This document shows positions 1 through 64,000 of a stretch of DNA of 64,000 bases, in pieces. This stretch comes from Meyerozyma guilliermondii (Eukaryota). Both the position numbers and the translations under genes were made by a program. The stretch's first letter is position 1, and each line of letters starts with the position of its first letter. Below the pieces are notes generated by a model. The model did not search any database and was not told the DNA's origin. It worked only from the letters and a program-made list of their open reading frames with translations. The DNA lies in assembly GCA_051546255.1 (NCBI GenBank), contig CP128815.1, forward strand, positions 186,001 to 250,000, in the 5' to 3' direction.

Positions 1-94
1 TTTGTCTTGTTGGTTTTGGGCTCGTTCGCTACGGGTACATCTTTAAGGTCCATATGTAAATTCAATGAGATTTTGAATGGGTGCGAAATTTATT

Positions 95-3000
95 TTAGTC
101 AGTATAAAGGCCATAAACGTCACTGAGCACATCGTCGTTGATTACCTCATTGAACTGCACAATGCTTGAAAGGGGACTTGATTCAGACTCTTGGTAACAT
201 CTAGTGTGTTTCTTGAAGTCAAAGGACCGCCGTAACCAGCTCCTTTTGGGTAAATTGATGTTGCATTCTTTTGAAGACTCTCCCAGAACTGTTAGTGCTG
301 AGGGCAGCAAGAGCTTGTCCTTGACAAATTCAATGAAATAAGAGCTCTCCAAATTTATAACTTTGTTTCTTGATACTTCTTCTTCACCAAACTTGCCTCC
401 AAAATGGTAATTACCAGTGACAATCTTACCCCAGTTATGTCTATGCCTTTTTGTATTTTTCCCCTCACCTATGTTGGAACTCCCCTGAGTGTGTGGTACC
501 CTGTATACTGGACAGGACGGTGGATCTGTTAGTGTCGAATCTCTTGGACTGTCAACATAAGAAACCGTAAAGTTGTTCTTGATGGTATCGAATTCTTGTG
601 CAGTATATGATGACAATCGGGTACTCCATTCCTTTAAAAAGACCCTTATATGTTGCTCAAGACAAGTGGAGCTATGAAATGAGCTAGTTATTGCCAACCT
701 GATTCCAACGCTAGTACTGAACATTTGTGGTGCTGCATCGACATAATAACCCAAACATTTTTCCATGCGTAATTCTCGATCAGCGGCTGTGGCAAGTAAA
801 AACCCTATCATATATGACATCATTACTGCAATTGGATCTGTCTTGTTACCCAATTCGCAGAAAATCATGGTAGTGGTGGATGTGTTAGGAGACGGTATCT
901 TGAAGCTAAGCGAGCGTCCGCCAAGAGATATTGATTCATTTTGCACAAGTGACTTGAAGGGTTGAGAGCCAGTAAGTAATGGTTTTAGGGCTCTGTAGGT
1001 TTGCTGAACACATTCTTCATCTACAAATCCACTCATGAGCACTTTCAAATATTTGAGGGAATTTTTCAAATGGTTGCAAAATTTCTGAATTGTGCAAATA
1101 TCCACCACTTCCAAAATTTCAATTCTCTCATCAAGAGAATGTATCGCTGGTTCAAGCAAGTAGTATGAAACAGATAAGACCTGTTTCAATCCAGAAACAT
1201 CACCAAACTCATCATAGCAATGTCTTACTTGTGTTCGGGCTCTTCGCAACTCGGTGTTTGAAATGGTGGTAACCATTTCGATTATGCTTAAAGTGCCGTC
1301 TAATAGCAACTTTAACGCATCTTGAATGAAATCCTTCAAGCCAGAAACATTGAAGGATAAGCTGTTTTGGTAGTTGAGATTTGGACATATGCTCCATTCG
1401 ACTCCCAATTCTTCAACCTTGTATAATTCATGCCGCAATGTATTTCCAATAATGTTGCTCAACAAATCAAGCATTACGTCGGTTTTGGCTGTACGGGATA
1501 ACGTTGTGAATAATATCTGGAATGATAGTCTGACTTTGCAACCGGAAACTTCTTCGTAAGAGTCGGTCCACATCTCTAAATTCGGCAGCTTCAAGCACTG
1601 AACTGGCTGACTACTGGGCATTAAAATTTTACTGGAACTTTGGGACTGTTCGAGTTGAACTTGTTTGAACAAACTTTGATTGGAGTCTTGACTGGAGTCT
1701 CGACTGTAGTCTCGCCTGAAGCCCAGTGTTGTATTTTCTTGAAAAAGTTTAGGGTTCAAATAATGCCGTTCATACTCAAAGTCAAACTGAGGGTGAACTC
1801 CACTATCAATATGGTCTCCATAAAGATCTTGAATATTTGGGTTCTTCTTTCCCATGATAATCAAGTTCATTCTACCAGGCTCCAAGATTTTTCCGGAACA
1901 AGTGACAAACTCTTTTGCTCTTGAAGTCCAACTGGTTCCCAGCATAATATCATCCCAATCATCATAGCCACGAATTATGTTTTTTGTTTTAATGGTATCA
2001 AAAGAGAGTGCTAAAGTCTCGGCTATACCACTTAATTCGTTCATGCAACTTTCCTGGGACTCTCGAAAGTTATACGATGTTTTTTCTTGATTTGACTTTT
2101 CTTCGAGCACTACTCCAAGACTGTTCAAATCATGGTCTGTTATGGAAAGGATATACTCCAGTATGATATGGGCGATGTTGCTGACTCTCAAGTAGCCTCT
2201 GTGAGAAGGAGTTATGTCAACCACCAACAATTGTTCATTATAGTCCAAAGCTTGCACATGGCATGTCAAACCCACTATGAGATTCGTCCGCATTAAATAC
2301 TCACAGACGGTTCCTCTTGCTTCGTCTCCTAATAGAGTCGTCCAAACTCTCAAAAAGAGGTTTAACTTGGGCTTATTATCGTCACAGTGAACAGAATAAA
2401 ATATCCTGATGCAACTTGCAGTATCATTTTGCACCCAAAGACATTTGGAACGCTGATGCTTAGGAAATGCAAAATCATGAATTGATGAAATAACTGGTTT
2501 CTTGGAACTGAATTTAGTCTTCACTTGCTTCTGTAGCAAATCTAATGGTTCGGGACCTTGAACTACAAGGCTGATATTGGACAGTGTGTAATGGTTGCAA
2601 AAATACTCTTCCAAGCGTTTGCGAACAGGGATTCCATTTCTTTTGGGTGTTGTATAAAGAGACTCAATGTTGCCAGTGTAAAATTGTGTAAAAGGATGTG
2701 AATCATCTGCCACAAGTTTCATGCCATAATAGAGAATTTTCAGCTTCGATGTACGATTCAAAGCATGTTCTTCTTCGATTGCAATTATTTCCAGCATCAT
2801 TCCATTTTTTTTAAAAAGAGGATTCTCGAAGAAACTGGTAAAGTTGTCAACTAATTGTGTTCGTTTGATTGAGTTTATAGGAATTTCCATAAAGTAATTT
2901 GTTAATATTCCAGTAGTAAATGCATTGGCATCTCCTCCTGCCTCTGCGAGAGTTGTATAGAAATGTCCACTTTTTGGATATTGCTTTGTTCCAGTAAACA

Positions 3001-3193
3001 ACATGTGTTCACAGAGGTGTGCTAACCCTGGTAAATCTGGTGGATCATTGAGAGAACCAGAACGAATTGAAACTGCCATAGAAAAATATTCAATATTAGG
3101 CGACGATATAAATAGTATTTTCAATCCATCAGGAAGCACTGAGAGCTTATATTCATTTTTACTTTGACCTAGAGGAAGCCTGAACTCTGCCAT
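95..3193 (-). CDS. AXL1: M16A insulysin-like zinc metalloprotease, Axl1-type
   Basis: 1032-aa ORF with the inverted zinc motif GLAHLCEHM followed by NAFT. HLCEH and the divergent C-terminal half fit Axl1 better than Ste23. Confidence 0.75.
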   Translation of the reverse strand: MAEFRLPLGQSKNEYKLSVLPDGLKILFISSPNIEYFSMAVSIRSGSLNDPPDLPGLAHLCEHMLFTGTKQYPKSGHFYTTLAEAGGDANAFTTGILTNYFMEIPINSIKRTQLVDNFTSFFENPLFKKNGMMLEIIAIEEEHALNRTSKLKILYYGMKLVADDSHPFTQFYTGNIESLYTTPKRNGIPVRKRLEEYFCNHYTLSNISLVVQGPEPLDLLQKQVKTKFSSKKPVISSIHDFAFPKHQRSKCLWVQNDTASCIRIFYSVHCDDNKPKLNLFLRVWTTLLGDEARGTVCEYLMRTNLIVGLTCHVQALDYNEQLLVVDITPSHRGYLRVSNIAHIILEYILSITDHDLNSLGVVLEEKSNQEKTSYNFRESQESCMNELSGIAETLALSFDTIKTKNIIRGYDDWDDIMLGTSWTSRAKEFVTCSGKILEPGRMNLIIMGKKNPNIQDLYGDHIDSGVHPQFDFEYERHYLNPKLFQENTTLGFRRDYSRDSSQDSNQSLFKQVQLEQSQSSSKILMPSSQPVQCLKLPNLEMWTDSYEEVSGCKVRLSFQILFTTLSRTAKTDVMLDLLSNIIGNTLRHELYKVEELGVEWSICPNLNYQNSLSFNVSGLKDFIQDALKLLLDGTLSIIEMVTTISNTELRRARTQVRHCYDEFGDVSGLKQVLSVSYYLLEPAIHSLDERIEILEVVDICTIQKFCNHLKNSLKYLKVLMSGFVDEECVQQTYRALKPLLTGSQPFKSLVQNESISLGGRSLSFKIPSPNTSTTTMIFCELGNKTDPIAVMMSYMIGFLLATAADRELRMEKCLGYYVDAAPQMFSTSVGIRLAITSSFHSSTCLEQHIRVFLKEWSTRLSSYTAQEFDTIKNNFTVSYVDSPRDSTLTDPPSCPVYRVPHTQGSSNIGEGKNTKRHRHNWGKIVTGNYHFGGKFGEEEVSRNKVINLESSYFIEFVKDKLLLPSALTVLGESSKECNINLPKRSWLRRSFDFKKHTRCYQESESSPLSSIVQFNEVINDDVLSDVYGLYTD

Positions 3194-3281
3194 AATGCTG
3201 TCAAGTGAATGTTCATTGAATTATCAATGGTCGTTGCAAATGTCCTATTTGGGCCACGGCAATGGAACCGAAAAAAATTTA

Positions 3282-3353
3282 CTCCGATACGGGGAATCGA
3301 ACCCCGATCTGCTCGGTGAGAGCGAACTGTGCTAGCCATTACACCATATCGGA
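3282..3353 (-). tRNA. tRNA-Glu (anticodon CTC)
   Basis: Reverse complement TCCGATATGGTGTAATGGCTAGCACAGTTCGCTCTCACCGAGCAGATCGGGGTTCGATTCCCCGTATCGGAG folds as a 72-nt cloverleaf, with a downstream T-run terminator. Confidence 0.95.
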
Positions 3354-3874
3354 TAATTGGTGATTGAATTGCGCCGGGCACATTCAAGAGTTAGAGAGTG
3401 TACTCGACGTTCGGCTTCATTGCCTAATCTTGTTCGCAGCCATTGGTAGCCTATTCGCTATCTTCCTATTTTGGACAGCGGAAAAGATAACAAATTTTTT
3501 GCATTATCTCATGATCTCGGTGAATCTTGTGCTCGTAGAAAGTATGTACAAGACATGCCAAGTGCTAAAAATGGCACTGATTCACTCATTTTTCAGAGTT
3601 GTAAATTTTTGTGAATTAACTTTGGTTTACAATTCGACCGAATTTATGAGAGAAATGCACTTTTGGTTTTCTTCTTGGCATATCCTCGTCCAGGTGCAAA
3701 CTTAATGTTCTCTAACGATTGAGTCATTGATAAAAAGATTGAATATTTCCACGCTCTGTAAGTTGCAACTTTTTAAGGAAGAGTTAGTAGTAAAATGTGA
3801 TTAAGTCAGGGTCTACCCGGAAGAAAGAGATGTGGTATAACCCACATTTGTTTAATTTTAAAAAAAAAAGAAAG

Positions 3875-3946
3875 CTCCGATACGGGGAATCGAACCCCGA
3901 TCTGCTCGGTGAGAGCGAACTGTGCTAGCCATTACACCATATCGGA
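3875..3946 (-). tRNA. tRNA-Glu (CTC), identical second copy
   Basis: Same 72-nt sequence as 3282-3353, followed by a T-rich tract on the minus strand. Confidence 0.95.
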
Positions 3947-4273
3947 TTAACTGTAATGAAAAGTAACGTGTGCGACTAAGTGATCCAGACGGAAACGAAC
4001 ACAAATAAAACACTACAACACTCAATTCTCTACAACATTACCATGTATTATGTTTCTTTTCTTCTCTTAGTTCATCCTCTCTTTTCTCCCACTACTAAAA
4101 ATTTTTCCGATTGTTGGCTTACATAAGCCGAATGACCATGGAACATCCATAAACCGGCCACATTTCCTCCTTAATCAGGTCCGCACCAGCCCGAACAATC
4201 ATACAACATAACCCACATATATGAACGAAACGTTTCTAGAACCTTTGAGTTTCCAGTGAACCTATACTAGAAC

Positions 4274-4786
4274 ATGTCAAATCAGTACGCTTATAACTCC
4301 GGTACCTCCGCAACCAATTATTCGAGTCAATACTCGCCACCTTTATCAAATGGATCGATGACTATGGGAGTTGGAAATGGAGCCAATACCAGTCCCACTT
4401 TCAACAATACATCGTATGGATCGGTGGATTCGACGGGCTCGTCAGGAATGAGTTCCTTGGGGTCACTGTTTACATCGTCGTCGAATTATTCATTTCATAA
4501 TGCTCGTATGAGATGTTATCTTTCAAAATCTTTTGATATTGAAGATGATATGGAGTTCTGCCCGGACATACCCGAGCAATACTCAACCAATAGTCCGCCT
4601 ATGAAAAAATTCAATGCTCATACGGCAATGAGTTTTTCGCCAACGACTCAAGCGGAGAATATGAACAATCACCAGCATAACCCACAGTCGCCTCGTGTGA
4701 CCACGCCGAGGTTGAAGAAACCATTAGAGATCATCAATCCGCAGACCCGGATGCGGGTTGGGTCACCAGCCATGCAAAACAAGTGA
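4274..4786 (+). CDS. Ser/Asn-rich uncharacterised protein
   Basis: 170-aa ATG-started ORF. Low complexity, with islands SKSFDIEDDMEFCPDIP and KKPLEIINPQT. Confidence 0.75.
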   Translation: MSNQYAYNSGTSATNYSSQYSPPLSNGSMTMGVGNGANTSPTFNNTSYGSVDSTGSSGMSSLGSLFTSSSNYSFHNARMRCYLSKSFDIEDDMEFCPDIPEQYSTNSPPMKKFNAHTAMSFSPTTQAENMNNHQHNPQSPRVTTPRLKKPLEIINPQTRMRVGSPAMQNK

Positions 4787-5283
4787 GCAGGGTTCACTAG
4801 AAACGATTAACGATACGGGATGTATTAGTAGATAAGAATAAGATAGGAGAGTAATGGGTGTAGGCAAGAGAGGAAGAGGAAGAGGAAGAGAGGAAGTGTA
4901 GGATAATTAAAGAGGAAGAGAGGTGTTGGGTGACTCGGAACTCCTCTGATATAAACTGGTGTAAGGATGTGATAACCCACTTGAAATTACTGCAATTACA
5001 GTAAAGATCAGATGGTGAAAATATCAAATTCTCTAGACACTTTTCATACTTATCTCCTCCTTTCCGCACTTTCTTCTCTTTTCAATTTCTTTTCATTCCT
5101 TTCTCTCTCCTCTCCCCATTGCAACCATATCAATTCCGGTGCCCGTTTAGGAACATGGTAGCGGTATTACCGCATTGGGCAGGTGCATGCGATACCCACT
5201 ATCTCCTCTCGATTCGGTAGTTGGAACAGCCGATATCTCATCTCTTATATATAGCCGCAAACATCTCGTTCAATATCCCAAAC

Positions 5284-7269
5284 ATGGTTCTTCACCCATT
5301 CGACTCTGTTACCGATGCTGAGATTCGCTTGGCATCCAAGTTGATCAAGAATGCTTATCCAGCAGATGCAAATGTTCACTTTGTTCAAATCGAGAGAACT
5401 GATCCTCCAAAGAAAGATATGATTAAGTACTTGGAAGCCGAGAAAAATGGAACTCCAACGCCATCTATTCCTCGTGTGTTGTATGCATACTATTATACCC
5501 ATACTTTGGACTTTAACAAGGCTTTGGTCAATGTGACTGTGGGACATGTTATCACCAAGACCAAGCTTCCCAAGGGAACTGTTGGACCATATCTTCCTAA
5601 TGATATGATCGAGTGGGAGGAAATGTGTATGCAACACCCTGCTGTCAAAGCTGAAATTGAGAAATTAAAGTTACCTTCCAACTACCGGGTTCGCAATGAT
5701 CCATGGATTTATGCTACTGAAGATGCCAACGAATCAAGACCATTGGTTCAATTCTTCATGTACGTTTTGGCTGGAAACGGACACTCGGAGCTGAACCACT
5801 ACTCGTTACCATTGAAATTTTCACCAGTATTTGAAGCCTATACCAAGAAATTCATTCGCATTGATTATTTGCCAGGTGGATTTGACGAAACCATTACTCC
5901 AACTTTACCATGGCAAGAGGTTCCTTGTGTTGAGTATCACCCAGATTTGGTCAACGAACCAGTTCCTCGTGATGTGAAACCACTTTTAATTTCGCAGCCA
6001 GAAGGTCCATCGTTCACGGTGCAGGGCTCCAAGGTCAAATGGCAAGGATGGGAGTTCCGGGTAGCTTCTAGTGCCAGAGAGGGATTTGTCATTTACGACG
6101 CTCACTTTAAAGGTCGTCAAGTGTTGTACCGTCTTTCTTTGTCGGAAATGACAGTGCCTTATGGTGATCCTCGTGCTCCATACCATAGAAAGCAGGCATT
6201 TGATTTGGGAGATTGTGGCTTTGGAGTTAATGGTAATCACTTAAATTTGGGCTGTGATTGTCTTGGTGTCATTCATTACATGGACGGTAAGGGAATTGAT
6301 GCTAGTGGTGAACCATTTGTCATTCCTAATACCATCTGTATGCATGAACAAGACAATGGATTATTGTACAAACATGTCAATTATCGTACCAATAATGCTG
6401 TTGTGGCCAGAAGAAGAGAATTTGTTGTGCAAACCATTGCAACGGTTGCAAATTACGAATATATCATCAATGTCAAATTTGTTACTGATGGTATGATCGA
6501 CATTGAAACCAGAGCTACCGGTATTCTTTCCACCATGCCTATCGATGAAAACGTCAAGGTACCTTGGGGAACCATTGTGGGACCCAATGTGATGGCAGCT
6601 TATCACCAACACATTCTTTCGTTTAGAATTGACCCTGCTATTGATGGACATAAGAATACCGTTGTCTATGACGATGCTGTGAAATTGCCTCGGGACAACA
6701 AATTGAACCCATATGGTGTTGGTTTTGTCACCCAGAGAGGTTATGTGGAAAAAGCTGGCCACATTGAACAATCTCCTTTCACCAATAGAACTTACAAGAT
6801 CATCAATGAGAATGTCATTAACCCTGTGGCCAAGACTCCAGTCGGATACAAAGTTGTGATGCCTGCCCGTCAAATGATCATGGCTGACAACGATTCTTTC
6901 AATGTTAAGAGAGCCAAGTTTGCTACCGAGCAAATTTGGGTAACCAAATACAGAGACCATGAACTTTTCGCAGCCGGCGAATTCACCAACCAGTCGCACC
7001 TGGACCAAGGATTGGGAGTATGGGCTAATGGAGTAGATGATGTTAGAAACGAAGATGTGGTTGTGTGGGCTACAATGGGATTCACTCATATTCCTCGAGT
7101 TGAAGATTTTCCAGTTATGCCAGTGGAAATCCACAATATTGGATTGGTTCCTGCCAACTTTTATGACAAGAATCCAGCGCTCGACATTCCCCAGGCCAAC
7201 AATACATTCAACAAGAGTGTGCAATTGAGTCTGGCTAATGCTCTGTGTTGCAGCAAGACCAACTTATAG
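5284..7269 (+). CDS. Copper-containing (TPQ) primary amine oxidase
   Basis: N-terminal HPFD, TVANYEY topaquinone motif, HQH copper ligands, THIPRVEDFPVMP. First ATG is at 5284. Confidence 0.95.
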   Translation: MVLHPFDSVTDAEIRLASKLIKNAYPADANVHFVQIERTDPPKKDMIKYLEAEKNGTPTPSIPRVLYAYYYTHTLDFNKALVNVTVGHVITKTKLPKGTVGPYLPNDMIEWEEMCMQHPAVKAEIEKLKLPSNYRVRNDPWIYATEDANESRPLVQFFMYVLAGNGHSELNHYSLPLKFSPVFEAYTKKFIRIDYLPGGFDETITPTLPWQEVPCVEYHPDLVNEPVPRDVKPLLISQPEGPSFTVQGSKVKWQGWEFRVASSAREGFVIYDAHFKGRQVLYRLSLSEMTVPYGDPRAPYHRKQAFDLGDCGFGVNGNHLNLGCDCLGVIHYMDGKGIDASGEPFVIPNTICMHEQDNGLLYKHVNYRTNNAVVARRREFVVQTIATVANYEYIINVKFVTDGMIDIETRATGILSTMPIDENVKVPWGTIVGPNVMAAYHQHILSFRIDPAIDGHKNTVVYDDAVKLPRDNKLNPYGVGFVTQRGYVEKAGHIEQSPFTNRTYKIINENVINPVAKTPVGYKVVMPARQMIMADNDSFNVKRAKFATEQIWVTKYRDHELFAAGEFTNQSHLDQGLGVWANGVDDVRNEDVVVWATMGFTHIPRVEDFPVMPVEIHNIGLVPANFYDKNPALDIPQANNTFNKSVQLSLANALCCSKTNL

Positions 7270-7607
7270 CGGGCTATGGTGACTATAAATAGCGCAGTAT
7301 ACGAGAATAGACAACGAAAAGGGAAACAATTACGAAAAAAAAGGACAATAAAAACACAATTACGAAAATTGTTCACTATATGGCATTCCGTGATACATGG
7401 AGCCACCGATAGTACTTATCTCGATAACTTTCTGAATTCTTCAGTAGCTTCTATGAATAGTCTCGGACCCTCGCTGCGGCTTGGCGCGCATATCGGTCCG
7501 CGTTTTTTCAGGCGCAGTAATCCGCAAGGTTGCCGCAAGGTACCATATTTGTAATATAAAATACTTGTAATATAAAATACGTCAATTTCCCCAATTCACC
7601 AATTCCA

Positions 7608-8036
7608 ATGAACTCCTTACTTCTTTTCACAATCTTTGCTACTTCAGTTATGGCAGACGACTTGCTTTCAAAGTTGGTTTCTGACGTTAAAGCCAATCCA
7701 CAGGAATACCTTAGCTACATTCAAACTGCCACTGCCTCTATTCCCGAAGATCTCACCCCATTAGCTCTCCAAGTACGCACGTACACAGACGATTCGTTCA
7801 CGACACTCTTAGACAGCAGCCAGAAAAGCGAAATTCTGGCGTTTGCTACGGGGTTGCCATGGTACAGCAGCAGATTGTTGGATGATTCAAACTCCGCAGG
7901 GCTGACCGAAACAAATGGCTCAACCAGCTCAACTGCTAGTTCTGTCTCTGTTTCCGCAAGCGAGTCGACCGGAAATGCAGGCAAATTGGTGGTGCCAGGC
8001 GTGGGTTTGGCAGCTCTTGCAGTGGTTTTGTTGTAA
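7608..8036 (+). CDS. Srp1/Tip1 (TIR-like) GPI cell-wall protein
   Basis: Signal peptide, SDVKANPQEYLSYI...LPWYSSRL family motif, Ser/Thr-rich stalk, hydrophobic GPI tail. Confidence 0.85.
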   Translation: MNSLLLFTIFATSVMADDLLSKLVSDVKANPQEYLSYIQTATASIPEDLTPLALQVRTYTDDSFTTLLDSSQKSEILAFATGLPWYSSRLLDDSNSAGLTETNGSTSSTASSVSVSASESTGNAGKLVVPGVGLAALAVVLL

Positions 8037-8500
8037 GACATTGAATAAACCAGTGTTGTGAAGAAAAAAACCTGGTGGATAAACCAGACTCATGGTGATG
8101 TTGTCCGGTAAGCCAGATAGTTTTGGATAGTTTTGGATAGTTTTCTGTTATAAATCACGAAATCAATAAAGTAAATCAGCAAATAGTGTACTACGGTCCA
8201 CCAACCCTAAAGTGGGTTCTTGTCAACTTCTATTTATGTGATTCATCTTTAATTGGTATTCTTTTATCCGCTTAATAGAAATCAACCGCAATTCTGAACA
8301 CATTGGTTGAACCCATTGGGATGTTTCTTTCTAAGCCTCACCCTTAGGTTGCAACCGCAGCAGCCCCACACATCCGTGCACCAGAATCTCAACCAGCCTT
8401 GCGCGGTCATCGCGATACTTGTATTCACCAGAAATCCCATCATGAGTCTGGCACCACAAATGGGCAAGTAGACTTTTGGAGACTTTTCGAGACTTTTGGA

Positions 8501-9160
8501 ATGCACACTAACACAGACATAAACGATAAGCGTCACAAACAACGATTTGGTTGGGTCAAACGACTAATGAATAACAGAAACCACAATGGGGAGTTGGGTA
8601 AATATCCTCAAGAAGGTCGAGATACTTACGATTCAGACAGTAGTTCTGAGTTCTCCCGTAGCGTCGCCGAAAGCGCAGCAGATAGTGACCAAGGTCATTC
8701 CGATAACATCTCCACTATTCCATTGAAATCGATCACCTCCATTCCTTCCACCAAATCTCCATCGGTATTGAGCGATAAAGATAACAATTCGTATATGGCT
8801 TCCACGGCAGAAACGTCACTTGCTCCCAGCGGTCATACCGTGGGATTACCTAGCCCGCAAACCACGGCTCAAACTGCATCTACCTCGGCTGCTAGTGCTT
8901 CCAATACCCCCGTAAATGACCGTGACCAGGAGTCTATCGTCACTTTGGCGAGTTCCAGCCGACGCGTACGTAGAAGAAGTCTTGATACCAACAGCAGTAC
9001 CACGGGAATTGCTCCTGCAAGCATAATGGAACGATTAAGTGTTCATCCTACGGCTGCGAGCGCCTACGCACCCAGTGCCTATGCTACTAGCGGGTACGCA
9101 TCTAGCACCCAAAATAGCCATATCGATGCGGAATCGGAGACTGATGAAAAGAAAGATTGA
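8501..9160 (+). CDS. Ser/Thr-rich uncharacterised protein
   Basis: Open frame with first ATG at 8501 (start uncertain). Contains SIVTLASSSRRVRRRSLDT, a basophilic-kinase-like site. Confidence 0.7.
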   Translation: MHTNTDINDKRHKQRFGWVKRLMNNRNHNGELGKYPQEGRDTYDSDSSSEFSRSVAESAADSDQGHSDNISTIPLKSITSIPSTKSPSVLSDKDNNSYMASTAETSLAPSGHTVGLPSPQTTAQTASTSAASASNTPVNDRDQESIVTLASSSRRVRRRSLDTNSSTTGIAPASIMERLSVHPTAASAYAPSAYATSGYASSTQNSHIDAESETDEKKD

Positions 9161-9383
9161 TGAAGAGAATGATGAAGAGAATGAAAAAATTTGATGAAAA
9201 AACAAATTAATGTACTACTGTATTCTTGTCGTATTTGCTCTTCTATGCTCTTTGTCTTTATCACACCCAGACACCATATCGCCCTTCCCTGCACCGAACA
9301 TTCAAATCAAAACAACTCCCCTCTTCACTTTTGCCAACCTTTCGTGGTGGCGGTTTCTTTGCCTCAACCTCTAGCTTTCGAAA

Positions 9384-11333
9384 ATGGGGCTCGGCAACTC
9401 AGACAATTCTATTGATGGTGACCTTTATGTACTGAGATTATCCTCTTATGTCAAGCAAAATGAGGCAAATTTGGCCAATGGTTTGTTATTCTTTTCCAAG
9501 AAAAAGTCAAAACAACGATCTAAACCGCTTCGTTTGAACTTTACCTTGCACCACCTCTACTATATTGCCGAGAGAATCGAATCTCTGTCGCTCGGCGTCG
9601 ATGTGGGACCTTTGAATATCACCCTTGAAAACCCCAATCATGAACCAACATTCATTTCTTTTATGGCCAACAACGCTAAATCACTGCGTAACTTTGAAAG
9701 TGACACTAGGTCCATTTCCTCGATTAACTCCATGCGGTCTATAGTGCTGACAGCATCGATGTATTGGCGAGGCTTCTCAACGACTCGCGACCCCAAGGTG
9801 ATTCAAAAGGACATTCGTTACTTATACTCGTCTTTCACCAAAATTCCCTGCTTGATCGTTTCACCACAGACGAAAATCAACAGCATTGCCGACTATGAGG
9901 AGTATCCGTGTGATACTGCCGTTCCTTTGCTCATGTTCAAGAACTTGCAAGTGCTTGAAATTTGTGACTATGACCCCAACGAACTCTTTGGGTGGGATCT
10001 ACTCAGTGAAAAGCTTCGCATTCTCACTGTGAGAAACAGTCGCATAGATGACTTGGGGCAGTTGTTGTTCCATTTGGTCATTGAAGATGCTTGTGGAAGA
10101 AGCTCTACCATTAAGAGAAGGGCACAGGATGATTCATCTTTGAGTCAGTACAAGGCCCCTACTCGCCAGCGAGCATCAACTACCGCTGCCATGTCTACTG
10201 GACCGGGATCATTGCCCAAAGACTTGAAGTTTGAAAGTAGGTTCTTGCTCCCAGCCATCGACACCACTAGAGACTACCATACCCTCCCCGATGGTAAATG
10301 GGAATTATTGAAGCAGCTTTCGGTCACGGAGACCTCAATCAAGTCTATCGACCCGTACGTGTTCAAACCACTTGCCAATTTGGTCAAGATCAATTTGTCC
10401 AATAATCTACTCGAGGCCATTCCTCTGGGCTTGGACCAATTGACCAACCTTCGTTACCTCAATCTTGCGAACAATTTTATCACCAACTTGACGAATATTC
10501 CTCATAATTTGACCCACCTCACCACCCTCAACCTCAATCATAACCAGATCACCAACTTGGATGGCCTTGAATTAATGCCCTCACTTGGAAGTGTGGATTT
10601 GCGCAAAAACAAATTGCAAGAAATTGAGGACTTGAAACCACTCATTTCTCACTTTCTCAACTTTCCCCAATCTACTTTTGACAATGTTTGCTTGATGGCT
10701 AATCCACTTCCTAAAGGCTATCGCATCGAAGTCTTTAATCTTTTAAACGGAGCAAGATGGAAAAATACTGTCAAAATTGATGATTCAAGACCTGGGTACT
10801 TTGAAAGCGCATTGCTACTTGACGCCGAAGGATCCAACCAAAAGATGGCCCAATTCATGGGAATCGAACCGAAAAGTAATCGCAATAGTTCACAGCTGGT
10901 TTCGTCCAGTCTTGCAGGAGGTTCTCTTGATACTTTGAGAGAAGAATTGAACAAAATTCTGCACCCATTACTTCAATCTGACAAATCTCATCGACGGATT
11001 TACGACCTTTCACAATCAGTTGCCCAATCTCCTCCTCCCTCATCACTCGCACTGCCAGCTACTATCACCCTGGTAGATGTAGGAAGTATTGCATCTTCCT
11101 CGACTTACCAAATTCCCTCATCTCCGCTTTCTCCAAATCAAAACCTAACTAATCAGCTGGTTACGGATTATATTTCAACTAAGCACCAGATGTCAATAGC
11201 TACAAGATCGTTACCCTCCGAGACCATCAGAAAATCTTCCGCCCAGTCCCAACTCGACTCCGAAGCAAATTCATCGGCCCCTTCAGTCAGCGTGGTAACT
11301 CCCGTGCAGGTCACAGCACGAATGAGTACCTAG
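9384..11333 (+). CDS. Leucine-rich repeat protein
   Basis: Several LxxLNLxxNxIxxL repeats (aa ~330-420) in a 649-aa ORF. Confidence 0.85.
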   Translation: MGLGNSDNSIDGDLYVLRLSSYVKQNEANLANGLLFFSKKKSKQRSKPLRLNFTLHHLYYIAERIESLSLGVDVGPLNITLENPNHEPTFISFMANNAKSLRNFESDTRSISSINSMRSIVLTASMYWRGFSTTRDPKVIQKDIRYLYSSFTKIPCLIVSPQTKINSIADYEEYPCDTAVPLLMFKNLQVLEICDYDPNELFGWDLLSEKLRILTVRNSRIDDLGQLLFHLVIEDACGRSSTIKRRAQDDSSLSQYKAPTRQRASTTAAMSTGPGSLPKDLKFESRFLLPAIDTTRDYHTLPDGKWELLKQLSVTETSIKSIDPYVFKPLANLVKINLSNNLLEAIPLGLDQLTNLRYLNLANNFITNLTNIPHNLTHLTTLNLNHNQITNLDGLELMPSLGSVDLRKNKLQEIEDLKPLISHFLNFPQSTFDNVCLMANPLPKGYRIEVFNLLNGARWKNTVKIDDSRPGYFESALLLDAEGSNQKMAQFMGIEPKSNRNSSQLVSSSLAGGSLDTLREELNKILHPLLQSDKSHRRIYDLSQSVAQSPPPSSLALPATITLVDVGSIASSSTYQIPSSPLSPNQNLTNQLVTDYISTKHQMSIATRSLPSETIRKSSAQSQLDSEANSSAPSVSVVTPVQVTARMST

Positions 11334-11516
11334 ATATTTATGATTTTACGATGCATTGACCATTAATGTTAATTTACAAGTAGTGAATACTAAATGTACT
11401 ATACACACCCAACACGTGACTCTGCATGGCCAAAAAAAAAAAATAATTTTGCAGCCATGGCTGCAAAACTCAGGGTATATATATATCCCCTGCATGTCCC
11501 ACAAAAAATCCAAACA

Positions 11517-14249
11517 ATGAGGTGGCAAATCATACCAGTAATTGGTTTTTGCATCGCGATAGCAACCCAAACGATGTTTGCGAGCAATCAATCGGAATTA
11601 CATAAACGTGGCTTGCATGAAGAAATGCCACTTTTTCAGCCCGAAGATGATAGTCCTTGCAATTTTTTCAAAGTTCAACCTTACTACCCATCACGTATGT
11701 ACCACTAGTATCAAACCTGGTATCTTACTAACGCAGCGACTACCGGCCGTCTACCTGGAGTTTGGCAAAAGGCAATTGAAAAAGCCCGCAAATTGGTAGA
11801 GAAAATGTCGATTGTTGAGAAAGTTAATTTAACAACCGGAACCGGTTGGGGGTCTGGGCCATGCATCGGAAATACCGGATCGGTACCTCGGCTTGGGATC
11901 CCTAATCTTTGCCTTCAAGATGGACCCAACGGAGTACGGTATACCGATTTTGTGACCCATTTTCCTTCGGGGCTTGCTGCTGGTTCCACGTTTAATAAAG
12001 GCTTGATTTATCTTAGGGGTAAAGCAATCGGACTTGAACACAGGCGTAAAGGGGTGAATATTGTATTGGGACCCACTGTTGGCCCCATCGGAGCCAAGGC
12101 TGCTGGAGGGAGGAACTGGGAAAGTTTTGGCGCCGACCCATATCTTCAAGGAACTGCAGGAGCCGCGACAGTCGAAGGAATGCAAGATGGAGGAGTTGTG
12201 TCTGTAGTACGCCATTTTATTGGATACGAACAAGAACATTTCCGTCAAGTTGGGGAGTGGGATGAGAATGGTTGGGATCAACAAACCTGTTCCATAAGCT
12301 CTAATATTGCTGATCGTGCAATGCATGAGGTGTACATGTGGCCCTTCGCAGAAGCCATTCGGGCTGGCGCTGGCGGGGTAATGTGTTCATACAACGCTGT
12401 TAATAATACGAATGCTTGTGAAAACTCATACTTGCTCAATTATTTGTTGAAAGAGGAAATGGCATTCCAAGGATTTGTGGTATCAGATTGGGGTGCTCAA
12501 CATAGCGGCGTGTATTCTGCATTGGCAGGTCTTGATATGACCATGCCAGGTGAGGTATCAGATAGTTGGCTTTCAGGAAAGTCTCATTGGGGACCATTGT
12601 TAACGAGGGCGATCTACAACCAAACGATACCACAGGAGCGTCTAAATGACATGGTGATCAGAATACTAGTGCCATTCCTAGCATGTGATTCAATTGATTT
12701 CCCTTCCGAAGAATCGACGCCTAATTTCAGCTCATGGACCCATCACACCTACGGGCAAGAGTTTCCTTATCAACATGCGGGACCTATTGTGCAACAAAAC
12801 TGGCACATAGAAGCACGCTCGAAGTTCAGTGACCAAATCGCCCTTAACGTAGCAAGAGAAGCCGTTGTTCTTCTCAAGAATTGCGGTCAGAATTTACCTG
12901 TGGCAAGAAGCGACGGAATTCGTAATATTCTCATAGCAGGAGTTGGAGCTGGTTTGGATCCCAATGGTTATAACTGCAAGGATCAGAGATGCGTTGACGG
13001 AACAATGACGTCAGGTTGGGGCTCTGCCGCTGTGAATAACCCTTACGTGGTTACTCCTTACGAGGCGCTTACTGAGAAGGCAAAAGAACAAGGTATTACT
13101 GTTAATTTCGCTTCAGAAACAGATGACCTTGATCAAGTGGAGCATTATTCTTCAATTGCGGACATGGCAATTGTAGTTGTACAAGCCTTCTCGGGCGAAG
13201 GTTACATTGAGGTTGACGGGAATTATGGTGATCGTAAAAACCTCACTTTATGGCATGATGGTGAGAAGTTGATTTCAGCAATCGCAGATAGATGTCAGAA
13301 AACAGTCGTTGTTGTCAACTCGGTCGGTCCCGTTCACATGGAAGAATGGGTTGACAACGACAACGTGGTTGCAATTCTATATGCTGCACCATTGGGCCAG
13401 TTCGTGGGCCAAGCAATTGCTGACGTCATATTTGGCGAAGTCAATCCTTCAGGACGCCTACCTTTCACTATTGGACGCAAGTTGCTGCACTATGTGCCAA
13501 TAGTTGATACCCTTTGCGAAGACAAAAGGCCTCAGGACAACTTTGATCGAGACATCTATCTTGATTATCGGTTCTTTGAAAAACATACCATTAAACCAAG
13601 GTATGAGTTTGGCTATGGCTTATCGTACACTTCATTTTCAGTGTCGGAGTTACAGATCACTGAAATCAACCCTCCCACAGAATATTTACCATATGCTGAA
13701 GAATATTTATCGCCTTTCCATACGATTCTAGACGATGTGTGCGACCCAGAAGATGCCTTGTTTCCGCATGAGGATTTTGACGCATATCCCGGTTATATTT
13801 ACCCATACCTTTACAATGAGCGATTGCGCAACTTCGATATTGATGAAAAATTCGATTACCCATTCGGATATTCACAGGAGCCAAGAGAGAGTCCCCCTTT
13901 GAGTGGCGGAGGCATAGGGGGAAACCCCGCCCTTTGGGAAGTACTCTATGAAGTGACTGCCAAAGTTCATAACGATGGCAAATACCAAGGCGCTTACGTT
14001 GCGCAGTTATATTTAGAACTTCCTAGTACCTTGGCAGCATCACCTCACAAGATGTTGCGCGGTTATGATAAGGTTTCTTTGCAACCTGGTGAATGCACCA
14101 CAGTCAAATTCAGACTCACAAGAAAGGATATGAGCATTTGGGATTCTCCGTCGCAACAATGGATTCTACAAACAGGCACCTACGAAATTTATGTTTCCTC
14201 ATCAAGCCGACAGATAGAGGTAAGTGGCGAGATTGATATTGGATGCTAG
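11517..14249 (+). CDS. Secreted GH3 beta-glucosidase; exons 11517-11694 and 11737-14249
   Basis: Signal peptide MRWQIIPV..., LCLQDGP, GGRNWESFG, VVSDW nucleophile, PRYEFGYGLSYT, Fn3-like tail. Splicing gives PYYPSPTTGRLPGVWQKAIEKARKLVEKM. Confidence 0.93.
11695..11736 (+). other. 42-nt spliceosomal intron
   Basis: GTATGT donor at 11695, TACTAAC at 11726-11732, CAG ending 11736. Contains an in-frame TAG. Confidence 0.9.
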
Positions 14250-14918
14250 GTGTGGCCGAAATAAATTACTCGCTTGAAAACGAAGATATGAGATAAGGAA
14301 AATTTCGGCTCACTGTGGCTATACGCAAACGGCTGTAACGGGCTACATTGTTTAGTCCGGATTAATCGATCGCTTCCGGAGATTATGCAGTACGCGCAAC
14401 TGATAACACCCGTCAAGCGCTTCTTGGCGTTCGAAATTGCGCACCAGCTAGTAGCACGTTGCATTACTTTAACAGCTGTCACGTCAGATCTTACCTGAGA
14501 AAGGCTAGAATATGTGGCGTCAACGTCATGGTTGTTCTCCGCGAGCGGCTAAACTTTCATTTTTGCAGCACCGATGCGCGCAACTTTAATTACGCTCCGA
14601 CTTTTTCCGTTGCATGGAACGTTTGTCCATGCTTGACCAATTACAGCCCTGCCGCAACGCCTCAATGGCTATGCCAGTGGTTTAAGGCGCAATCAACGTG
14701 GGCCTGTGGATGCATATATCGGGACAAGCCTGTATTGTTAAGTGTTTCGTGCTGAATATTGCGTTTCTTGGTGCCAACGGTCTGCAGGGGCCACCATGGG
14801 TGCAACTTTTGGCTAGGCGGCCAGAATCATATATCTGAAGGGGGCCACACACGGGCTAATATAACTAGGAATAAACCCTGAGAAAGCTTCACACAATTAA
14901 TATTTCAATATAATCGCT

Positions 14919-16679
14919 ATGTCTGAAGCTAATAGCATGAAAAAAGGTACAGCGGCGGTTGAGATAACCAATATCGATAGTCCGAATTTGGCCGAAAAGT
15001 TGGGGGATGCTCATATGAACATTCTTCCTGCCAGGAAAGTGATTATTTGCCTCTCTGCCTTAGCATTGGGCATGATAATTTCCTTTGCAGATCAAACTGG
15101 TGTAACTGTTGCTTTACCTCACATTGGAAAAGAGTTGCACGCAGAAACTACCATCAACTGGGCGGGAACTGCGTCTTTGCTAGCCAACTGTGTTTGCCAA
15201 GTATTGTTTGGAAGATTGTCAGATATTTTTGGAAGAAAACAGATTATGATTGGATGCTTGGCCATTCTTGTTGTAGCTGATTTGTGCTGTGGCTTTGCAC
15301 AAACTGGGGTGCAATTTTACATCTTCAGAGCTTTTGCAGGTATTGGCAACGGAGGTGTATCATCTCTTTCCATGGTCATATTGAGTGACGTTGTGACGCT
15401 AGAACAACGTGGAAAGTTTCAAGGTATTTTAGGGGCCAATGTGGGAGTTGGTAATGCTATAGGACCATTTCTCATGGCTGCATTTGTCAAACACAGAAGC
15501 TGGAGAGATTTTTACTACTTACTTGCTCCAATGGGACTCCTTGTGATTATTGCAGTATACTTTTTGGTGGAGGACAAGCAGAAGGATAGCAGATTATTGA
15601 ACTATAAGGAGAAATTCCAAAAGATTGATTACTTTGGTATACTCTTTGCAACTGCTGGGTTGACATTGTTGCTTATTCCAATTAGCGGTGGCGGGTCCAC
15701 TTACGCCTGGAACAGTCCTATTGTAATCACAATGTTTGTTGTTGGAGGGGTTTTGATGATTGTTTTTCTTTTGATTGAGTGGAAGGTTCCACAACTCCCA
15801 ATGATTCCCCTTTATATCTTCAAAAGAGCTCTGTTGAGTTTGCTTTTGGGATCAACCTTCTTTTTTGGAATGGCGTACTTTGGCTTCATGTACTACGTCC
15901 CCTACTATTTTCATGTTGTAAAAGGGAGGGACATCATTCATACGTCGATATTCTTATTACCACTTGTGTTGAGCCAGCTGATTATGTCGATCGTCAGTGG
16001 GCAGATAATCACACGCACTGGCCACTACATTTATGTTGTATGGGCCGGTTATGTCATGTGGTTCGTGAGTTGCGGTCTTTTGATTTTATGGGATGACAAA
16101 CTTAGCGATGGAGTCAATGTGGTTGTTCTTTTGTTGATGGGCAGTGGTGTGGGGTTCACATTTCAGCCAACTATGGTGGCAGCTCAAGCCCAATCCAAGA
16201 AAGCTGACCGTGCAGTTGTTATCTCCACCAGAAATGTTCTTCGATCTTTCGGTGGTGCTGTGGGAATTGCCATTGGATCTACTACCGTCAGCAACACCTT
16301 CTTGAATAACATATCAAGTATTGAGGAGAATAATGTGACGAATATTCCCCAAAGCTATTTTGATTTCCTTAGGAAACACATCTACCAAACCATTGATACG
16401 ACCAAATTGAACCCGCAACAAGCTGAGGTAGTCCGAAGGATGTACGTGAAGGCGCTCAAAAACTACTTTTATTTGTTGATCCCATTCATCGGGATTTGTC
16501 TCATTTGTTCTTTGTTTGTGCGGGATAGGGGATTGCAATGTATCGACGAGCCCACTAAGGAAGAACGGGATCTTGGCACTGAGATCGAGAAGACTCGATA
16601 TGCCAATTCGTCCCATGATTTAGAGTCAACAGCTGGTTCGAACGCTACCGTTGATTCTGAAGCGACTCGTACGCATTAA
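14919..16679 (+). CDS. MFS drug:H+ antiporter (DHA2, 14-TM type)
   Basis: GRLSDIFGRK motif A, many TM segments, IDYFG loop motif. Confidence 0.92.
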   Translation: MSEANSMKKGTAAVEITNIDSPNLAEKLGDAHMNILPARKVIICLSALALGMIISFADQTGVTVALPHIGKELHAETTINWAGTASLLANCVCQVLFGRLSDIFGRKQIMIGCLAILVVADLCCGFAQTGVQFYIFRAFAGIGNGGVSSLSMVILSDVVTLEQRGKFQGILGANVGVGNAIGPFLMAAFVKHRSWRDFYYLLAPMGLLVIIAVYFLVEDKQKDSRLLNYKEKFQKIDYFGILFATAGLTLLLIPISGGGSTYAWNSPIVITMFVVGGVLMIVFLLIEWKVPQLPMIPLYIFKRALLSLLLGSTFFFGMAYFGFMYYVPYYFHVVKGRDIIHTSIFLLPLVLSQLIMSIVSGQIITRTGHYIYVVWAGYVMWFVSCGLLILWDDKLSDGVNVVVLLLMGSGVGFTFQPTMVAAQAQSKKADRAVVISTRNVLRSFGGAVGIAIGSTTVSNTFLNNISSIEENNVTNIPQSYFDFLRKHIYQTIDTTKLNPQQAEVVRRMYVKALKNYFYLLIPFIGICLICSLFVRDRGLQCIDEPTKEERDLGTEIEKTRYANSSHDLESTAGSNATVDSEATRTH

Positions 16680-17004
16680 GGAGAGGTTACATGGAAATTG
16701 CGACACTTGCCATTGAAATTTTTAAGTGAAAGTGCAAACAGGATGAAGTACATGCATTATAGAGCTTGCTGGTCGAGGGTACGCTGTACGTGTTATAGAA
16801 TTTAGATGTTTTTGCACCAATAGATTGATTAGATCAAAACATTATGATCATTGAGCGATACAGTCAATTTTCAATGTGAATGCAAATGCAGATTCAGCAT
16901 TGACCTTAGAATTACCTGCGTAGTACTTTTGGTATACTTCAAAAACAGAATCAAAATCTCAAATTTCGCACAGTTTCGCATTCGCGTGTTTTGCATTTGC
17001 AACT

Positions 17005-18672
17005 ATGGGCACGTTGAACGACCGCTACGAGCGTGTCAAGCGAGATAGACTACGTCTGAGTCCTCGAAGGTATCACAGAGCCCCCACTGATTATACTAGT
17101 AGCTCCAAAACGGTTCCAAATGACGCAAATTTGCGAAACAATTCAAATCAATACAACAACATCGACAAGTACAATCCGGCCAGCGCCAATTTACGGAGAA
17201 ATAACTCATACTCAGAGGACTATAGAACCTCCAAAACCAGCCTGAACCATAACAGACACTTGGATGATGATCATGTACCGAAAAATGTTGATTTCGCATA
17301 CAATTCAACTCACGACGAGAGAGGAAATCATAGATCAACAAGCCGTTATAGTCCATATCGTTCGTCCAGAATACGCCATAGTCCTCTCAGAGGCGAGAGT
17401 TCTGCTTATGAACCTAGAGAAAGCAATATGGAGACTCAATCGCTGTTCAGGTCCCTGCTACCGTCACTGCTCTACTTGTATAAATCGCCCAAGCGAGACG
17501 AATACGATCAACCAACCCAGAATAAACCCTCGGGATTCTCTCGATTAAGAGGTTACTTGAGTAAATTGGCTTTTCCTCAGAACCGTCCCGTTGAAGAACA
17601 ACTTGCTCGTTTTCGGTCCACGCCTGAAATAAAGGAGACTTCGATTCCAACATTCAAAGCACCCTCTCCAAAATTAGTACCGGGAACATTTGAGACTCCG
17701 AAACGTGACATCGACTACGACTTGAAATTGCAAGAACTTAGGAAGCAAATTGCTGCCGAGCGCAGTGCCAGCCATGAGCACAAACAGGAACTTACGCAAA
17801 AGTTGGCCCATGTCGAAGCTCAATATAAGACCAAAATCGATAACTTGCAGAGTGAGATGCGACAGCTTAAAGACACCAATATCAATTCTACTCACTTTCT
17901 TCAACTCGAAAATGAACTTAAGCGGGAACGGCGACTACTTGAAGAATCTCAGAAGCAATATAGTTTGAGCGTATCTCAAGAAAAGTACCGACTTGAAAGC
18001 TTGAATAAAAAACTCGAGGAACAAACCCAGGAATTAGACCGACGCTTGGCTCAGCTAGAACGTATCAAAAGGCGACATCGAGACCGGCCCAGAAGAACCA
18101 AAGCCGTCAAGATCGACTCGTCTCCAATTTACAATCTCATACTAGAAAGAGAGAAAACCAGTGACGATCTAGAAGCAACTCGACAGGAATTCAAAGCGTT
18201 TTTGCTCAAAATTAAATCCACCACGTCGCCGTCAGCCACACAAGATACTCTTGTGAAAGAAATTACCAGTAGCTTGATCGATGAGACTGAACCAGCTCGC
18301 TACACATCCATGGCATCAAAGATAGCAGAATACAAAGATTACTTTGATAAGCTTGACGGCATGAAAAACCTCGAAGAGGAGCAAGAATACGGTTTCGAAT
18401 CCGTCAAGTGGATCCAGCTGTTGTTGCAAAGGCTTAATGCTACTCTCGAGAAGTCGTACCTGCAAAAGCAAAAGAAGGTTGAATCGCTTTCCAATGATAT
18501 CAACTTTCTTAAATTTCAGACTTCTACTGGCAAAAGTTTGGAGAATTACCGACGTCTTTCCATCTGCTACCGTCACAAATGTGAGCGGCTAATCGATATG
18601 AAATATTTGCTTGAACATCGCATCTCATTGGAGAAGCTATTACGACAAGTGCAAGCGATCTACAGAGAGTAG
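17005..18672 (+). CDS. Coiled-coil protein with SP/TP-rich disordered N-terminus, function unknown
   Basis: 555-aa ORF with an E/K/Q/L-rich heptad central region. Confidence 0.8.
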   Translation: MGTLNDRYERVKRDRLRLSPRRYHRAPTDYTSSSKTVPNDANLRNNSNQYNNIDKYNPASANLRRNNSYSEDYRTSKTSLNHNRHLDDDHVPKNVDFAYNSTHDERGNHRSTSRYSPYRSSRIRHSPLRGESSAYEPRESNMETQSLFRSLLPSLLYLYKSPKRDEYDQPTQNKPSGFSRLRGYLSKLAFPQNRPVEEQLARFRSTPEIKETSIPTFKAPSPKLVPGTFETPKRDIDYDLKLQELRKQIAAERSASHEHKQELTQKLAHVEAQYKTKIDNLQSEMRQLKDTNINSTHFLQLENELKRERRLLEESQKQYSLSVSQEKYRLESLNKKLEEQTQELDRRLAQLERIKRRHRDRPRRTKAVKIDSSPIYNLILEREKTSDDLEATRQEFKAFLLKIKSTTSPSATQDTLVKEITSSLIDETEPARYTSMASKIAEYKDYFDKLDGMKNLEEEQEYGFESVKWIQLLLQRLNATLEKSYLQKQKKVESLSNDINFLKFQTSTGKSLENYRRLSICYRHKCERLIDMKYLLEHRISLEKLLRQVQAIYRE

Positions 18673-18819
18673 AAATGTAAAATACTGTACCATACCAAGT
18701 ATTAGATACCAAGACTAATAAACCTTTAACTTCAATAAACCGTAATGAATTCTAAATTTTCAGTAACTGATCTGCACCAAAATTCAGTTCTTCTCACCAA
18801 ATTCAAATCGCGCTCTTGA

Positions 18820-18825
18820 ACGCGT
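18820..18825. promoter_or_regulatory. MCB element (ACGCGT) upstream of DPB2
   Basis: Exact ACGCGT just before the DPB2 ATG. Yeast DNA replication genes are MBF targets. Confidence 0.6.
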
Positions 18826-18833
18826 ACCCATAC

Positions 18834-20753
18834 ATGGACAGAACAGCATTGCCAGTAAAATTACAGCCGTCCACGCTTCGTCCCTTTGCATACCGTATAC
18901 TATCGAAGAAGCATGGACTCAATGTACAAACGGATGCTCTCAAAATCTTGACAGAAACCATATCTGCTCGATTTGGATCCGATTGGAAAAACCAAAATTC
19001 ACAATCATTGTTAGAGGATATTGCTAAATTATGGAAGAGCCAGGACAGAGGGCTATTTATCGATGGTCAAGGGTTGAACCAGGTCCTTAAAGATATTTCG
19101 GGCAAAAGTGAGCCTGCGCTTGCTGAAAGATCAGATACTTTGACAGACGTGGGTCCTGCTAATGGACCCTCAGAAGAAGAGATTAATTGGAAAGACTTCT
19201 TCAAAGTGATAAATCCACCACAGCAACCTAACTACCGTTTCGATCGACAAAGGAAGCAATTTTCGTTGGAAAAACCTTCCACATTGTCGGATGCTGTCAC
19301 CACTAATATCTCATACTTTAACAGCCGTTATCATTTGCTTGCTGATCGATTATCCCGCAACGAAAACTTTCAAAAATCGTCTCTAGCATCTTTTTCTGCT
19401 GCTACTCACTCGGTACAGCTGACAGAAATCACTCTAATCAAAAACGTGCTTGGTCGCGATGGGTTAAAGTTCATACTTTTCGGCCTCTTATCCAAAAATG
19501 CCAATGGTGACTACATATTGGAAGACGCCACCGATCACATCGAGCTTAATTTATCTCAGGCTCATAAAACTGAAGGTTCTTACTATTGTTCAGGAATGTT
19601 CGTTGTGGTAGAGGGCATATATTCTGCGTCTGGTGGAACCTTATCTAGTGCCAACCTTATAGGCGGATGCTTTCACGTAAGTCACATTGGACAACCGCCA
19701 GCAGAACGTAGAGATCTCAGTCTTGAAAACTTTGGCAATCTTGACTTTGTGGGGATCAACAGTGATACTTCTACAAAGTTGAATAAAACGCTTAAAAAGC
19801 GGTTGGCATCAATTGAGAAATCTCTTGTTGACCACAAGATAGTTTTTCTTGGAGCAAACTGTTTCTTAGATGATGCGAGGGTCTTGGAAGGCTTGAAGAG
19901 GTTGTTCAGTACATTTGAGCGAGACATAGTTGATGGTGAAAAAGCGCCATTGGCTATCGTTATGTATGGCTCCTTCATTTCTGGACCAATGACAGCAACA
20001 AGTACGCTGATATCAACCATTTCAAACTCGGAAAGTTACAAGAACAATTTTGATGAGTTCACATCTATCCTTTCCAAGTTCAAATACCTCATACAAGATA
20101 CAAAATTTGTCATGATACCCGGTCCGAATGATCCCTGGCAAGCAACCTACTCGCTTGGCAGTTCAAATCTTAATGCGCTTCCACAGCAGCCTATTCCATC
20201 CATTTTTGCAAGCCGTTTAGAAAGGCTTCTTCCGAAAGGTAATTTGATACTTGCCTTCAATCCACTGAGATTATGTTATTTGAGTCAGGAAATTGTCATG
20301 TTGAGAGATGATATCACACCAAAATTAAAGCGAAATGATATTGTATTCAACCACGATTTGGAATTGGAGAAGCAGAGACTCGATCGAGATATTGAGCGTG
20401 AAGCTAATGGAGGCACCATCAGTCTCGATACCATCGACACATCCGAACAACATGTCTCTACAAAAGTCAAGCAAGCACGTAAATTGGTGAAAACTTTGCT
20501 TGACCAAGGAACTCTACAACCATTTCTTCGCGATCTTCGTTTGATCGACACTACATACGACTATGCGCTTCGCATCGAACCACTTCCATCGGCAATTGTA
20601 CTCAATGACAGCACTTTCGAAAACTTTGATGTTACCTACAATGGAACTCGGGTGGTCAATGTTGGACCTCTCATGTCAACTACAAAGAAAATCAACTACA
20701 TGGAGTACTATCCTAGTAAGAAGAAGTTTGTCGTTAAAGAAGCCCATTACTGA
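18834..20753 (+). CDS. DPB2: DNA polymerase epsilon subunit B
   Basis: LRPFAYRILSKKHGLN, IPGPNDPW, NPLRLCYLSQEIV, KTLLDQGTLQPF motifs. Confidence 0.95.
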   Translation: MDRTALPVKLQPSTLRPFAYRILSKKHGLNVQTDALKILTETISARFGSDWKNQNSQSLLEDIAKLWKSQDRGLFIDGQGLNQVLKDISGKSEPALAERSDTLTDVGPANGPSEEEINWKDFFKVINPPQQPNYRFDRQRKQFSLEKPSTLSDAVTTNISYFNSRYHLLADRLSRNENFQKSSLASFSAATHSVQLTEITLIKNVLGRDGLKFILFGLLSKNANGDYILEDATDHIELNLSQAHKTEGSYYCSGMFVVVEGIYSASGGTLSSANLIGGCFHVSHIGQPPAERRDLSLENFGNLDFVGINSDTSTKLNKTLKKRLASIEKSLVDHKIVFLGANCFLDDARVLEGLKRLFSTFERDIVDGEKAPLAIVMYGSFISGPMTATSTLISTISNSESYKNNFDEFTSILSKFKYLIQDTKFVMIPGPNDPWQATYSLGSSNLNALPQQPIPSIFASRLERLLPKGNLILAFNPLRLCYLSQEIVMLRDDITPKLKRNDIVFNHDLELEKQRLDRDIEREANGGTISLDTIDTSEQHVSTKVKQARKLVKTLLDQGTLQPFLRDLRLIDTTYDYALRIEPLPSAIVLNDSTFENFDVTYNGTRVVNVGPLMSTTKKINYMEYYPSKKKFVVKEAHY

Positions 20754-20813
20754 TGTACTGCAGGTAAGCGCACACACGTCCAAGACTTACGTACATTATT
20801 GGAAGCGTCACCC

Positions 20814-21797
20814 ATGACCCAATTATTCAAACAAAAGCACGTCGAGTATGTGCAAAACTTGAATTCGCAGATATCCCAGGACTCATACGAGTACTGGCTT
20901 CTGGAGCATTTAAGATTGAATGGCATCTATTGGGGTGTGGTAGCATTGGCCACGATGGATAACTTAAAGGCACTTCCAGAAAACGAAGTATTTGATTTTG
21001 TGCTTAGTTGTTGGGACAGCAGAAGTGGAGGATTCGGAGCATTTCCTCGCCATGATGGGCATATACTTTCGACACTTTCAGCTATACAAGTGCTTCTGAT
21101 ATATAATCGACTCGATGATCCAAAAGTGGTGGATAAGAAGCCTGCTATTGTCAAGTTTATAAAAGAATTGCAACTAGAAAATGGCAGTTTCCAAGGTGAT
21201 AGGTTTGGAGAAGTCGACACCCGATTCATTTACACTGCGATATCCGCTCTTTCAATCTTGGGTGAACTCACCGAGGAAATGTCCAGGCCTGCAGTCGATT
21301 TCATTTTACTATGCCAAAATTTCGATGGCGGATTTGGGATGGTACCTGGTGCCGAGAGTCATGCGGCGCAGGTGTTTACATGCTTGGCTACACTTGCAAT
21401 TACCGGGCAGTTGGACCGTATTAAGCCAGAAAAGACAGCAGCGTGGCTTAGTGATAGACAAGTAGAAGGGGGAGGGCTAAACGGGCGTCCTGAAAAGCTT
21501 CCCGATCTGTGCTATTCATGGTGGGTGATGTCGTCATTGAGCATATTAGGGAAGGCTCATTGGGTGGATTTTACCGGACTAATCAGTTTCATACTCAAGT
21601 GTCAAGACCCGAATGGAGGTATAAGTGACCGAGCCGACAATGAAACCGATGTATATCATACATGTTTTGCCCTCGCTGGTCTCAGCTTGATCGAAATGAG
21701 CCAAAAACTGAAAGAATTTGGACTCGTTCCAATTGATCCAGTTTATTGTATGCCAACTTCTGTCACAAGAAAGTTCACGAATTACACCCAACAATGA
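20814..21797 (+). CDS. BET2: Rab geranylgeranyltransferase beta subunit
   Basis: EHLRLNGIYWG, GEVDTRF, GAESHAAQ, GLNGRPEKLPDxCYSWW, DVYHT. Confidence 0.95.
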   Translation: MTQLFKQKHVEYVQNLNSQISQDSYEYWLLEHLRLNGIYWGVVALATMDNLKALPENEVFDFVLSCWDSRSGGFGAFPRHDGHILSTLSAIQVLLIYNRLDDPKVVDKKPAIVKFIKELQLENGSFQGDRFGEVDTRFIYTAISALSILGELTEEMSRPAVDFILLCQNFDGGFGMVPGAESHAAQVFTCLATLAITGQLDRIKPEKTAAWLSDRQVEGGGLNGRPEKLPDLCYSWWVMSSLSILGKAHWVDFTGLISFILKCQDPNGGISDRADNETDVYHTCFALAGLSLIEMSQKLKEFGLVPIDPVYCMPTSVTRKFTNYTQQ

Positions 21798-21982
21798 TCT
21801 CCAACATGATATAACACGTGTATGGTATGACAGAAACGTTGGGAACCACAACTGCAAATGGGATGTATCACGATTAAAGTTTAATTTAACCTTCCAGGTA
21901 ACCCTGTGCTGTCATGTGAAACAGTGGTCGACCTATGCATAAATTGAGGTAACTACATTGCATGATCATTAAACATTACATT

Positions 21983-22510
21983 CTAGTTAAGGAGATAATT
22001 AATTGAGTGGCGTTTGGCTGGTGAAGTATTAGGCGTGATTCCACTTACAATCCGTCTCCATCGAAATTGGCATGCATTGGCAGTTCTGTCTTTGAAATGA
22101 TTCAGAATCTCCCTCCACCCAAGTTTGTGCACATCTTTAAGTTCTAATAGAAGTTTGTCTTCTTGAGGTGTCCACGAAAGTGATTGCTTGGACTTTGACT
22201 TTCTTCGTATAGGGCGCTCATCGGTTTGATAGTATGTTGCAATGTACTGCGGCTGCAGGTGCTGGGGATAATAGTATGGAGTAGACGCCGCAGCCGCCGC
22301 ACTGGCGTGTTCAACATGTGATGGCTGCGGGAACATTGGTTGCATCGATGTATTAGCGCCATACACAAACAGCGATTGACGTGAGTGTGCATCGTATGAC
22401 AACGGAGCCGGTGGCTGAAATTGGTATGATTGAGGATGTGGTGGTAATGCTGGACCCATGTTGATTCCATAGGGCATTGATGGAGGAAATGGACGAATAG
22501 CTTGAGCCAT
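21983..22510 (-). CDS. Small Myb/SANT protein with Dot6/Tod6-like domain
   Basis: WTPQEDKLLLELKDVHKLGWREI(S)NHFKDRTANACQFRWRR. First ATG is at 22510; the frame stays open upstream. Confidence 0.85.
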   Translation of the reverse strand: MAQAIRPFPPSMPYGINMGPALPPHPQSYQFQPPAPLSYDAHSRQSLFVYGANTSMQPMFPQPSHVEHASAAAAASTPYYYPQHLQPQYIATYYQTDERPIRRKSKSKQSLSWTPQEDKLLLELKDVHKLGWREILNHFKDRTANACQFRWRRIVSGITPNTSPAKRHSINYLLN

Positions 22511-23574
22511 TGGCGAAGATCTTCTGCGTTTATGATTAGGAGACGGGTTGCTCACCGTCTCCGGAGTTTCCAACGAACGTTTACGCACAACGTACAACTG
22601 ATATATAAAAGACCCAACTCAATGGGTTGTTTGCATAGTACGTTTACGCACCTGAATTTTTTCTAGTAATAAAAATAAGACAAATTTGATATATGGCAAT
22701 AGTCAATGTTTATATAGCCATGTGAACCAGCCCATAACGGTTATCTGTTTATGTAGTTCATTCAATACGCTTCAAAACGAAATGAGCATCGGGCCATCGA
22801 CGGGCCCCTGCAGATGCATATTATGCACGGGACCACCTGAGACAGTGGCAGGTGCGTCTTCGCGCATGGAAGCTCATGCTCGTCTTACCCGATATGGCCA
22901 TTAACGTTTAATGCAGATAAATGCCGATTTACCTATCTACTTTACTAGTAGACGCAGTACCTTCTTGTCAGAAAACTAGCTTATAACCACTTAAATGCTG
23001 ACAATTTTAGAATCAATCGTACCCTTGTCTCTTTCAAAATGGGAACTGCCCCTGCGCCAATTGTCATTGTTCACCATGCACTTAACTAATTGGGAAGGTG
23101 ATCGTCTTGTATGCAGGTAAATATTAGGGCCTGGCCCGTCGCACTTGACTACTGTTGCAGAAGGTTTGATGCACAGTGGGCTCTAGTGCATCCACTGCAG
23201 CAAGGTGCATTACCCCTCCGAGTGTGCATCATGTAAGATCGAGTAAAGACGAAAACGATAAGCGAAGTTTGTTGCCAGTTTTAGAAGCAATATCGGTATC
23301 AGAATGGAATGTGCAATATTGTTATGCTATTTATCTACTGGATTCAGATGAGAATGCTGCAAGATGCATTCTCTATTCCGTGGATGCCGATGCCATCACT
23401 ATCGTGGCTAATCATCTATTTTTAATGTACGTTTGCTTTCTGTGCATGCCTGCCTCGTGCACACAATTATAACCTCGGTGCATACCGTAACTGGTGCCGA
23501 GACAACCAATTTTCCATGCTGGTAAAGCTAATTTTCATAGATGCTTAAAAAGCATGTGAACTATAATAATCTTT

Positions 23575-25707
23575 TTAGGCACCTGACGATCCAAACTTGG
23601 TGGCCCATTCTTCATACTGCAGTAAGCCTTCCGACAGAACACTAGGTCGTATGTATAGAAGACTCGATTCGAAATCACTTAGATTAATGGGTCGAATTTG
23701 GTCCGGTGGCGTTTGAAGTAACTTATCACCTAAAGCTCTAAGAGGCCCCATAGCGGCATCTTTAGCCAAAGCAGTAATATCTGATCCACTAAAACCCTCT
23801 ATCTGTGGCATGAGAATTTTGTAATCAGAATCCAGAAGGGTATGCTTCTGGAACCTTAATAATTTCTCAATTTGATTCTTGCGAGCTTCTGGTTCGGGAA
23901 GAGGTATGTATTGACGTCTCACGAATCGACGTCTGGCAGCCTCATCAATACTCCATGGAAGATTGGTGGCGCCTAAGATAAGCACCCTCGAGACATCATC
24001 GTGGTCGCGACCAGCAGCTGCTGAGGAAAGTTCAGACCATTGGATCAAAAACTCATTTTTAATGCGCCTGGTACTATCATTCTCGCCATCACTTCTGGAA
24101 CTAAGCAACGAATCAATCTCGTCGATAAATACGATGGAAGGAGCGAGTTTTCGTGCAACAAGAAAAAGAGCCTTCACCAACTTTTCTGATTCACCCAAGT
24201 ATTTCGAAGTAAGAGACGAAGAACTGATGGAGAAAAATGTAGATTTTGATTCTGTAGCCACCGCCCGTGCCAACATGGTTTTACCAGTACCTGGAGGCCC
24301 AAAGAGTAGCATTCCTCTCGTAGGTTCACGAAGACCCTTGAATAAATCTGGTCGAAGAAATGGGTAAACCACAGCTTCCTTGAGCGAGTTCTTAGCGCCT
24401 TCAAGTCCTACAATATCGTCCCAGTGTACTTCGTCGCCACGAACCACAATATCGTTGAGGATCTGAAGTCCTGCTATTTCGTCTATGCCTTTAATAGAGC
24501 TGATGATGGCCTTTTGTTGCTCAAATTCTTCGTCCTGACTAATAGGCTCTCCATCATATCCACCGAGAATATCATCCATTGTAGGAGATGTGGGGTCATC
24601 GAGTTTAGGAATTCGAGGAGGTTGAGGCTGGTCCGGTTTCATAGGTTGGGCTGCTGGCGGCGAAGTAGTCTTCTTGGTAACATAATTGTAAGTGATGTTC
24701 GACAGTTTTTGTTTCGGTTTAGTTTGAATTTTAGCAGGGGTATTATTTGCAGCTTTAAGCTGCCTTATAGGAGATTTAGATGCACGAGCCGCCTTGTTCG
24801 AAGGTTGCAGTTTTTGGTGTGCCAATTTCATCATGTTGTTAACGTTGATAGGCTGCGGTTTCTTATAGATGTATGTCTTGGAAACGTCGGGAGTACTTTT
24901 CGACGCAATCTCTTGCTTGGTGTTCCGACTACGGGGCGGTGGAGGCGGTGACAGTTTTCTTAGCAGAAGATCATTCATGGATGTGCTGATGTTCACGGGA
25001 TCCAAATGCGATGCAGATATGGGTTTCGAGTCGTCCAAGTCGATGAGGGGCAGGTCGTCCACTCTTTCCCAGTTGGGGTCGTCTGAGGTGATCGAGCTCT
25101 GGTCAAAGTCGGCGAACAAATCTTCTGTGGACTTTGCTGCCTTTTGTCCCGTGCCCTGTCCGGACAGGCGGCGAGACTGGGGCTTGGACCATGAAACCGT
25201 AGCGGCTTTGGAGGCAGCTTCACTGAGACCCCGCGATGGTACTTGTGGTCGCAACAGTTTTAAAAGCAGTCTTTGATGCCCTGAACCAGCTCCATTTGTC
25301 AACGACCGGGATTGCGGCGTATTTGTGTTGCGTAGAGATGGAATTGTCATGGACGAAGTTTGTGACGGTGGAGGTGCGACGGAGGACTTGGGCTTGGCAG
25401 CGGCTTTCCTGTTGATTTCGTCGACTCGAAGTTGCACTCGTATCAAATGCTTCACGTTCTCGTCACGAATAGCCTTGAGTTCTTCGAGGATCTGCAATTC
25501 CTCGTTGGTGAGTTTTGGTTTCTGTTTGTCGAATGAATCTATCTTGTAGAGGATCAGAGTGTGGAGCAGTTTCCAGCCCTTGAGAGCATCAGCCACTCGA
25601 TTAGAATCCTCATATGCCAAATTGCGGATGGTGATGTTGCAGCAGTCGTCGTAGGTTTGCTGAAGTTCTTCCAACGGCGAAAGTACAGGAGGCTTTCTTC
25701 GAAACAT
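23575..25707 (-). CDS. Spastin/fidgetin-like AAA ATPase (Yta6/Sap1 family)
   Basis: GMLLFGPPGTGKT, IFIDEID-like Walker B, ATNLPWSIDEAARRRF, Vps4_C-like tail. ATG at 25707. Confidence 0.92.
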   Translation of the reverse strand: MFRRKPPVLSPLEELQQTYDDCCNITIRNLAYEDSNRVADALKGWKLLHTLILYKIDSFDKQKPKLTNEELQILEELKAIRDENVKHLIRVQLRVDEINRKAAAKPKSSVAPPPSQTSSMTIPSLRNTNTPQSRSLTNGAGSGHQRLLLKLLRPQVPSRGLSEAASKAATVSWSKPQSRRLSGQGTGQKAAKSTEDLFADFDQSSITSDDPNWERVDDLPLIDLDDSKPISASHLDPVNISTSMNDLLLRKLSPPPPPRSRNTKQEIASKSTPDVSKTYIYKKPQPINVNNMMKLAHQKLQPSNKAARASKSPIRQLKAANNTPAKIQTKPKQKLSNITYNYVTKKTTSPPAAQPMKPDQPQPPRIPKLDDPTSPTMDDILGGYDGEPISQDEEFEQQKAIISSIKGIDEIAGLQILNDIVVRGDEVHWDDIVGLEGAKNSLKEAVVYPFLRPDLFKGLREPTRGMLLFGPPGTGKTMLARAVATESKSTFFSISSSSLTSKYLGESEKLVKALFLVARKLAPSIVFIDEIDSLLSSRSDGENDSTRRIKNEFLIQWSELSSAAAGRDHDDVSRVLILGATNLPWSIDEAARRRFVRRQYIPLPEPEARKNQIEKLLRFQKHTLLDSDYKILMPQIEGFSGSDITALAKDAAMGPLRALGDKLLQTPPDQIRPINLSDFESSLLYIRPSVLSEGLLQYEEWATKFGSSGA

Positions 25708-26367
25708 GATGTTGCTAAGCTGGCTGAATGCGCGAAGGAGAGCACACGATAGATGCAGGCGATAGTGCGATAGCGATGGAAGAGACAAAGAGGAAAACAG
25801 AAGAAAGGAAAAGGGAGGAAAGAGAAAGGATCAGGAAAGAAAAGACAGGTGGGGTAAGATATTAACTGCAGGTGTTCTCTCTTATGATATCTTTTCCTTT
25901 TAGGTTTTTGACACTTTTCTTTCCACTTTTAGCTTTTTCCATCTACTTCAGACTTCGCTAGTGTCCGGTTATTTCCATCAGTTTTTTCCAGCAGAACCTA
26001 CTTTCTACAGCTAATCTAATGTAGTGATATAACGGGACACAACACAGTAATACCTGTGTCATATTCTTTGTAACCACGTCTTTCTAACCAGAATATAATC
26101 AACCGACAACAACCACCACGATAAATTGTGACTACAGCACACACCCTCCACTTCCTAACTTAATAGGCAAGCTTCAAGTACCTGCTGGACGTAGCCACAA
26201 TATTACCGCAGTATGCTGCCAACCAAATTTCCTCTGGAGTCAACTTTCAATGAAGAATCTGCGCGAAGAGATGGCCTTTTATACCATGGCCAGGACCTGC
26301 ACCTAGGCCGCACCCAGGTCGCACCCGCCTAAATACAGGTGCGCTTTGAAGTGCCAACTGTCTTTCC

Positions 26368-27030
26368 ATGTCTGTTCTGGATATCGTGATAAATTTGTTG
26401 GCTGTGGCCATATGGATGATTCAGCTTGTTCTTCATTATGGGTTGATTCTATTTCAATATATGCTGACTAATTTCCCTCAGGTTACGTCGTTTTTGATGG
26501 GGTTAGTTTTGCTCTATTTGGCATACAGAATTGTCATTAGAATGATCCGTTTTTGGTACGGAATGGTGGTGGCCACCGTCAAAACTATCATGTTCTTGTC
26601 TCTTGTTGTATTGTGCTTAACAGTCTACTTGCGTGGTTGGAGGTTTGTGGAACATGATTTGCCATTCTTGAAGGACAGTGTAATGGAATTTGTGTCAGAT
26701 GGCGCCACCGCCAAACCAAAATACCTGAAAATGCTATTTCAAAAGTTACAAAGCGTGGCGTTTGGCCAAATGTTTGGGAACAATCATAAATCTCATAAAT
26801 TCACATCGGGAAAGTATACCAATGACTATGGTATCGATATCGATGAATCATACTTTGACTACATAGATGAAAACTTCAGAAACGGCGACTTTGACTACGG
26901 CAAGATCCGAGACTTTGTTACCGACAACATTGGTACCGTGGAGCATTACTTGCGCGATCAAGGTATTGACCTCGAACACATTGGCCATAATATAGCCGAA
27001 GGACTTGCCAACCAGTTTGGAAACCGCTAA
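26368..27030 (+). CDS. APQ12: Apq12-like nuclear envelope membrane protein
   Basis: Two TM helices linked by YRIVIRMIRFW and ending in VYLRG, the Apq12 family pattern. Confidence 0.7.
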   Translation: MSVLDIVINLLAVAIWMIQLVLHYGLILFQYMLTNFPQVTSFLMGLVLLYLAYRIVIRMIRFWYGMVVATVKTIMFLSLVVLCLTVYLRGWRFVEHDLPFLKDSVMEFVSDGATAKPKYLKMLFQKLQSVAFGQMFGNNHKSHKFTSGKYTNDYGIDIDESYFDYIDENFRNGDFDYGKIRDFVTDNIGTVEHYLRDQGIDLEHIGHNIAEGLANQFGNR

Positions 27031-28718
27031 TGGTTTTCATCCTTGTCGGTGGTAACAATCTCATCGATACACTGCAAACCACGATCCTTAATGAATAACG
27101 ATCCCACGAAACACACGCCAATTATAGGTATGATAGCATAAAAAAAGTTCTTGATGGCCGACATGTACATGTCTTTCACGATGCTAACTTCAGAGTCTGA
27201 CAACCCGGTGATGCTAATCTTGCTGTAAATATGGTCTTTCAAATAATGCAAGTATTCCACGGGAATTCTGGGGTGGTTCAATTCCTCATTGACTTCTTTC
27301 AAAAGACTGTTGGATACAATCAACGACCCTACAGCAATACCAACAGCACCTCCAAAGGACCGAAGCACATTTCTCGCCAGTATCACCACAGCACGGTCTG
27401 CCTTCCTCGCATGGGCCTGTATTGCAACCATTGAAGGTTGAAAGATGCAGCCGGCACCGATTCCAATGACAAGAAGGATACCCACTAAAGGACCCGCTGG
27501 GGTGCTCTTGGTCCAAATACAAAGCAAACCGTATCCTAGCGTCCATATACCAAATCCACAGCAAAGCACAATCTTGTAGTGTCCCATTATTGATATCAAA
27601 TTGCCAGCAACTGTCGACAGAACCGATTGAGTGAGCACCAATGGAAGAAGAAAAACTGCAGTTCTGAGAGAACTATCTTGCCGAATGATTTGGAAGTAGT
27701 AAGGAAGATAGTACTGAAAAGCATAGTATGCCATTCCGTATAAGAAATTGAAGAAAAGTAACAATGATAACAGAGCAGAGCCAAAGAGTCTGAGTGGAAT
27801 CATAGGCAATGGTGGTACCTTCCATTCTATAAGGATGAACAGTATCATGCACAATCCACCTATTATGAAAAGGACAATGACCAAAGAACTATTCCATGCA
27901 TATGTCGAGCCACCACCACTCACTGGGATCAACAATAAAGTCAAAGAAGCTGTACTGAACACAAGCCCCAAGTAATCTATCTTTTTGAATTTTTGAGACC
28001 TGGTCAATACGGTCGACGACTTTTTGCTCTTCACCACAAAACAGATTGCAGTTATAACGAGTAAGTTTGTTGGGGCAAGGAAATAGTAGAAATCTCGCCA
28101 TGAATGGTGTTCAGCAAATGCCGCCATAAGAAAAGGACCAACGGCATTTCCAATACCAATTTGAGCACCGAGAATACCCTGAAATCTTCCTCTTTGCTTC
28201 AAAGTCACGACGTCACTTAGTATGACCATCGTCATGGATTGAACTCCGCCTCCTCCAATTCCGCAAAAGGCACGGAAAATGTAAAACTGGGGTCCGGTTT
28301 GAGCAAATCCACAGCATAACTCTGCAATCGAAAGTATAACGAGGGAAGAAACTAGCACTGATTTTCGACCAAAGATATCAGAAAACCTCCCTAAAAGCAC
28401 CTGTGATACACAGTTGGCTAATAAAGATGCGGTACCTGCCCAATTGATGGTGTTCTGTGCATGCAAGTCTTTTCCTATTAATGGAAGTGCAACTGTTACG
28501 GCAGATTGATCGGTCATCATCATAAGAAGCCCTAAAGATAACACTGCGAGAACAGATATGAGTTGCCTTGTAGGTAAAATGTTCAAATGGGATGCTCCAA
28601 GCTTTTCAGCAAGTTCATGGTCGAGTTTGGATCCATGATTTGCATGTGGTTCATGAACCTCAAGCTTTTCGTTGGGTGTGTTTGCCCGAGAATTTGATTC
28701 TTCTGAGGCTGTCTTCAT
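27027..28718 (-). CDS. MFS DHA2 transporter, paralogue of 14919-16679
   Basis: GRFSDIFGRK; shares TINWAGTASLLANCV and DRGLQCIDE with the other copy. ATG at 28718. Confidence 0.92.
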   Translation of the reverse strand: MKTASEESNSRANTPNEKLEVHEPHANHGSKLDHELAEKLGASHLNILPTRQLISVLAVLSLGLLMMMTDQSAVTVALPLIGKDLHAQNTINWAGTASLLANCVSQVLLGRFSDIFGRKSVLVSSLVILSIAELCCGFAQTGPQFYIFRAFCGIGGGGVQSMTMVILSDVVTLKQRGRFQGILGAQIGIGNAVGPFLMAAFAEHHSWRDFYYFLAPTNLLVITAICFVVKSKKSSTVLTRSQKFKKIDYLGLVFSTASLTLLLIPVSGGGSTYAWNSSLVIVLFIIGGLCMILFILIEWKVPPLPMIPLRLFGSALLSLLLFFNFLYGMAYYAFQYYLPYYFQIIRQDSSLRTAVFLLPLVLTQSVLSTVAGNLISIMGHYKIVLCCGFGIWTLGYGLLCIWTKSTPAGPLVGILLVIGIGAGCIFQPSMVAIQAHARKADRAVVILARNVLRSFGGAVGIAVGSLIVSNSLLKEVNEELNHPRIPVEYLHYLKDHIYSKISITGLSDSEVSIVKDMYMSAIKNFFYAIIPIIGVCFVGSLFIKDRGLQCIDEIVTTDKDENH

Positions 28719-29383
28719 TGAATGTGAGTCATAAGCCACAGGCGGATGTAATCGAGCTTATAAACGTTTACGGCTCCGAAACGACTTTTACTCCGAAGCC
28801 ACGGAGATTCTGTGCGGCTGGATCGTGCCGTGCGGGCCGCTTTTTGACGTGGCACACGATGCAACAAGTGGGGTAGGCGCGGAGCCGAGATAGCAGAAGG
28901 TGTGAAGTGGGGCAGAACAGTAGACTGAGCAGTGATTGAGATGGCTGGTAGCTCAAGACTAACGGATTAATTGAATTTGCAGCCATAAAGGGAATTTGTG
29001 AGTACGTTTTCTGTAGGTGAAACACTTATCGCTGACTCATGACAGCTGCGTGGTTGGTTATTGTGAGAAATGCAAATGGAATACAGCCAGAAAAAAGCTA
29101 TTCTATAATACATCGAACACCAGAGTGTAAGTCAAATTGATACAAATGAAAAGATTTAAAAATTTGCCAAATTGCAAAAATCAAAATTAAAAATGTCTAA
29201 CCCTAAACTTTCGTCGTTCCTTCATGAACCCTCATCATCATGTCTCAGAATATTTCGCTGGTTTTTCATCCGCGCTCTTTCAAGCCCAGTTCTATTTTTG
29301 TGTTGGCTGTGGCAAAGCCGTCATTCGATCCTGCACAGAATACACGGGTCAAACGGTGATAGTTTCTGTGCTGTCGCTTCAAC

Positions 29384-30754
29384 ATGGTCAAAGACACAAC
29401 CTATTATGACATCCTAGGGGTGTCGCCTACCGCAACTGACGTAGAGCTTAAGAAAGCTTACCGGAAGCAAGCGATAAAGCTCCATCCCGACAAAAATGCC
29501 AATGATCCCAATGCGGCTGCCAAGTTTCAAGAACTTGGAGAAGCTTATGGTATTCTTCAGAATGCCGATCTTCGAGCCACCTACGACGAGGTTGGAATTG
29601 AGGGTCTTAAGAACAATCCAGAGGCTGGAGAGGCGGCGGATATTGATCCGTCGGAGTTTTTCGGCATGGTATTTGGAGGCGATAGTTTTAAAGATTGGAT
29701 TGGGGAATTGTCGATGTTGAACGAAATGGCAAAAACAGCCGAGGTTTTGGGAGACGAGGAAGACAAGGAAGGAGGAAAGCCTGAAAGTGTGCAAGGGGCA
29801 GATTCAAGTGCTTCAGCTACAGGAGCAGGCTCATCCACTGCTGCGTCTGGAACTGGAACTGATGTGGTACACCATAACGGCGAACAACTGGATGTTTCCC
29901 ACACATCTGACAGCCATATGCTTAGCAGTGAAGAAATTGAACGCAGAAAGAAGAAAAAGATTTCGAAACAACAACGAGAGGAGATATTACGTCTTCATGA
30001 TGAAGCGAAACAAGCGAAAAGGTTGCGGGTTGAAGAGCTTTCAAAGGTACTTATTGCTCGCATTGAAAAGTACAATTCTGCAAAGGCCAACCCTGATGGC
30101 TTGGCGTCGTTCACAGCAAAGCTTAACCAAGAACTTGAAGACTTGAAGATTGAAAGTTTCGGTCTCGAACTCCTTCACTTGATTGGAAAAATATACACCA
30201 ACCAAGCCAATGCGGCCATACGATCAAGCAAGACGTTCGGGGTCTCCAAAATCTACTCCAGTGTCAAGCAAAAGACCGACACGGTCAAGAATGGCTACTC
30301 CATTGTCAAGTCAGCATTGGATGCCCAGTCTTCTATGGAAGCAATGGTGAAAGAACAGGAAGAGATGGCTGAGAGAAGAGACCCTAATGTTGAATTGACC
30401 GACTCCGAAAAGTCGCAACAAGTAGAAATGGAGAAATTAATGATGGGTAAATTTTTAGCCACTGCGTGGGCTTCTACCAAATTCGAAGTTACCGGTGTTC
30501 TCAATAAGGTATGTGAAAAAGTGCTACAAGACAAGCTGCTTTCCAAAAAAGAACGTCTTTCTCGAGCGGATGCGCTTCTTTATCTTGGTAAGCACTTGTT
30601 GAAGGTGGAACGGTCAGCAGATGAAGCAGAGGAAGCCAGAATCTTTGAAGACATCATGGCTGAAGCATCGGCAAAAAAATCGAAAAAGAAAAAGACAAAG
30701 GTGCGGGAAGAGGACATTGCTGCTTACATGGAGAAGGTCGAGGTCAACGAGTGA
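29384..30754 (+). CDS. DJP1: J-domain/DnaJ-X co-chaperone (Djp1/Caj1 family)
   Basis: N-terminal J domain with HPD; LKIESFGLELLHLIGKIY X-domain. DJP1 versus CAJ1 is uncertain. Confidence 0.7.
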   Translation: MVKDTTYYDILGVSPTATDVELKKAYRKQAIKLHPDKNANDPNAAAKFQELGEAYGILQNADLRATYDEVGIEGLKNNPEAGEAADIDPSEFFGMVFGGDSFKDWIGELSMLNEMAKTAEVLGDEEDKEGGKPESVQGADSSASATGAGSSTAASGTGTDVVHHNGEQLDVSHTSDSHMLSSEEIERRKKKKISKQQREEILRLHDEAKQAKRLRVEELSKVLIARIEKYNSAKANPDGLASFTAKLNQELEDLKIESFGLELLHLIGKIYTNQANAAIRSSKTFGVSKIYSSVKQKTDTVKNGYSIVKSALDAQSSMEAMVKEQEEMAERRDPNVELTDSEKSQQVEMEKLMMGKFLATAWASTKFEVTGVLNKVCEKVLQDKLLSKKERLSRADALLYLGKHLLKVERSADEAEEARIFEDIMAEASAKKSKKKKTKVREEDIAAYMEKVEVNE

Positions 30755-30871
30755 TCTAGTTTTACGATCATTTAATTTTATTGGGTATAATATGTAGACA
30801 CTAATGAACGTACTGCACAGGCCTCGATTGCACATCGTGACAAATCAGTGCGGGCAAATTTACCATTCATT

Positions 30872-31138
30872 ATGACTACCTCCAAGGAAGTGTTGAGTTT
30901 GTACAAGCAGCTTCTAGGTAAGGCTGCCAAGTTTACCGACTACAACTATCGCACATACGCCCATAGAAGAATCGTGGATGCATTTAAGGCCAATAAGGAT
31001 TTATCTGATGAATCGATTATTAAAGCAAAATACAATTTCGGAATTGACAATTTGGGAATGCTCCAAAGACAAACCACAATCTCACAAATGTTCACTTTCG
31101 ACAAGTTGGTTGTAGAAAGACTTGAGAAGCATCATTGA
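30872..31138 (+). CDS. ISD11: LYR protein, Nfs1 partner
   Basis: VLSLYKQLL..F.DYNYRTYA.RRI.DAF...RQTTISQMFTFDKLVVE. Confidence 0.92.
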   Translation: MTTSKEVLSLYKQLLGKAAKFTDYNYRTYAHRRIVDAFKANKDLSDESIIKAKYNFGIDNLGMLQRQTTISQMFTFDKLVVERLEKHH

Positions 31139-31326
31139 AACTGATAAATAGTTTGACAGTTTTGTCTGTTGCCCCTGTACATTTTATGAATTAAAAGAAT
31201 TTACTCAACTCTGTAGAGAAAACTTATAAACTCACAAGAATGAAAAAAATACCACTGTATACCAGCAACAACACATCTACGGTACGTTTGGTCGCTTAAA
31301 TCAAAGCTTTCGCAATCAAAAAAATA

Positions 31327-31400
31327 CGACCTCGGAGAGGATTGAACTCTCGATCTTGCGATTAACAGTCGCACGCCTTAACCAGCTTGGCCACGAAGTC
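31327..31400 (-). tRNA. tRNA-Asn (GTT)
   Basis: Reverse complement GACTTCGTGGCCAAGCTGGTTAAGGCGTGCGACTGTTAATCGCAAGATCGAGAGTTCAATCCTCTCCGAGGTCG, with a T-run downstream. Confidence 0.95.
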
Positions 31401-32443
31401 ACTTCTTAATAACGAGAAAATCGAAAAGTCAAATTACATGCTGGTCAGCATGAAAGACTTTGCAGCCAATCTTTGCAGAGATCGACACTTCATTTTCAAT
31501 TCTTTTAAGAACATCTTGTTCTCGATAATATCCTTGAGGTATGTACGAAGTGGAACAGGATTTATTTTCATTGATCATATTCTATATCTCGACACAGTTG
31601 TTCACCATTTCACCACCAGAAATGCTTCTCATTGGCTACTTCTTTACTTGACAAAAGGGGATTCAAGTTTCCGTCCTGTTGACAACAATGTATTTGTTCT
31701 TCTTGCTATGGTATACATTGACCCGTTTTATCCATGGACATGACCTCAAATTTAGTGCCTCTTTCCTAGAAAAATCTTGACGATTCTCATCAGGACGTTA
31801 CTGCAATTGGTGTTATGGAGGAGCCTAGTTTTTCTTAATTGTACTCAAATCTCGGTATGTTGGAGCCATGTACATCATTTAATTTTATTTCACGCTCACA
31901 TCTGGATCTGTATGACCTATCCCGCTCATCATCGTGATAATGAATTGCTGAAAATTTATGGTAATAAGCCTGAAGCTATATTAAGAGTCGTTGTGATAGT
32001 CCAAATACTTGTGTAGGACATATGTTATGGTAAGCCGCAAATCGGATATAGGAACTAAGAGGCAATTGCAGGTGGCAGTTTTACCGAGTTTTCGCACAGT
32101 TTGCTCGTTTTCGCAGCCATTAATCAATTGAAGTAAGCGTGCGAATTCTTAGCCCGATGCTAATTGTGCTTTTTGGGAAAGTATCGCCTGTTTTCCAGCA
32201 CCATCTTCACTGGCAGAGCCCATATCATAGCTATAGTCTTGAGCTGATTCTACCGTGGCATTAGTAAGTGGTCGGGCGTAGCTCGGGCATAGTTCGGAAA
32301 TAAGTCCCGATCGGGAAATTGCAACCATTCGACTTCTTCCCACTCATTAGTAACATTCACACGGCTCTCCGCCTTATCACCGGATCAAACACTACCCAGC
32401 CGGTATATTAAGCCCTCAATTGACTGCAAATCACCACAAAAGA

Positions 32444-33199
32444 ATGGCAGAACAAGTATACTTTATCGCGGGTGCTTCTCGTGGAATTGGCCTCAGCTTG
32501 GCTACTTACTTCAGTAAGAATCCCAAAAATGTCGTTATTGCAACTGCTAGAAACCCTTCTACTTCTTCTGGTTTGAAGGAATTGAGCAAGGCGGACAATG
32601 TTCATGTTGTTTCTTTGGACTTGAACGACGAAAAAACCTTTGAAACAGCCAAGGCTGAGGTGTTGAAAGTCTCAGACTCAATTGATGTGTTTATTCTCAA
32701 TGGAGGCATTTATACCTCACATAACCCAATCTTGGAGACTTCAAAAGAACAATTCCTTAGTCACTATGCTACCAATGCTCTTGGACGAATTCTTTTGTTC
32801 CAGGCCTTTTATGAATTGGTAAAAAAGAGTACTTTGAAAAAAGTGATTTTCGTTTCAAGTTTGGTTGGAAGTGTAAGTGAGTATCCTAAGCTTAGCAGCT
32901 CCGCCTATGGACAGTCCAAGGCTGCTCTCAATCACAGCGTTAGACAGCTTGGGCGTGAGCTTGCTGAAGAAGACTTCATCGTGGTTTCCGTCAATCCAGG
33001 TTTGGTCGGTACTGATATGCTCCTCAATGCCAAAGAGAAGCTTCTTGCCAAGATCCCAGCTTTTGCTCCTCGTTTTGCGCCTGGGGGACACTTTACTCCC
33101 GATGAAAGTGCTGAGAAGTTGGCAGCTGTGATTAAAAAACTCAAGAAAGAAGACTCAAACAAGTTCTGGAACTACGATGGTACTGAGGTTCCCTGGTAA
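32444..33199 (+). CDS. Short-chain dehydrogenase/reductase (C-factor-like)
   Basis: AGASRGIG Rossmann motif, YGQSK catalytic motif, NPGLVGTDM, FWNYDG..PW end. Confidence 0.92.
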   Translation: MAEQVYFIAGASRGIGLSLATYFSKNPKNVVIATARNPSTSSGLKELSKADNVHVVSLDLNDEKTFETAKAEVLKVSDSIDVFILNGGIYTSHNPILETSKEQFLSHYATNALGRILLFQAFYELVKKSTLKKVIFVSSLVGSVSEYPKLSSSAYGQSKAALNHSVRQLGRELAEEDFIVVSVNPGLVGTDMLLNAKEKLLAKIPAFAPRFAPGGHFTPDESAEKLAAVIKKLKKEDSNKFWNYDGTEVPW

Positions 33200-33523
33200 T
33201 TATATAGACAACATTGAGCATACTTGTAAGTCAATACCAAGCAATATAGATATGAGTTCACCAGCATAGTCAAAATTGATATTGAACTCAAACAGTGACG
33301 ACGCAATCCGACAGACTTGTGATTGACCCATAGTGCATAATCTCCAGCAATCGCTCTTTGGTAACGAAACCGCTAGATGTTGTCAAATACATCATTTTCA
33401 AGGCTTCTTCATAGAGAAATTCACACTATATTATTTGCAGCCGTACTAAGGTCCATTTGGTACTGTAATGTAGGTAGACACTGCCAGTAGATATTAGAGC
33501 AAGTTGAAGTAGATATAGTAATA

Positions 33524-36500
33524 TTAAAACGTAAACGTAATACTACTGACTTCTGGCACAACCAACAAGGTCTCAGACCCATTCTTCAAAATAGTATCCA
33601 TTGAGATTTCTTGTTCTTGTGCCGATGCAGACTTAATGCCGATTTTTGGAAGTTCAAGCTTCCCCACATTCAACGGTATAAGCACAAGACTGAAGTCGTT
33701 TTCGCTAAAGCCCGTGGAGTAGTCAACCTCAAAAATTTCTCTTTTGAACCCTGATATCAACCAATTTTCGTCGTATAAAAGGGATGCTTGGAAGCTGTGT
33801 TTCTTCTTCACAGGCTCTCCACGCTTTGGCGATGATGATGCCAAAATTTCCTCATTCTCCAAGCCGGACTTCTCTAACGCCCACAGGCTGATCGTATTGA
33901 TGGTCAACTTGATCTCGATTGGTTCTCCAACCAAGTACTGCGATTTTCTTTCGTACTCGAATGTAGCTGAATGTAAGACGTCCAAACTAGGAGCAGGAAC
34001 AGCAATTCTAAGCTCCCTCAATTCATCACCAGGTTCCTCAGGCTCGAGCCATTGGTCGCTAATAACATCACCTACTACTTTTACCAACTGTTGCTGTAAA
34101 TGCTCAAAAGGAACATACTTGTTTGCCATTTTTGCAGCAAATAACAAGGTCTCATTGTGATTGAGTACTTTCACCTCACGATAAATTGCATAATGATTCA
34201 AGTCAAACCTAAGAGAATCTTGCAAAATTGAATGAATAAGAAACCAATAATGATCAAGCTTCAAACTTTTGAATTCTCCGATTAATCTCTTCTGTAAGCT
34301 CAAAAGGCATTCGCTTCGTATATCAGAGTAGGTCACCTTCAAATCAAACTTTTCAACTTGAAAGTTGCGATACGTTGCAGTGGGTAAGATTCTGTACAAA
34401 TAAGATACAGGCTGCTCTCCGAACGCAACGACACTATCATAACTCTTACTTGGCACTTGAATGTCAAAGTTTGTACTATCAGACGTCAAAGTGACATCTT
34501 TGATTCTAATTGGGAACTTTGCATTTGATGTGCCAACCTGAAACTTGGAATAGAAGAAAGATTCTCGAAAAATATCCAGAACCGTCACAGATACAGCTAG
34601 TGATCTGTCTATATCATCATCCATGAAATATTGAAAAGTTTCTCCATTGACAGTGTACGAGATTTGTGCACTTACGTTAAGCTTTAGTGAATCTCCAGTG
34701 TAGAAGTACTTGACTGGAATTCTTTTCACTTCCTTCCTATTAAGCAGTTCGGTTTGCTGTCGAAACGCACGCCCATGATTGTCGAATTTAACATCAACGG
34801 AGCCAAAGGTGACCGTGATATCCAACTTCAGCAAATCATTGTCACCGTTGTGTATCTCAAGCTCTATTGCATTGGAACCAAGGACCAACAGCGAAGGTTG
34901 TCGGAATTCGCACCAAAACTTGTTCAAGTTTCTGTACATTAGCAAGAGATTAGGTTCAGCTTGGGGGGCTTGAAGAAGGGTTGCAGCCTGAGTAAAGCTT
35001 CCGTTGGTGAATTTCAAAACTGTTTGGTTGAAATCATCATCACCATCACCATCTCTGCTTAATTTTTCACAAAATTGCAACTTTTCGCTCAAGTTAACGA
35101 TTATTTGCTTGGGACTCAAATACCCTCTTCTAAAGTTATTGGAATAGACTTTTATTGTCTGTTCCCTTTCATTGGTGAGAGTAACATTCTTTCTCAAAAA
35201 GGTGATATTCTCTCCACTGGTTTGAAACTCTATTGCAACCGAACTCCACGTTATCGGTATGCCTAACAAATTGGTAACTTTTAGCTCCACAAAATATCTG
35301 TCTAGCGAGCTTTCAAAGTCTGCCAGTATGTATGAAGATATTTTTGTTGTGAAGAAAGTTTGTAAGGGGTACTCGACAGTTTCACTCAAGTGTAGCGAAC
35401 AGTCAATCATTTTCTCGAAGAGACCTTCAATCTGAGGTTTTTTTTTGATCAGCTGATATGAGTTGATCCCAACTACTTTGCCGCTGGTGGAGCTGGATGG
35501 GATACTGGCAAGTAGTTTGAGGCATATATCAAGAAGCATCACATGGTTATCAGGATTCACTTTTTGTATACAATGCAAATAGACTTCTAAGAGAACCCCG
35601 CCCAAAAAAGTCCATCCGCTTTCGATGAAATATTGATATGAGTTGTGAATGATATCTATGGCTGCTTCGTAGTTGCCTTTGTGATAATTTAAAAAGGCCA
35701 AGTCAATACTTAGCATGTCTATGGTTTTCTCTCTACCACAGACCACGAGATCTTGAATAATAAACTCCGTTACTTGTTCAAAATAATTGTAGTAGGAGGC
35801 TGTATCCTTGAGTATTTCCTTGAGACGTGGGTAAGAAAATGGAGGGTTGTTTCTTGGCTTTGTATCATCGTCGAGAGAAATGTCTTGAAAGTGTTGATGT
35901 AAAACATCATCAAGGCCCTTGATGGAGAAGCCGTTCTTTGATGCAATTGCAATGAGAGCACTTCTTTGAAGTAGTACTAGTTCTGCCCGTGAGTTGTAGA
36001 AATCAGTACTCAGTAACTTGATCTCATCATCCGTAGAAGCAGTGAGGAACTTGTCTGCAGAAACATATGTATCCAGGTTAGTGAATAGATCAATAACAGC
36101 AAACATCCACTCGTTGACATCACACAGTGCGTCCAGGGAGACATCATTCAAGAAGCGAGACAAACGTTTTAGCATCACACCCACATGAGCTATTGACAGT
36201 GAAGGAGATGAAGAAGATGCCAAAGCCCTCAAGATTTGTGTTTGAGCACTAAAGACCAGGCTCTTGAGACAGAACACATTAACGGGGGGAGATTGAAGAA
36301 GTTTGTCAGGGTCAAAGGAACTGACGTCTTTCACTCCTAGGGTATCTATGTTGAAGTTGTTCAGATCCACTGATATGTCAAACGACTCGGTAAATGCAGA
36401 TTTGTTTGTGGGAATCAAGATATTGATCGCCGAGTAAAGATCATCGTATATTGCCAAGGAGTCCTCAAGCAATCTCATATGGTAGAATAATCTTGCAAGT

Positions 36501-37141
36501 TGAACCTTAGCCAAGAGCGAGCTCATGTGATTCTGATTGTAAGTCAGCAACATGTCGTTATACTGTTGGTGTTTGGAATCGAATGTGTTCAAGAGCATCG
36601 ACTTGATTTGGCTAATAAGTTCGGTATAAGACTCGGTTTTAGCAAAGTCACTTTCGTACTTTTGGCGAAGCTTTATACATCGTTCAGTACCTGGTTCAAT
36701 TGACAATTCCGAGAGCTCTTTGCCACTGGTATCGAAGTCGATTTTTAGTTTGTCAAAAAGTGAAGTTTTGATAATAGTAGACAGCTTATCTTTCGATCCT
36801 GAAGGCATCACGAACAATATCATCCATTCCACCAGCGACGTCACCACCAATTTCTTGAGCCATTCCTTGATCAATGGCCTTACTTGCAGTCGATAAAGCT
36901 CAAGACTATCGTAGGTAACAAACATGAGGCGAAGATACACCGAAGAATCGGTTGTCGCTGACGATTTAGGGATTTCTTCAACAAGTTCAACTGGTAAAAC
37001 TGGAATTGATTTGACTGGTTTCAACGAATTGTACTTCCAGTGCAAGTTTGTGAGTGGGAATTTATGCTGTAGTTCATTTTGGACTGCTTGGTACGTATTA
37101 AAAGGATCATAGTATCCTATTCGAACTGGGTGGCTTGCCAT
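33524..37141 (-). CDS. TRS130: TRAPPII subunit Trs130
   Basis: YYDPF...PLTNLHWK N-terminus; NWLISG and LIPLNVGKLELP in the TRAPPC10-type C-terminus. Confidence 0.85.
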   Translation of the reverse strand: MASHPVRIGYYDPFNTYQAVQNELQHKFPLTNLHWKYNSLKPVKSIPVLPVELVEEIPKSSATTDSSVYLRLMFVTYDSLELYRLQVRPLIKEWLKKLVVTSLVEWMILFVMPSGSKDKLSTIIKTSLFDKLKIDFDTSGKELSELSIEPGTERCIKLRQKYESDFAKTESYTELISQIKSMLLNTFDSKHQQYNDMLLTYNQNHMSSLLAKVQLARLFYHMRLLEDSLAIYDDLYSAINILIPTNKSAFTESFDISVDLNNFNIDTLGVKDVSSFDPDKLLQSPPVNVFCLKSLVFSAQTQILRALASSSSPSLSIAHVGVMLKRLSRFLNDVSLDALCDVNEWMFAVIDLFTNLDTYVSADKFLTASTDDEIKLLSTDFYNSRAELVLLQRSALIAIASKNGFSIKGLDDVLHQHFQDISLDDDTKPRNNPPFSYPRLKEILKDTASYYNYFEQVTEFIIQDLVVCGREKTIDMLSIDLAFLNYHKGNYEAAIDIIHNSYQYFIESGWTFLGGVLLEVYLHCIQKVNPDNHVMLLDICLKLLASIPSSSTSGKVVGINSYQLIKKKPQIEGLFEKMIDCSLHLSETVEYPLQTFFTTKISSYILADFESSLDRYFVELKVTNLLGIPITWSSVAIEFQTSGENITFLRKNVTLTNEREQTIKVYSNNFRRGYLSPKQIIVNLSEKLQFCEKLSRDGDGDDDFNQTVLKFTNGSFTQAATLLQAPQAEPNLLLMYRNLNKFWCEFRQPSLLVLGSNAIELEIHNGDNDLLKLDITVTFGSVDVKFDNHGRAFRQQTELLNRKEVKRIPVKYFYTGDSLKLNVSAQISYTVNGETFQYFMDDDIDRSLAVSVTVLDIFRESFFYSKFQVGTSNAKFPIRIKDVTLTSDSTNFDIQVPSKSYDSVVAFGEQPVSYLYRILPTATYRNFQVEKFDLKVTYSDIRSECLLSLQKRLIGEFKSLKLDHYWFLIHSILQDSLRFDLNHYAIYREVKVLNHNETLLFAAKMANKYVPFEHLQQQLVKVVGDVISDQWLEPEEPGDELRELRIAVPAPSLDVLHSATFEYERKSQYLVGEPIEIKLTINTISLWALEKSGLENEEILASSSPKRGEPVKKKHSFQASLLYDENWLISGFKREIFEVDYSTGFSENDFSLVLIPLNVGKLELPKIGIKSASAQEQEISMDTILKNGSETLLVVPEVSSITFTF

Positions 37142-37416
37142 AATGATCCATCCGCCAAGGTGAGAACTTTATTTAATGCAAAAGCGCGACCACTAAATTT
37201 CACCGCGCAACCACCAAAAGTCAGCAGTGCCCCAGTAAAAGAAAAGAGGGCTATTGTGACAAAGTAACCATTAATGTATTCTCGCCGTAATGCTATACAT
37301 TCATTAAACTTCCTAATTTCAAAGGCGTCATCTTCCCAACATTGAAGTACGGTTCCATATTTAGCTGCAAATTTCTTGACATCAATCATAGCTTCTTATT
37401 CAACTAAAAACTCAAG

Positions 37417-38967
37417 CTAGACAGCCACTTCGTGGTGTTTGCTGTGGGATTTCGAATCCCTGTCGTCTAGCGAATCCTCGATAGACTTTTCATCATCGGT
37501 ATCTTCAACAAGGTACTCGTCTCTTTCAACACCCATGGCAGCTCCTCTGTTTTCAGGTCCAAAGAAGGTGATGAGTATGACATAGACAAACACACAGGCA
37601 ATGAAAATGGCCATAACCTTGGCATAGTCGTATACATCACCCTCTTCACCTCTCAAAGGAAATTTTTGACCAATGGTAGCCTCGATAGTAGAACTAGCAC
37701 TTGAGCACAAGTTTCCCAATTGATACGCAGTACCAGCCACGAAGGATCTGTATTCTGGGGGAGACAATTCCGACAAATGAATGGGAATCACACCCCATGC
37801 ACCCTGGACACCAGCTTGAAGGAAAAATACACCGGCATTGATTCCGGATCCTTTTATAAAAGCCCATGGGTAGATCATAGCTCCGCCGAGTATACAAGCA
37901 ATGATAATGGCCAAGCGACGACCAATAAACGTAGAAATATGTCCAAACACCATTCCACCAAAGATGGCTCCTAAATTTGCAACCGAATTAGTTACGGCAG
38001 ATCTATCTGCTCCATAACCGTATTGAACTGTCAACATAGTAGGGTACAAATCTTGCGAACCATGAGACATGAAATTGAATCCTGCCATCATGAGAACAGA
38101 ATAGATGACCACAAGCCAATACTTTCTCATGGCTTCTTTTCCTTCCGAACTAAATTGATAGATTTTGAGTGGTTCTTTTTCTCTGGAAGCTCTCCTTCTG
38201 TCTTGTTGACGAAGGAATGTATCAGTCTCAGGAGTGAAGAATCTCCATATCATAAAAAGAACTGCAGGACCTGCCGAGAACCAGAAAAGTGACCTCCAAC
38301 CTTTCTCTGTGGTGTCAGTAATGGCTCTTTGGAATACAACAACCAACAAGTATCCCAAGGCATATCCCTGTTGAAACATACCACTAATGAACCCTCTTGC
38401 CTTAGGAGGACAATCATCCAATGCACAAGCAGCACAGTTACCAAACATTCCACCCATTGCAATTCCAAAAAGTGCTCTAACACCTAAGAATTGTTTGTAA
38501 GTTTGGACGAATCCAGTGCCAATTTGAAGAACCACCAAAAGGAACATATTGACAATATACGGCCATTTTCTACCGTAACGATCACCCCATAAACCAAAAA
38601 TCACAGCACCAACAGCTCTTAACATGAGAACAAGGGTAATTCCCCAGGTGATACTCTTGTGGGATTCATTGAGAGACTCGGCAATATTGGCAACATTCAA
38701 GGACACCGCGAAAAAGTCAAACGCATCCCAGGTCCAGCCTGCTAAACCAATAAGGTAAAAGTTCCATTGGCGACGATTCAACTCTCCTAGAACCTTGAAC
38801 GGGAAGAAGACATCGGTTTTGGTAACTCCTTTTAACTCTTCTTTCGATGGAACAAGAGTAGTGAATCGAGTTTTGAAGTATTTTGCAATTGCTCGCGAAG
38901 TGAATTTGGGCGGTTGCATAATGTGCTTATTGTGGTCATGGTAGACCGAGGAATGAATGGAGGACAT
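37417..38967 (-). CDS. JEN1: Jen-family carboxylate/H+ symporter
   Basis: GWTWDAFDFF, DRYGRKWP, NFMSHGSQDLYPT signature. JEN1 versus JEN2 is not certain. Confidence 0.8.
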   Translation of the reverse strand: MSSIHSSVYHDHNKHIMQPPKFTSRAIAKYFKTRFTTLVPSKEELKGVTKTDVFFPFKVLGELNRRQWNFYLIGLAGWTWDAFDFFAVSLNVANIAESLNESHKSITWGITLVLMLRAVGAVIFGLWGDRYGRKWPYIVNMFLLVVLQIGTGFVQTYKQFLGVRALFGIAMGGMFGNCAACALDDCPPKARGFISGMFQQGYALGYLLVVVFQRAITDTTEKGWRSLFWFSAGPAVLFMIWRFFTPETDTFLRQQDRRRASREKEPLKIYQFSSEGKEAMRKYWLVVIYSVLMMAGFNFMSHGSQDLYPTMLTVQYGYGADRSAVTNSVANLGAIFGGMVFGHISTFIGRRLAIIIACILGGAMIYPWAFIKGSGINAGVFFLQAGVQGAWGVIPIHLSELSPPEYRSFVAGTAYQLGNLCSSASSTIEATIGQKFPLRGEEGDVYDYAKVMAIFIACVFVYVILITFFGPENRGAAMGVERDEYLVEDTDDEKSIEDSLDDRDSKSHSKHHEVAV

Positions 38968-39406
38968 AACGCAGATATTCACTTATCAAGCTGTCAGTTT
39001 CAATTCAGTCAAATGCTATTCGATTTACAAGACCTGTCAACAATTTGCCAAGAATACGTCAAAAAGGTCTTGTTCTCTGATCAGCTAAACTTGCCTTGTT
39101 TGAAAAACTGCTTCAAGTTGCATCTTATATAGAATTCGGACGGGAGGGGAAGAGTAAACTTGCTGCATAAGCTGTCCAAAGCTGCACCCAACGTCCAAAC
39201 TTCTACGATCGTAATCTGCATCCCCGGAGTATTTCATAAGATTTCCGCATTGACGCACGTCTCGCAGCCATTGAAATCGGACGAGTGAGGCTCAATTGTA
39301 CGAACTCGGCGATTAGAGGCATCGAGGTACAGGACCCATGCAACCACGCCAAGAAGTGATCGGGGCTTCGAGGTCCGAGATATTGTTTTTCTCGCATATA
39401 GTGCTG

Positions 39407-39417
39407 AAAATGTGGGG
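39407..39417 (+). promoter_or_regulatory. Mig1-type site (AAAATGTGGGG) in the JEN promoter
   Basis: AT-box plus GTGGGG, with extra CCCCGG elements near 39221 and 39422. Glucose repression of JEN genes is established. Confidence 0.5.
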
Positions 39418-39771
39418 ATTACCCCGGTGCCAAGATTTGTGTCAGAAAATGAAAAAAACGCACCTACCTGCATATAACAGTATCAGCCCTACTAAGTGAA
39501 TGCACGCCCTTCCCACATTATTGAGGATAGGACCGATATCTTAAAAGATGGCTGAGCTTGACCTGTGGCTCGAGTAATGTCGTTTATTCGTACTTTTAAG
39601 TCCTTATGTGTAGTTTTCAGCTGAAACTCAAGCGAAAAAATTCACGATTTCTCAGCCGCAGTGAAAGCCAAGAAAAAATATATTCTAGTGGGTCCGGCTA
39701 ATACGCTTATCCTTACCATTGATCGGAAAAGAACGCGGAGAGCCCGGAGTTCTCTTTTCATACTGAAAGTT

Positions 39772-40866
39772 TCAGAAAAATGTCCTCGACACATCGTAGT
39801 CCGCCGATACCGGCCTATGGTCGCTCATGTAGAAATCATAGTATGAGTGGAGAATAGCAAACGACCGAAGAGCAATCTTGTGGGTTTTGTGGAAGTCCCA
39901 ATTGTAGTAATTGATCGATTCGGTGGTTTCCATTGAAGGTTGATCGTTACCATTCTCTGCAAAATATGGTGCCCACACATAGTCGATGACCGAATTTGCT
40001 TCATTATGTTTGTTGAACCCAGTAAAAGTGCCAGTATGCCCATAGTGGTGTAGGTGATCAATAAGAGCACGAGAATCTTTCATACCATGTTTGATGAGAA
40101 TCTGGTATGGTTCATCTGTTGGCTGGGTATTGAAGTCACCGCAAAGAAATGAAGGATAATTGTTGTAATTTTCCATCTTGTTGGCAATAAGCTGGGCCAG
40201 ATGTCTTCTCGCCGCCTTTCCACGATGATCAAAATGCGTGTTGAAAAAGTTTAACGTGACGAGCGGGTTCAATTTCGACCGAAGGGTCACCATCGTGACA
40301 ATTCTTTCAAGTGCAGCATCCCAGCCCTTACTGGGAATACGCGGGGTTTCCAGCAACCAAAACGTCTTGTTGTCTACAAGATCCCAGTCTGAAGTTCTGT
40401 ACAAGATTGGAGCGTATTCTCCACGCGTATAGCCATCAGAGCGACCGACTCCATAATAGGTCCATTCATCCCTCGTATCTTTGTTGTTCAAGTTGAACAA
40501 AATGTCCTGCAATTGGTGGTGTAACACTTCCTGAAGACATACCACACTAGCAAAACTAGCATCTGTGTTATAGTCGATGGAAGAAGTTACCAAGTGCTTT
40601 CTTTCCGACCAGTACCGTTCGTGCTTGTCGAGATTGTGGTTATCAAATCGAATGTTATGGGTATAAAGACGCACCCTGAGTGGTTTATTCAATTCTGGGT
40701 ACCGAACCGTGTACACTGCATTCCAAAGGCTTGATCTGTACGACAAATAAGTGGAAATAATGGCGATAGTCATCACCAAAGCAATCACAGCTCTCGTGAA
40801 GAAGCGTTTCCTACGAGGTCCATTTGGCTTCAGAACAATCAACGAAGTATATTCGGTTGCCTCCAT
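39772..40866 (-). CDS. EEP (DNase I-like) phosphoesterase with N-terminal TM anchor
   Basis: THNIR, LQE, GEYAPI, FWL(S)ETP, NTHFDH, GDFN, IDY, SDHRP. Confidence 0.9.
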   Translation of the reverse strand: MEATEYTSLIVLKPNGPRRKRFFTRAVIALVMTIAIISTYLSYRSSLWNAVYTVRYPELNKPLRVRLYTHNIRFDNHNLDKHERYWSERKHLVTSSIDYNTDASFASVVCLQEVLHHQLQDILFNLNNKDTRDEWTYYGVGRSDGYTRGEYAPILYRTSDWDLVDNKTFWLLETPRIPSKGWDAALERIVTMVTLRSKLNPLVTLNFFNTHFDHRGKAARRHLAQLIANKMENYNNYPSFLCGDFNTQPTDEPYQILIKHGMKDSRALIDHLHHYGHTGTFTGFNKHNEANSVIDYVWAPYFAENGNDQPSMETTESINYYNWDFHKTHKIALRSFAILHSYYDFYMSDHRPVSADYDVSRTFF

Positions 40867-41048
40867 GCTGGGTATTGGAATCTAGTATAGCTGGATCAAC
40901 TGGAGTGAAACTTTGACTCGAGGTAAGGTCCGCAGTAACCCCTTCTGCTTCAAATATGGGGTAATTAGCCCTGTCTGCAGGAAAACACAATGAGGGCTGC
41001 ACGGTTGCAAATCAGAACGTGGGCCGACACGAAAATTGCGTGGCAGTG

Positions 41049-42776
41049 TTACTTTCTTCTGCGAGTTGAAGTTGACGATCTTTTGGCTCCGGTAGAAACA
41101 GGTATGTCTTTAGTTTCCTCTTCTTTACTTCTTTCTTCTTTTTTCTTTTCTTCTTCTTCAACTTTATTGCTCTCTTTATTGGCAACCGGAGAAGAGCTTA
41201 TCATGAAGCCAATGGCACTTATGAGTCCAAACACAAACGTGAACAACGACAAAAACGTACAGCTGTAAATCAAACACTCCATGGGTTTCTCGCGTATTAC
41301 TCCGTATGGTCTCCTGCTGAACTCTTCGTAGACCGATCTAGCCTCATATACTTGTTCGATGAGAATAGTTTGGATAGCCTTCACAATCGCAGTAAATGAG
41401 AATTCGTCGTCGTCATCGAGATACGAATCTATTTCTTTGGGAGGTGCTAATGGCTCTTCACCTATAATTGGAGGTGCAAAGTACTTTCCTTCTAATTCTT
41501 GCTTCATGAGAAAAGTGGTGTTCCCAATATGTTCCGCTTCTTCAATGGAGTGCCCAAGATAGATATTGTCAAAGAGAATGTTTGGGGACATTGTCCACAA
41601 TTCGAACCCTATTCCACCAATAGGTTCCATATCTGCTGGTCTTTCATCCTTGTAATAATTGGGATTGGGTATGTATCCCGGAGTCCATGGACCTTGATAG
41701 TTTGGATTTTCTATCATTGGTGGATTCCACCGCCCTTTAAAGTTAGGGTTGAGGATTGACGGTGGGCTCCATGGGCCGCATTGACCATTTGTACAATCTG
41801 GGTTAGCCACTAATGGCGGGATCCACTTTCCATCTACGCTCTCATTCCAGTCCTCAGGTATACTAGCCTCGGGATCAGGAATCATCGGAGAAATGCTTTC
41901 GTTCCAATCTTCAGGCTTGACAGCATTTGGATCAGGAATTCTTGGTGAGCCATATAATTCGTCGTAGTTCTCGGGCTTTGGAGGATGATGAGGATCGGGT
42001 ATATACTTTCGATCGTCCCAATCTTCTGGTTTTTTTGCGCTGGTATCTATAATCTCTTTTGGTGGTTCGAATGGAGGAGTAAACTTGTTTTCATCGAGCA
42101 AGCTTCCAGCTTTGGCAATTTCTCCATTTATCCGGATTTCAAACTTTTGATTTTTGTGAAGAATCAATGTATACAAGTTTGAAAAATGTCCGCCGCGAGA
42201 CATTGGAGGAGTTCTTAGATGATGCTCCTCGTATTTCTTTGCGACCGGGTTATATCGGTTGAGAATCAAGTGTATTTTGTCTTCCATTCCACACTGATCA
42301 GGACCAAACATCAAGAGAAATTTGGTATGCTTGCTGAACTCATCTTCAAAGTCCTCTCCTAACAACTTGATGTACGCTCCACCACAATCAAGTCCATCTT
42401 GTAGCTTTATCTCGTACTGGAGTACCAAATCCTGGTGGTCGTTGACAAAGGGTTTTTCAAACCGGTACGAAATTGCGTGATGAGCAGCTGGTGTCTTCAT
42501 TACCAAACCTTTATCGTCCACGAAGCCCTGGTTCTTCAAAGAGCCCTCAATTGACCAGGTTCCGTCGTATTGAGTGCCTTGAGAATCGCTATAATGTGAT
42601 GGTTTCCATTTTGAATCTTTCAAGTCATCGTAGGCAAATTGTTCAAAAAATGCATCCGGAGTAAAAGGGTCAGTATATGGCCTGAAATAGGGTCTACTTT
42701 CTCCTTGCTCGCTAGCAAAACATCTACGACAGACCAATGCTATCCAGATCAGGGTCAAGATCAGAATTTTCATCAT
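41049..42776 (-). CDS. CNE1: Calnexin
   Basis: Signal peptide, CGGAYIKL, MFGPDQC, KPEDWD/IPDP P-domain repeats, IGFELWTM, C-terminal TM and basic tail. Confidence 0.93.
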   Translation of the reverse strand: MMKILILTLIWIALVCRRCFASEQGESRPYFRPYTDPFTPDAFFEQFAYDDLKDSKWKPSHYSDSQGTQYDGTWSIEGSLKNQGFVDDKGLVMKTPAAHHAISYRFEKPFVNDHQDLVLQYEIKLQDGLDCGGAYIKLLGEDFEDEFSKHTKFLLMFGPDQCGMEDKIHLILNRYNPVAKKYEEHHLRTPPMSRGGHFSNLYTLILHKNQKFEIRINGEIAKAGSLLDENKFTPPFEPPKEIIDTSAKKPEDWDDRKYIPDPHHPPKPENYDELYGSPRIPDPNAVKPEDWNESISPMIPDPEASIPEDWNESVDGKWIPPLVANPDCTNGQCGPWSPPSILNPNFKGRWNPPMIENPNYQGPWTPGYIPNPNYYKDERPADMEPIGGIGFELWTMSPNILFDNIYLGHSIEEAEHIGNTTFLMKQELEGKYFAPPIIGEEPLAPPKEIDSYLDDDDEFSFTAIVKAIQTILIEQVYEARSVYEEFSRRPYGVIREKPMECLIYSCTFLSLFTFVFGLISAIGFMISSSPVANKESNKVEEEEKKKEERSKEEETKDIPVSTGAKRSSTSTRRRK

Positions 42777-43013
42777 ACGTAATTCTGATGATAAGAGAAA
42801 ATTGCCTAATGATTTGGTGTACGGATGAAAAATGTGTGAAGAAGAAATAAGTGGTATAGGGTAAATAAAATAGTAGAGTGATCTCATGCCAAGATTATGC
42901 TGAAATAATCTTCAAATTCACTAAAACGTTATAACAGGCTTTCTTTTTATCGATCGTAAAATTAAAAGTAATAGTGAATTTTTCACAGTGAGTAACCTCT
43001 TCCTTCATCATTC

Positions 43014-43590
43014 TTACGCTTCTGTCTCTTCTAATGCAGCAAAAACATTTCCTTGAGATGTGACTGGAACTTCTTGATTCGAATCATCTTCCTTTTCCTC
43101 ATCGCCTTTAAAAAATTGGTCGACATAAGCATCTTCCTCTTCCCTCTCAATCTCTTTTGCAGATTTCTTCTTGAGAGCTTCCTCAGAGGCACCCAAAATA
43201 TCAATCTTGCTATTGATCTGCTCCCAACCAGACTTCCTGGCTGTTTGAACATACTTGGCACGAGCTATACTCTGCTCTATCTTCGATTGCAACACCCCAT
43301 CAACCTTATTTGAACGTTCCAATTTATGTTTCAATGCACTAGTTTTCTTCCTATTCGCCTTCCTGATCTTCAGGTTCTCCATTTTCTTGGCCAAAAGATT
43401 TTCATTCTTTATAGATGTTCGTATAATCGATTTCCTTACTCCGTCATTTTCTTTTGGTAACGATTCTAACAGTCGTGCCTCACCACCTTCATCTATTTCA
43501 CCACGGCGAGCAGCCCTGCTATGCTTTGAGACTACAGTTAGTAGATGATCTGACCATGTTCTATAGATCTAACTTACTCTTTTTTGTCAT
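43014..43590 (-). CDS. ECM1: Pre-60S factor Ecm1; exons 43590-43578 and 43531-43014
   Basis: Spliced N-terminus MTKKISKHSRAARR; KIEQSIARAKYVQTARKSGW and N.FAAL tail. Confidence 0.85.
43532..43577 (-). other. 46-nt spliceosomal intron
   Basis: Minus strand reads ATGACAAAAAAGA|GTAAGT...TACTAACTGTAG|TCTCAAAG. Confidence 0.9.
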
Positions 43591-43606
43591 ATCTGTAAAG
43601 TTTCAA

Positions 43607-43613
43607 GCTCATC
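43607..43613. promoter_or_regulatory. PAC motif (GCTCATC) upstream of ECM1
   Basis: Exact motif about 17 nt from the true ATG, typical of ribosome-biogenesis genes. Confidence 0.6.
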
Positions 43614-43709
43614 GATTTCGGTTGCAACTTCTGGTATCATCGGTTATTGCACGACTGCCATACCGATAGCTACAAGAACAAATGAGTATGTAATATATAT
43701 ACTATGCAA

Positions 43710-45572
43710 TTAGACCTCTAAAGGTCGCTTTCCCTCAGAGTTCTTTTCTTGATTTTGCGCTTCCTCCAAGGCCTTCATGTACGTGTCGCAAGCTTTGTCT
43801 ATGGTCAAGTGCAATGGTTGGAAACACCCTTCTAGGTCTTTTGCAACCTTTTCTTTTAGCTTGGAGTTTGGTTCTATTAGTCTGTGTTTCATCAATTCTT
43901 CAGTGAAGCTCAGCTGCAAGTCGTTGACTGAAGACTTACACACACGAAGACTTTGGAAGATTTTTTTCAACTGATTTGGATTATTTCCATCCAAAAAGAG
44001 TTTCCAAAAGTGCAGCAAGAATTCCATGGCTGTGATATTTAAAGTAATGACTTCTTGTATTCTTGAATCAGAAAGAAGCTTTTCGCCCTCACTTTCTCTA
44101 GATTGAGCACTCATGGCACGAGAAGCCCGAAAGTTATGTTTGATCAAAGCTGAAACTTCGCTGGCAGTTTTCTGTATTTCTTCTTTTTTGGTGATGTATG
44201 TTTCCGTTAGGTTGACTCCTTCCAGAAACTCGTTACCACTGAAAAAGGACGACAAATCTTTTGGTGAAACCAAACTCGACTTGACTTCGATATGCTTATC
44301 CGGGTCTCGCTCAGTAGATAGTGATAACTTGATGTATTGTAGTTCTTCGGTTTCGTTCAAATCATGCAAATTGAGCTCTTCTTCATACTCTTTTTGTTCA
44401 TCCGTTGACAACTCGTCCTGTTTGGATGTGTGGCTCAATTCGTCTTCAGGATTGAAATTGACCATTTTCGAAGAGAGCTTGTTCATATTTTTGATCAAAA
44501 TCATCATTTCGTTTTCGTTGCCCTGTTGTTCTTCCACCTGTGTTTCTTCCGTGCCGTAGCGCATGGTAAAGTCAGGTCTGTTTCCCAACTTCAGAGCATT
44601 GTCCTGCTCATTGCCCTCCAAATCCAAAAACTTGCTGACATTGGCCTCGAGTTTCTGGCGCTTGGTACCATCATCTTGATAGTCCAGGTCTATGTACATG
44701 TACTTGTCCAACACAGCATCACCACGCTCATTTGTGTTATTGATCTTGTCGCCTCGAAGACGGCGAAACAACTTGGAATTGAAAAAACGGGACCAAAACT
44801 CACCCTCGCTCAATTTATCAGGAACCAAATCCTTGAATGCCTTTTTGACAATTGGGTAAGTGTCAAATATTTCGTTGATTGTATCCCTTGTAACGTTAAC
44901 ATTGACCTTGTTATCGGATGTCGCAACGGGGCGAATCGTCGAAAGAACATTATAGGGACCTCGATGCTGTGTGAATGTCAATGCATACGTTCGCAACTGG
45001 TTCAACCGGCTCAGCCAGAAAACGCTGGGGGATAGCTTGAACTTCATCACTGCTTGTGTGAAAATATTTCGTAGATTCTTGTCCTCGAGTAAGATCTTTT
45101 GCTGAAGTTGGTGGTTTTTCAAGAGACTAGCGTTCAGCAATGCATTAGGATCGTTAACGTCAATGATTTGGTCTACTGTCTTGCTAGAATTACCAGAACC
45201 GGACAGAGCAGCACTGGCTGTCGTGCCGTCGGGAGCTGGAGTGTTCGATGCTGACGGCTCTGGGGTTGTATATGTTCTTTGACGAGCCACAATTGTCAGA
45301 AGTGCTTCTTTGATGTTGTTCATCGTGGGTCTATTGGTGAATCTGAGGACTAAAGACTGCTCTGAGCCTTCTGTATCAGTATAAACTAGTTTGAGGATCA
45401 TCTTTGGACTGGTTTCTGGCGACGCTTGTAATTTTACTATTGATGATAAGGGAATCTTGATGTTCTTCAGTTGATCGATGGCGTTCCATTCGAGTTCCAG
45501 AGGAGTGGTATCTTCTCGAACATGAACCATTCCTGACACCTTGGCCACCACACAGGCTCCAGAAACCGACAT
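43710..45572 (-). CDS. TFB1: TFIIH core subunit p62
   Basis: PH-like N-terminus (LQASPETSPKMILKL), BSD domains, QHRGPYNVLSTI, EGEFWSRFFNSKLFR. Confidence 0.92.
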   Translation of the reverse strand: MSVSGACVVAKVSGMVHVREDTTPLELEWNAIDQLKNIKIPLSSIVKLQASPETSPKMILKLVYTDTEGSEQSLVLRFTNRPTMNNIKEALLTIVARQRTYTTPEPSASNTPAPDGTTASAALSGSGNSSKTVDQIIDVNDPNALLNASLLKNHQLQQKILLEDKNLRNIFTQAVMKFKLSPSVFWLSRLNQLRTYALTFTQHRGPYNVLSTIRPVATSDNKVNVNVTRDTINEIFDTYPIVKKAFKDLVPDKLSEGEFWSRFFNSKLFRRLRGDKINNTNERGDAVLDKYMYIDLDYQDDGTKRQKLEANVSKFLDLEGNEQDNALKLGNRPDFTMRYGTEETQVEEQQGNENEMMILIKNMNKLSSKMVNFNPEDELSHTSKQDELSTDEQKEYEEELNLHDLNETEELQYIKLSLSTERDPDKHIEVKSSLVSPKDLSSFFSGNEFLEGVNLTETYITKKEEIQKTASEVSALIKHNFRASRAMSAQSRESEGEKLLSDSRIQEVITLNITAMEFLLHFWKLFLDGNNPNQLKKIFQSLRVCKSSVNDLQLSFTEELMKHRLIEPNSKLKEKVAKDLEGCFQPLHLTIDKACDTYMKALEEAQNQEKNSEGKRPLEV

Positions 45573-45711
45573 GTTTCAATATTAGTTACTTGGAATGATT
45601 CGTGGGGTAATAAAGCGCAAGAAAAAGGACTCACAGAAACGAATCTTAGCTGGTGCTACCATCCGTGCACCCACACTATTTCCAGCCGCGATCGCAAAAT
45701 CAAACTTTCTC

Positions 45712-46299
45712 ATGTTGAACGCATTTAGAGTCGGGCGGATTGGAGCCACCAGGCCAGTTTTCCGGTCGGGGTTTGTTGGTATTAGACAATACAGTGAGCA
45801 GCATTTGACACATAACCCCGAAGGTGTGGAAAAACAACAAGAAGTCAATGGCAAAATAGTCACCCGGACCATCCCTGTGACAGTAGAAAGAGAGCTTCCA
45901 GACCCTTTCGTTTCCCAAAAGCAGAACAGAAACTACTTCTGGACTTATGGAATAGGTGTGACGCTCGCGTGTGTCATAATATTCAACTATGAGAAAACAA
46001 GATCGCCCATTGTGAATTCTACATTGTACTTGTTGAGAATGTCTGACGAAGTCACCAGTCGTCTTGGAGACAACATTGATTTCAAGTCGCTGTGGCCATG
46101 GATTTCCGGTACTTTGAACACCGTGAGTGGAGATATTGACATTGAATTTGCCGTTAAGGGCTCGATCAGAGATGGTATGTTGAAATTGCGAGCTTCAAGA
46201 ACGTCCAAAACACAACCGTTTGATGTCCATGAATTCACTTTGACAGTGGATGGAGAAGTGCTTGATTTGAAACAGACAGCACTTGGCGAATTTTTATAA
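45712..46299 (+). CDS. COA1: Cytochrome c oxidase assembly factor
   Basis: Mitochondrial presequence, TVERELPD, FNYEKT.SP.V.STLY.LR, PWISG.LN...G.IDI.F.VKG. Confidence 0.85.
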   Translation: MLNAFRVGRIGATRPVFRSGFVGIRQYSEQHLTHNPEGVEKQQEVNGKIVTRTIPVTVERELPDPFVSQKQNRNYFWTYGIGVTLACVIIFNYEKTRSPIVNSTLYLLRMSDEVTSRLGDNIDFKSLWPWISGTLNTVSGDIDIEFAVKGSIRDGMLKLRASRTSKTQPFDVHEFTLTVDGEVLDLKQTALGEFL

Positions 46300-46435
46300 T
46301 CTATGTATATACCCAAGGGACCTCTCGGCGACTAAGCCATCCCGATAATCATGCACATAACTTCCTGTACGTATCACTACCAGCATCATGTAGTTGAGCA
46401 CTGCCTTCCGGTGAATTATTTTTTTATCAAATTTT

Positions 46436-46473
46436 GAATCAGCCAGAATCAGCCAGAATCAGCCAGAATCAGC
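46436..46473. repeat. 10-bp tandem repeat (GAATCAGCCA) x~3.8
   Basis: Read directly from the sequence. Confidence 0.9.
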
Positions 46474-46968
46474 TAAAATTTGGAGCTAGTCATTTGCTTT
46501 CTGAATCTTGCTGCTTCTTCAATTTCGTTGCCTTTTTGGGGATTTCACAAAAACTCTTAGCTTTCCTGGCTAGGCAAGATCCTGCAGACACCGCGAGCAA
46601 AAGACAGCATTTCCGCACCCAGAAAGGAGAAGGAGTTGGTGATTTTAGCTTTGGCTCATAAACTTGCTATTTCCATATATTCGGAGGTTGGAAAGCTATC
46701 GCTTTAAAGCCAGTCTCCTGCAGCTGAAATAATTAGTTCTGGTTTTGTGTATACCTCAAAATCGAACTCATCTCATTCGCTTACCTTGATTGCCGGGACC
46801 CTTCATTTGGTACCTAATATTTTTTCATCCGGTGATTTTTCGTGATATTTACCGATCTCTTGTGGTACACCATCCCAGTCTGTGTCACGAAATTAGCACA
46901 GGACATCCGACTCATAAACTTACCATCGATATCAGGTTTCCCCGCTCGCTGTTGTAGTATATGAGATC

Positions 46969-47883
46969 ATGGTTAACACCCAAGGCCTAGCTGTAGGTCT
47001 CGCCATTGGCATTCCCTCGCTTATAATCATCGTTGTGTGTGTGTTTATCTGGTATAGAAACCAGCGCAAGCAAAATAAGGAGGACCGAAGCGACGATGAA
47101 GTGGACATGGACTTGAGAGACAACCATCTGTTCAGTGAATTCCAGGAAGAATTACACAGACCACTGGATAGGCGGTCGAATCACAACATAATTGGCGAAA
47201 ATCTGGAGGAAAAAGTGTTTGCTTCAGTATCATCATCCCATGGATCCACCCTGTCCACCAACGTCACTGACAACCGAACCGGATCCAACAAAGGTACTTC
47301 ACCATTTCCCCAACACCCTCATATGCTGCATTCAAAAACACCATCTGCATATGACTTCTATGACACTGTCATTCCCGTCCTTCCTACCACAGGCGTCAAA
47401 AACGGCTCCACTATCGCGGGCGACACGGGGTTGATGCAACCGCCTCATATCGGGGGTGATGCGATGAGCTCCAGCAACCATAGTTCTGCTGTGAGCATCG
47501 ATGGCTCGGGGTCTTCACCGAAAAAAGATCGGTCTCTTGATAGCTTTGCCAAGCAACTCAACAGCCCGGCTTTCTTTGAAAAACTTCCTTCCCGAGCCAC
47601 CTCATCCTATCTTAAACAAAGACCTATAACCCACTATCAGCTGAGCAACAGCTCAAGTACAGATGGCTTTCAAGTCAGATATGGTTCGGATACAAAGATT
47701 AACGAACACTATGTGCACGAATCTATTTCTCATGATAACCCACAGCCACATCCGTATTCTCAATTGAAAGGCACCAAAAACGACGAAAGGGCTCCAGTTT
47801 CCAAAGTGTTGGGAGGTGGAGTTGATCGGGCTTTCGATGCAGAGGGTGAAAGCGACTCGGAACCCGCTGTAGTGTTTAAATAA
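46969..47883 (+). CDS. Single-pass membrane protein, Skg1/Aim20-like
   Basis: N-terminal AVGLAIGIP TM, then W.R.QR...EDR.D.E and a Ser-rich cytosolic tail. Confidence 0.7.
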   Translation: MVNTQGLAVGLAIGIPSLIIIVVCVFIWYRNQRKQNKEDRSDDEVDMDLRDNHLFSEFQEELHRPLDRRSNHNIIGENLEEKVFASVSSSHGSTLSTNVTDNRTGSNKGTSPFPQHPHMLHSKTPSAYDFYDTVIPVLPTTGVKNGSTIAGDTGLMQPPHIGGDAMSSSNHSSAVSIDGSGSSPKKDRSLDSFAKQLNSPAFFEKLPSRATSSYLKQRPITHYQLSNSSSTDGFQVRYGSDTKINEHYVHESISHDNPQPHPYSQLKGTKNDERAPVSKVLGGGVDRAFDAEGESDSEPAVVFK

Positions 47884-48083
47884 TGTAGATATAATGGAAG
47901 GTATATGAATTAGGCTAGCAAGGAGACAAGAAGGAGCAGGAAACAAGACAATTAAGGGAACGAACCAAAAATTCCAAAGTAACACCAAACGAACACTGTC
48001 TCGGTATCTTCCTATTTGGGTCCAATAGCCTGTAACTAATTTCGCAGCCGCTCGAAAATCTTCGAAGTCTTTATCCTATTACT

Positions 48084-49136
48084 ATGTTGCTCAAACCATT
48101 TATGTCCCCGATAGGCCATTCTATACGCCAAACCGCAATAAAGAGAACCACCGTGAAAGCACCAAACTGTATCCATCGTTCTTTCCACAAATCTACTTGT
48201 TTCAATTATGCTTACAGACGGTTCAACAATGCTCCCGCCACTCAATACAACCTTATAAATCTCTTATACAGCCGGAACACAATATACGCCGGCCTTGGTT
48301 TGGCAGCATTTTACGTCTACAATTTGGACGAAGCCCCGTTTACTGGACGTCTTAGATGTATCTGGATACCATATTGGTTGGAGAAGAAAATTGGCGATTA
48401 TTCTTATCGTCAAATTTTATATCAATACCAACAAAACATTGTTCCCGTAAATGATCCGGTTTATTCACGTATTTCTAATATCATGAACCAATTGCTTGCT
48501 TCTGCCATTGCCGGCTCCAAAGACCAAAAACAGATAGAACACTTGAAGCTGCTCAAGTGGGCCATCCATGTGATCAACGATCCCAAGTCTCCACCAAACG
48601 CATTTATTTTACCCAACGGTAAGATCTTCATCTTCTCGTCTATTCTTCGAATATGCCAGAACGATGACGGTTTGGCAACTGTCCTCTCTCATGAGCTCTC
48701 ACACCAGTTAGCTCACCACTCGCTGGAACAGCTTTCCAAACAGCCATTGTATATCGGGTTGCTGACTCTTTTGTATGCGATGACAGGTATAACCACCTTC
48801 AACGACTTGCTTATAAACGGGCTTCTTAGAATGCCATCTTCGAGGGAAATGGAATCGGAAGCAGACCATATAGGATGCGAGCTCATGGCCAGACTGTGCA
48901 TGAACGTTAAAGAGTCGGTGAACTTTTGGGGCAGAATGAATCAATGGGAGCAGCAAACACAGGGGCCAGCACGAGAGGGAGCAGTTCAACAGTTTTTCTC
49001 GACTCACCCAAATACTCAAAAGCGAGTTCATGATATCCAGCTGTGGCTACCAGACTTGGAACACATAAAAGAATCATCTGGATGCTACGAATACAGAATG
49101 TTCAGTGATGCTAGCCGAAACTTCTTCAAGCATTAA
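48084..49136 (+). CDS. OMA1: Mitochondrial M48 metalloprotease
   Basis: APFTGRLR, PNAFILPNGKIFIF, HELSH, SREMESEAD, FSTHP. Confidence 0.95.
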   Translation: MLLKPFMSPIGHSIRQTAIKRTTVKAPNCIHRSFHKSTCFNYAYRRFNNAPATQYNLINLLYSRNTIYAGLGLAAFYVYNLDEAPFTGRLRCIWIPYWLEKKIGDYSYRQILYQYQQNIVPVNDPVYSRISNIMNQLLASAIAGSKDQKQIEHLKLLKWAIHVINDPKSPPNAFILPNGKIFIFSSILRICQNDDGLATVLSHELSHQLAHHSLEQLSKQPLYIGLLTLLYAMTGITTFNDLLINGLLRMPSSREMESEADHIGCELMARLCMNVKESVNFWGRMNQWEQQTQGPAREGAVQQFFSTHPNTQKRVHDIQLWLPDLEHIKESSGCYEYRMFSDASRNFFKH

Positions 49137-49151
49137 ATCTCTATTTACACA

Positions 49152-49994
49152 TTATACTGTTATGTCGGGTTTGAATTTCGTAATGTATTCGCTCTTCATA
49201 GGACCGCCGGGAAGCGAGGTGATGACAATGGATTCATTCTTTGAAGTCCAGAGTTTATAAGGTGTGATCCGCAAAGTGATCTTGTACTCCATGTCCGTGC
49301 CTGGCACCTGTAGCAAGTATATTTCAACAGTTGCCTTTTTCACTTTGTCTTGCCTTGAAGCAAATAGCGGCATTGATAACTTTATGAAATCCACCAATTG
49401 AGTACTCTCCTCCAGCTTGATTTCAGCCTTCAGTACAATAAACGTTTCTATGTAGTTCTCCGAGAGATGTAAGCAGAACTGACCGTTTTTATCGACAAGA
49501 AGCAGATTTCTGTTGGACTCCATACTAGCGTGGTCTCGTATGCGTCTAGCAACTAATTCGGCTATTTGCGTTTTGAAAAAGTCAAATTCAGATTCAATCC
49601 CCTTCAAGACAAGTTCTTCATCGCTCTCATCGTAGCTTTTGAGCTGAATTTTATCGTTTTTTTCACTAAAGGCTTCGGCCGTCACTGGCATTATCACCTG
49701 AAGCTCATTCCTATACCTTCTAGAAGCAATCTGGCGATTCAAGAACCACACAGAAAGTAGCAAGGGTGGTCCCACAGTAAACAAAACGTTCGGATGTATC
49801 TTCGTGAGCACTAATCCCAAAGTGCAAGCGGCTCCAAAATACTTTACCGATGGTGGAATCAACGCATTCCATGTCATTGACACGGGACTCAAAAAGCATG
49901 TATAAGATTTTGCAGGGGGTTTATTTGCTTCTATTCGGTATGCGCGGGTGCCTAGGGTGGCTCTTTTCCCCAATAAAAAGCGCCGCAACGACAT
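49152..49994 (-). CDS. Uncharacterised, probably mitochondrial membrane protein
   Basis: Arg-rich presequence-like start MSLRRFLLGKR and a hydrophobic hairpin. Confidence 0.7.
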   Translation of the reverse strand: MSLRRFLLGKRATLGTRAYRIEANKPPAKSYTCFLSPVSMTWNALIPPSVKYFGAACTLGLVLTKIHPNVLFTVGPPLLLSVWFLNRQIASRRYRNELQVIMPVTAEAFSEKNDKIQLKSYDESDEELVLKGIESEFDFFKTQIAELVARRIRDHASMESNRNLLLVDKNGQFCLHLSENYIETFIVLKAEIKLEESTQLVDFIKLSMPLFASRQDKVKKATVEIYLLQVPGTDMEYKITLRITPYKLWTSKNESIVITSLPGGPMKSEYITKFKPDITV

Positions 49995-50055
49995 CTGGTG
50001 GTGGGTTATAAGCATTAAGTTCTCATCGCTTTTTCGCGGGGAAACTTATTTGTTA

Positions 50056-50820
50056 ATGGCAAGAGCTGAGATAGGAACCGCCAAATACCAAGCTAAAAAA
50101 TTAAAGGCTTCGGGGTTACAGCAGCTAAAGTACTACTGCCAGCTATGCCATAAACAATGTAGGGATGCTAATGGCTACAAAAACCATTTACTGTCACCAT
50201 CACACAAGGGTAGAGTTGAAGATATGGAACAAAAGGGTACGAAAAAAGTAACGGAGGACTTTTCAAGGCAGTTCTTGAATGCTTTCATGACATTGTTGAG
50301 AATAAGCCATGGTACCAAGAGCGTTGATGCCAACAAATTTTACCAGGAGTACATTTCCAACGACCGAGATCATGTACATATGAACTCCACAAAATGGTCG
50401 AGTTTAACTCTGTTTGTACAGTATTTGGGGAAAAATAGCTACGTGAGGGTAGAACAGCCTGGTGACGACGAGAATGACCACAGTCTTATGATTAGCTATA
50501 TTGATCACTCGGATCAAAAATCTGTTCTGGTGAAGAGACAGCAGCTGATGAAAAATGATGAAGAACAATCCATGCGTTTCCTCAGCCAGCAAATAGAGGC
50601 AGGGAGAAACGAGAAGCATATACACAAAGAAAACGATAGCGTTCACGAAGTGAAGGAGATACCGAAGGAGGGAATCAAAGTACAGTTACGACCCAAGATG
50701 AGTGAGAAGAAGAAAACTGCTGCTGCTTTTAATTCGGAAGAGTCTGAAGATTCTGAAGATGAAGCGAAACAAAAGAAGACAAATATCGGTCAGATCAGCA
50801 AAAAATTACTTGGGCGATAA
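50056..50820 (+). CDS. RTS2: KIN17-like zinc-finger protein
   Basis: GLQQLKYYCQLCHKQCRDANG, ANKFYQEYI, HVHMNSTKW. Confidence 0.92.
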   Translation: MARAEIGTAKYQAKKLKASGLQQLKYYCQLCHKQCRDANGYKNHLLSPSHKGRVEDMEQKGTKKVTEDFSRQFLNAFMTLLRISHGTKSVDANKFYQEYISNDRDHVHMNSTKWSSLTLFVQYLGKNSYVRVEQPGDDENDHSLMISYIDHSDQKSVLVKRQQLMKNDEEQSMRFLSQQIEAGRNEKHIHKENDSVHEVKEIPKEGIKVQLRPKMSEKKKTAAAFNSEESEDSEDEAKQKKTNIGQISKKLLGR

Positions 50821-50876
50821 TCTTCAGTGAAAAATACTTGAACGATAAAATACTGATAATGTCGTCATCTATTCGT

Positions 50877-53243
50877 CTAAACTCTTTCGTAACACAAGAC
50901 ATAAACATCTCGAGAGTTGAGCTCCCGGTATTCCCCATGTGGATCGGCGGCGTCTCCGTGTCTGACCTTGATTCGAACTTGCTCATCATCGAAGAAGCAC
51001 CAACAAGGATCTCGCAAGCTGTCCATTCCCGAAGTCCGAGATGACTTGTTCACTAATGCAGTATAATGACCACTTTTCAACGTTCCGTAATGATTGATGA
51101 TTCCGGTGAGCTTATAGGTGATTTCGTGGTTGGAATTGTTGGTGTTGTTGTTAAAGGTAATTTGTAATGGATACTTTATAACAGTGTCCAATTTATCGGT
51201 GACACTGGTCATAGAAAACCGAGATAAATGCATGAAAAGTATTTTGGGCAACTTGATAAAGTTGAGCTTTTTTGTAGTGGAGCCTAGTGATGTGGTTGAT
51301 GAAGTTTGGCTACCATTCTGTGGTTTTTTGCTAGGAGATTTACTACGTCTTCCCAACTTGAAAAGCCCACTCTTTTTAGTTGCGAACACAGGATGTGAGT
51401 CTAGCACACTGGAAGACAGCGGACTGGAGATGTTTTTCGAACACTTGGGACATTTCCATGCATTTTCTCCAGTCAAGATTTCGTCCTTTGTATAATAACG
51501 CAAACAGTCTGCCAAGTCCACTCGATGACCATGACCCAGAGGTATTGGTAAAGATAAAATGGTAAATGGGGAGTAGTTACTCGATTCAAACCCACATTTA
51601 TTGCAGATCAATTTGCTCTGCAAGTGCCCTTGAAATAAATCGTGAATTGGGGAGAACCCTTCCAATTTCAAAAGTGATCGATACCATGATATATAAGGCT
51701 CACGGTCTTCAGGACTTACGTTGATACCCCATTTCGTCATGTAGCGACCAATTCGATCGTTTTCCCATTCGGTTTCATCAAACGCTTTGGAGCCAAGCTC
51801 ATTGTGTAACATTTCCAACACAAACAATAAGAATTCTTGGGAGTCCTGCTGCTCATAAGGAATGTTCAAGTCCGGCTTTAATAAAGAAGAAACCCGAAGA
51901 AATTTGGTCGGGGCAATGGAAGCTTGCGGATGATCTTTGAAGGTCTTAAGCAAGCTGAATATTGCTTCACTTAAGAGCCCCGAGTCCTTGGTAGGATGTC
52001 GTTGTTGGAGAAGCTTGACATACTTGGGGTTCTTCACATACTTCAAATAACCCTGATTCTCAAATATCAACGAAAAATCGTACAACCCAAAAAGCAATTG
52101 GATTGTCAGATTGATGTAGCAGGTAGACCCGAAATTCTTAAGACCACAAATTGTGTACTTGCCCATATCACGGGACATCAGACGTCCGTGGGTGTGACCA
52201 TTATGGGTGTAACCATTATGATTTGAGTAATACTGCTCATTACCGCGGGGAGGTGGCTGATGAATATGATTTGCAGGTTGCGGAACAGGGTTCCGCTGGT
52301 ACTGAGCACTTTGAGAATAACCATGAGGAAATGACTGATTCGAGGACATGTACGGGCGAGCTTCGTAGCTCGTCTCAAGCTGAACTGGAGTGGCATTGGG
52401 AATGGGAGGTGGTAATTGCTTCGGTCTCGGTTGGACTGGAGGTTGGACATTTGAGCTGAAATACAAGTCATCAGTCGAGACACCTTTTTCATCATCCAAA
52501 GGATAAGGAGGTGTAGGGCTCCTTGTGAAGGTGCTATTCACCGGATAGGGAGGTGTTGGGAACGACTGGGCTTTTACTTCTGGGGAAATGAAATCGAACG
52601 AACCATTATTCGGCGATGAATTTGAAGGAAGGTCCACCGACGGAAAACGTTCTTCAAACAGATTGAGAGACTGTCTGTCGTACTCTATTGAGGGCTGAGC
52701 ATAAGTCACTCCGTTGGCTGATCGCAGGTCGTCACTTTGAAATTCTTCTTGGTCTTTTTGCTTGAGGTAATCGATATACTGGTAGAGCCAATCATATAAT
52801 TCTTGCACGTCAAAAGACAAAAGTTTTTGGTCTGTCAAGAACTCGATGATCCATTGGCGCACCAACTCAAGTGACAACGAATGACCTCTATCTCGGATCA
52901 CATCTTTGGTGTTATAAAATGCAAAGACGTTCAAGTATAATATGAAGTCTGGTTCGTTGGATTCAATAAACTTGTCAAATCCTTGAAAATGGAGCATAAT
53001 GAAGCAGTTTATAAAGTAATTGAATATCAAATACCCCCGCATGTACGCCTTTAACCCGGAGTCCGAGTCCGTGTACTCTACCAGTTTCTCATATAAGAGT
53101 TCACAATAGTCGATAAGATCAAAGATAGATTTGGTTTTGAGGTCCTGTGCAAGTTGAAGGTCTCGAAACTCTCGGCTAATGAGCTTCTTATATTGATTTT
53201 TCACGTCCTCCGGAGGCTTTCTAGCAGCTGGTTCCGATGACAT
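50877..53243 (-). CDS. Ubiquitin-specific protease (Ubp7/Ubp11-like)
   Basis: GLKNFGSTCYIN Cys box, QQDSQEF, HYGTLKSGHYTA His box. Confidence 0.9.
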   Translation of the reverse strand: MSSEPAARKPPEDVKNQYKKLISREFRDLQLAQDLKTKSIFDLIDYCELLYEKLVEYTDSDSGLKAYMRGYLIFNYFINCFIMLHFQGFDKFIESNEPDFILYLNVFAFYNTKDVIRDRGHSLSLELVRQWIIEFLTDQKLLSFDVQELYDWLYQYIDYLKQKDQEEFQSDDLRSANGVTYAQPSIEYDRQSLNLFEERFPSVDLPSNSSPNNGSFDFISPEVKAQSFPTPPYPVNSTFTRSPTPPYPLDDEKGVSTDDLYFSSNVQPPVQPRPKQLPPPIPNATPVQLETSYEARPYMSSNQSFPHGYSQSAQYQRNPVPQPANHIHQPPPRGNEQYYSNHNGYTHNGHTHGRLMSRDMGKYTICGLKNFGSTCYINLTIQLLFGLYDFSLIFENQGYLKYVKNPKYVKLLQQRHPTKDSGLLSEAIFSLLKTFKDHPQASIAPTKFLRVSSLLKPDLNIPYEQQDSQEFLLFVLEMLHNELGSKAFDETEWENDRIGRYMTKWGINVSPEDREPYISWYRSLLKLEGFSPIHDLFQGHLQSKLICNKCGFESSNYSPFTILSLPIPLGHGHRVDLADCLRYYTKDEILTGENAWKCPKCSKNISSPLSSSVLDSHPVFATKKSGLFKLGRRSKSPSKKPQNGSQTSSTTSLGSTTKKLNFIKLPKILFMHLSRFSMTSVTDKLDTVIKYPLQITFNNNTNNSNHEITYKLTGIINHYGTLKSGHYTALVNKSSRTSGMDSLRDPCWCFFDDEQVRIKVRHGDAADPHGEYRELNSRDVYVLCYERV

Positions 53244-53487
53244 CACCCGTTGATCTTGCTAGATGAAACCTTTGCGAGGGTTGGATTCAGGTTGGTGAGC
53301 CACGGGATGGTTGCTTGCAATTGGACCCACTAGCAAGAATACTCAAACGGCAACAAAATGTTGTCCAAACAAATAAAGATCTTACACTTCTCCGACCTAG
53401 GTGATCGAATCTTGGCTATCCTGCAGAAAAGTACCAATAGTGCGGATTTACAATAAGGCTGTGAACCTATATTCTATAACCTCCACT

Positions 53488-54140
53488 ATGTATAAGGTAG
53501 TATCTGTTGTCTTTAATGATTACATCTCTAATGAAGTTCCAAAAGAAGTACTTGAACATTATCTTATGGGGGCTACTTGTAATTTTCCAGGTACCTTGTA
53601 ATTTTCCAGGTACCTTAAGATTGGTTCTCAAACCCGGAAGGGAACTTAAACAAACTGGTCCTTATATGGTACCACCTATTAGATGGCTTGACAGCTTTGA
53701 ATATTATGCTGAATTTGACATCACATGCAAAATAGAATGAAATAGTAAAATGAACAGCTTAAGATTGTCTTGATTATTTTTCTGATGTTACCCATAAAAC
53801 TTTAAGCGCATTTTATATGTCGAATATACATCCCTTGAAGATGATATGGTTGTGATTAATTTAACAAATGAAAGTAGTGAGTGGCCGTTAATAAGCGAAA
53901 AACCGACTAAGAATTCTAAAGAATTTCCTAAGAAATCTGGAATACATTATTTTCAAACATGTATGTAGGATTAGCAGAAAGAAAAGATATGAATGAAGAA
54001 TTTTATGTACCAAAAATGTATAGAACGGATCATTTGAACGGAAAAGATACAATATTATACAAAAATGTGAATAATGAAAAAATAAACATTATAAGAATAC
54101 CTAAAAGCATTAAAGAAGAAGAACACAGAAAAAGGTTATG
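53488..54140 (+). pseudogene. Degenerate AT-rich coding-like relic of probable foreign origin
   Basis: Successive + strand ORF fragments; a 19-bp duplication causes a frameshift; sampled lines are only about 18-27% GC. Confidence 0.5.
53577..53614. repeat. 19-bp perfect tandem duplication TTGTAATTTTCCAGGTACC x2
   Basis: Read directly from the sequence. Confidence 0.95.
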
Positions 54141-54215
54141 TGTTTTACTATTTACACCCCACCCCAAAAAAATCTGGCTGAAGCTACTGCTTAGACTATA
54201 TAGTTTATGTCTATT

Positions 54216-55934
54216 TTATGACGGGTTAAAGGGAATCACCCCGTATCCTTGGATAATGGAGTCGTACATCGAAGGGTCCGATGAAGTTGCCGTGCCGTCT
54301 CTGCGAGTTTCGTAAAACATATCCATATCCTCTTCTTCATCATACGCTGGTTGTGCCTGAGACATCATTGAATAGTTAAATTGTGGAGTGGGCTGAGGTG
54401 TAGAGCTTCCTTGGTAATGTAGCGGGTGGTGAGCCGAGACTGGTTCCTGCGACACTTGACGTTGTTGCACCTCGGTCAAGTTTCTCATCGTTTCCCAGAA
54501 ATCAGGACCTTCTTCTATCTCTTCTTCCTCACTCGGTTCGTACTTCTGGCGCTTGTAGTGACCCCGGTCTGTTTGCAGCGAGCGCGCGAGAGAATTGTTG
54601 GTTCGAAGCTGGTCATTGGCTTCTACTGCTGATGCCATCTCTACTGCACGAGTTAGTGGAGTAAGATTGTCCTTTTGCTTATTATTGAGCAACCGATAAA
54701 GTCCCTGATCCCTCGTAGGATCAGGCGGAGATCGCATCTCACGTTGACCGAGAGCCGGCAGGGTATTGGAGGAATTGAGTTTGGGAACCTCAGTCAATGG
54801 CGGCAAATAGTTGAAATGCTGATGTCGCTTGACTTCCAGTTCATAATTGCGGCCGGTATCGACTGGATTTGAACCTATGGGTGAAAGCAGAAGATTGTCA
54901 AATTGGGGAGGTGAGATTTGGTTGAGAATATTGAGGTTCGGTATGGCCAGCCCTGACAAACCCACGTCTTGTGGAACCTGCGATGAGTAGTGGTGGTGAA
55001 TATGCTGATGCACCGTGATTTCCAAATGATGTGACTTTGCATAGGAAATTAATGCTTGAACCAATTGTTCATTTTTTATGGCTCCTCCATTTTCGTTATC
55101 AAAGAGTAAGCGATGAGGAAGCTCGGAATCAGCAGGTGTAGCTCGTGTCAGTTCCAACGAGTAACGCCAATCAATATTACTGGAAGCTGGTTTTGCTCCC
55201 AATGGCGGCGCCGGCGGTACAGTATTTTCTTTTCGAGGACGTGGTGGATCCATCTCACTTTTAGGAATAGGTCTGTCATCTTTCAAAGTATTATCGTTAC
55301 TCGTGATCGCCCTAACCTCTTCCTCCACATACGCATCGGCGGTGCCTCGCACTACATCAGTGACGATTTTACGCCATCGATTTCGACACGTGAGAGACGG
55401 ACGGCCCTTTAAGTCCAAACAAACTGTGCGCCACTTTGTTCCGTGTAACTTTACCTGTCGTATCAACTTAAGATCCTCTTCTCTACTCCATGGTCTCAAC
55501 CTATCTTTCGTTTCTGGATCCAATACTTCCAAGTACCGTTTTGCACATTGATCATCAGTCCGTCCAGGTATTTCTTTAGCCACCCTTTGCCAATTGGCAT
55601 CATATGTCTTGTAAGCATTGACTAACATATCATCTTCTTCTTTCGTCCATCTTCCCCTCCTCAAGCTGGGGTCCAATGAATTACACCAACGTTTTCTCAA
55701 ATCCTTTGGTTTCCGTAGTCCATCAGGAGAAAGCTGCTCGGCCAATGCATCCCATTTCACCGTTTCAGGGTCTAGTTGTGTGGTATCTGGATGCATTTGT
55801 CCTATCAAGTGGATCAAAGCTTCATCTTCTTGTCTTGTCCAAGGCTTTCTAGCACCTCTGCGGTGGGTCTGGAAACCCAACGACTCAGTTGCGGCCAAGG
55901 GATCGATGGGCTCGTATTTTTTCTTCATAGACAT
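54216..55934 (-). CDS. BAS1: Three-repeat Myb transcription factor of the purine/histidine regulon
   Basis: DPL..TESLGFQT.RR..RKPWT, RKPKDLRKRW..SLDP.LR.G.WT, GRTDDQCAKRY, GRPSLTCRNRWRKI. Confidence 0.9.
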   Translation of the reverse strand: MSMKKKYEPIDPLAATESLGFQTHRRGARKPWTRQEDEALIHLIGQMHPDTTQLDPETVKWDALAEQLSPDGLRKPKDLRKRWCNSLDPSLRRGRWTKEEDDMLVNAYKTYDANWQRVAKEIPGRTDDQCAKRYLEVLDPETKDRLRPWSREEDLKLIRQVKLHGTKWRTVCLDLKGRPSLTCRNRWRKIVTDVVRGTADAYVEEEVRAITSNDNTLKDDRPIPKSEMDPPRPRKENTVPPAPPLGAKPASSNIDWRYSLELTRATPADSELPHRLLFDNENGGAIKNEQLVQALISYAKSHHLEITVHQHIHHHYSSQVPQDVGLSGLAIPNLNILNQISPPQFDNLLLSPIGSNPVDTGRNYELEVKRHQHFNYLPPLTEVPKLNSSNTLPALGQREMRSPPDPTRDQGLYRLLNNKQKDNLTPLTRAVEMASAVEANDQLRTNNSLARSLQTDRGHYKRQKYEPSEEEEIEEGPDFWETMRNLTEVQQRQVSQEPVSAHHPLHYQGSSTPQPTPQFNYSMMSQAQPAYDEEEDMDMFYETRRDGTATSSDPSMYDSIIQGYGVIPFNPS

Positions 55935-55976
55935 GGTCGGAAACGAAGCTACAGGGGCTCTTGCAAAGTTGTTGAC

Positions 55977-56001
55977 CGCGAGTCAATTTCTGTGACTCGC
56001 G
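55977..56001. promoter_or_regulatory. Inverted pair of TGACTC (Bas1/Gcn4-type) sites
   Basis: CGCGAGTCA-N7-TGACTCGCG, a perfect 9-bp inverted repeat 43-67 nt upstream of the BAS1 ATG. Confidence 0.7.
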
Positions 56002-56040
56002 AGGGGCTTGCGATGCCCTTACCTAAGCGTTCGCGAAAGC

Positions 56041-57006
56041 TTACGCAGCGGTCTTCTGTAAAGTAGCCCTGTGGTTCTTATTCTTGATAAGACGAATCAA
56101 GTTACGAAGAAGCATGGCTATGGTCACCTTTCCGATCGATGGTACGTATAAGCCAGCCTTTTGCTTGACATCGTCGTTGAAATTTTTGTTCGATGAAAAG
56201 TTGATCACCACCGCACCATTGCGAACATAGTTGGTGGGGAACTTGTAGGACTCTGATGGCACTCCAGTAATGATCACATCACATTGAGGAGCCAAGGATT
56301 CCAAGGTATGTTCCTTCGAGTCCAAATCGATCACCTTGTGTCTTTGTTCCAGTAAATCGTCTCCGCGAGTGAACTGCTGGATATTATTGATATCTACCGA
56401 GTAGACAGTAGCACCATCATTAGCAAGTAGAGCTGCCAAGGGACGACCAACAATCTCCGACCGGTTGACAATAAGAACTTTTTTACCATAGAGTCTGTTC
56501 CCATAGTGGAGAATAATGTTGTATACGCCCAAATATTCCAAGATTTTCACCATTGCAAGTGGAGTACATGGTAAGATGGATTTCTGCTCGTTATAAGGTG
56601 GATCCAAGAATCGGACGTTATGGTAGAGGTTGTGGTAGTACATGAAGTTGAGCCCCTCCACATCCTTCTCGGTTGATATGAGTTGTTGAAGATACTGATC
56701 TTGGTTATCTCCAAACACTGGGAAATACACCATAATTCCATGAACATTATCGTCTTTATTCGCCTTCATCAACGCGCTTTCCAAGTCGTTCTTGTCCACC
56801 TGGACCAACTCGTACTCAAACCCAAGTCCCTCACACGTTTTGCCAGTCCAATTGGCATACATCTGAGCCGCGGGGTCTCCATTAGCGAGAAAGCCAACCA
56901 ACTTGGGTTTGAAACCTAGTTGTTGCACGCTGGCGGTGATTTCTTCTACGAACGGTTTAGCGATTGTTGAAGCTAGGATTGTTCTTCCGGCCGGCTTAGA
57001 TGACAT
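56041..57006 (-). CDS. MTD1: NAD-dependent methylenetetrahydrofolate dehydrogenase
   Basis: KPAGRTILAS, GIMVYFPVFG, KDVEGL, PCTPLA, NRSEIVGRPLAALLANDGA. ATG at 57006. Confidence 0.95.
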   Translation of the reverse strand: MSSKPAGRTILASTIAKPFVEEITASVQQLGFKPKLVGFLANGDPAAQMYANWTGKTCEGLGFEYELVQVDKNDLESALMKANKDDNVHGIMVYFPVFGDNQDQYLQQLISTEKDVEGLNFMYYHNLYHNVRFLDPPYNEQKSILPCTPLAMVKILEYLGVYNIILHYGNRLYGKKVLIVNRSEIVGRPLAALLANDGATVYSVDINNIQQFTRGDDLLEQRHKVIDLDSKEHTLESLAPQCDVIITGVPSESYKFPTNYVRNGAVVINFSSNKNFNDDVKQKAGLYVPSIGKVTIAMLLRNLIRLIKNKNHRATLQKTAA

Positions 57007-57168
57007 GTTGAATGTATAAAGTGGTTTTGCAGCGAATGCGGGCTGCGTGGGTCTTATATACCTTACGTAAATTAATGAATTACCTGCGATGACGATTGAC
57101 TCGGGTGAATGTGTGCAGGATGATAGACTGGCAATGAATTGAAGTGATTGACCCAAGTGTAGTATTCG

Positions 57169-58929
57169 TTAGCGCAAATGGGCGCTTGCATTTTTGTAGA
57201 GACTGTGCCAAATAAAAGCTTCACTGAGCATAAGTTCCACATCTCTTTCTGTCCATCCACTTGTTGGTGGGTTCTGCAAGAAGAGAATAATCTCTTGAAA
57301 TTCCTTGTGTTTGAGTTCATTACTAAACTTGATCAAGAATGCCGCACATACGTAAACATGGAAACTGTTGAACCCGAGTGGAGTCTCACTCAAGTATGTG
57401 TCCCACATTCTAATAATTAGCGGGATGGAAATTTCTCGCATGAGCAAGCAGTTCATCCACCGGAACGAGAACTGAAGGAACTCGATTCCTTCGCTATCGA
57501 AATGCTGTAGTAACTCCACATCAATCTTGGAGATCAAATTCCGCAAATCACCAACTTGCCGAATAATACCAGGTTGTTCATGAATGTAGTTGTCAGTAAT
57601 ATTGTCAAGAAGCCTTGACAAGCACCAGTATGTATCCGCCTCTATGATTAATGTAGCTCTACTGGAAAGCCTACCGGGATCAAAGGTATCTGCTGACAAC
57701 CTGGCCAATTGAGGGTCGTCCAAAATAGCCTTTTCGCATTCATCATTATCATCGAGCAAGTTGGGAATGAAGAGCTCCTCACCTTCTCCCGTTCTTTTCT
57801 TTTGTAATTGCCAAAGATAGTTTTGAAGAAAGATCTGATAGAAAGGAGTGACTAGATCATTTATACCTTGGACGTAACCACTCGCCGGGTGTCGAATGGC
57901 CCACAAAAATAAAACTTTTCTAAGCGACCGCTGAGTGGCTGGGTAGCCATAGAGTTTGATGGTGGGGTTAGTTCTCTTGACATCAATTTTGATCTGGTGG
58001 TATATTTGCTTATCGCGGTTCGAACTTGTGGTGGACGGGAGAGACAACTCGGAGCGAGACGCTTCAGCATTGGCATTTGCTGCGTCTTCGTCTAGGTCAA
58101 TATTGGACACTGTATTGATGCCCTCTGCGTATTCTTGACGTTTTCTTTTGAGTGTGGACTGCTGTCTTGAATGGTTGGTAGGCAAGTAGCCAAGGAGAAG
58201 TTGCCATGACAAAGCCCGTAGTTCCTGCGGAATCCCGTTCCACGAGAGTTTTCGAAGCTCAGTTAAGTCGATGTTTGCATCAGAAGTTAGCACCTTGTGA
58301 AACTTCATGTATTTACTGTTGAGTTGATTCAATCGACTCACTTCCATCTTCATCTTGAGATCCTCGTAGTCCATAGAGTCCTTGTCTGGTAGAGCCGGTT
58401 GCGACACCGGTATGAGGTCCGGATATAATGAATCAACCATTACTGGCATCTGATTGTCGTAGCGAGGGTTGCTATTTGAAAAGCTTTTTGTGGTCTTCGC
58501 CACGGGTGCCTCGTCCACCTTTTCCAAGTCTGCATCCCAGTCATCATCTAAGTCTTTGTACTTTAATTTTGTTGATTTCTTTAAGCTGGGATTTGAATTG
58601 GCGATAGACTGATTTGAGTACAAGGAGAGATTCTTCTCAGGCACACCCATGTGAGCATATGAGCTTCCTACCGGTCCTGAGACGGACCTACCAGACAGTC
58701 TTACCGATGAGCTGCTTCTTCGTTGCATAGATTGGGCAGGACCATAAGAAAGTTCTCCGTAAATGTTGCGATTGACATCGTCTTCAGCCTCGCCCGAACG
58801 AGTTGACGAGCCTGTAAGAGATAGATTCTTCAAAAAAGATGATAGATGTTTCCCACGGCCACCCCGCTCTCCAAATATGAACTCGTTGCTTCCATATACC
58901 TGGGACATCTCCTGCTTTTTTTTCCCCAT
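57169..58929 (-). CDS. GYP1: TBC-domain Rab GAP
   Basis: LSWNGIP, QIKIDVKRT, HPASGYVQGINDL, QFSFRWMNCLLMRE. Confidence 0.93.
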   Translation of the reverse strand: MGKKKQEMSQVYGSNEFIFGERGGRGKHLSSFLKNLSLTGSSTRSGEAEDDVNRNIYGELSYGPAQSMQRRSSSSVRLSGRSVSGPVGSSYAHMGVPEKNLSLYSNQSIANSNPSLKKSTKLKYKDLDDDWDADLEKVDEAPVAKTTKSFSNSNPRYDNQMPVMVDSLYPDLIPVSQPALPDKDSMDYEDLKMKMEVSRLNQLNSKYMKFHKVLTSDANIDLTELRKLSWNGIPQELRALSWQLLLGYLPTNHSRQQSTLKRKRQEYAEGINTVSNIDLDEDAANANAEASRSELSLPSTTSSNRDKQIYHQIKIDVKRTNPTIKLYGYPATQRSLRKVLFLWAIRHPASGYVQGINDLVTPFYQIFLQNYLWQLQKKRTGEGEELFIPNLLDDNDECEKAILDDPQLARLSADTFDPGRLSSRATLIIEADTYWCLSRLLDNITDNYIHEQPGIIRQVGDLRNLISKIDVELLQHFDSEGIEFLQFSFRWMNCLLMREISIPLIIRMWDTYLSETPLGFNSFHVYVCAAFLIKFSNELKHKEFQEIILFLQNPPTSGWTERDVELMLSEAFIWHSLYKNASAHLR

Positions 58930-59129
58930 GATTTGAAGACAACTATTCGAGAAATGCGAACTGTCAACACTGCGAAGTACGGCAGATGGTAGTAGAGTAC
59001 CAAGTATAGTAGAGTAAGCATAATGTAGAGTACAAACCATGGGTGAGAGTAAGCATGGAGGAAGTAGAGTAAAGCTGGAGTACGTTTTCTTGTCTTCTCC
59101 ATTATTTCTAATGTCTATTAGCTCGTCTA

Positions 59130-60761
59130 TTAAGCTTGAATCTCTCCCTTGACAGCGACAGATCCTTGTTTCAATTCACGACCAGAAACATGAAGAGTAC
59201 CATCGTGGGTGATATTGACAATCACTTCCAACTTGGAGTTGGGCTTGAGGTCTTTGATAGGAAGCTGGGCCAAAAGGGTTCCAGGAACATAAACGATTTC
59301 CTTCTTCACCTCGGGCTCTTCATCAGAGTAGTCGTCTTCCTCGTCGTCAGAGTACTTTTCGGCCTCAATTACGGTTTCCTTGACAGTTCTGTGGCCCTCG
59401 TAGAGGTCAATGACGACCGAAGTCGAAGATCCGTTGGTAACCTCGATCGATTTTTTGATAGGATAAGCGGTCTCTGCCACCAAAATTGGGGTAAAGTTAC
59501 CTTCAGCATCCTTGATACCAATAGACTTGGACAAGTGCTGGGTGTTGACCACAACAGGCTGCAAAGATTCTTTGATTTCCTCTTCGTCAAAAGATTCAAC
59601 CATCGACGCTTGCAAAGCAGCACCACGACAAACAAGCTCCTCTGGGTTCAATGCTTTAGAATCAAGAGCTGGAGATACAATCACGGTAGATTCTGGGAAA
59701 ACGAACGAAACATTCGAGGCCAACTTAGGAGTATGGGAAGTACCACCAACCAACAAGACTTCATCGATATCAAGGTTTTCAAGTCCAGCTTTCGTAACCA
59801 CCAGTTCTATGAAACTAGTCATATCTGACAACACCAGACGAGCGGTCAATTCGTATCTCAATCTGTTGATGGTGGTGTGGAAGTCGAAACCTTCAGCCAA
59901 CGAGTCAATGGAGCAGGTGGAGGTTTGGACGTTGGAAAGAGTTTTCTTAACAGTAATGGATTCTGCCTTGAGCTTGGCAAGAGATCTAGCGTTGGTTCTT
60001 GGGTTGGTCTTTTTCTTTTTTTCGAATTCCTTGGCGAAGTACTCAGCCAAGGCATCGTCTAATAAGTCTCCTCCCAATCCGTGCTTATGAGCCGTGGCTA
60101 AAATGGTGAACACTCCACCACGAGCAGCGATAACAGCGGCATCAGATCTGACACCACCAAAGTCAGCTACAACGTACAACTTGTCCTCGGTCAAACGAGA
60201 CTCCTCAGCAGATAAATGGGCCAACAACGCAGCAGATGGCTCATTGATCATTTGCAATACTTTCAACCCAGCATCATTAACAATCTTGGTCAACTCTTCC
60301 CTTTGGTGAGCATGGAAATCAGTAGGTACAGTGATCACAACACCCTCCACCTTCTTACCAATGTAGTCTTCAGCGGCAACTTTCATCTGCAACATATGTC
60401 TCTTGGTAGCTTCGGCCACAGTGACAGTTTCAATATTTCCGTTGTCTCTGGTGATTTGGTATCCAATCTTACCATCGTCAAGTTTGACAGCTGGAGCACC
60501 ATACTTCGAGCCACTGACATCGGCATCGTCAAAGTTCTTGCCAATCAAGTCACGGAAGTTGATGATTGTGTTTTTGGGGTTTCTGATGAGTTGAGCTTTG
60601 GCCTGAGCACCGTGATATTCGTCGGCACCAACATAACTTAATACAGAAGGAATGGCTCTATCACCATCAGGGTTTGCAATTACATCGACTTTTCCATCCT
60701 GAGTCGCAACAGCGATCGAGGAGGATGTATTACCAAAGGAGATACCAATTACAGCAGACAT
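59130..60761 (-). CDS. SSZ1: Atypical Hsp70 of the ribosome-associated complex
   Basis: VIGISFGNTSSSIA, IANPDGDRAIPS, ADFGGVRSDAA; lacks the C-terminal lid. Confidence 0.95.
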   Translation of the reverse strand: MSAVIGISFGNTSSSIAVATQDGKVDVIANPDGDRAIPSVLSYVGADEYHGAQAKAQLIRNPKNTIINFRDLIGKNFDDADVSGSKYGAPAVKLDDGKIGYQITRDNGNIETVTVAEATKRHMLQMKVAAEDYIGKKVEGVVITVPTDFHAHQREELTKIVNDAGLKVLQMINEPSAALLAHLSAEESRLTEDKLYVVADFGGVRSDAAVIAARGGVFTILATAHKHGLGGDLLDDALAEYFAKEFEKKKKTNPRTNARSLAKLKAESITVKKTLSNVQTSTCSIDSLAEGFDFHTTINRLRYELTARLVLSDMTSFIELVVTKAGLENLDIDEVLLVGGTSHTPKLASNVSFVFPESTVIVSPALDSKALNPEELVCRGAALQASMVESFDEEEIKESLQPVVVNTQHLSKSIGIKDAEGNFTPILVAETAYPIKKSIEVTNGSSTSVVIDLYEGHRTVKETVIEAEKYSDDEEDDYSDEEPEVKKEIVYVPGTLLAQLPIKDLKPNSKLEVIVNITHDGTLHVSGRELKQGSVAVKGEIQA

Positions 60762-60967
60762 GAAGAGAAATGAAAATTCCAAAAATTTTGTGATGCGACG
60801 CTTATGTCATCAAACCATCAACGAGGGTCGGCGCGGAAGGTATGAGCAAGAGGTAAGGGAGCGTGGGTTAGAGTGTGACAGAGGCATGATAGAGTTGCAA
60901 GTTTGTTGATGATAATTACTAGCTTCAAAATTTCTGTAGTGATAATTTTTAAGAGAGGAAAAAAAAC

Positions 60968-61039
60968 AGGTCGTACCCGGATTCGAACCGGGGTTGTTCG
61001 GATCAAAACCGAAAGTGATAACCACTACACTATACAACC
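60968..61039 (-). tRNA. tRNA-Gln (TTG)
   Basis: Reverse complement GGTTGTATAGTGTAGTGGTTATCACTTTCGGTTTTGATCCGAACAACCCCGGTTCGAATCCGGGTACGACCT, with a T-run downstream. Confidence 0.95.
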
Positions 61040-61287
61040 CGATCGTTGCCAAGGAAGTGCAACTACAATTCAAGAGGGTGCAGAGTCGTTAAACATAGTT
61101 TTTATAAACTGAAAAAGCTCGAATTTAAAGCCGTATATCTCAAACACCATATAAAGCGAGTACAATTCCAGACCAGATTCATCATCTCTTCGTGGTCCAT
61201 TCAGATATTTTTGGTTCCTGAATTCCGTCCTGCATGCACAGCCGCGCTACTCTACCGTTCCATTTCAATTCTTATTCTTTACCTCCC

Positions 61288-62727
61288 ATGACTCGACTTC
61301 AAAGTACCAAGAGAATACGTCTCGCGGTCATCTTGATATTCATCGTGGTGTCCTTTGGCTATATCGTTACTCGACAGCCTCCAACAACATCTGAAGATGC
61401 TCTGAACGTTGTCCAGGAGTATCTGAACAGAAAAATGGCACCTATAGCGATCAAAGGAGAGCCGAATAATAAGCAAAAAGAGTCCAAGAACGGAGCACTC
61501 AATAACAAGCTTAAGGGAAACAGTATACGGCCTCCTTTGAAGCAACAGGGTACACCACCTCAAGCCATTCCTCATACCGAAGATGAAGATCCCATAAATA
61601 ATCCTCATGGATTTCTTGGAGATATTAACGAGATAGACGATGATGAAGAAGAGCTCTTTAGTGGCATGTATGACAGTGCTGAGTCCGACGAGAAAGGTGT
61701 GAATCGACCAGGGGTACCCAAGAAGGGAAGCGCCAACCCTGCAAATCCGATCGTTACCGACGAAAAAGACTTTGCAGAAGTTCCTCAAGATTTTGCCAGT
61801 ATAGACATTACTCCGATGACATTCAGAATATACTCTCACAACGTGAGAAATGGCGGAAGAGATATCTTGGACCCTGGGGAGGAATCATGGCTCAAGAGAT
61901 ACCGCAAGATTACTGCATCCATAAAGTTCAACTCTCAGCTCAATACTGTGGTAGCTCTTCAAGAAGTCTACAAATTTCAACTTGATGATATTATGAGAGA
62001 CTTAAATCGTTATTCTCCACCTGAAGAGCCCGAGTGGGAAGCGTACGGTGTTGGAAGAATCGACGGCGACCAATTAGGTGAGTTTGTCCCCATTTTATTC
62101 AAAACATCAGAATGGGAAATGGTGTTTTACGATAGTATATGGCTCAACGAAGATAACCCACGGATGGCTCTCGAAGGCTGGGATGCAAAATACTTGAGAA
62201 TCGTATCCTATGTTACTTTGAAGCATGTATCAGGAAACTACATCAATGTTTTCAACACCCATCTCGACCATATGGGAGAGTTGTCCAAGCAAGGACTGGC
62301 ACAAATCATTTTGGACAAGATGAACTCTATAAATCAGTGGCCCTCTTTCTTGTGTGGAGACCTCAATACTGAACCTAATGAGAAAGCATATCAAATCATT
62401 ACCGAACAATTTCGTAACCTGGCGAAGTTAACCACGGCTTTTAACAAGTATGGCCATTCCAAGTCTACTGTCACTGGATTCGAAGGAGAAGTACTCCTCA
62501 ATGGCGGCCAGAATATAGACTACATCTTCGCTCCAAGTTATACAGCGAAGCTTGGGGAGACGGTGCTATGCGACAAGTTGACTACTTCGCCTCCTTCGGA
62601 ACGATACTTGGACCTTCGCTTGAAGAGTTTTGGCATGCTTCACTCTAAATTCAACGGACTTTACATGAGTGATCACCGGCCCATAGTTGCTGACTTTACG
62701 TTGAAGAATAAGTGTAAGGGGAAGTGA
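61288..62727 (+). CDS. EEP phosphoesterase with N-terminal TM anchor and stem, paralogue of 39772-40866
   Basis: SHNVR, LQE, GEFVPI, GWDA, NTHLDH, GDLN, IDY, YMSDHRP. Confidence 0.9.
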   Translation: MTRLQSTKRIRLAVILIFIVVSFGYIVTRQPPTTSEDALNVVQEYLNRKMAPIAIKGEPNNKQKESKNGALNNKLKGNSIRPPLKQQGTPPQAIPHTEDEDPINNPHGFLGDINEIDDDEEELFSGMYDSAESDEKGVNRPGVPKKGSANPANPIVTDEKDFAEVPQDFASIDITPMTFRIYSHNVRNGGRDILDPGEESWLKRYRKITASIKFNSQLNTVVALQEVYKFQLDDIMRDLNRYSPPEEPEWEAYGVGRIDGDQLGEFVPILFKTSEWEMVFYDSIWLNEDNPRMALEGWDAKYLRIVSYVTLKHVSGNYINVFNTHLDHMGELSKQGLAQIILDKMNSINQWPSFLCGDLNTEPNEKAYQIITEQFRNLAKLTTAFNKYGHSKSTVTGFEGEVLLNGGQNIDYIFAPSYTAKLGETVLCDKLTTSPPSERYLDLRLKSFGMLHSKFNGLYMSDHRPIVADFTLKNKCKGK

Positions 62728-62791
62728 TAATAGAACGAGTGTACATTATGCTACCAGTAGCACTTCTATATAGCCATTTCATGGATAAATT

Positions 62792-64000
62792 TTACGACAC
62801 GATAGTCTTGTCTTTAATACTGAGAGGGCCAAGCAATTTCGCCAACTGATCGTCGAGAGCTCTTTGTGGGTGTTCTTCTCTCCATTTGAGGAAATCGCTT
62901 GTGAGGGCGGCTTCAAAGTGTAGTCGGGGTCTTGTAAGTTCTCGCATTACAAGCTTTGAACCCTCGACATCAAAGCAGAATGATTGAAGTTTTCCATTGC
63001 GCTTTTTCAGAATACAGCCCTTGATGAAACGAACCAAAAAGATCAACCAGCGATCCAAAAACCATTTCTCAAGACGCTTCATGCCTCCAGAAAGTACCTT
63101 GTTAACATCCCACTCTTTAACTGAAGTTAACTTGAGTTTATCTTTGAGACCAACAACGAGTGTTGGTGTACCAGCCAATTGACACTGAATGAGGGCAGGA
63201 TGAAAATTTTTCAAGCCAGAATTCCACTGTACTCTCGCCTTAAATTCAACGTATCGTTCTAAATTTTTGACTGGATCGTCAAGGCCAAATGTTTCGTTCA
63301 GACTGGGTTTCAAATCTATGCCTTCTAGCGGCCTTACTGCATCAATCTCGCATGCTACTAATATGGAATCATTCAGCAGCGAACATGAATGTCGTACCAA
63401 AGTATAGTACTTCTCATTGCTGTTTTTAGGCCACTCAAAGCAGAATCTGCCATTGACCATTTTCTGCCTAACCGTCATCAATTGCTCGAAATTGGGTCCT
63501 GTCATTACAGATGGATTGTTGAAAGGAGTTCCTTTCTTGTCGTCTTCCAAAAAGAGCTGGTCATTAACAGCGTATATCCACGTCAGGGCCTTGGTACTGT
63601 CTATTCCTGACATCATGAGGTTTACCAAAGTTGAGCGGGTAGCGACAATATCAGCCTGAATTTTTACGCCATTCCTCTCAGAGTTTGCGAGCGCAGTATA
63701 CTTTGTTCCTCTTTGCGCATCCTCTTCTAGCAGCATCTCCTTCAGATGGTTATCCTGAAACTTCGCATGGCCTCTTCCAAGATCAATTGGAAACTTTCGA
63801 GTTCTCCAAGTGTTGGTAGCTTTATGTGCGATAAATAGTCTTTCATCCATGACCCAGGTCTTTGCCAGAGAGCGATTTAATTTGATTTCCAACGATGGGG
63901 TTCTCGAATAATAAAGTGCTTCATATAATGGCTCCTTCAGCCAGTCGCACTGGCGTAGCATGTTATAGAAATTGTCTGACCGAACATAGTCCAAATCTAT
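62792..64000 (-). CDS. Divergent Rai1/DXO-family PD-(D/E)xK decapping nuclease, 5' end probably outside the window
   Basis: ADIVATR, GPNFE, CEID, YVEFK, IQCQLAG...VVG match the Rai1/DXO motif order. Confidence 0.7.
   Translation of the reverse strand: MDLDYVRSDNFYNMLRQCDWLKEPLYEALYYSRTPSLEIKLNRSLAKTWVMDERLFIAHKATNTWRTRKFPIDLGRGHAKFQDNHLKEMLLEEDAQRGTKYTALANSERNGVKIQADIVATRSTLVNLMMSGIDSTKALTWIYAVNDQLFLEDDKKGTPFNNPSVMTGPNFEQLMTVRQKMVNGRFCFEWPKNSNEKYYTLVRHSCSLLNDSILVACEIDAVRPLEGIDLKPSLNETFGLDDPVKNLERYVEFKARVQWNSGLKNFHPALIQCQLAGTPTLVVGLKDKLKLTSVKEWDVNKVLSGGMKRLEKWFLDRWLIFLVRFIKGCILKKRNGKLQSFCFDVEGSKLVMRELTRPRLHFEAALTSDFLKWREEHPQRALDDQLAKLLGPLSIKDKTIVS

What the first reader, a model, noticed from the sequence alone, without database searches (positions are those of the whole stretch)
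53400..54200. AT-rich decayed gene between the UBP and BAS1: candidate captured plasmid or virus-like element DNA
Seen: in a genome whose gaps are often under 300 bp, this is a ~970-bp gap, and sampled 60-nt lines in it are only ~18-27% GC. A perfect 19-bp duplication (53577-53614) shifts the frame. Deleting one copy joins two ORF-track fragments into MYKVVSVVFNDYISNEVPKEVLEHYLMGATCNFPGTLRLVLKPGRELKQTGPYMVPPIRWLDSFEYYAEFDITCKIE. Further + strand fragments follow (..YVEYTSLEDDMVVINLTNESSEWPLISEKP.., MYVGLAERKDMNEEFYVPKMYRTDHLNGKDTILYKNVNNEKINIIRIPK..) with A/T-ending codons. Known: yeasts, including Debaryomycetaceae, carry nuclear relics of AT-rich cytoplasmic linear plasmids (pGKL/pPac-type killer elements) and of viruses. 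Inference: this is such a captured, pseudogenised gene, possibly from an undescribed element. I cannot assign the protein family.
Basis: partly seen in the sequence, partly recalled or inferred. Interest (0 to 1): 0.75.

Follow-up and report, generated by a model that had tools for sequence, protein, structure and literature searches.

The report
Relic of yeast killer-type helper plasmid
The AT-rich stretch between the ubiquitin-hydrolase gene and the BAS1-like gene is dead, scrambled DNA captured from a cytoplasmic linear "helper" plasmid of the killer-plasmid type, which is a known kind of genomic fossil in yeasts.

Summary
The gap 53244-54215 (972 bp) contains the most AT-rich stretch of the window and a perfect 19-bp tandem duplication.

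About 53459-54126 is a mosaic of three genes of a pGKL2-type cytoplasmic linear helper plasmid (virus-like element, VLE).

- **ORF8-type gene (Pfam DUF5474), 53488-53740.** It is full length. The duplication is its only break seen. Its family includes UniProt P05474, "killer plasmid pGKl-2 protein 8".
- **Start of the next plasmid gene, 53763-53828.** By position and size this is ORF7, the small RNA polymerase subunit.
- **Internal piece of the ORF9-type gene (DUF5483), 53873-54126.** It covers about residues 212-300 and has one frameshift. Its orientation is not the native one. The best matches are the Millerozyma acaciae and Pichia etchellsii plasmid proteins, E about 1e-18.

Nothing else in the window matches these families. 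This is a new instance of a known class, the NUPAVs.

One side lead: the ORF8 family folds like domain 2 of the RNA polymerase alpha/Rpb3 subunit.

The parts
50877..53243 (-). Host gene on the left flank: ubiquitin C-terminal hydrolase (UBP). Its promoter side faces the relic.
   Evidence: 788-aa ORF. Pfam UCH PF00443, E 8e-51.
53244..53458 (.). Host-like intergenic DNA, presumably the UBP promoter. It has no plasmid homology.
   Evidence: GC 44.7%. No hits to the three plasmid family HMMs.
53459..53464 (+). Hexamer CTGTGA, 29 nt before the ORF8-like ATG. It is a one-mismatch copy of the VLE promoter motif ATNTGA (UCS).
   Evidence: Read from sequence. ATTTGA lies at -35 in L001 (identical to pGKL2 over the parts compared), ATGTGA at -26 in L002 and ATATGA at -36 in L003. 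UCS positions of -8 to -108 are listed in Table 4 of PMC8472843. Seen by eye and not tested statistically.
53466..53486 (-). First ~7 codons of the ORF9-type gene. They lie back to back with ORF8 with a 1-nt spacer, as in pGKL2. The start position now reads GTG, and a stop follows after 12 codons.
   Evidence: The minus-strand translation VEVIEYR... compared with the N-termini of 17 DUF5483 proteins, e.g. MEIIEYK.... Geometry in L001/pGKL2. Seen by eye, no statistic.
53488..53740 (+). ORF8-type (DUF5474) pseudogene. It is full length, and the 19-bp duplication is the only break seen.
   Evidence: Pfam PF17568: piece 1 matches positions 1-36 of 77 (32 bits), piece 2 matches positions 28-76 (60.1 bits); the curated cut-off is 25. 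Own family HMM scores 37.1 and 78.0 bits. tblastn to pGKL2 ORF8 (L001) gives E 4.8e-23 with 57% and 50% identity. Alignment A1.
53576..53616 (+). Perfect tandem duplication of 19 bp (2.2 copies) that shifts the ORF8-type frame by +1.
   Evidence: TRF score 82, 100% matches. Shared by P0001 and P0002.
53750..53828 (+). 5' remnant of the gene that follows ORF8 in helper plasmids. By position and size this is ORF7, the small RNA polymerase subunit. There is an ATG at 53750 in another frame. Homology covers 53763-53828, about residues 7-28.
   Evidence: tblastn E values: L002 130-aa ORF 1.5e-5, L003 148-aa ORF 1.9e-4, pGKL2 (L001) 2.2e-5 with 61% identity over 18 aa. Three-sequence HMM scores 23.3 bits, against a maximum of 7.5 in 100 block shuffles.
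53873..54126 (+). Internal fragment of the ORF9-type (DUF5483) gene, about residues 212-306 of ~455. There is one frameshift at the T-run near 53950-53954. The orientation is opposite to the native plasmid arrangement.
   Evidence: 41 of 43 family proteins hit it by tblastn at E<=0.01. The best are P0055 (M. acaciae) 1.9e-18, P0057 (P. etchellsii) 6.6e-18 and K. lactis 8.3e-12. Family HMM scores 27.1 and 50.6 bits over hmm positions 220-306, against a maximum of 4.6 in 100 shuffles. Pfam PF17581 scores 15.4 and 17.7 bits, below its cut-off of 27.
54127..54215 (.). Tail of the AT-rich stretch and the 3' flank of the BAS1-like gene. The right-hand junction lies somewhere in 54127-54177.
   Evidence: GC 32-35%. 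Only gapped, unconvincing extensions of the ORF9 alignments reach here.
54216..55934 (-). Host gene on the right flank: Myb-domain transcription factor (BAS1-like). Its 3' end faces the relic.
   Evidence: 572-aa ORF. Pfam Myb_DNA-binding, E 4.7e-34.

Best explanation
About 53459-54126 is a NUPAV, a dead nuclear relic of a cytoplasmic linear dsDNA helper plasmid (virus-like element) of the pGKL2 / pPac1-1 / pPE1B type. It lies between two ordinary host genes.

It consists of at least two plasmid fragments. Fragment A (about 53459-53865) keeps the native plasmid layout. On the minus strand it holds the first codons of ORF9. On the plus strand it holds the ORF8 promoter motif, a full-length ORF8-type gene (DUF5474) and the start of the next gene (ORF7-type). 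Fragment B (53873-54126) is an internal piece of the ORF9-type gene (DUF5483), placed downstream and in the non-native orientation.

Inferred origin: plasmid DNA fragments that reached the nucleus were ligated into a chromosomal double-strand break, as is known for mitochondrial DNA. They then decayed, acquiring a 19-bp tandem duplication in ORF8 and single-base frameshifts in the ORF7- and ORF9-type pieces.

Inferred present state: no protein function. The relic contains no complete gene of the plasmid's replication or transcription machinery, and the nuclear machinery cleaves and polyadenylates such AT-rich transcripts internally. Its only likely effect today is as AT-rich spacer or 3'-end sequence between the BAS1-like gene and the UBP promoter.
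For: Shown by tools:

1. Both halves of the ORF8-type gene pass Pfam's DUF5474 cut-off and together cover model positions 1-76 of 77.
2. The DUF5474 ORF of metagenome locus L001 sits in a 90%-identity cluster with UniProt P05474, 'Uncharacterized killer plasmid pGKl-2 protein 8'. That of L002 clusters with 'putative maintenance protein' of Saccharomycopsis fibuligera and S. malanga. L001 is 100% identical to the K. lactis DUF5483 protein (177 of 177 aa) and to P05474 (95 of 95 aa). It shows the layout ORF9(-) | ORF8(+) then the next gene(+).
3. The DUF5483 family (43 hits) includes the pSKL, M. acaciae, P. etchellsii, S. selenospora and K. lactis plasmid proteins. 41 of the 43 match window 53873-54126. 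A family HMM scores 50.6 and 27.1 bits, against at most 4.6 in 100 shuffles.
4. The remnant of the gene after ORF8 scores 23.3 bits, against at most 7.5 in 100 shuffles, and it lies where the plasmid layout predicts.
5. Among 2465 six-frame pieces of the whole window, only pieces in this gap hit the three HMMs.
6. GC steps from 44.7% (host flank) to 35.2%, 29.3% and 27.6% across the three pieces. Host genes are at 43-47%. VLEs are 73-76% A+T (PMC8472843, section 2.2 read).
7. The flanks are host genes.

From papers:
- NUPAVs were seen in 40% of 20 budding-yeast genomes (passage in PMC5499181).
- Nuclear transcripts of AT-rich VLE genes are cleaved at internal poly(A) sites (abstract and passages of PMC4431711).
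- Whole helper plasmids are found integrated in Saccharomycopsis chromosomes (passages of bioRxiv 10.1101/2023.07.20.549855).
Against: - No relative's genome could be examined, so absence of the insert at the orthologous site in sister species (the direct proof of insertion) is not shown.
- Pfam's own DUF5483 model scores the two fragments below its cut-off: 15.4 and 17.7 bits against 27.
- The label 'ORF7 / small RNA polymerase subunit' for the middle remnant rests on gene order and size (130-148 aa against 130-132 aa in the papers). Pfam and PDB sequence searches gave nothing significant for it.
- The ORF8-type piece is less AT-rich (35% GC) than the known VLE average and, apart from the duplication, has no other lesion. 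It is therefore either young or was constrained for a time.
- The junctions and the break-repair mechanism are inferred, not observed.
Confidence: 0.93

Rival explanations
1. An ordinary small host nuclear gene (a DUF5474 protein) that happens to be AT-rich and was recently inactivated by a duplication. On this reading the rest of the gap is just promoter and terminator DNA.
For: - The exhaustive search found DUF5474 relatives mostly as unnamed 'hypothetical proteins'. One lies on a 47-kb contig (P0016), and several have GC-richer-looking compositions.
- The gap lies between a promoter and a convergent 3' end, where AT-rich DNA is normal.
Against: - The family contains pGKL2 protein 8 itself.
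- In L001, L002 and L003 the gene sits in plasmid context, next to DUF5483, a helicase and DUF5482.
- The window also carries pieces of two other plasmid genes right beside it.
- This is the lowest-GC stretch of the whole window by a wide margin.
Confidence: 0.03
2. Assembly chimera: reads of a free cytoplasmic plasmid present in the sequenced strain were wrongly merged into the chromosome.
For: - Free VLEs are high-copy and AT-rich, and can contaminate assemblies.
- No read-level check was possible.
Against: - The pieces are short, scrambled and broken: a frameshifting duplication, single-base frameshifts and only ~87 of ~455 ORF9 codons. A free helper plasmid would be expected to keep these genes intact.
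- Both flanks run without a break into host genes.
- The same frameshifted ORF occurs in two other protein variants, on 9 and 2 contigs of up to 4195 bp.
Confidence: 0.02
3. Captured mitochondrial DNA (a NUMT) rather than plasmid DNA.
For: Yeast mitochondrial DNA is also AT-rich, and NUMTs are found in almost all yeasts (passage in PMC5499181).
Against: - Reading TGA as Trp (table 4) does not open the frames.
- Pfam scans of all six frames, read through stops, found only DUF5474 above E 0.09 and no mitochondrial family.
- All significant matches are to linear-plasmid proteins.
Confidence: 0.01
4. A domesticated, still-functional element. For example, the ORF8-type gene might be expressed in two pieces or by frameshifting, or the AT-rich insert might have been co-opted as the BAS1 terminator or a UBP upstream element.
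For: - Apart from the duplication, the ORF8-type reading frame has no stop or indel, and it keeps the family's conserved residues.
- The relic is retained with the same duplication in at least three sequence variants.
- It fills the BAS1 3' region.
Against: - The two ORF pieces would cut the predicted single compact domain in the middle.
- A VLE promoter motif is not expected to be read in the nucleus, since the plasmids transcribe in the cytosol with their own polymerase (passages).
- AT-rich VLE genes are cleaved and polyadenylated internally when transcribed there (PMC4431711).
- No expression data could be obtained.
Confidence: 0.05

Closest known systems
[quoted passage not shown]
   Same: VLE-derived, AT-rich, degenerate DNA lying between host genes on a yeast chromosome.
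   Different: - According to PMC4431711, immunity genes are the largest group among described plasmid-derived NUPAVs. This one comes from helper-plasmid housekeeping genes (ORF8, the next gene, and ORF9).
- Whether this exact locus is already listed in the 2009 paper could not be checked.
pGKL2 of Kluyveromyces lactis and the helper plasmids pPac1-1 (M. acaciae), pPE1B (P. etchellsii), pSKL and pDH4C/5B/6B
   Same: - The same three gene families.
- The same back-to-back ORF9 | ORF8 geometry with a 1-nt spacer.
- The same ORF8 length once one repeat copy is discounted (234 nt).
- A promoter-like hexamer about 30 nt upstream.
   Different: - Only about 690 bp of a ~13-15 kb element are present.
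- There are no terminal inverted repeats and no polymerase genes.
- Identity is only 49-68% to the nearest named proteins.
- The ORF9 piece is inverted and displaced.
- All the genes are broken or truncated.
Whole helper-plasmid integrations in Saccharomycopsis fibuligera chromosome 2 and Saccharomycopsis sp. UWOPS 91-127.1 (bioRxiv 10.1101/2023.07.20.549855, passages)
   Same: Helper-plasmid DNA integrated in a nuclear chromosome.
   Different: Those are complete 13-kb elements with inverted repeats. This is a small two-fragment mosaic in advanced decay.
NUMTs (nuclear copies of mitochondrial DNA inserted at repaired double-strand breaks; Ricchetti 1999 as cited in PMC5499181)
   Same: The likely mechanism of capture. 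Short, non-contiguous fragments of an AT-rich extranuclear genome are ligated into an intergenic break.
   Different: The source is a cytosolic plasmid, not the mitochondrion.

Membership tests
NUPAV (nuclear relic of a cytoplasmic linear plasmid) | Significant homology to proteins encoded by cytoplasmic linear plasmids / VLEs | tested here: met
   There are matches to three plasmid gene families. One includes pGKL2 protein 8. The ORF9-type family includes the proteins of pSKL, M. acaciae, P. etchellsii and K. lactis.
NUPAV (nuclear relic of a cytoplasmic linear plasmid) | Embedded in chromosomal DNA between host nuclear genes | tested here: met
   Continuous sequence runs from a UCH-hydrolase gene to a Myb-domain gene. 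No read-level confirmation was possible.
NUPAV (nuclear relic of a cytoplasmic linear plasmid) | Base composition departs from the host towards the plasmid's high A+T | tested here: met
   27% GC over 400 bp against a window mean of 43%. GC is 35.2%, 29.3% and 27.6% in the three pieces against 44.7% in the flank.
NUPAV (nuclear relic of a cytoplasmic linear plasmid) | Absent from the orthologous site of relatives (an insertion, not ancestral sequence) | not testable with these tools
DUF5474 / pGKL2 ORF8 family | Score above Pfam's curated cut-off across the whole 77-position model | tested here: met
   32 bits for positions 1-36 and 60.1 bits for positions 28-76; the cut-off is 25.
DUF5474 / pGKL2 ORF8 family | Intact open reading frame | tested here: not met
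   The 19-bp tandem duplication splits the frame. It is a pseudogene of the family, not a working member.
DUF5483 / pGKL2 ORF9 family | Score above Pfam's curated cut-off and coverage of the ~470-position model | tested here: not met
   15.4 and 17.7 bits against a cut-off of 27, and only positions 217-294 are covered. Homology of the fragment itself is secure: own HMM 50.6 and 27.1 bits against at most 4.6 in shuffles, and tblastn E 1.9e-18. It is a fragment, not a gene.
Free cytoplasmic VLE (the stretch being a plasmid itself) | Terminal inverted repeats, a protein-primed B-type DNA polymerase gene and a complete housekeeping gene set | tested here: not met
   Only pieces of three genes lie within ~690 bp. 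There are no long inverted repeats around the gap and no further hits to the three plasmid HMMs in the window. The helicase and DUF5482 proteins of L003 gave nothing in 53000-54400. DNA and RNA polymerase genes were not searched for specifically.
NUMT | Homology to mitochondrial genes or DNA | tested here: not met
   No mitochondrial family appears in six-frame Pfam scans. Frames stay closed under table 4. The host's mitochondrial genome itself was not available.
RNA polymerase alpha / Rpb3 / archaeal D subunit, domain 2 (for the ORF8 protein family, side lead) | Same fold over the whole domain, standing clear of unrelated structures | tested here: inconclusive
   AlphaFold model of the intact relative P0003: pLDDT 93.1, pTM 0.80. 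In a Foldseek-independent search of 48,161 chains, the top 14 rows are all RNA polymerase entries. These include S. solfataricus D/L, C. jejuni alpha, ASFV and vaccinia, with Z 8.0 down to 4.3. For the rows at Z 5.4 or more, 84-86 of 87 residues are aligned at rmsd 2.5-3.0. Unrelated rows start at Z 3.6. Foldseek E-values are weak, 0.18 or worse. There is no sequence-level support, and Z about 8 is in the range the tool calls middling.

The most novel reading that the evidence does not exclude
The relic preserves a full-length copy of the ORF8-type gene. That gene family (Pfam DUF5474, 'function unknown', annotated at most as 'maintenance protein') is the missing alpha/Rpb3-like platform piece of the plasmid-encoded RNA polymerase.

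The predicted fold of an intact relative matches domain 2 of alpha/Rpb3/D over its entire length and nothing else. The gene also lies directly beside the small polymerase-subunit gene in pGKL2. The literature I could read lists no alpha/Rpb3 homologue in the VLE polymerase. PMC6211774 says it lacks 'obvious alpha subunit homologs' (passage), and Table 1 of PMC2919709 lists only Orf6.

In addition, the source plasmid would be an undescribed helper-plasmid lineage of this yeast's ancestors.
Probability: 0.4. Interest if true: 0.6.

Novelty: new member of a known kind. Interest (0 to 1): 0.35.

Why it matters
- **For the genome.** This turns an unexplained AT-rich gap into an annotated fossil. 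It shows that this yeast lineage once hosted, or met, a pGKL2-type helper plasmid whose nearest sequenced relatives are only 49-68% identical. Such relics are the only record of plasmids that are present in just 1-2% of isolates today (passages in PMC11848437).
- **For annotation.** It explains why gene callers emit a 69-aa 'protein' here (P0001, P0002) that is half out-of-frame junk.
- **For plasmid biology.** Helper-plasmid housekeeping genes appear less often reported as nuclear relics than immunity or toxin genes.
- **The side lead.** If confirmed, an alpha/Rpb3-like fold for ORF8 would add a third component to a polymerase described as having two subunits. It would also tighten the link to poxvirus and ASFV polymerases, whose Rpb3-like subunits appear in the same hit list.

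Tried and rejected
- **Whole-genome search.** No genome is held for this window.
- **tRNA scan of 50000-58000.** It found none, so this is not a tRNA-linked element.
- **Repeat search over the window.** No second copy of the gap sequence exists, so it is not a dispersed repeat or solo LTR.
- **Mitochondrial code (table 4).** It does not open the frames.
- **Word-based homologue search with the second ORF8 half.** It found only the same locus from other samples.
- **Profile search with alignment A1.** It gave 11 hits, none named.
- **ESM Atlas on P0003.** No usable hit.
- **The search for related loci with A1.** With A2, the viral collection gave none.
- **Paper search for DUF5474, DUF5483, PF17568, PF17581.** 0 papers.
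- **PDB sequence search with the profile of the gene after ORF8.** Nothing significant. The best E was 0.13, and an archaeal Rpo1C row at E 0.91 is not evidence.
- **Pfam on the gene after ORF8.** Nothing significant.
- **Complex prediction of the L002 ORF8-type protein with the L002 product of the next gene.** The verdict was 'no answer' (score 0.00, controls not run, alignments not used), so it says nothing either way.
- **Extension of the ORF7-type homology into frame 2 (53828-53865).** It looked plausible by eye against pGKL2, but the three-sequence HMM did not report it. I treat it as unsupported.
- **A second weak hit of that HMM inside the ORF9-type fragment (4.8-6.3 bits).** Rejected, because that stretch is much better explained by ORF9.
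- **Earlier findings of this scan.** Nothing was found by words, sequence or place.
- **Frank and Wolfe 2009.** The paper is not held.
Full report
**1. The observation**

The window is 43% GC. Read with the CTG=Ser yeast code, it shows a 788-aa ORF at 50877-53243 (-) and a 572-aa ORF at 54216-55934 (-). Pfam identifies them as a ubiquitin C-terminal hydrolase and a Myb-domain protein. The 972 bp between them is the 5th longest of 32 gaps between ORFs of 150 aa or more, and it has the lowest GC of the 16 gaps over 300 bp.

The stretch 53700-54099 is the lowest-GC 400-bp stretch in the window. It is at 27.0%, against 33.5% for the runner-up, a window mean of 43% and an sd of 3.3. Tandem Repeats Finder reports a perfect 19-bp repeat of 2.2 copies at 53576-53616. 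There is no tRNA nearby and no second copy of the gap sequence in the window. The 60-nt lines run from 20% to 43%.

**2. The first piece: an ORF8-type gene**

The two + strand ORF pieces on either side of the duplication both hit one Pfam family, DUF5474 (PF17568, 77 positions).
- Piece 1 covers positions 1-36, at 32 bits.
- Piece 2 covers positions 28-76, at 60.1 bits. The curated cut-off is 25 (repeated with stops read as X).

An exhaustive HMMER search with piece 2 found 17 relatives at E<=0.001. In the alignment, the two window pieces lie end to end on an ~80-aa family, and only the duplicated 7 residues overlap. Without one repeat copy the ORF would be 234 nt. That is the length given for ORF10 of the Debaryomyces hansenii helper plasmids, described there as a 77-aa protein highly similar to ORF8 of pSKL, pPac1-1, pGKL2 and pPE1B (PMC8472843, section 2.2 and Tables 4 and 5).

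The family's identity was settled by look-up.
- The DUF5474 ORF of metagenome locus L001 clusters at 90% or more with UniProt P05474, 'Uncharacterized killer plasmid pGKl-2 protein 8'.
- That of L002 clusters with 'putative maintenance protein' of Saccharomycopsis fibuligera and S. malanga.
- L001 is 100% identical to P05474 and to the first 177 residues of the K. lactis DUF5483 protein.
- The window gene is 57% and 50% identical to pGKL2 ORF8 over its two halves (E 4.8e-23), and 60% identical to the Saccharomycopsis one over its second half (32% over the first).

**3. The plasmid layout and the other two pieces**

In L001, which is identical to pGKL2 over the parts compared, ORF9 (DUF5483) starts on the opposite strand, 1 nt from the ORF8 start codon. 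A third gene begins 6 nt after ORF8 on the same strand. L002 and L003 show the same ORF8-then-next-gene order, with products of 130 and 148 aa. L003 also carries DUF5483 (E 1.5e-88), a helicase and DUF5482 in a compact contig of 31% GC. By numbering, size and strand this third gene is ORF7, the small RNA polymerase subunit. It is 132 aa in pGKL2 (PMC6211774 passages) and 130 aa on the strand opposite to the 463-aa gene in pDH4C. That label is an inference, because Pfam and PDB sequence searches gave nothing for it.

The window follows this layout.
- The minus strand just upstream of the ORF8-type ATG reads like the family's ORF9 N-terminus for about 7 codons, with GTG at the start position. 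This was seen by eye against 17 N-termini.
- A hexamer one mismatch from the plasmid promoter motif ATNTGA sits at -29. The comparable motifs sit at -35, -26 and -36 in L001-L003.
- After the ORF8-type stop, 53763-53828 matches residues ~7-28 of the next gene. E is 1.5e-5 for L002, 1.9e-4 for L003 and 2.2e-5 for pGKL2. A three-sequence HMM gives 23.3 bits, against at most 7.5 in 100 block shuffles.

From 53873 to 54126 the + strand encodes residues ~212-306 of the ORF9 family in two frames, with one frameshift at a T-run near 53950.
- The family search returned 43 proteins. They include those of pSKL, M. acaciae, P. etchellsii, S. selenospora and K. lactis.
- 41 of the 43 hit this stretch. The best are M. 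acaciae at 1.9e-18 (59% and 49% identity), P. etchellsii at 6.6e-18 (68% and 57%), and K. lactis at 8.3e-12.
- A family HMM scores 50.6 and 27.1 bits, against at most 4.6 in 100 shuffles.
- Pfam's own model had flagged the same positions (217-294), but below its cut-off.

In a plasmid these ORF9 codons would lie some 640-900 bp to the left of ORF8, on the other strand. Here they lie to its right, on the same strand. This is therefore a second fragment, inverted relative to the first. Across the whole window, only these pieces hit the three HMMs.

**4. What it is and how it arose**

The stretch is a nuclear relic of a helper-type cytoplasmic linear plasmid, that is, a NUPAV.

Shown:
- homology to three plasmid genes;
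- the native local geometry of fragment A;
- the composition step, from 44.7% GC in the host flank to 35.2%, 29.3% and 27.6% in the three pieces;
- the lesions;
- host genes on both sides.

Inferred:
- Capture was by ligation of plasmid fragments into a repaired chromosomal break, as demonstrated for mitochondrial DNA (Ricchetti 1999, as cited in PMC5499181).
- Decay after capture was neutral.
- There is no function now. Nuclear transcription of AT-rich VLE genes gives transcripts that are cleaved and polyadenylated internally (PMC4431711, abstract and passages). The VLE promoter motif serves the plasmid's own polymerase, since these plasmids do not use the nuclear transcription machinery (passages).

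The duplication is shared by two other public protein variants of this locus that differ by 1-2 residues. It therefore predates some divergence among isolates and is not an assembly slip.

**5. Rivals**

- **An ordinary host gene.** This is excluded by the pGKL2 cluster membership and by the two neighbouring plasmid gene pieces.
- **A NUMT.** This is excluded by the lack of any mitochondrial match and by frames that stay closed under table 4.
- **An assembly chimera with a free plasmid.** This is unlikely because the pieces are short, scrambled and broken. It could not be tested at read level.
- **Domestication.** This cannot be excluded for a non-coding role such as the BAS1 3' end. There is no evidence for it.

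**6. Comparison with what is known**

NUPAVs were reported in 40% of 20 budding-yeast genomes (PMC5499181 passage). Repeated capture of pDH1A is described in D. hansenii (PMC4431711 passage). Whole helper plasmids are integrated in Saccharomycopsis chromosomes, and many toxin loci are nuclear integrations (PMC11848437 passages). This case is a new instance of that class. It comes from housekeeping genes of a helper plasmid, and its nearest named relatives are only 49-68% identical. I could not read Frank and Wolfe 2009, so I cannot say whether this locus is already listed there. A search for 'NUPAV' found 9 papers. In those I opened I saw no mention of an ORF8-ORF9 relic.

**7. Side lead**

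With alignment A1, AlphaFold models the intact relative P0003 at pLDDT 93.1.
- **Foldseek against the PDB.** E-values are weak, 0.18 or worse, but 48 of the 50 rows shown are chains of multisubunit RNA polymerase entries.
- **VIA-align on Foldseek's list.** Z runs from 8.4 to 6.6 with mostly 84-86 (two rows 80) of 87 residues aligned, and all 50 rows are such entries.
- **Foldseek-independent search of 48,161 chains.** The top 14 rows are all RNA polymerase entries. They include the S. solfataricus D/L subcomplex, C. jejuni alpha, and the ASFV and vaccinia polymerases, with Z from 8.0 to 4.3. Unrelated rows begin at Z 3.6.
- **BFVD.** The named top rows are giant-virus RPB3 subunits.

The matched chain ranges are about 37-175, and 52-155 in E. 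coli alpha. From memory, this corresponds to domain 2 of the alpha N-terminal domain. The papers I read list no alpha/Rpb3 homologue for the plasmid polymerase (passages). A search combining VLE, Rpb3, pGKL2 and RNA polymerase found no paper making the link.

Against the idea: Z about 8 is what the tool calls middling, there is no sequence support, and the pull-down passages I read list ORF3, 4, 6 and 7 products but not ORF8. The complex prediction gave no answer and is not evidence.

**8. Verdict**

This is an ordinary, if neat, example of a known phenomenon, and interest is modest. The ORF8 fold lead is the most novel by-product.

Noticed in passing
P0003 (intact DUF5474 relative); bears on window 53488-53740: The ORF8 / DUF5474 family, annotated as function unknown, is predicted with high confidence (pLDDT 93) to fold like domain 2 of the RNA polymerase alpha / Rpb3 / archaeal D subunit. 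The top 14 of 48,161 PDB representatives are all RNA polymerase entries, including ASFV and vaccinia.
   Followed up: partly
L003:254-5108 and L004: Metagenome contigs carry a plasmid-like gene set in a non-pGKL2 order: ORF8 and the next gene on one side, then ORF9, a 133-aa ORF, a helicase and DUF5482 on the other. The ORF9 protein's nearest named relative is from Cunninghamella echinulata, at 54% identity. This fits the 2026 report of VLEs in Mucoromycota (PMC13348850 passages).
   Followed up: partly
window 3271-3354 and 3864-3947: Two copies of an 84-nt direct repeat (94% identical) lie 593 bp apart. Their sequence looks like tRNA genes on the minus strand. I did not run the tRNA finder there.
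   Followed up: no
window 15090-15239 and 28362-28511: A 150-nt inverted repeat with 73% complementarity, arms 13 kb apart and both inside long ORFs. It may reflect paralogous coding sequence.
   Followed up: no
P0001, P0002 (public protein records of this locus): Gene callers have emitted a 69-aa 'protein' from this relic. Its first ~22 residues are out-of-frame translation upstream of the duplication. This is an annotation artefact.
   Followed up: yes
P0043 residues 34-78 against window 53597-53731 (-): One 590-aa DUF5483 record has an N-terminal extension that matches the antisense strand of the ORF8-type gene (E 4e-7). This is probably an over-extended gene call across the back-to-back ORF8 in that element.
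   Followed up: no
window 50877-55934: From memory (not from a call), UBP11 (YKR098C) and BAS1 (YKR099W) are also neighbours in Saccharomyces cerevisiae. The UBP-BAS1 adjacency may therefore be old synteny into which the plasmid DNA was inserted.
   Followed up: no
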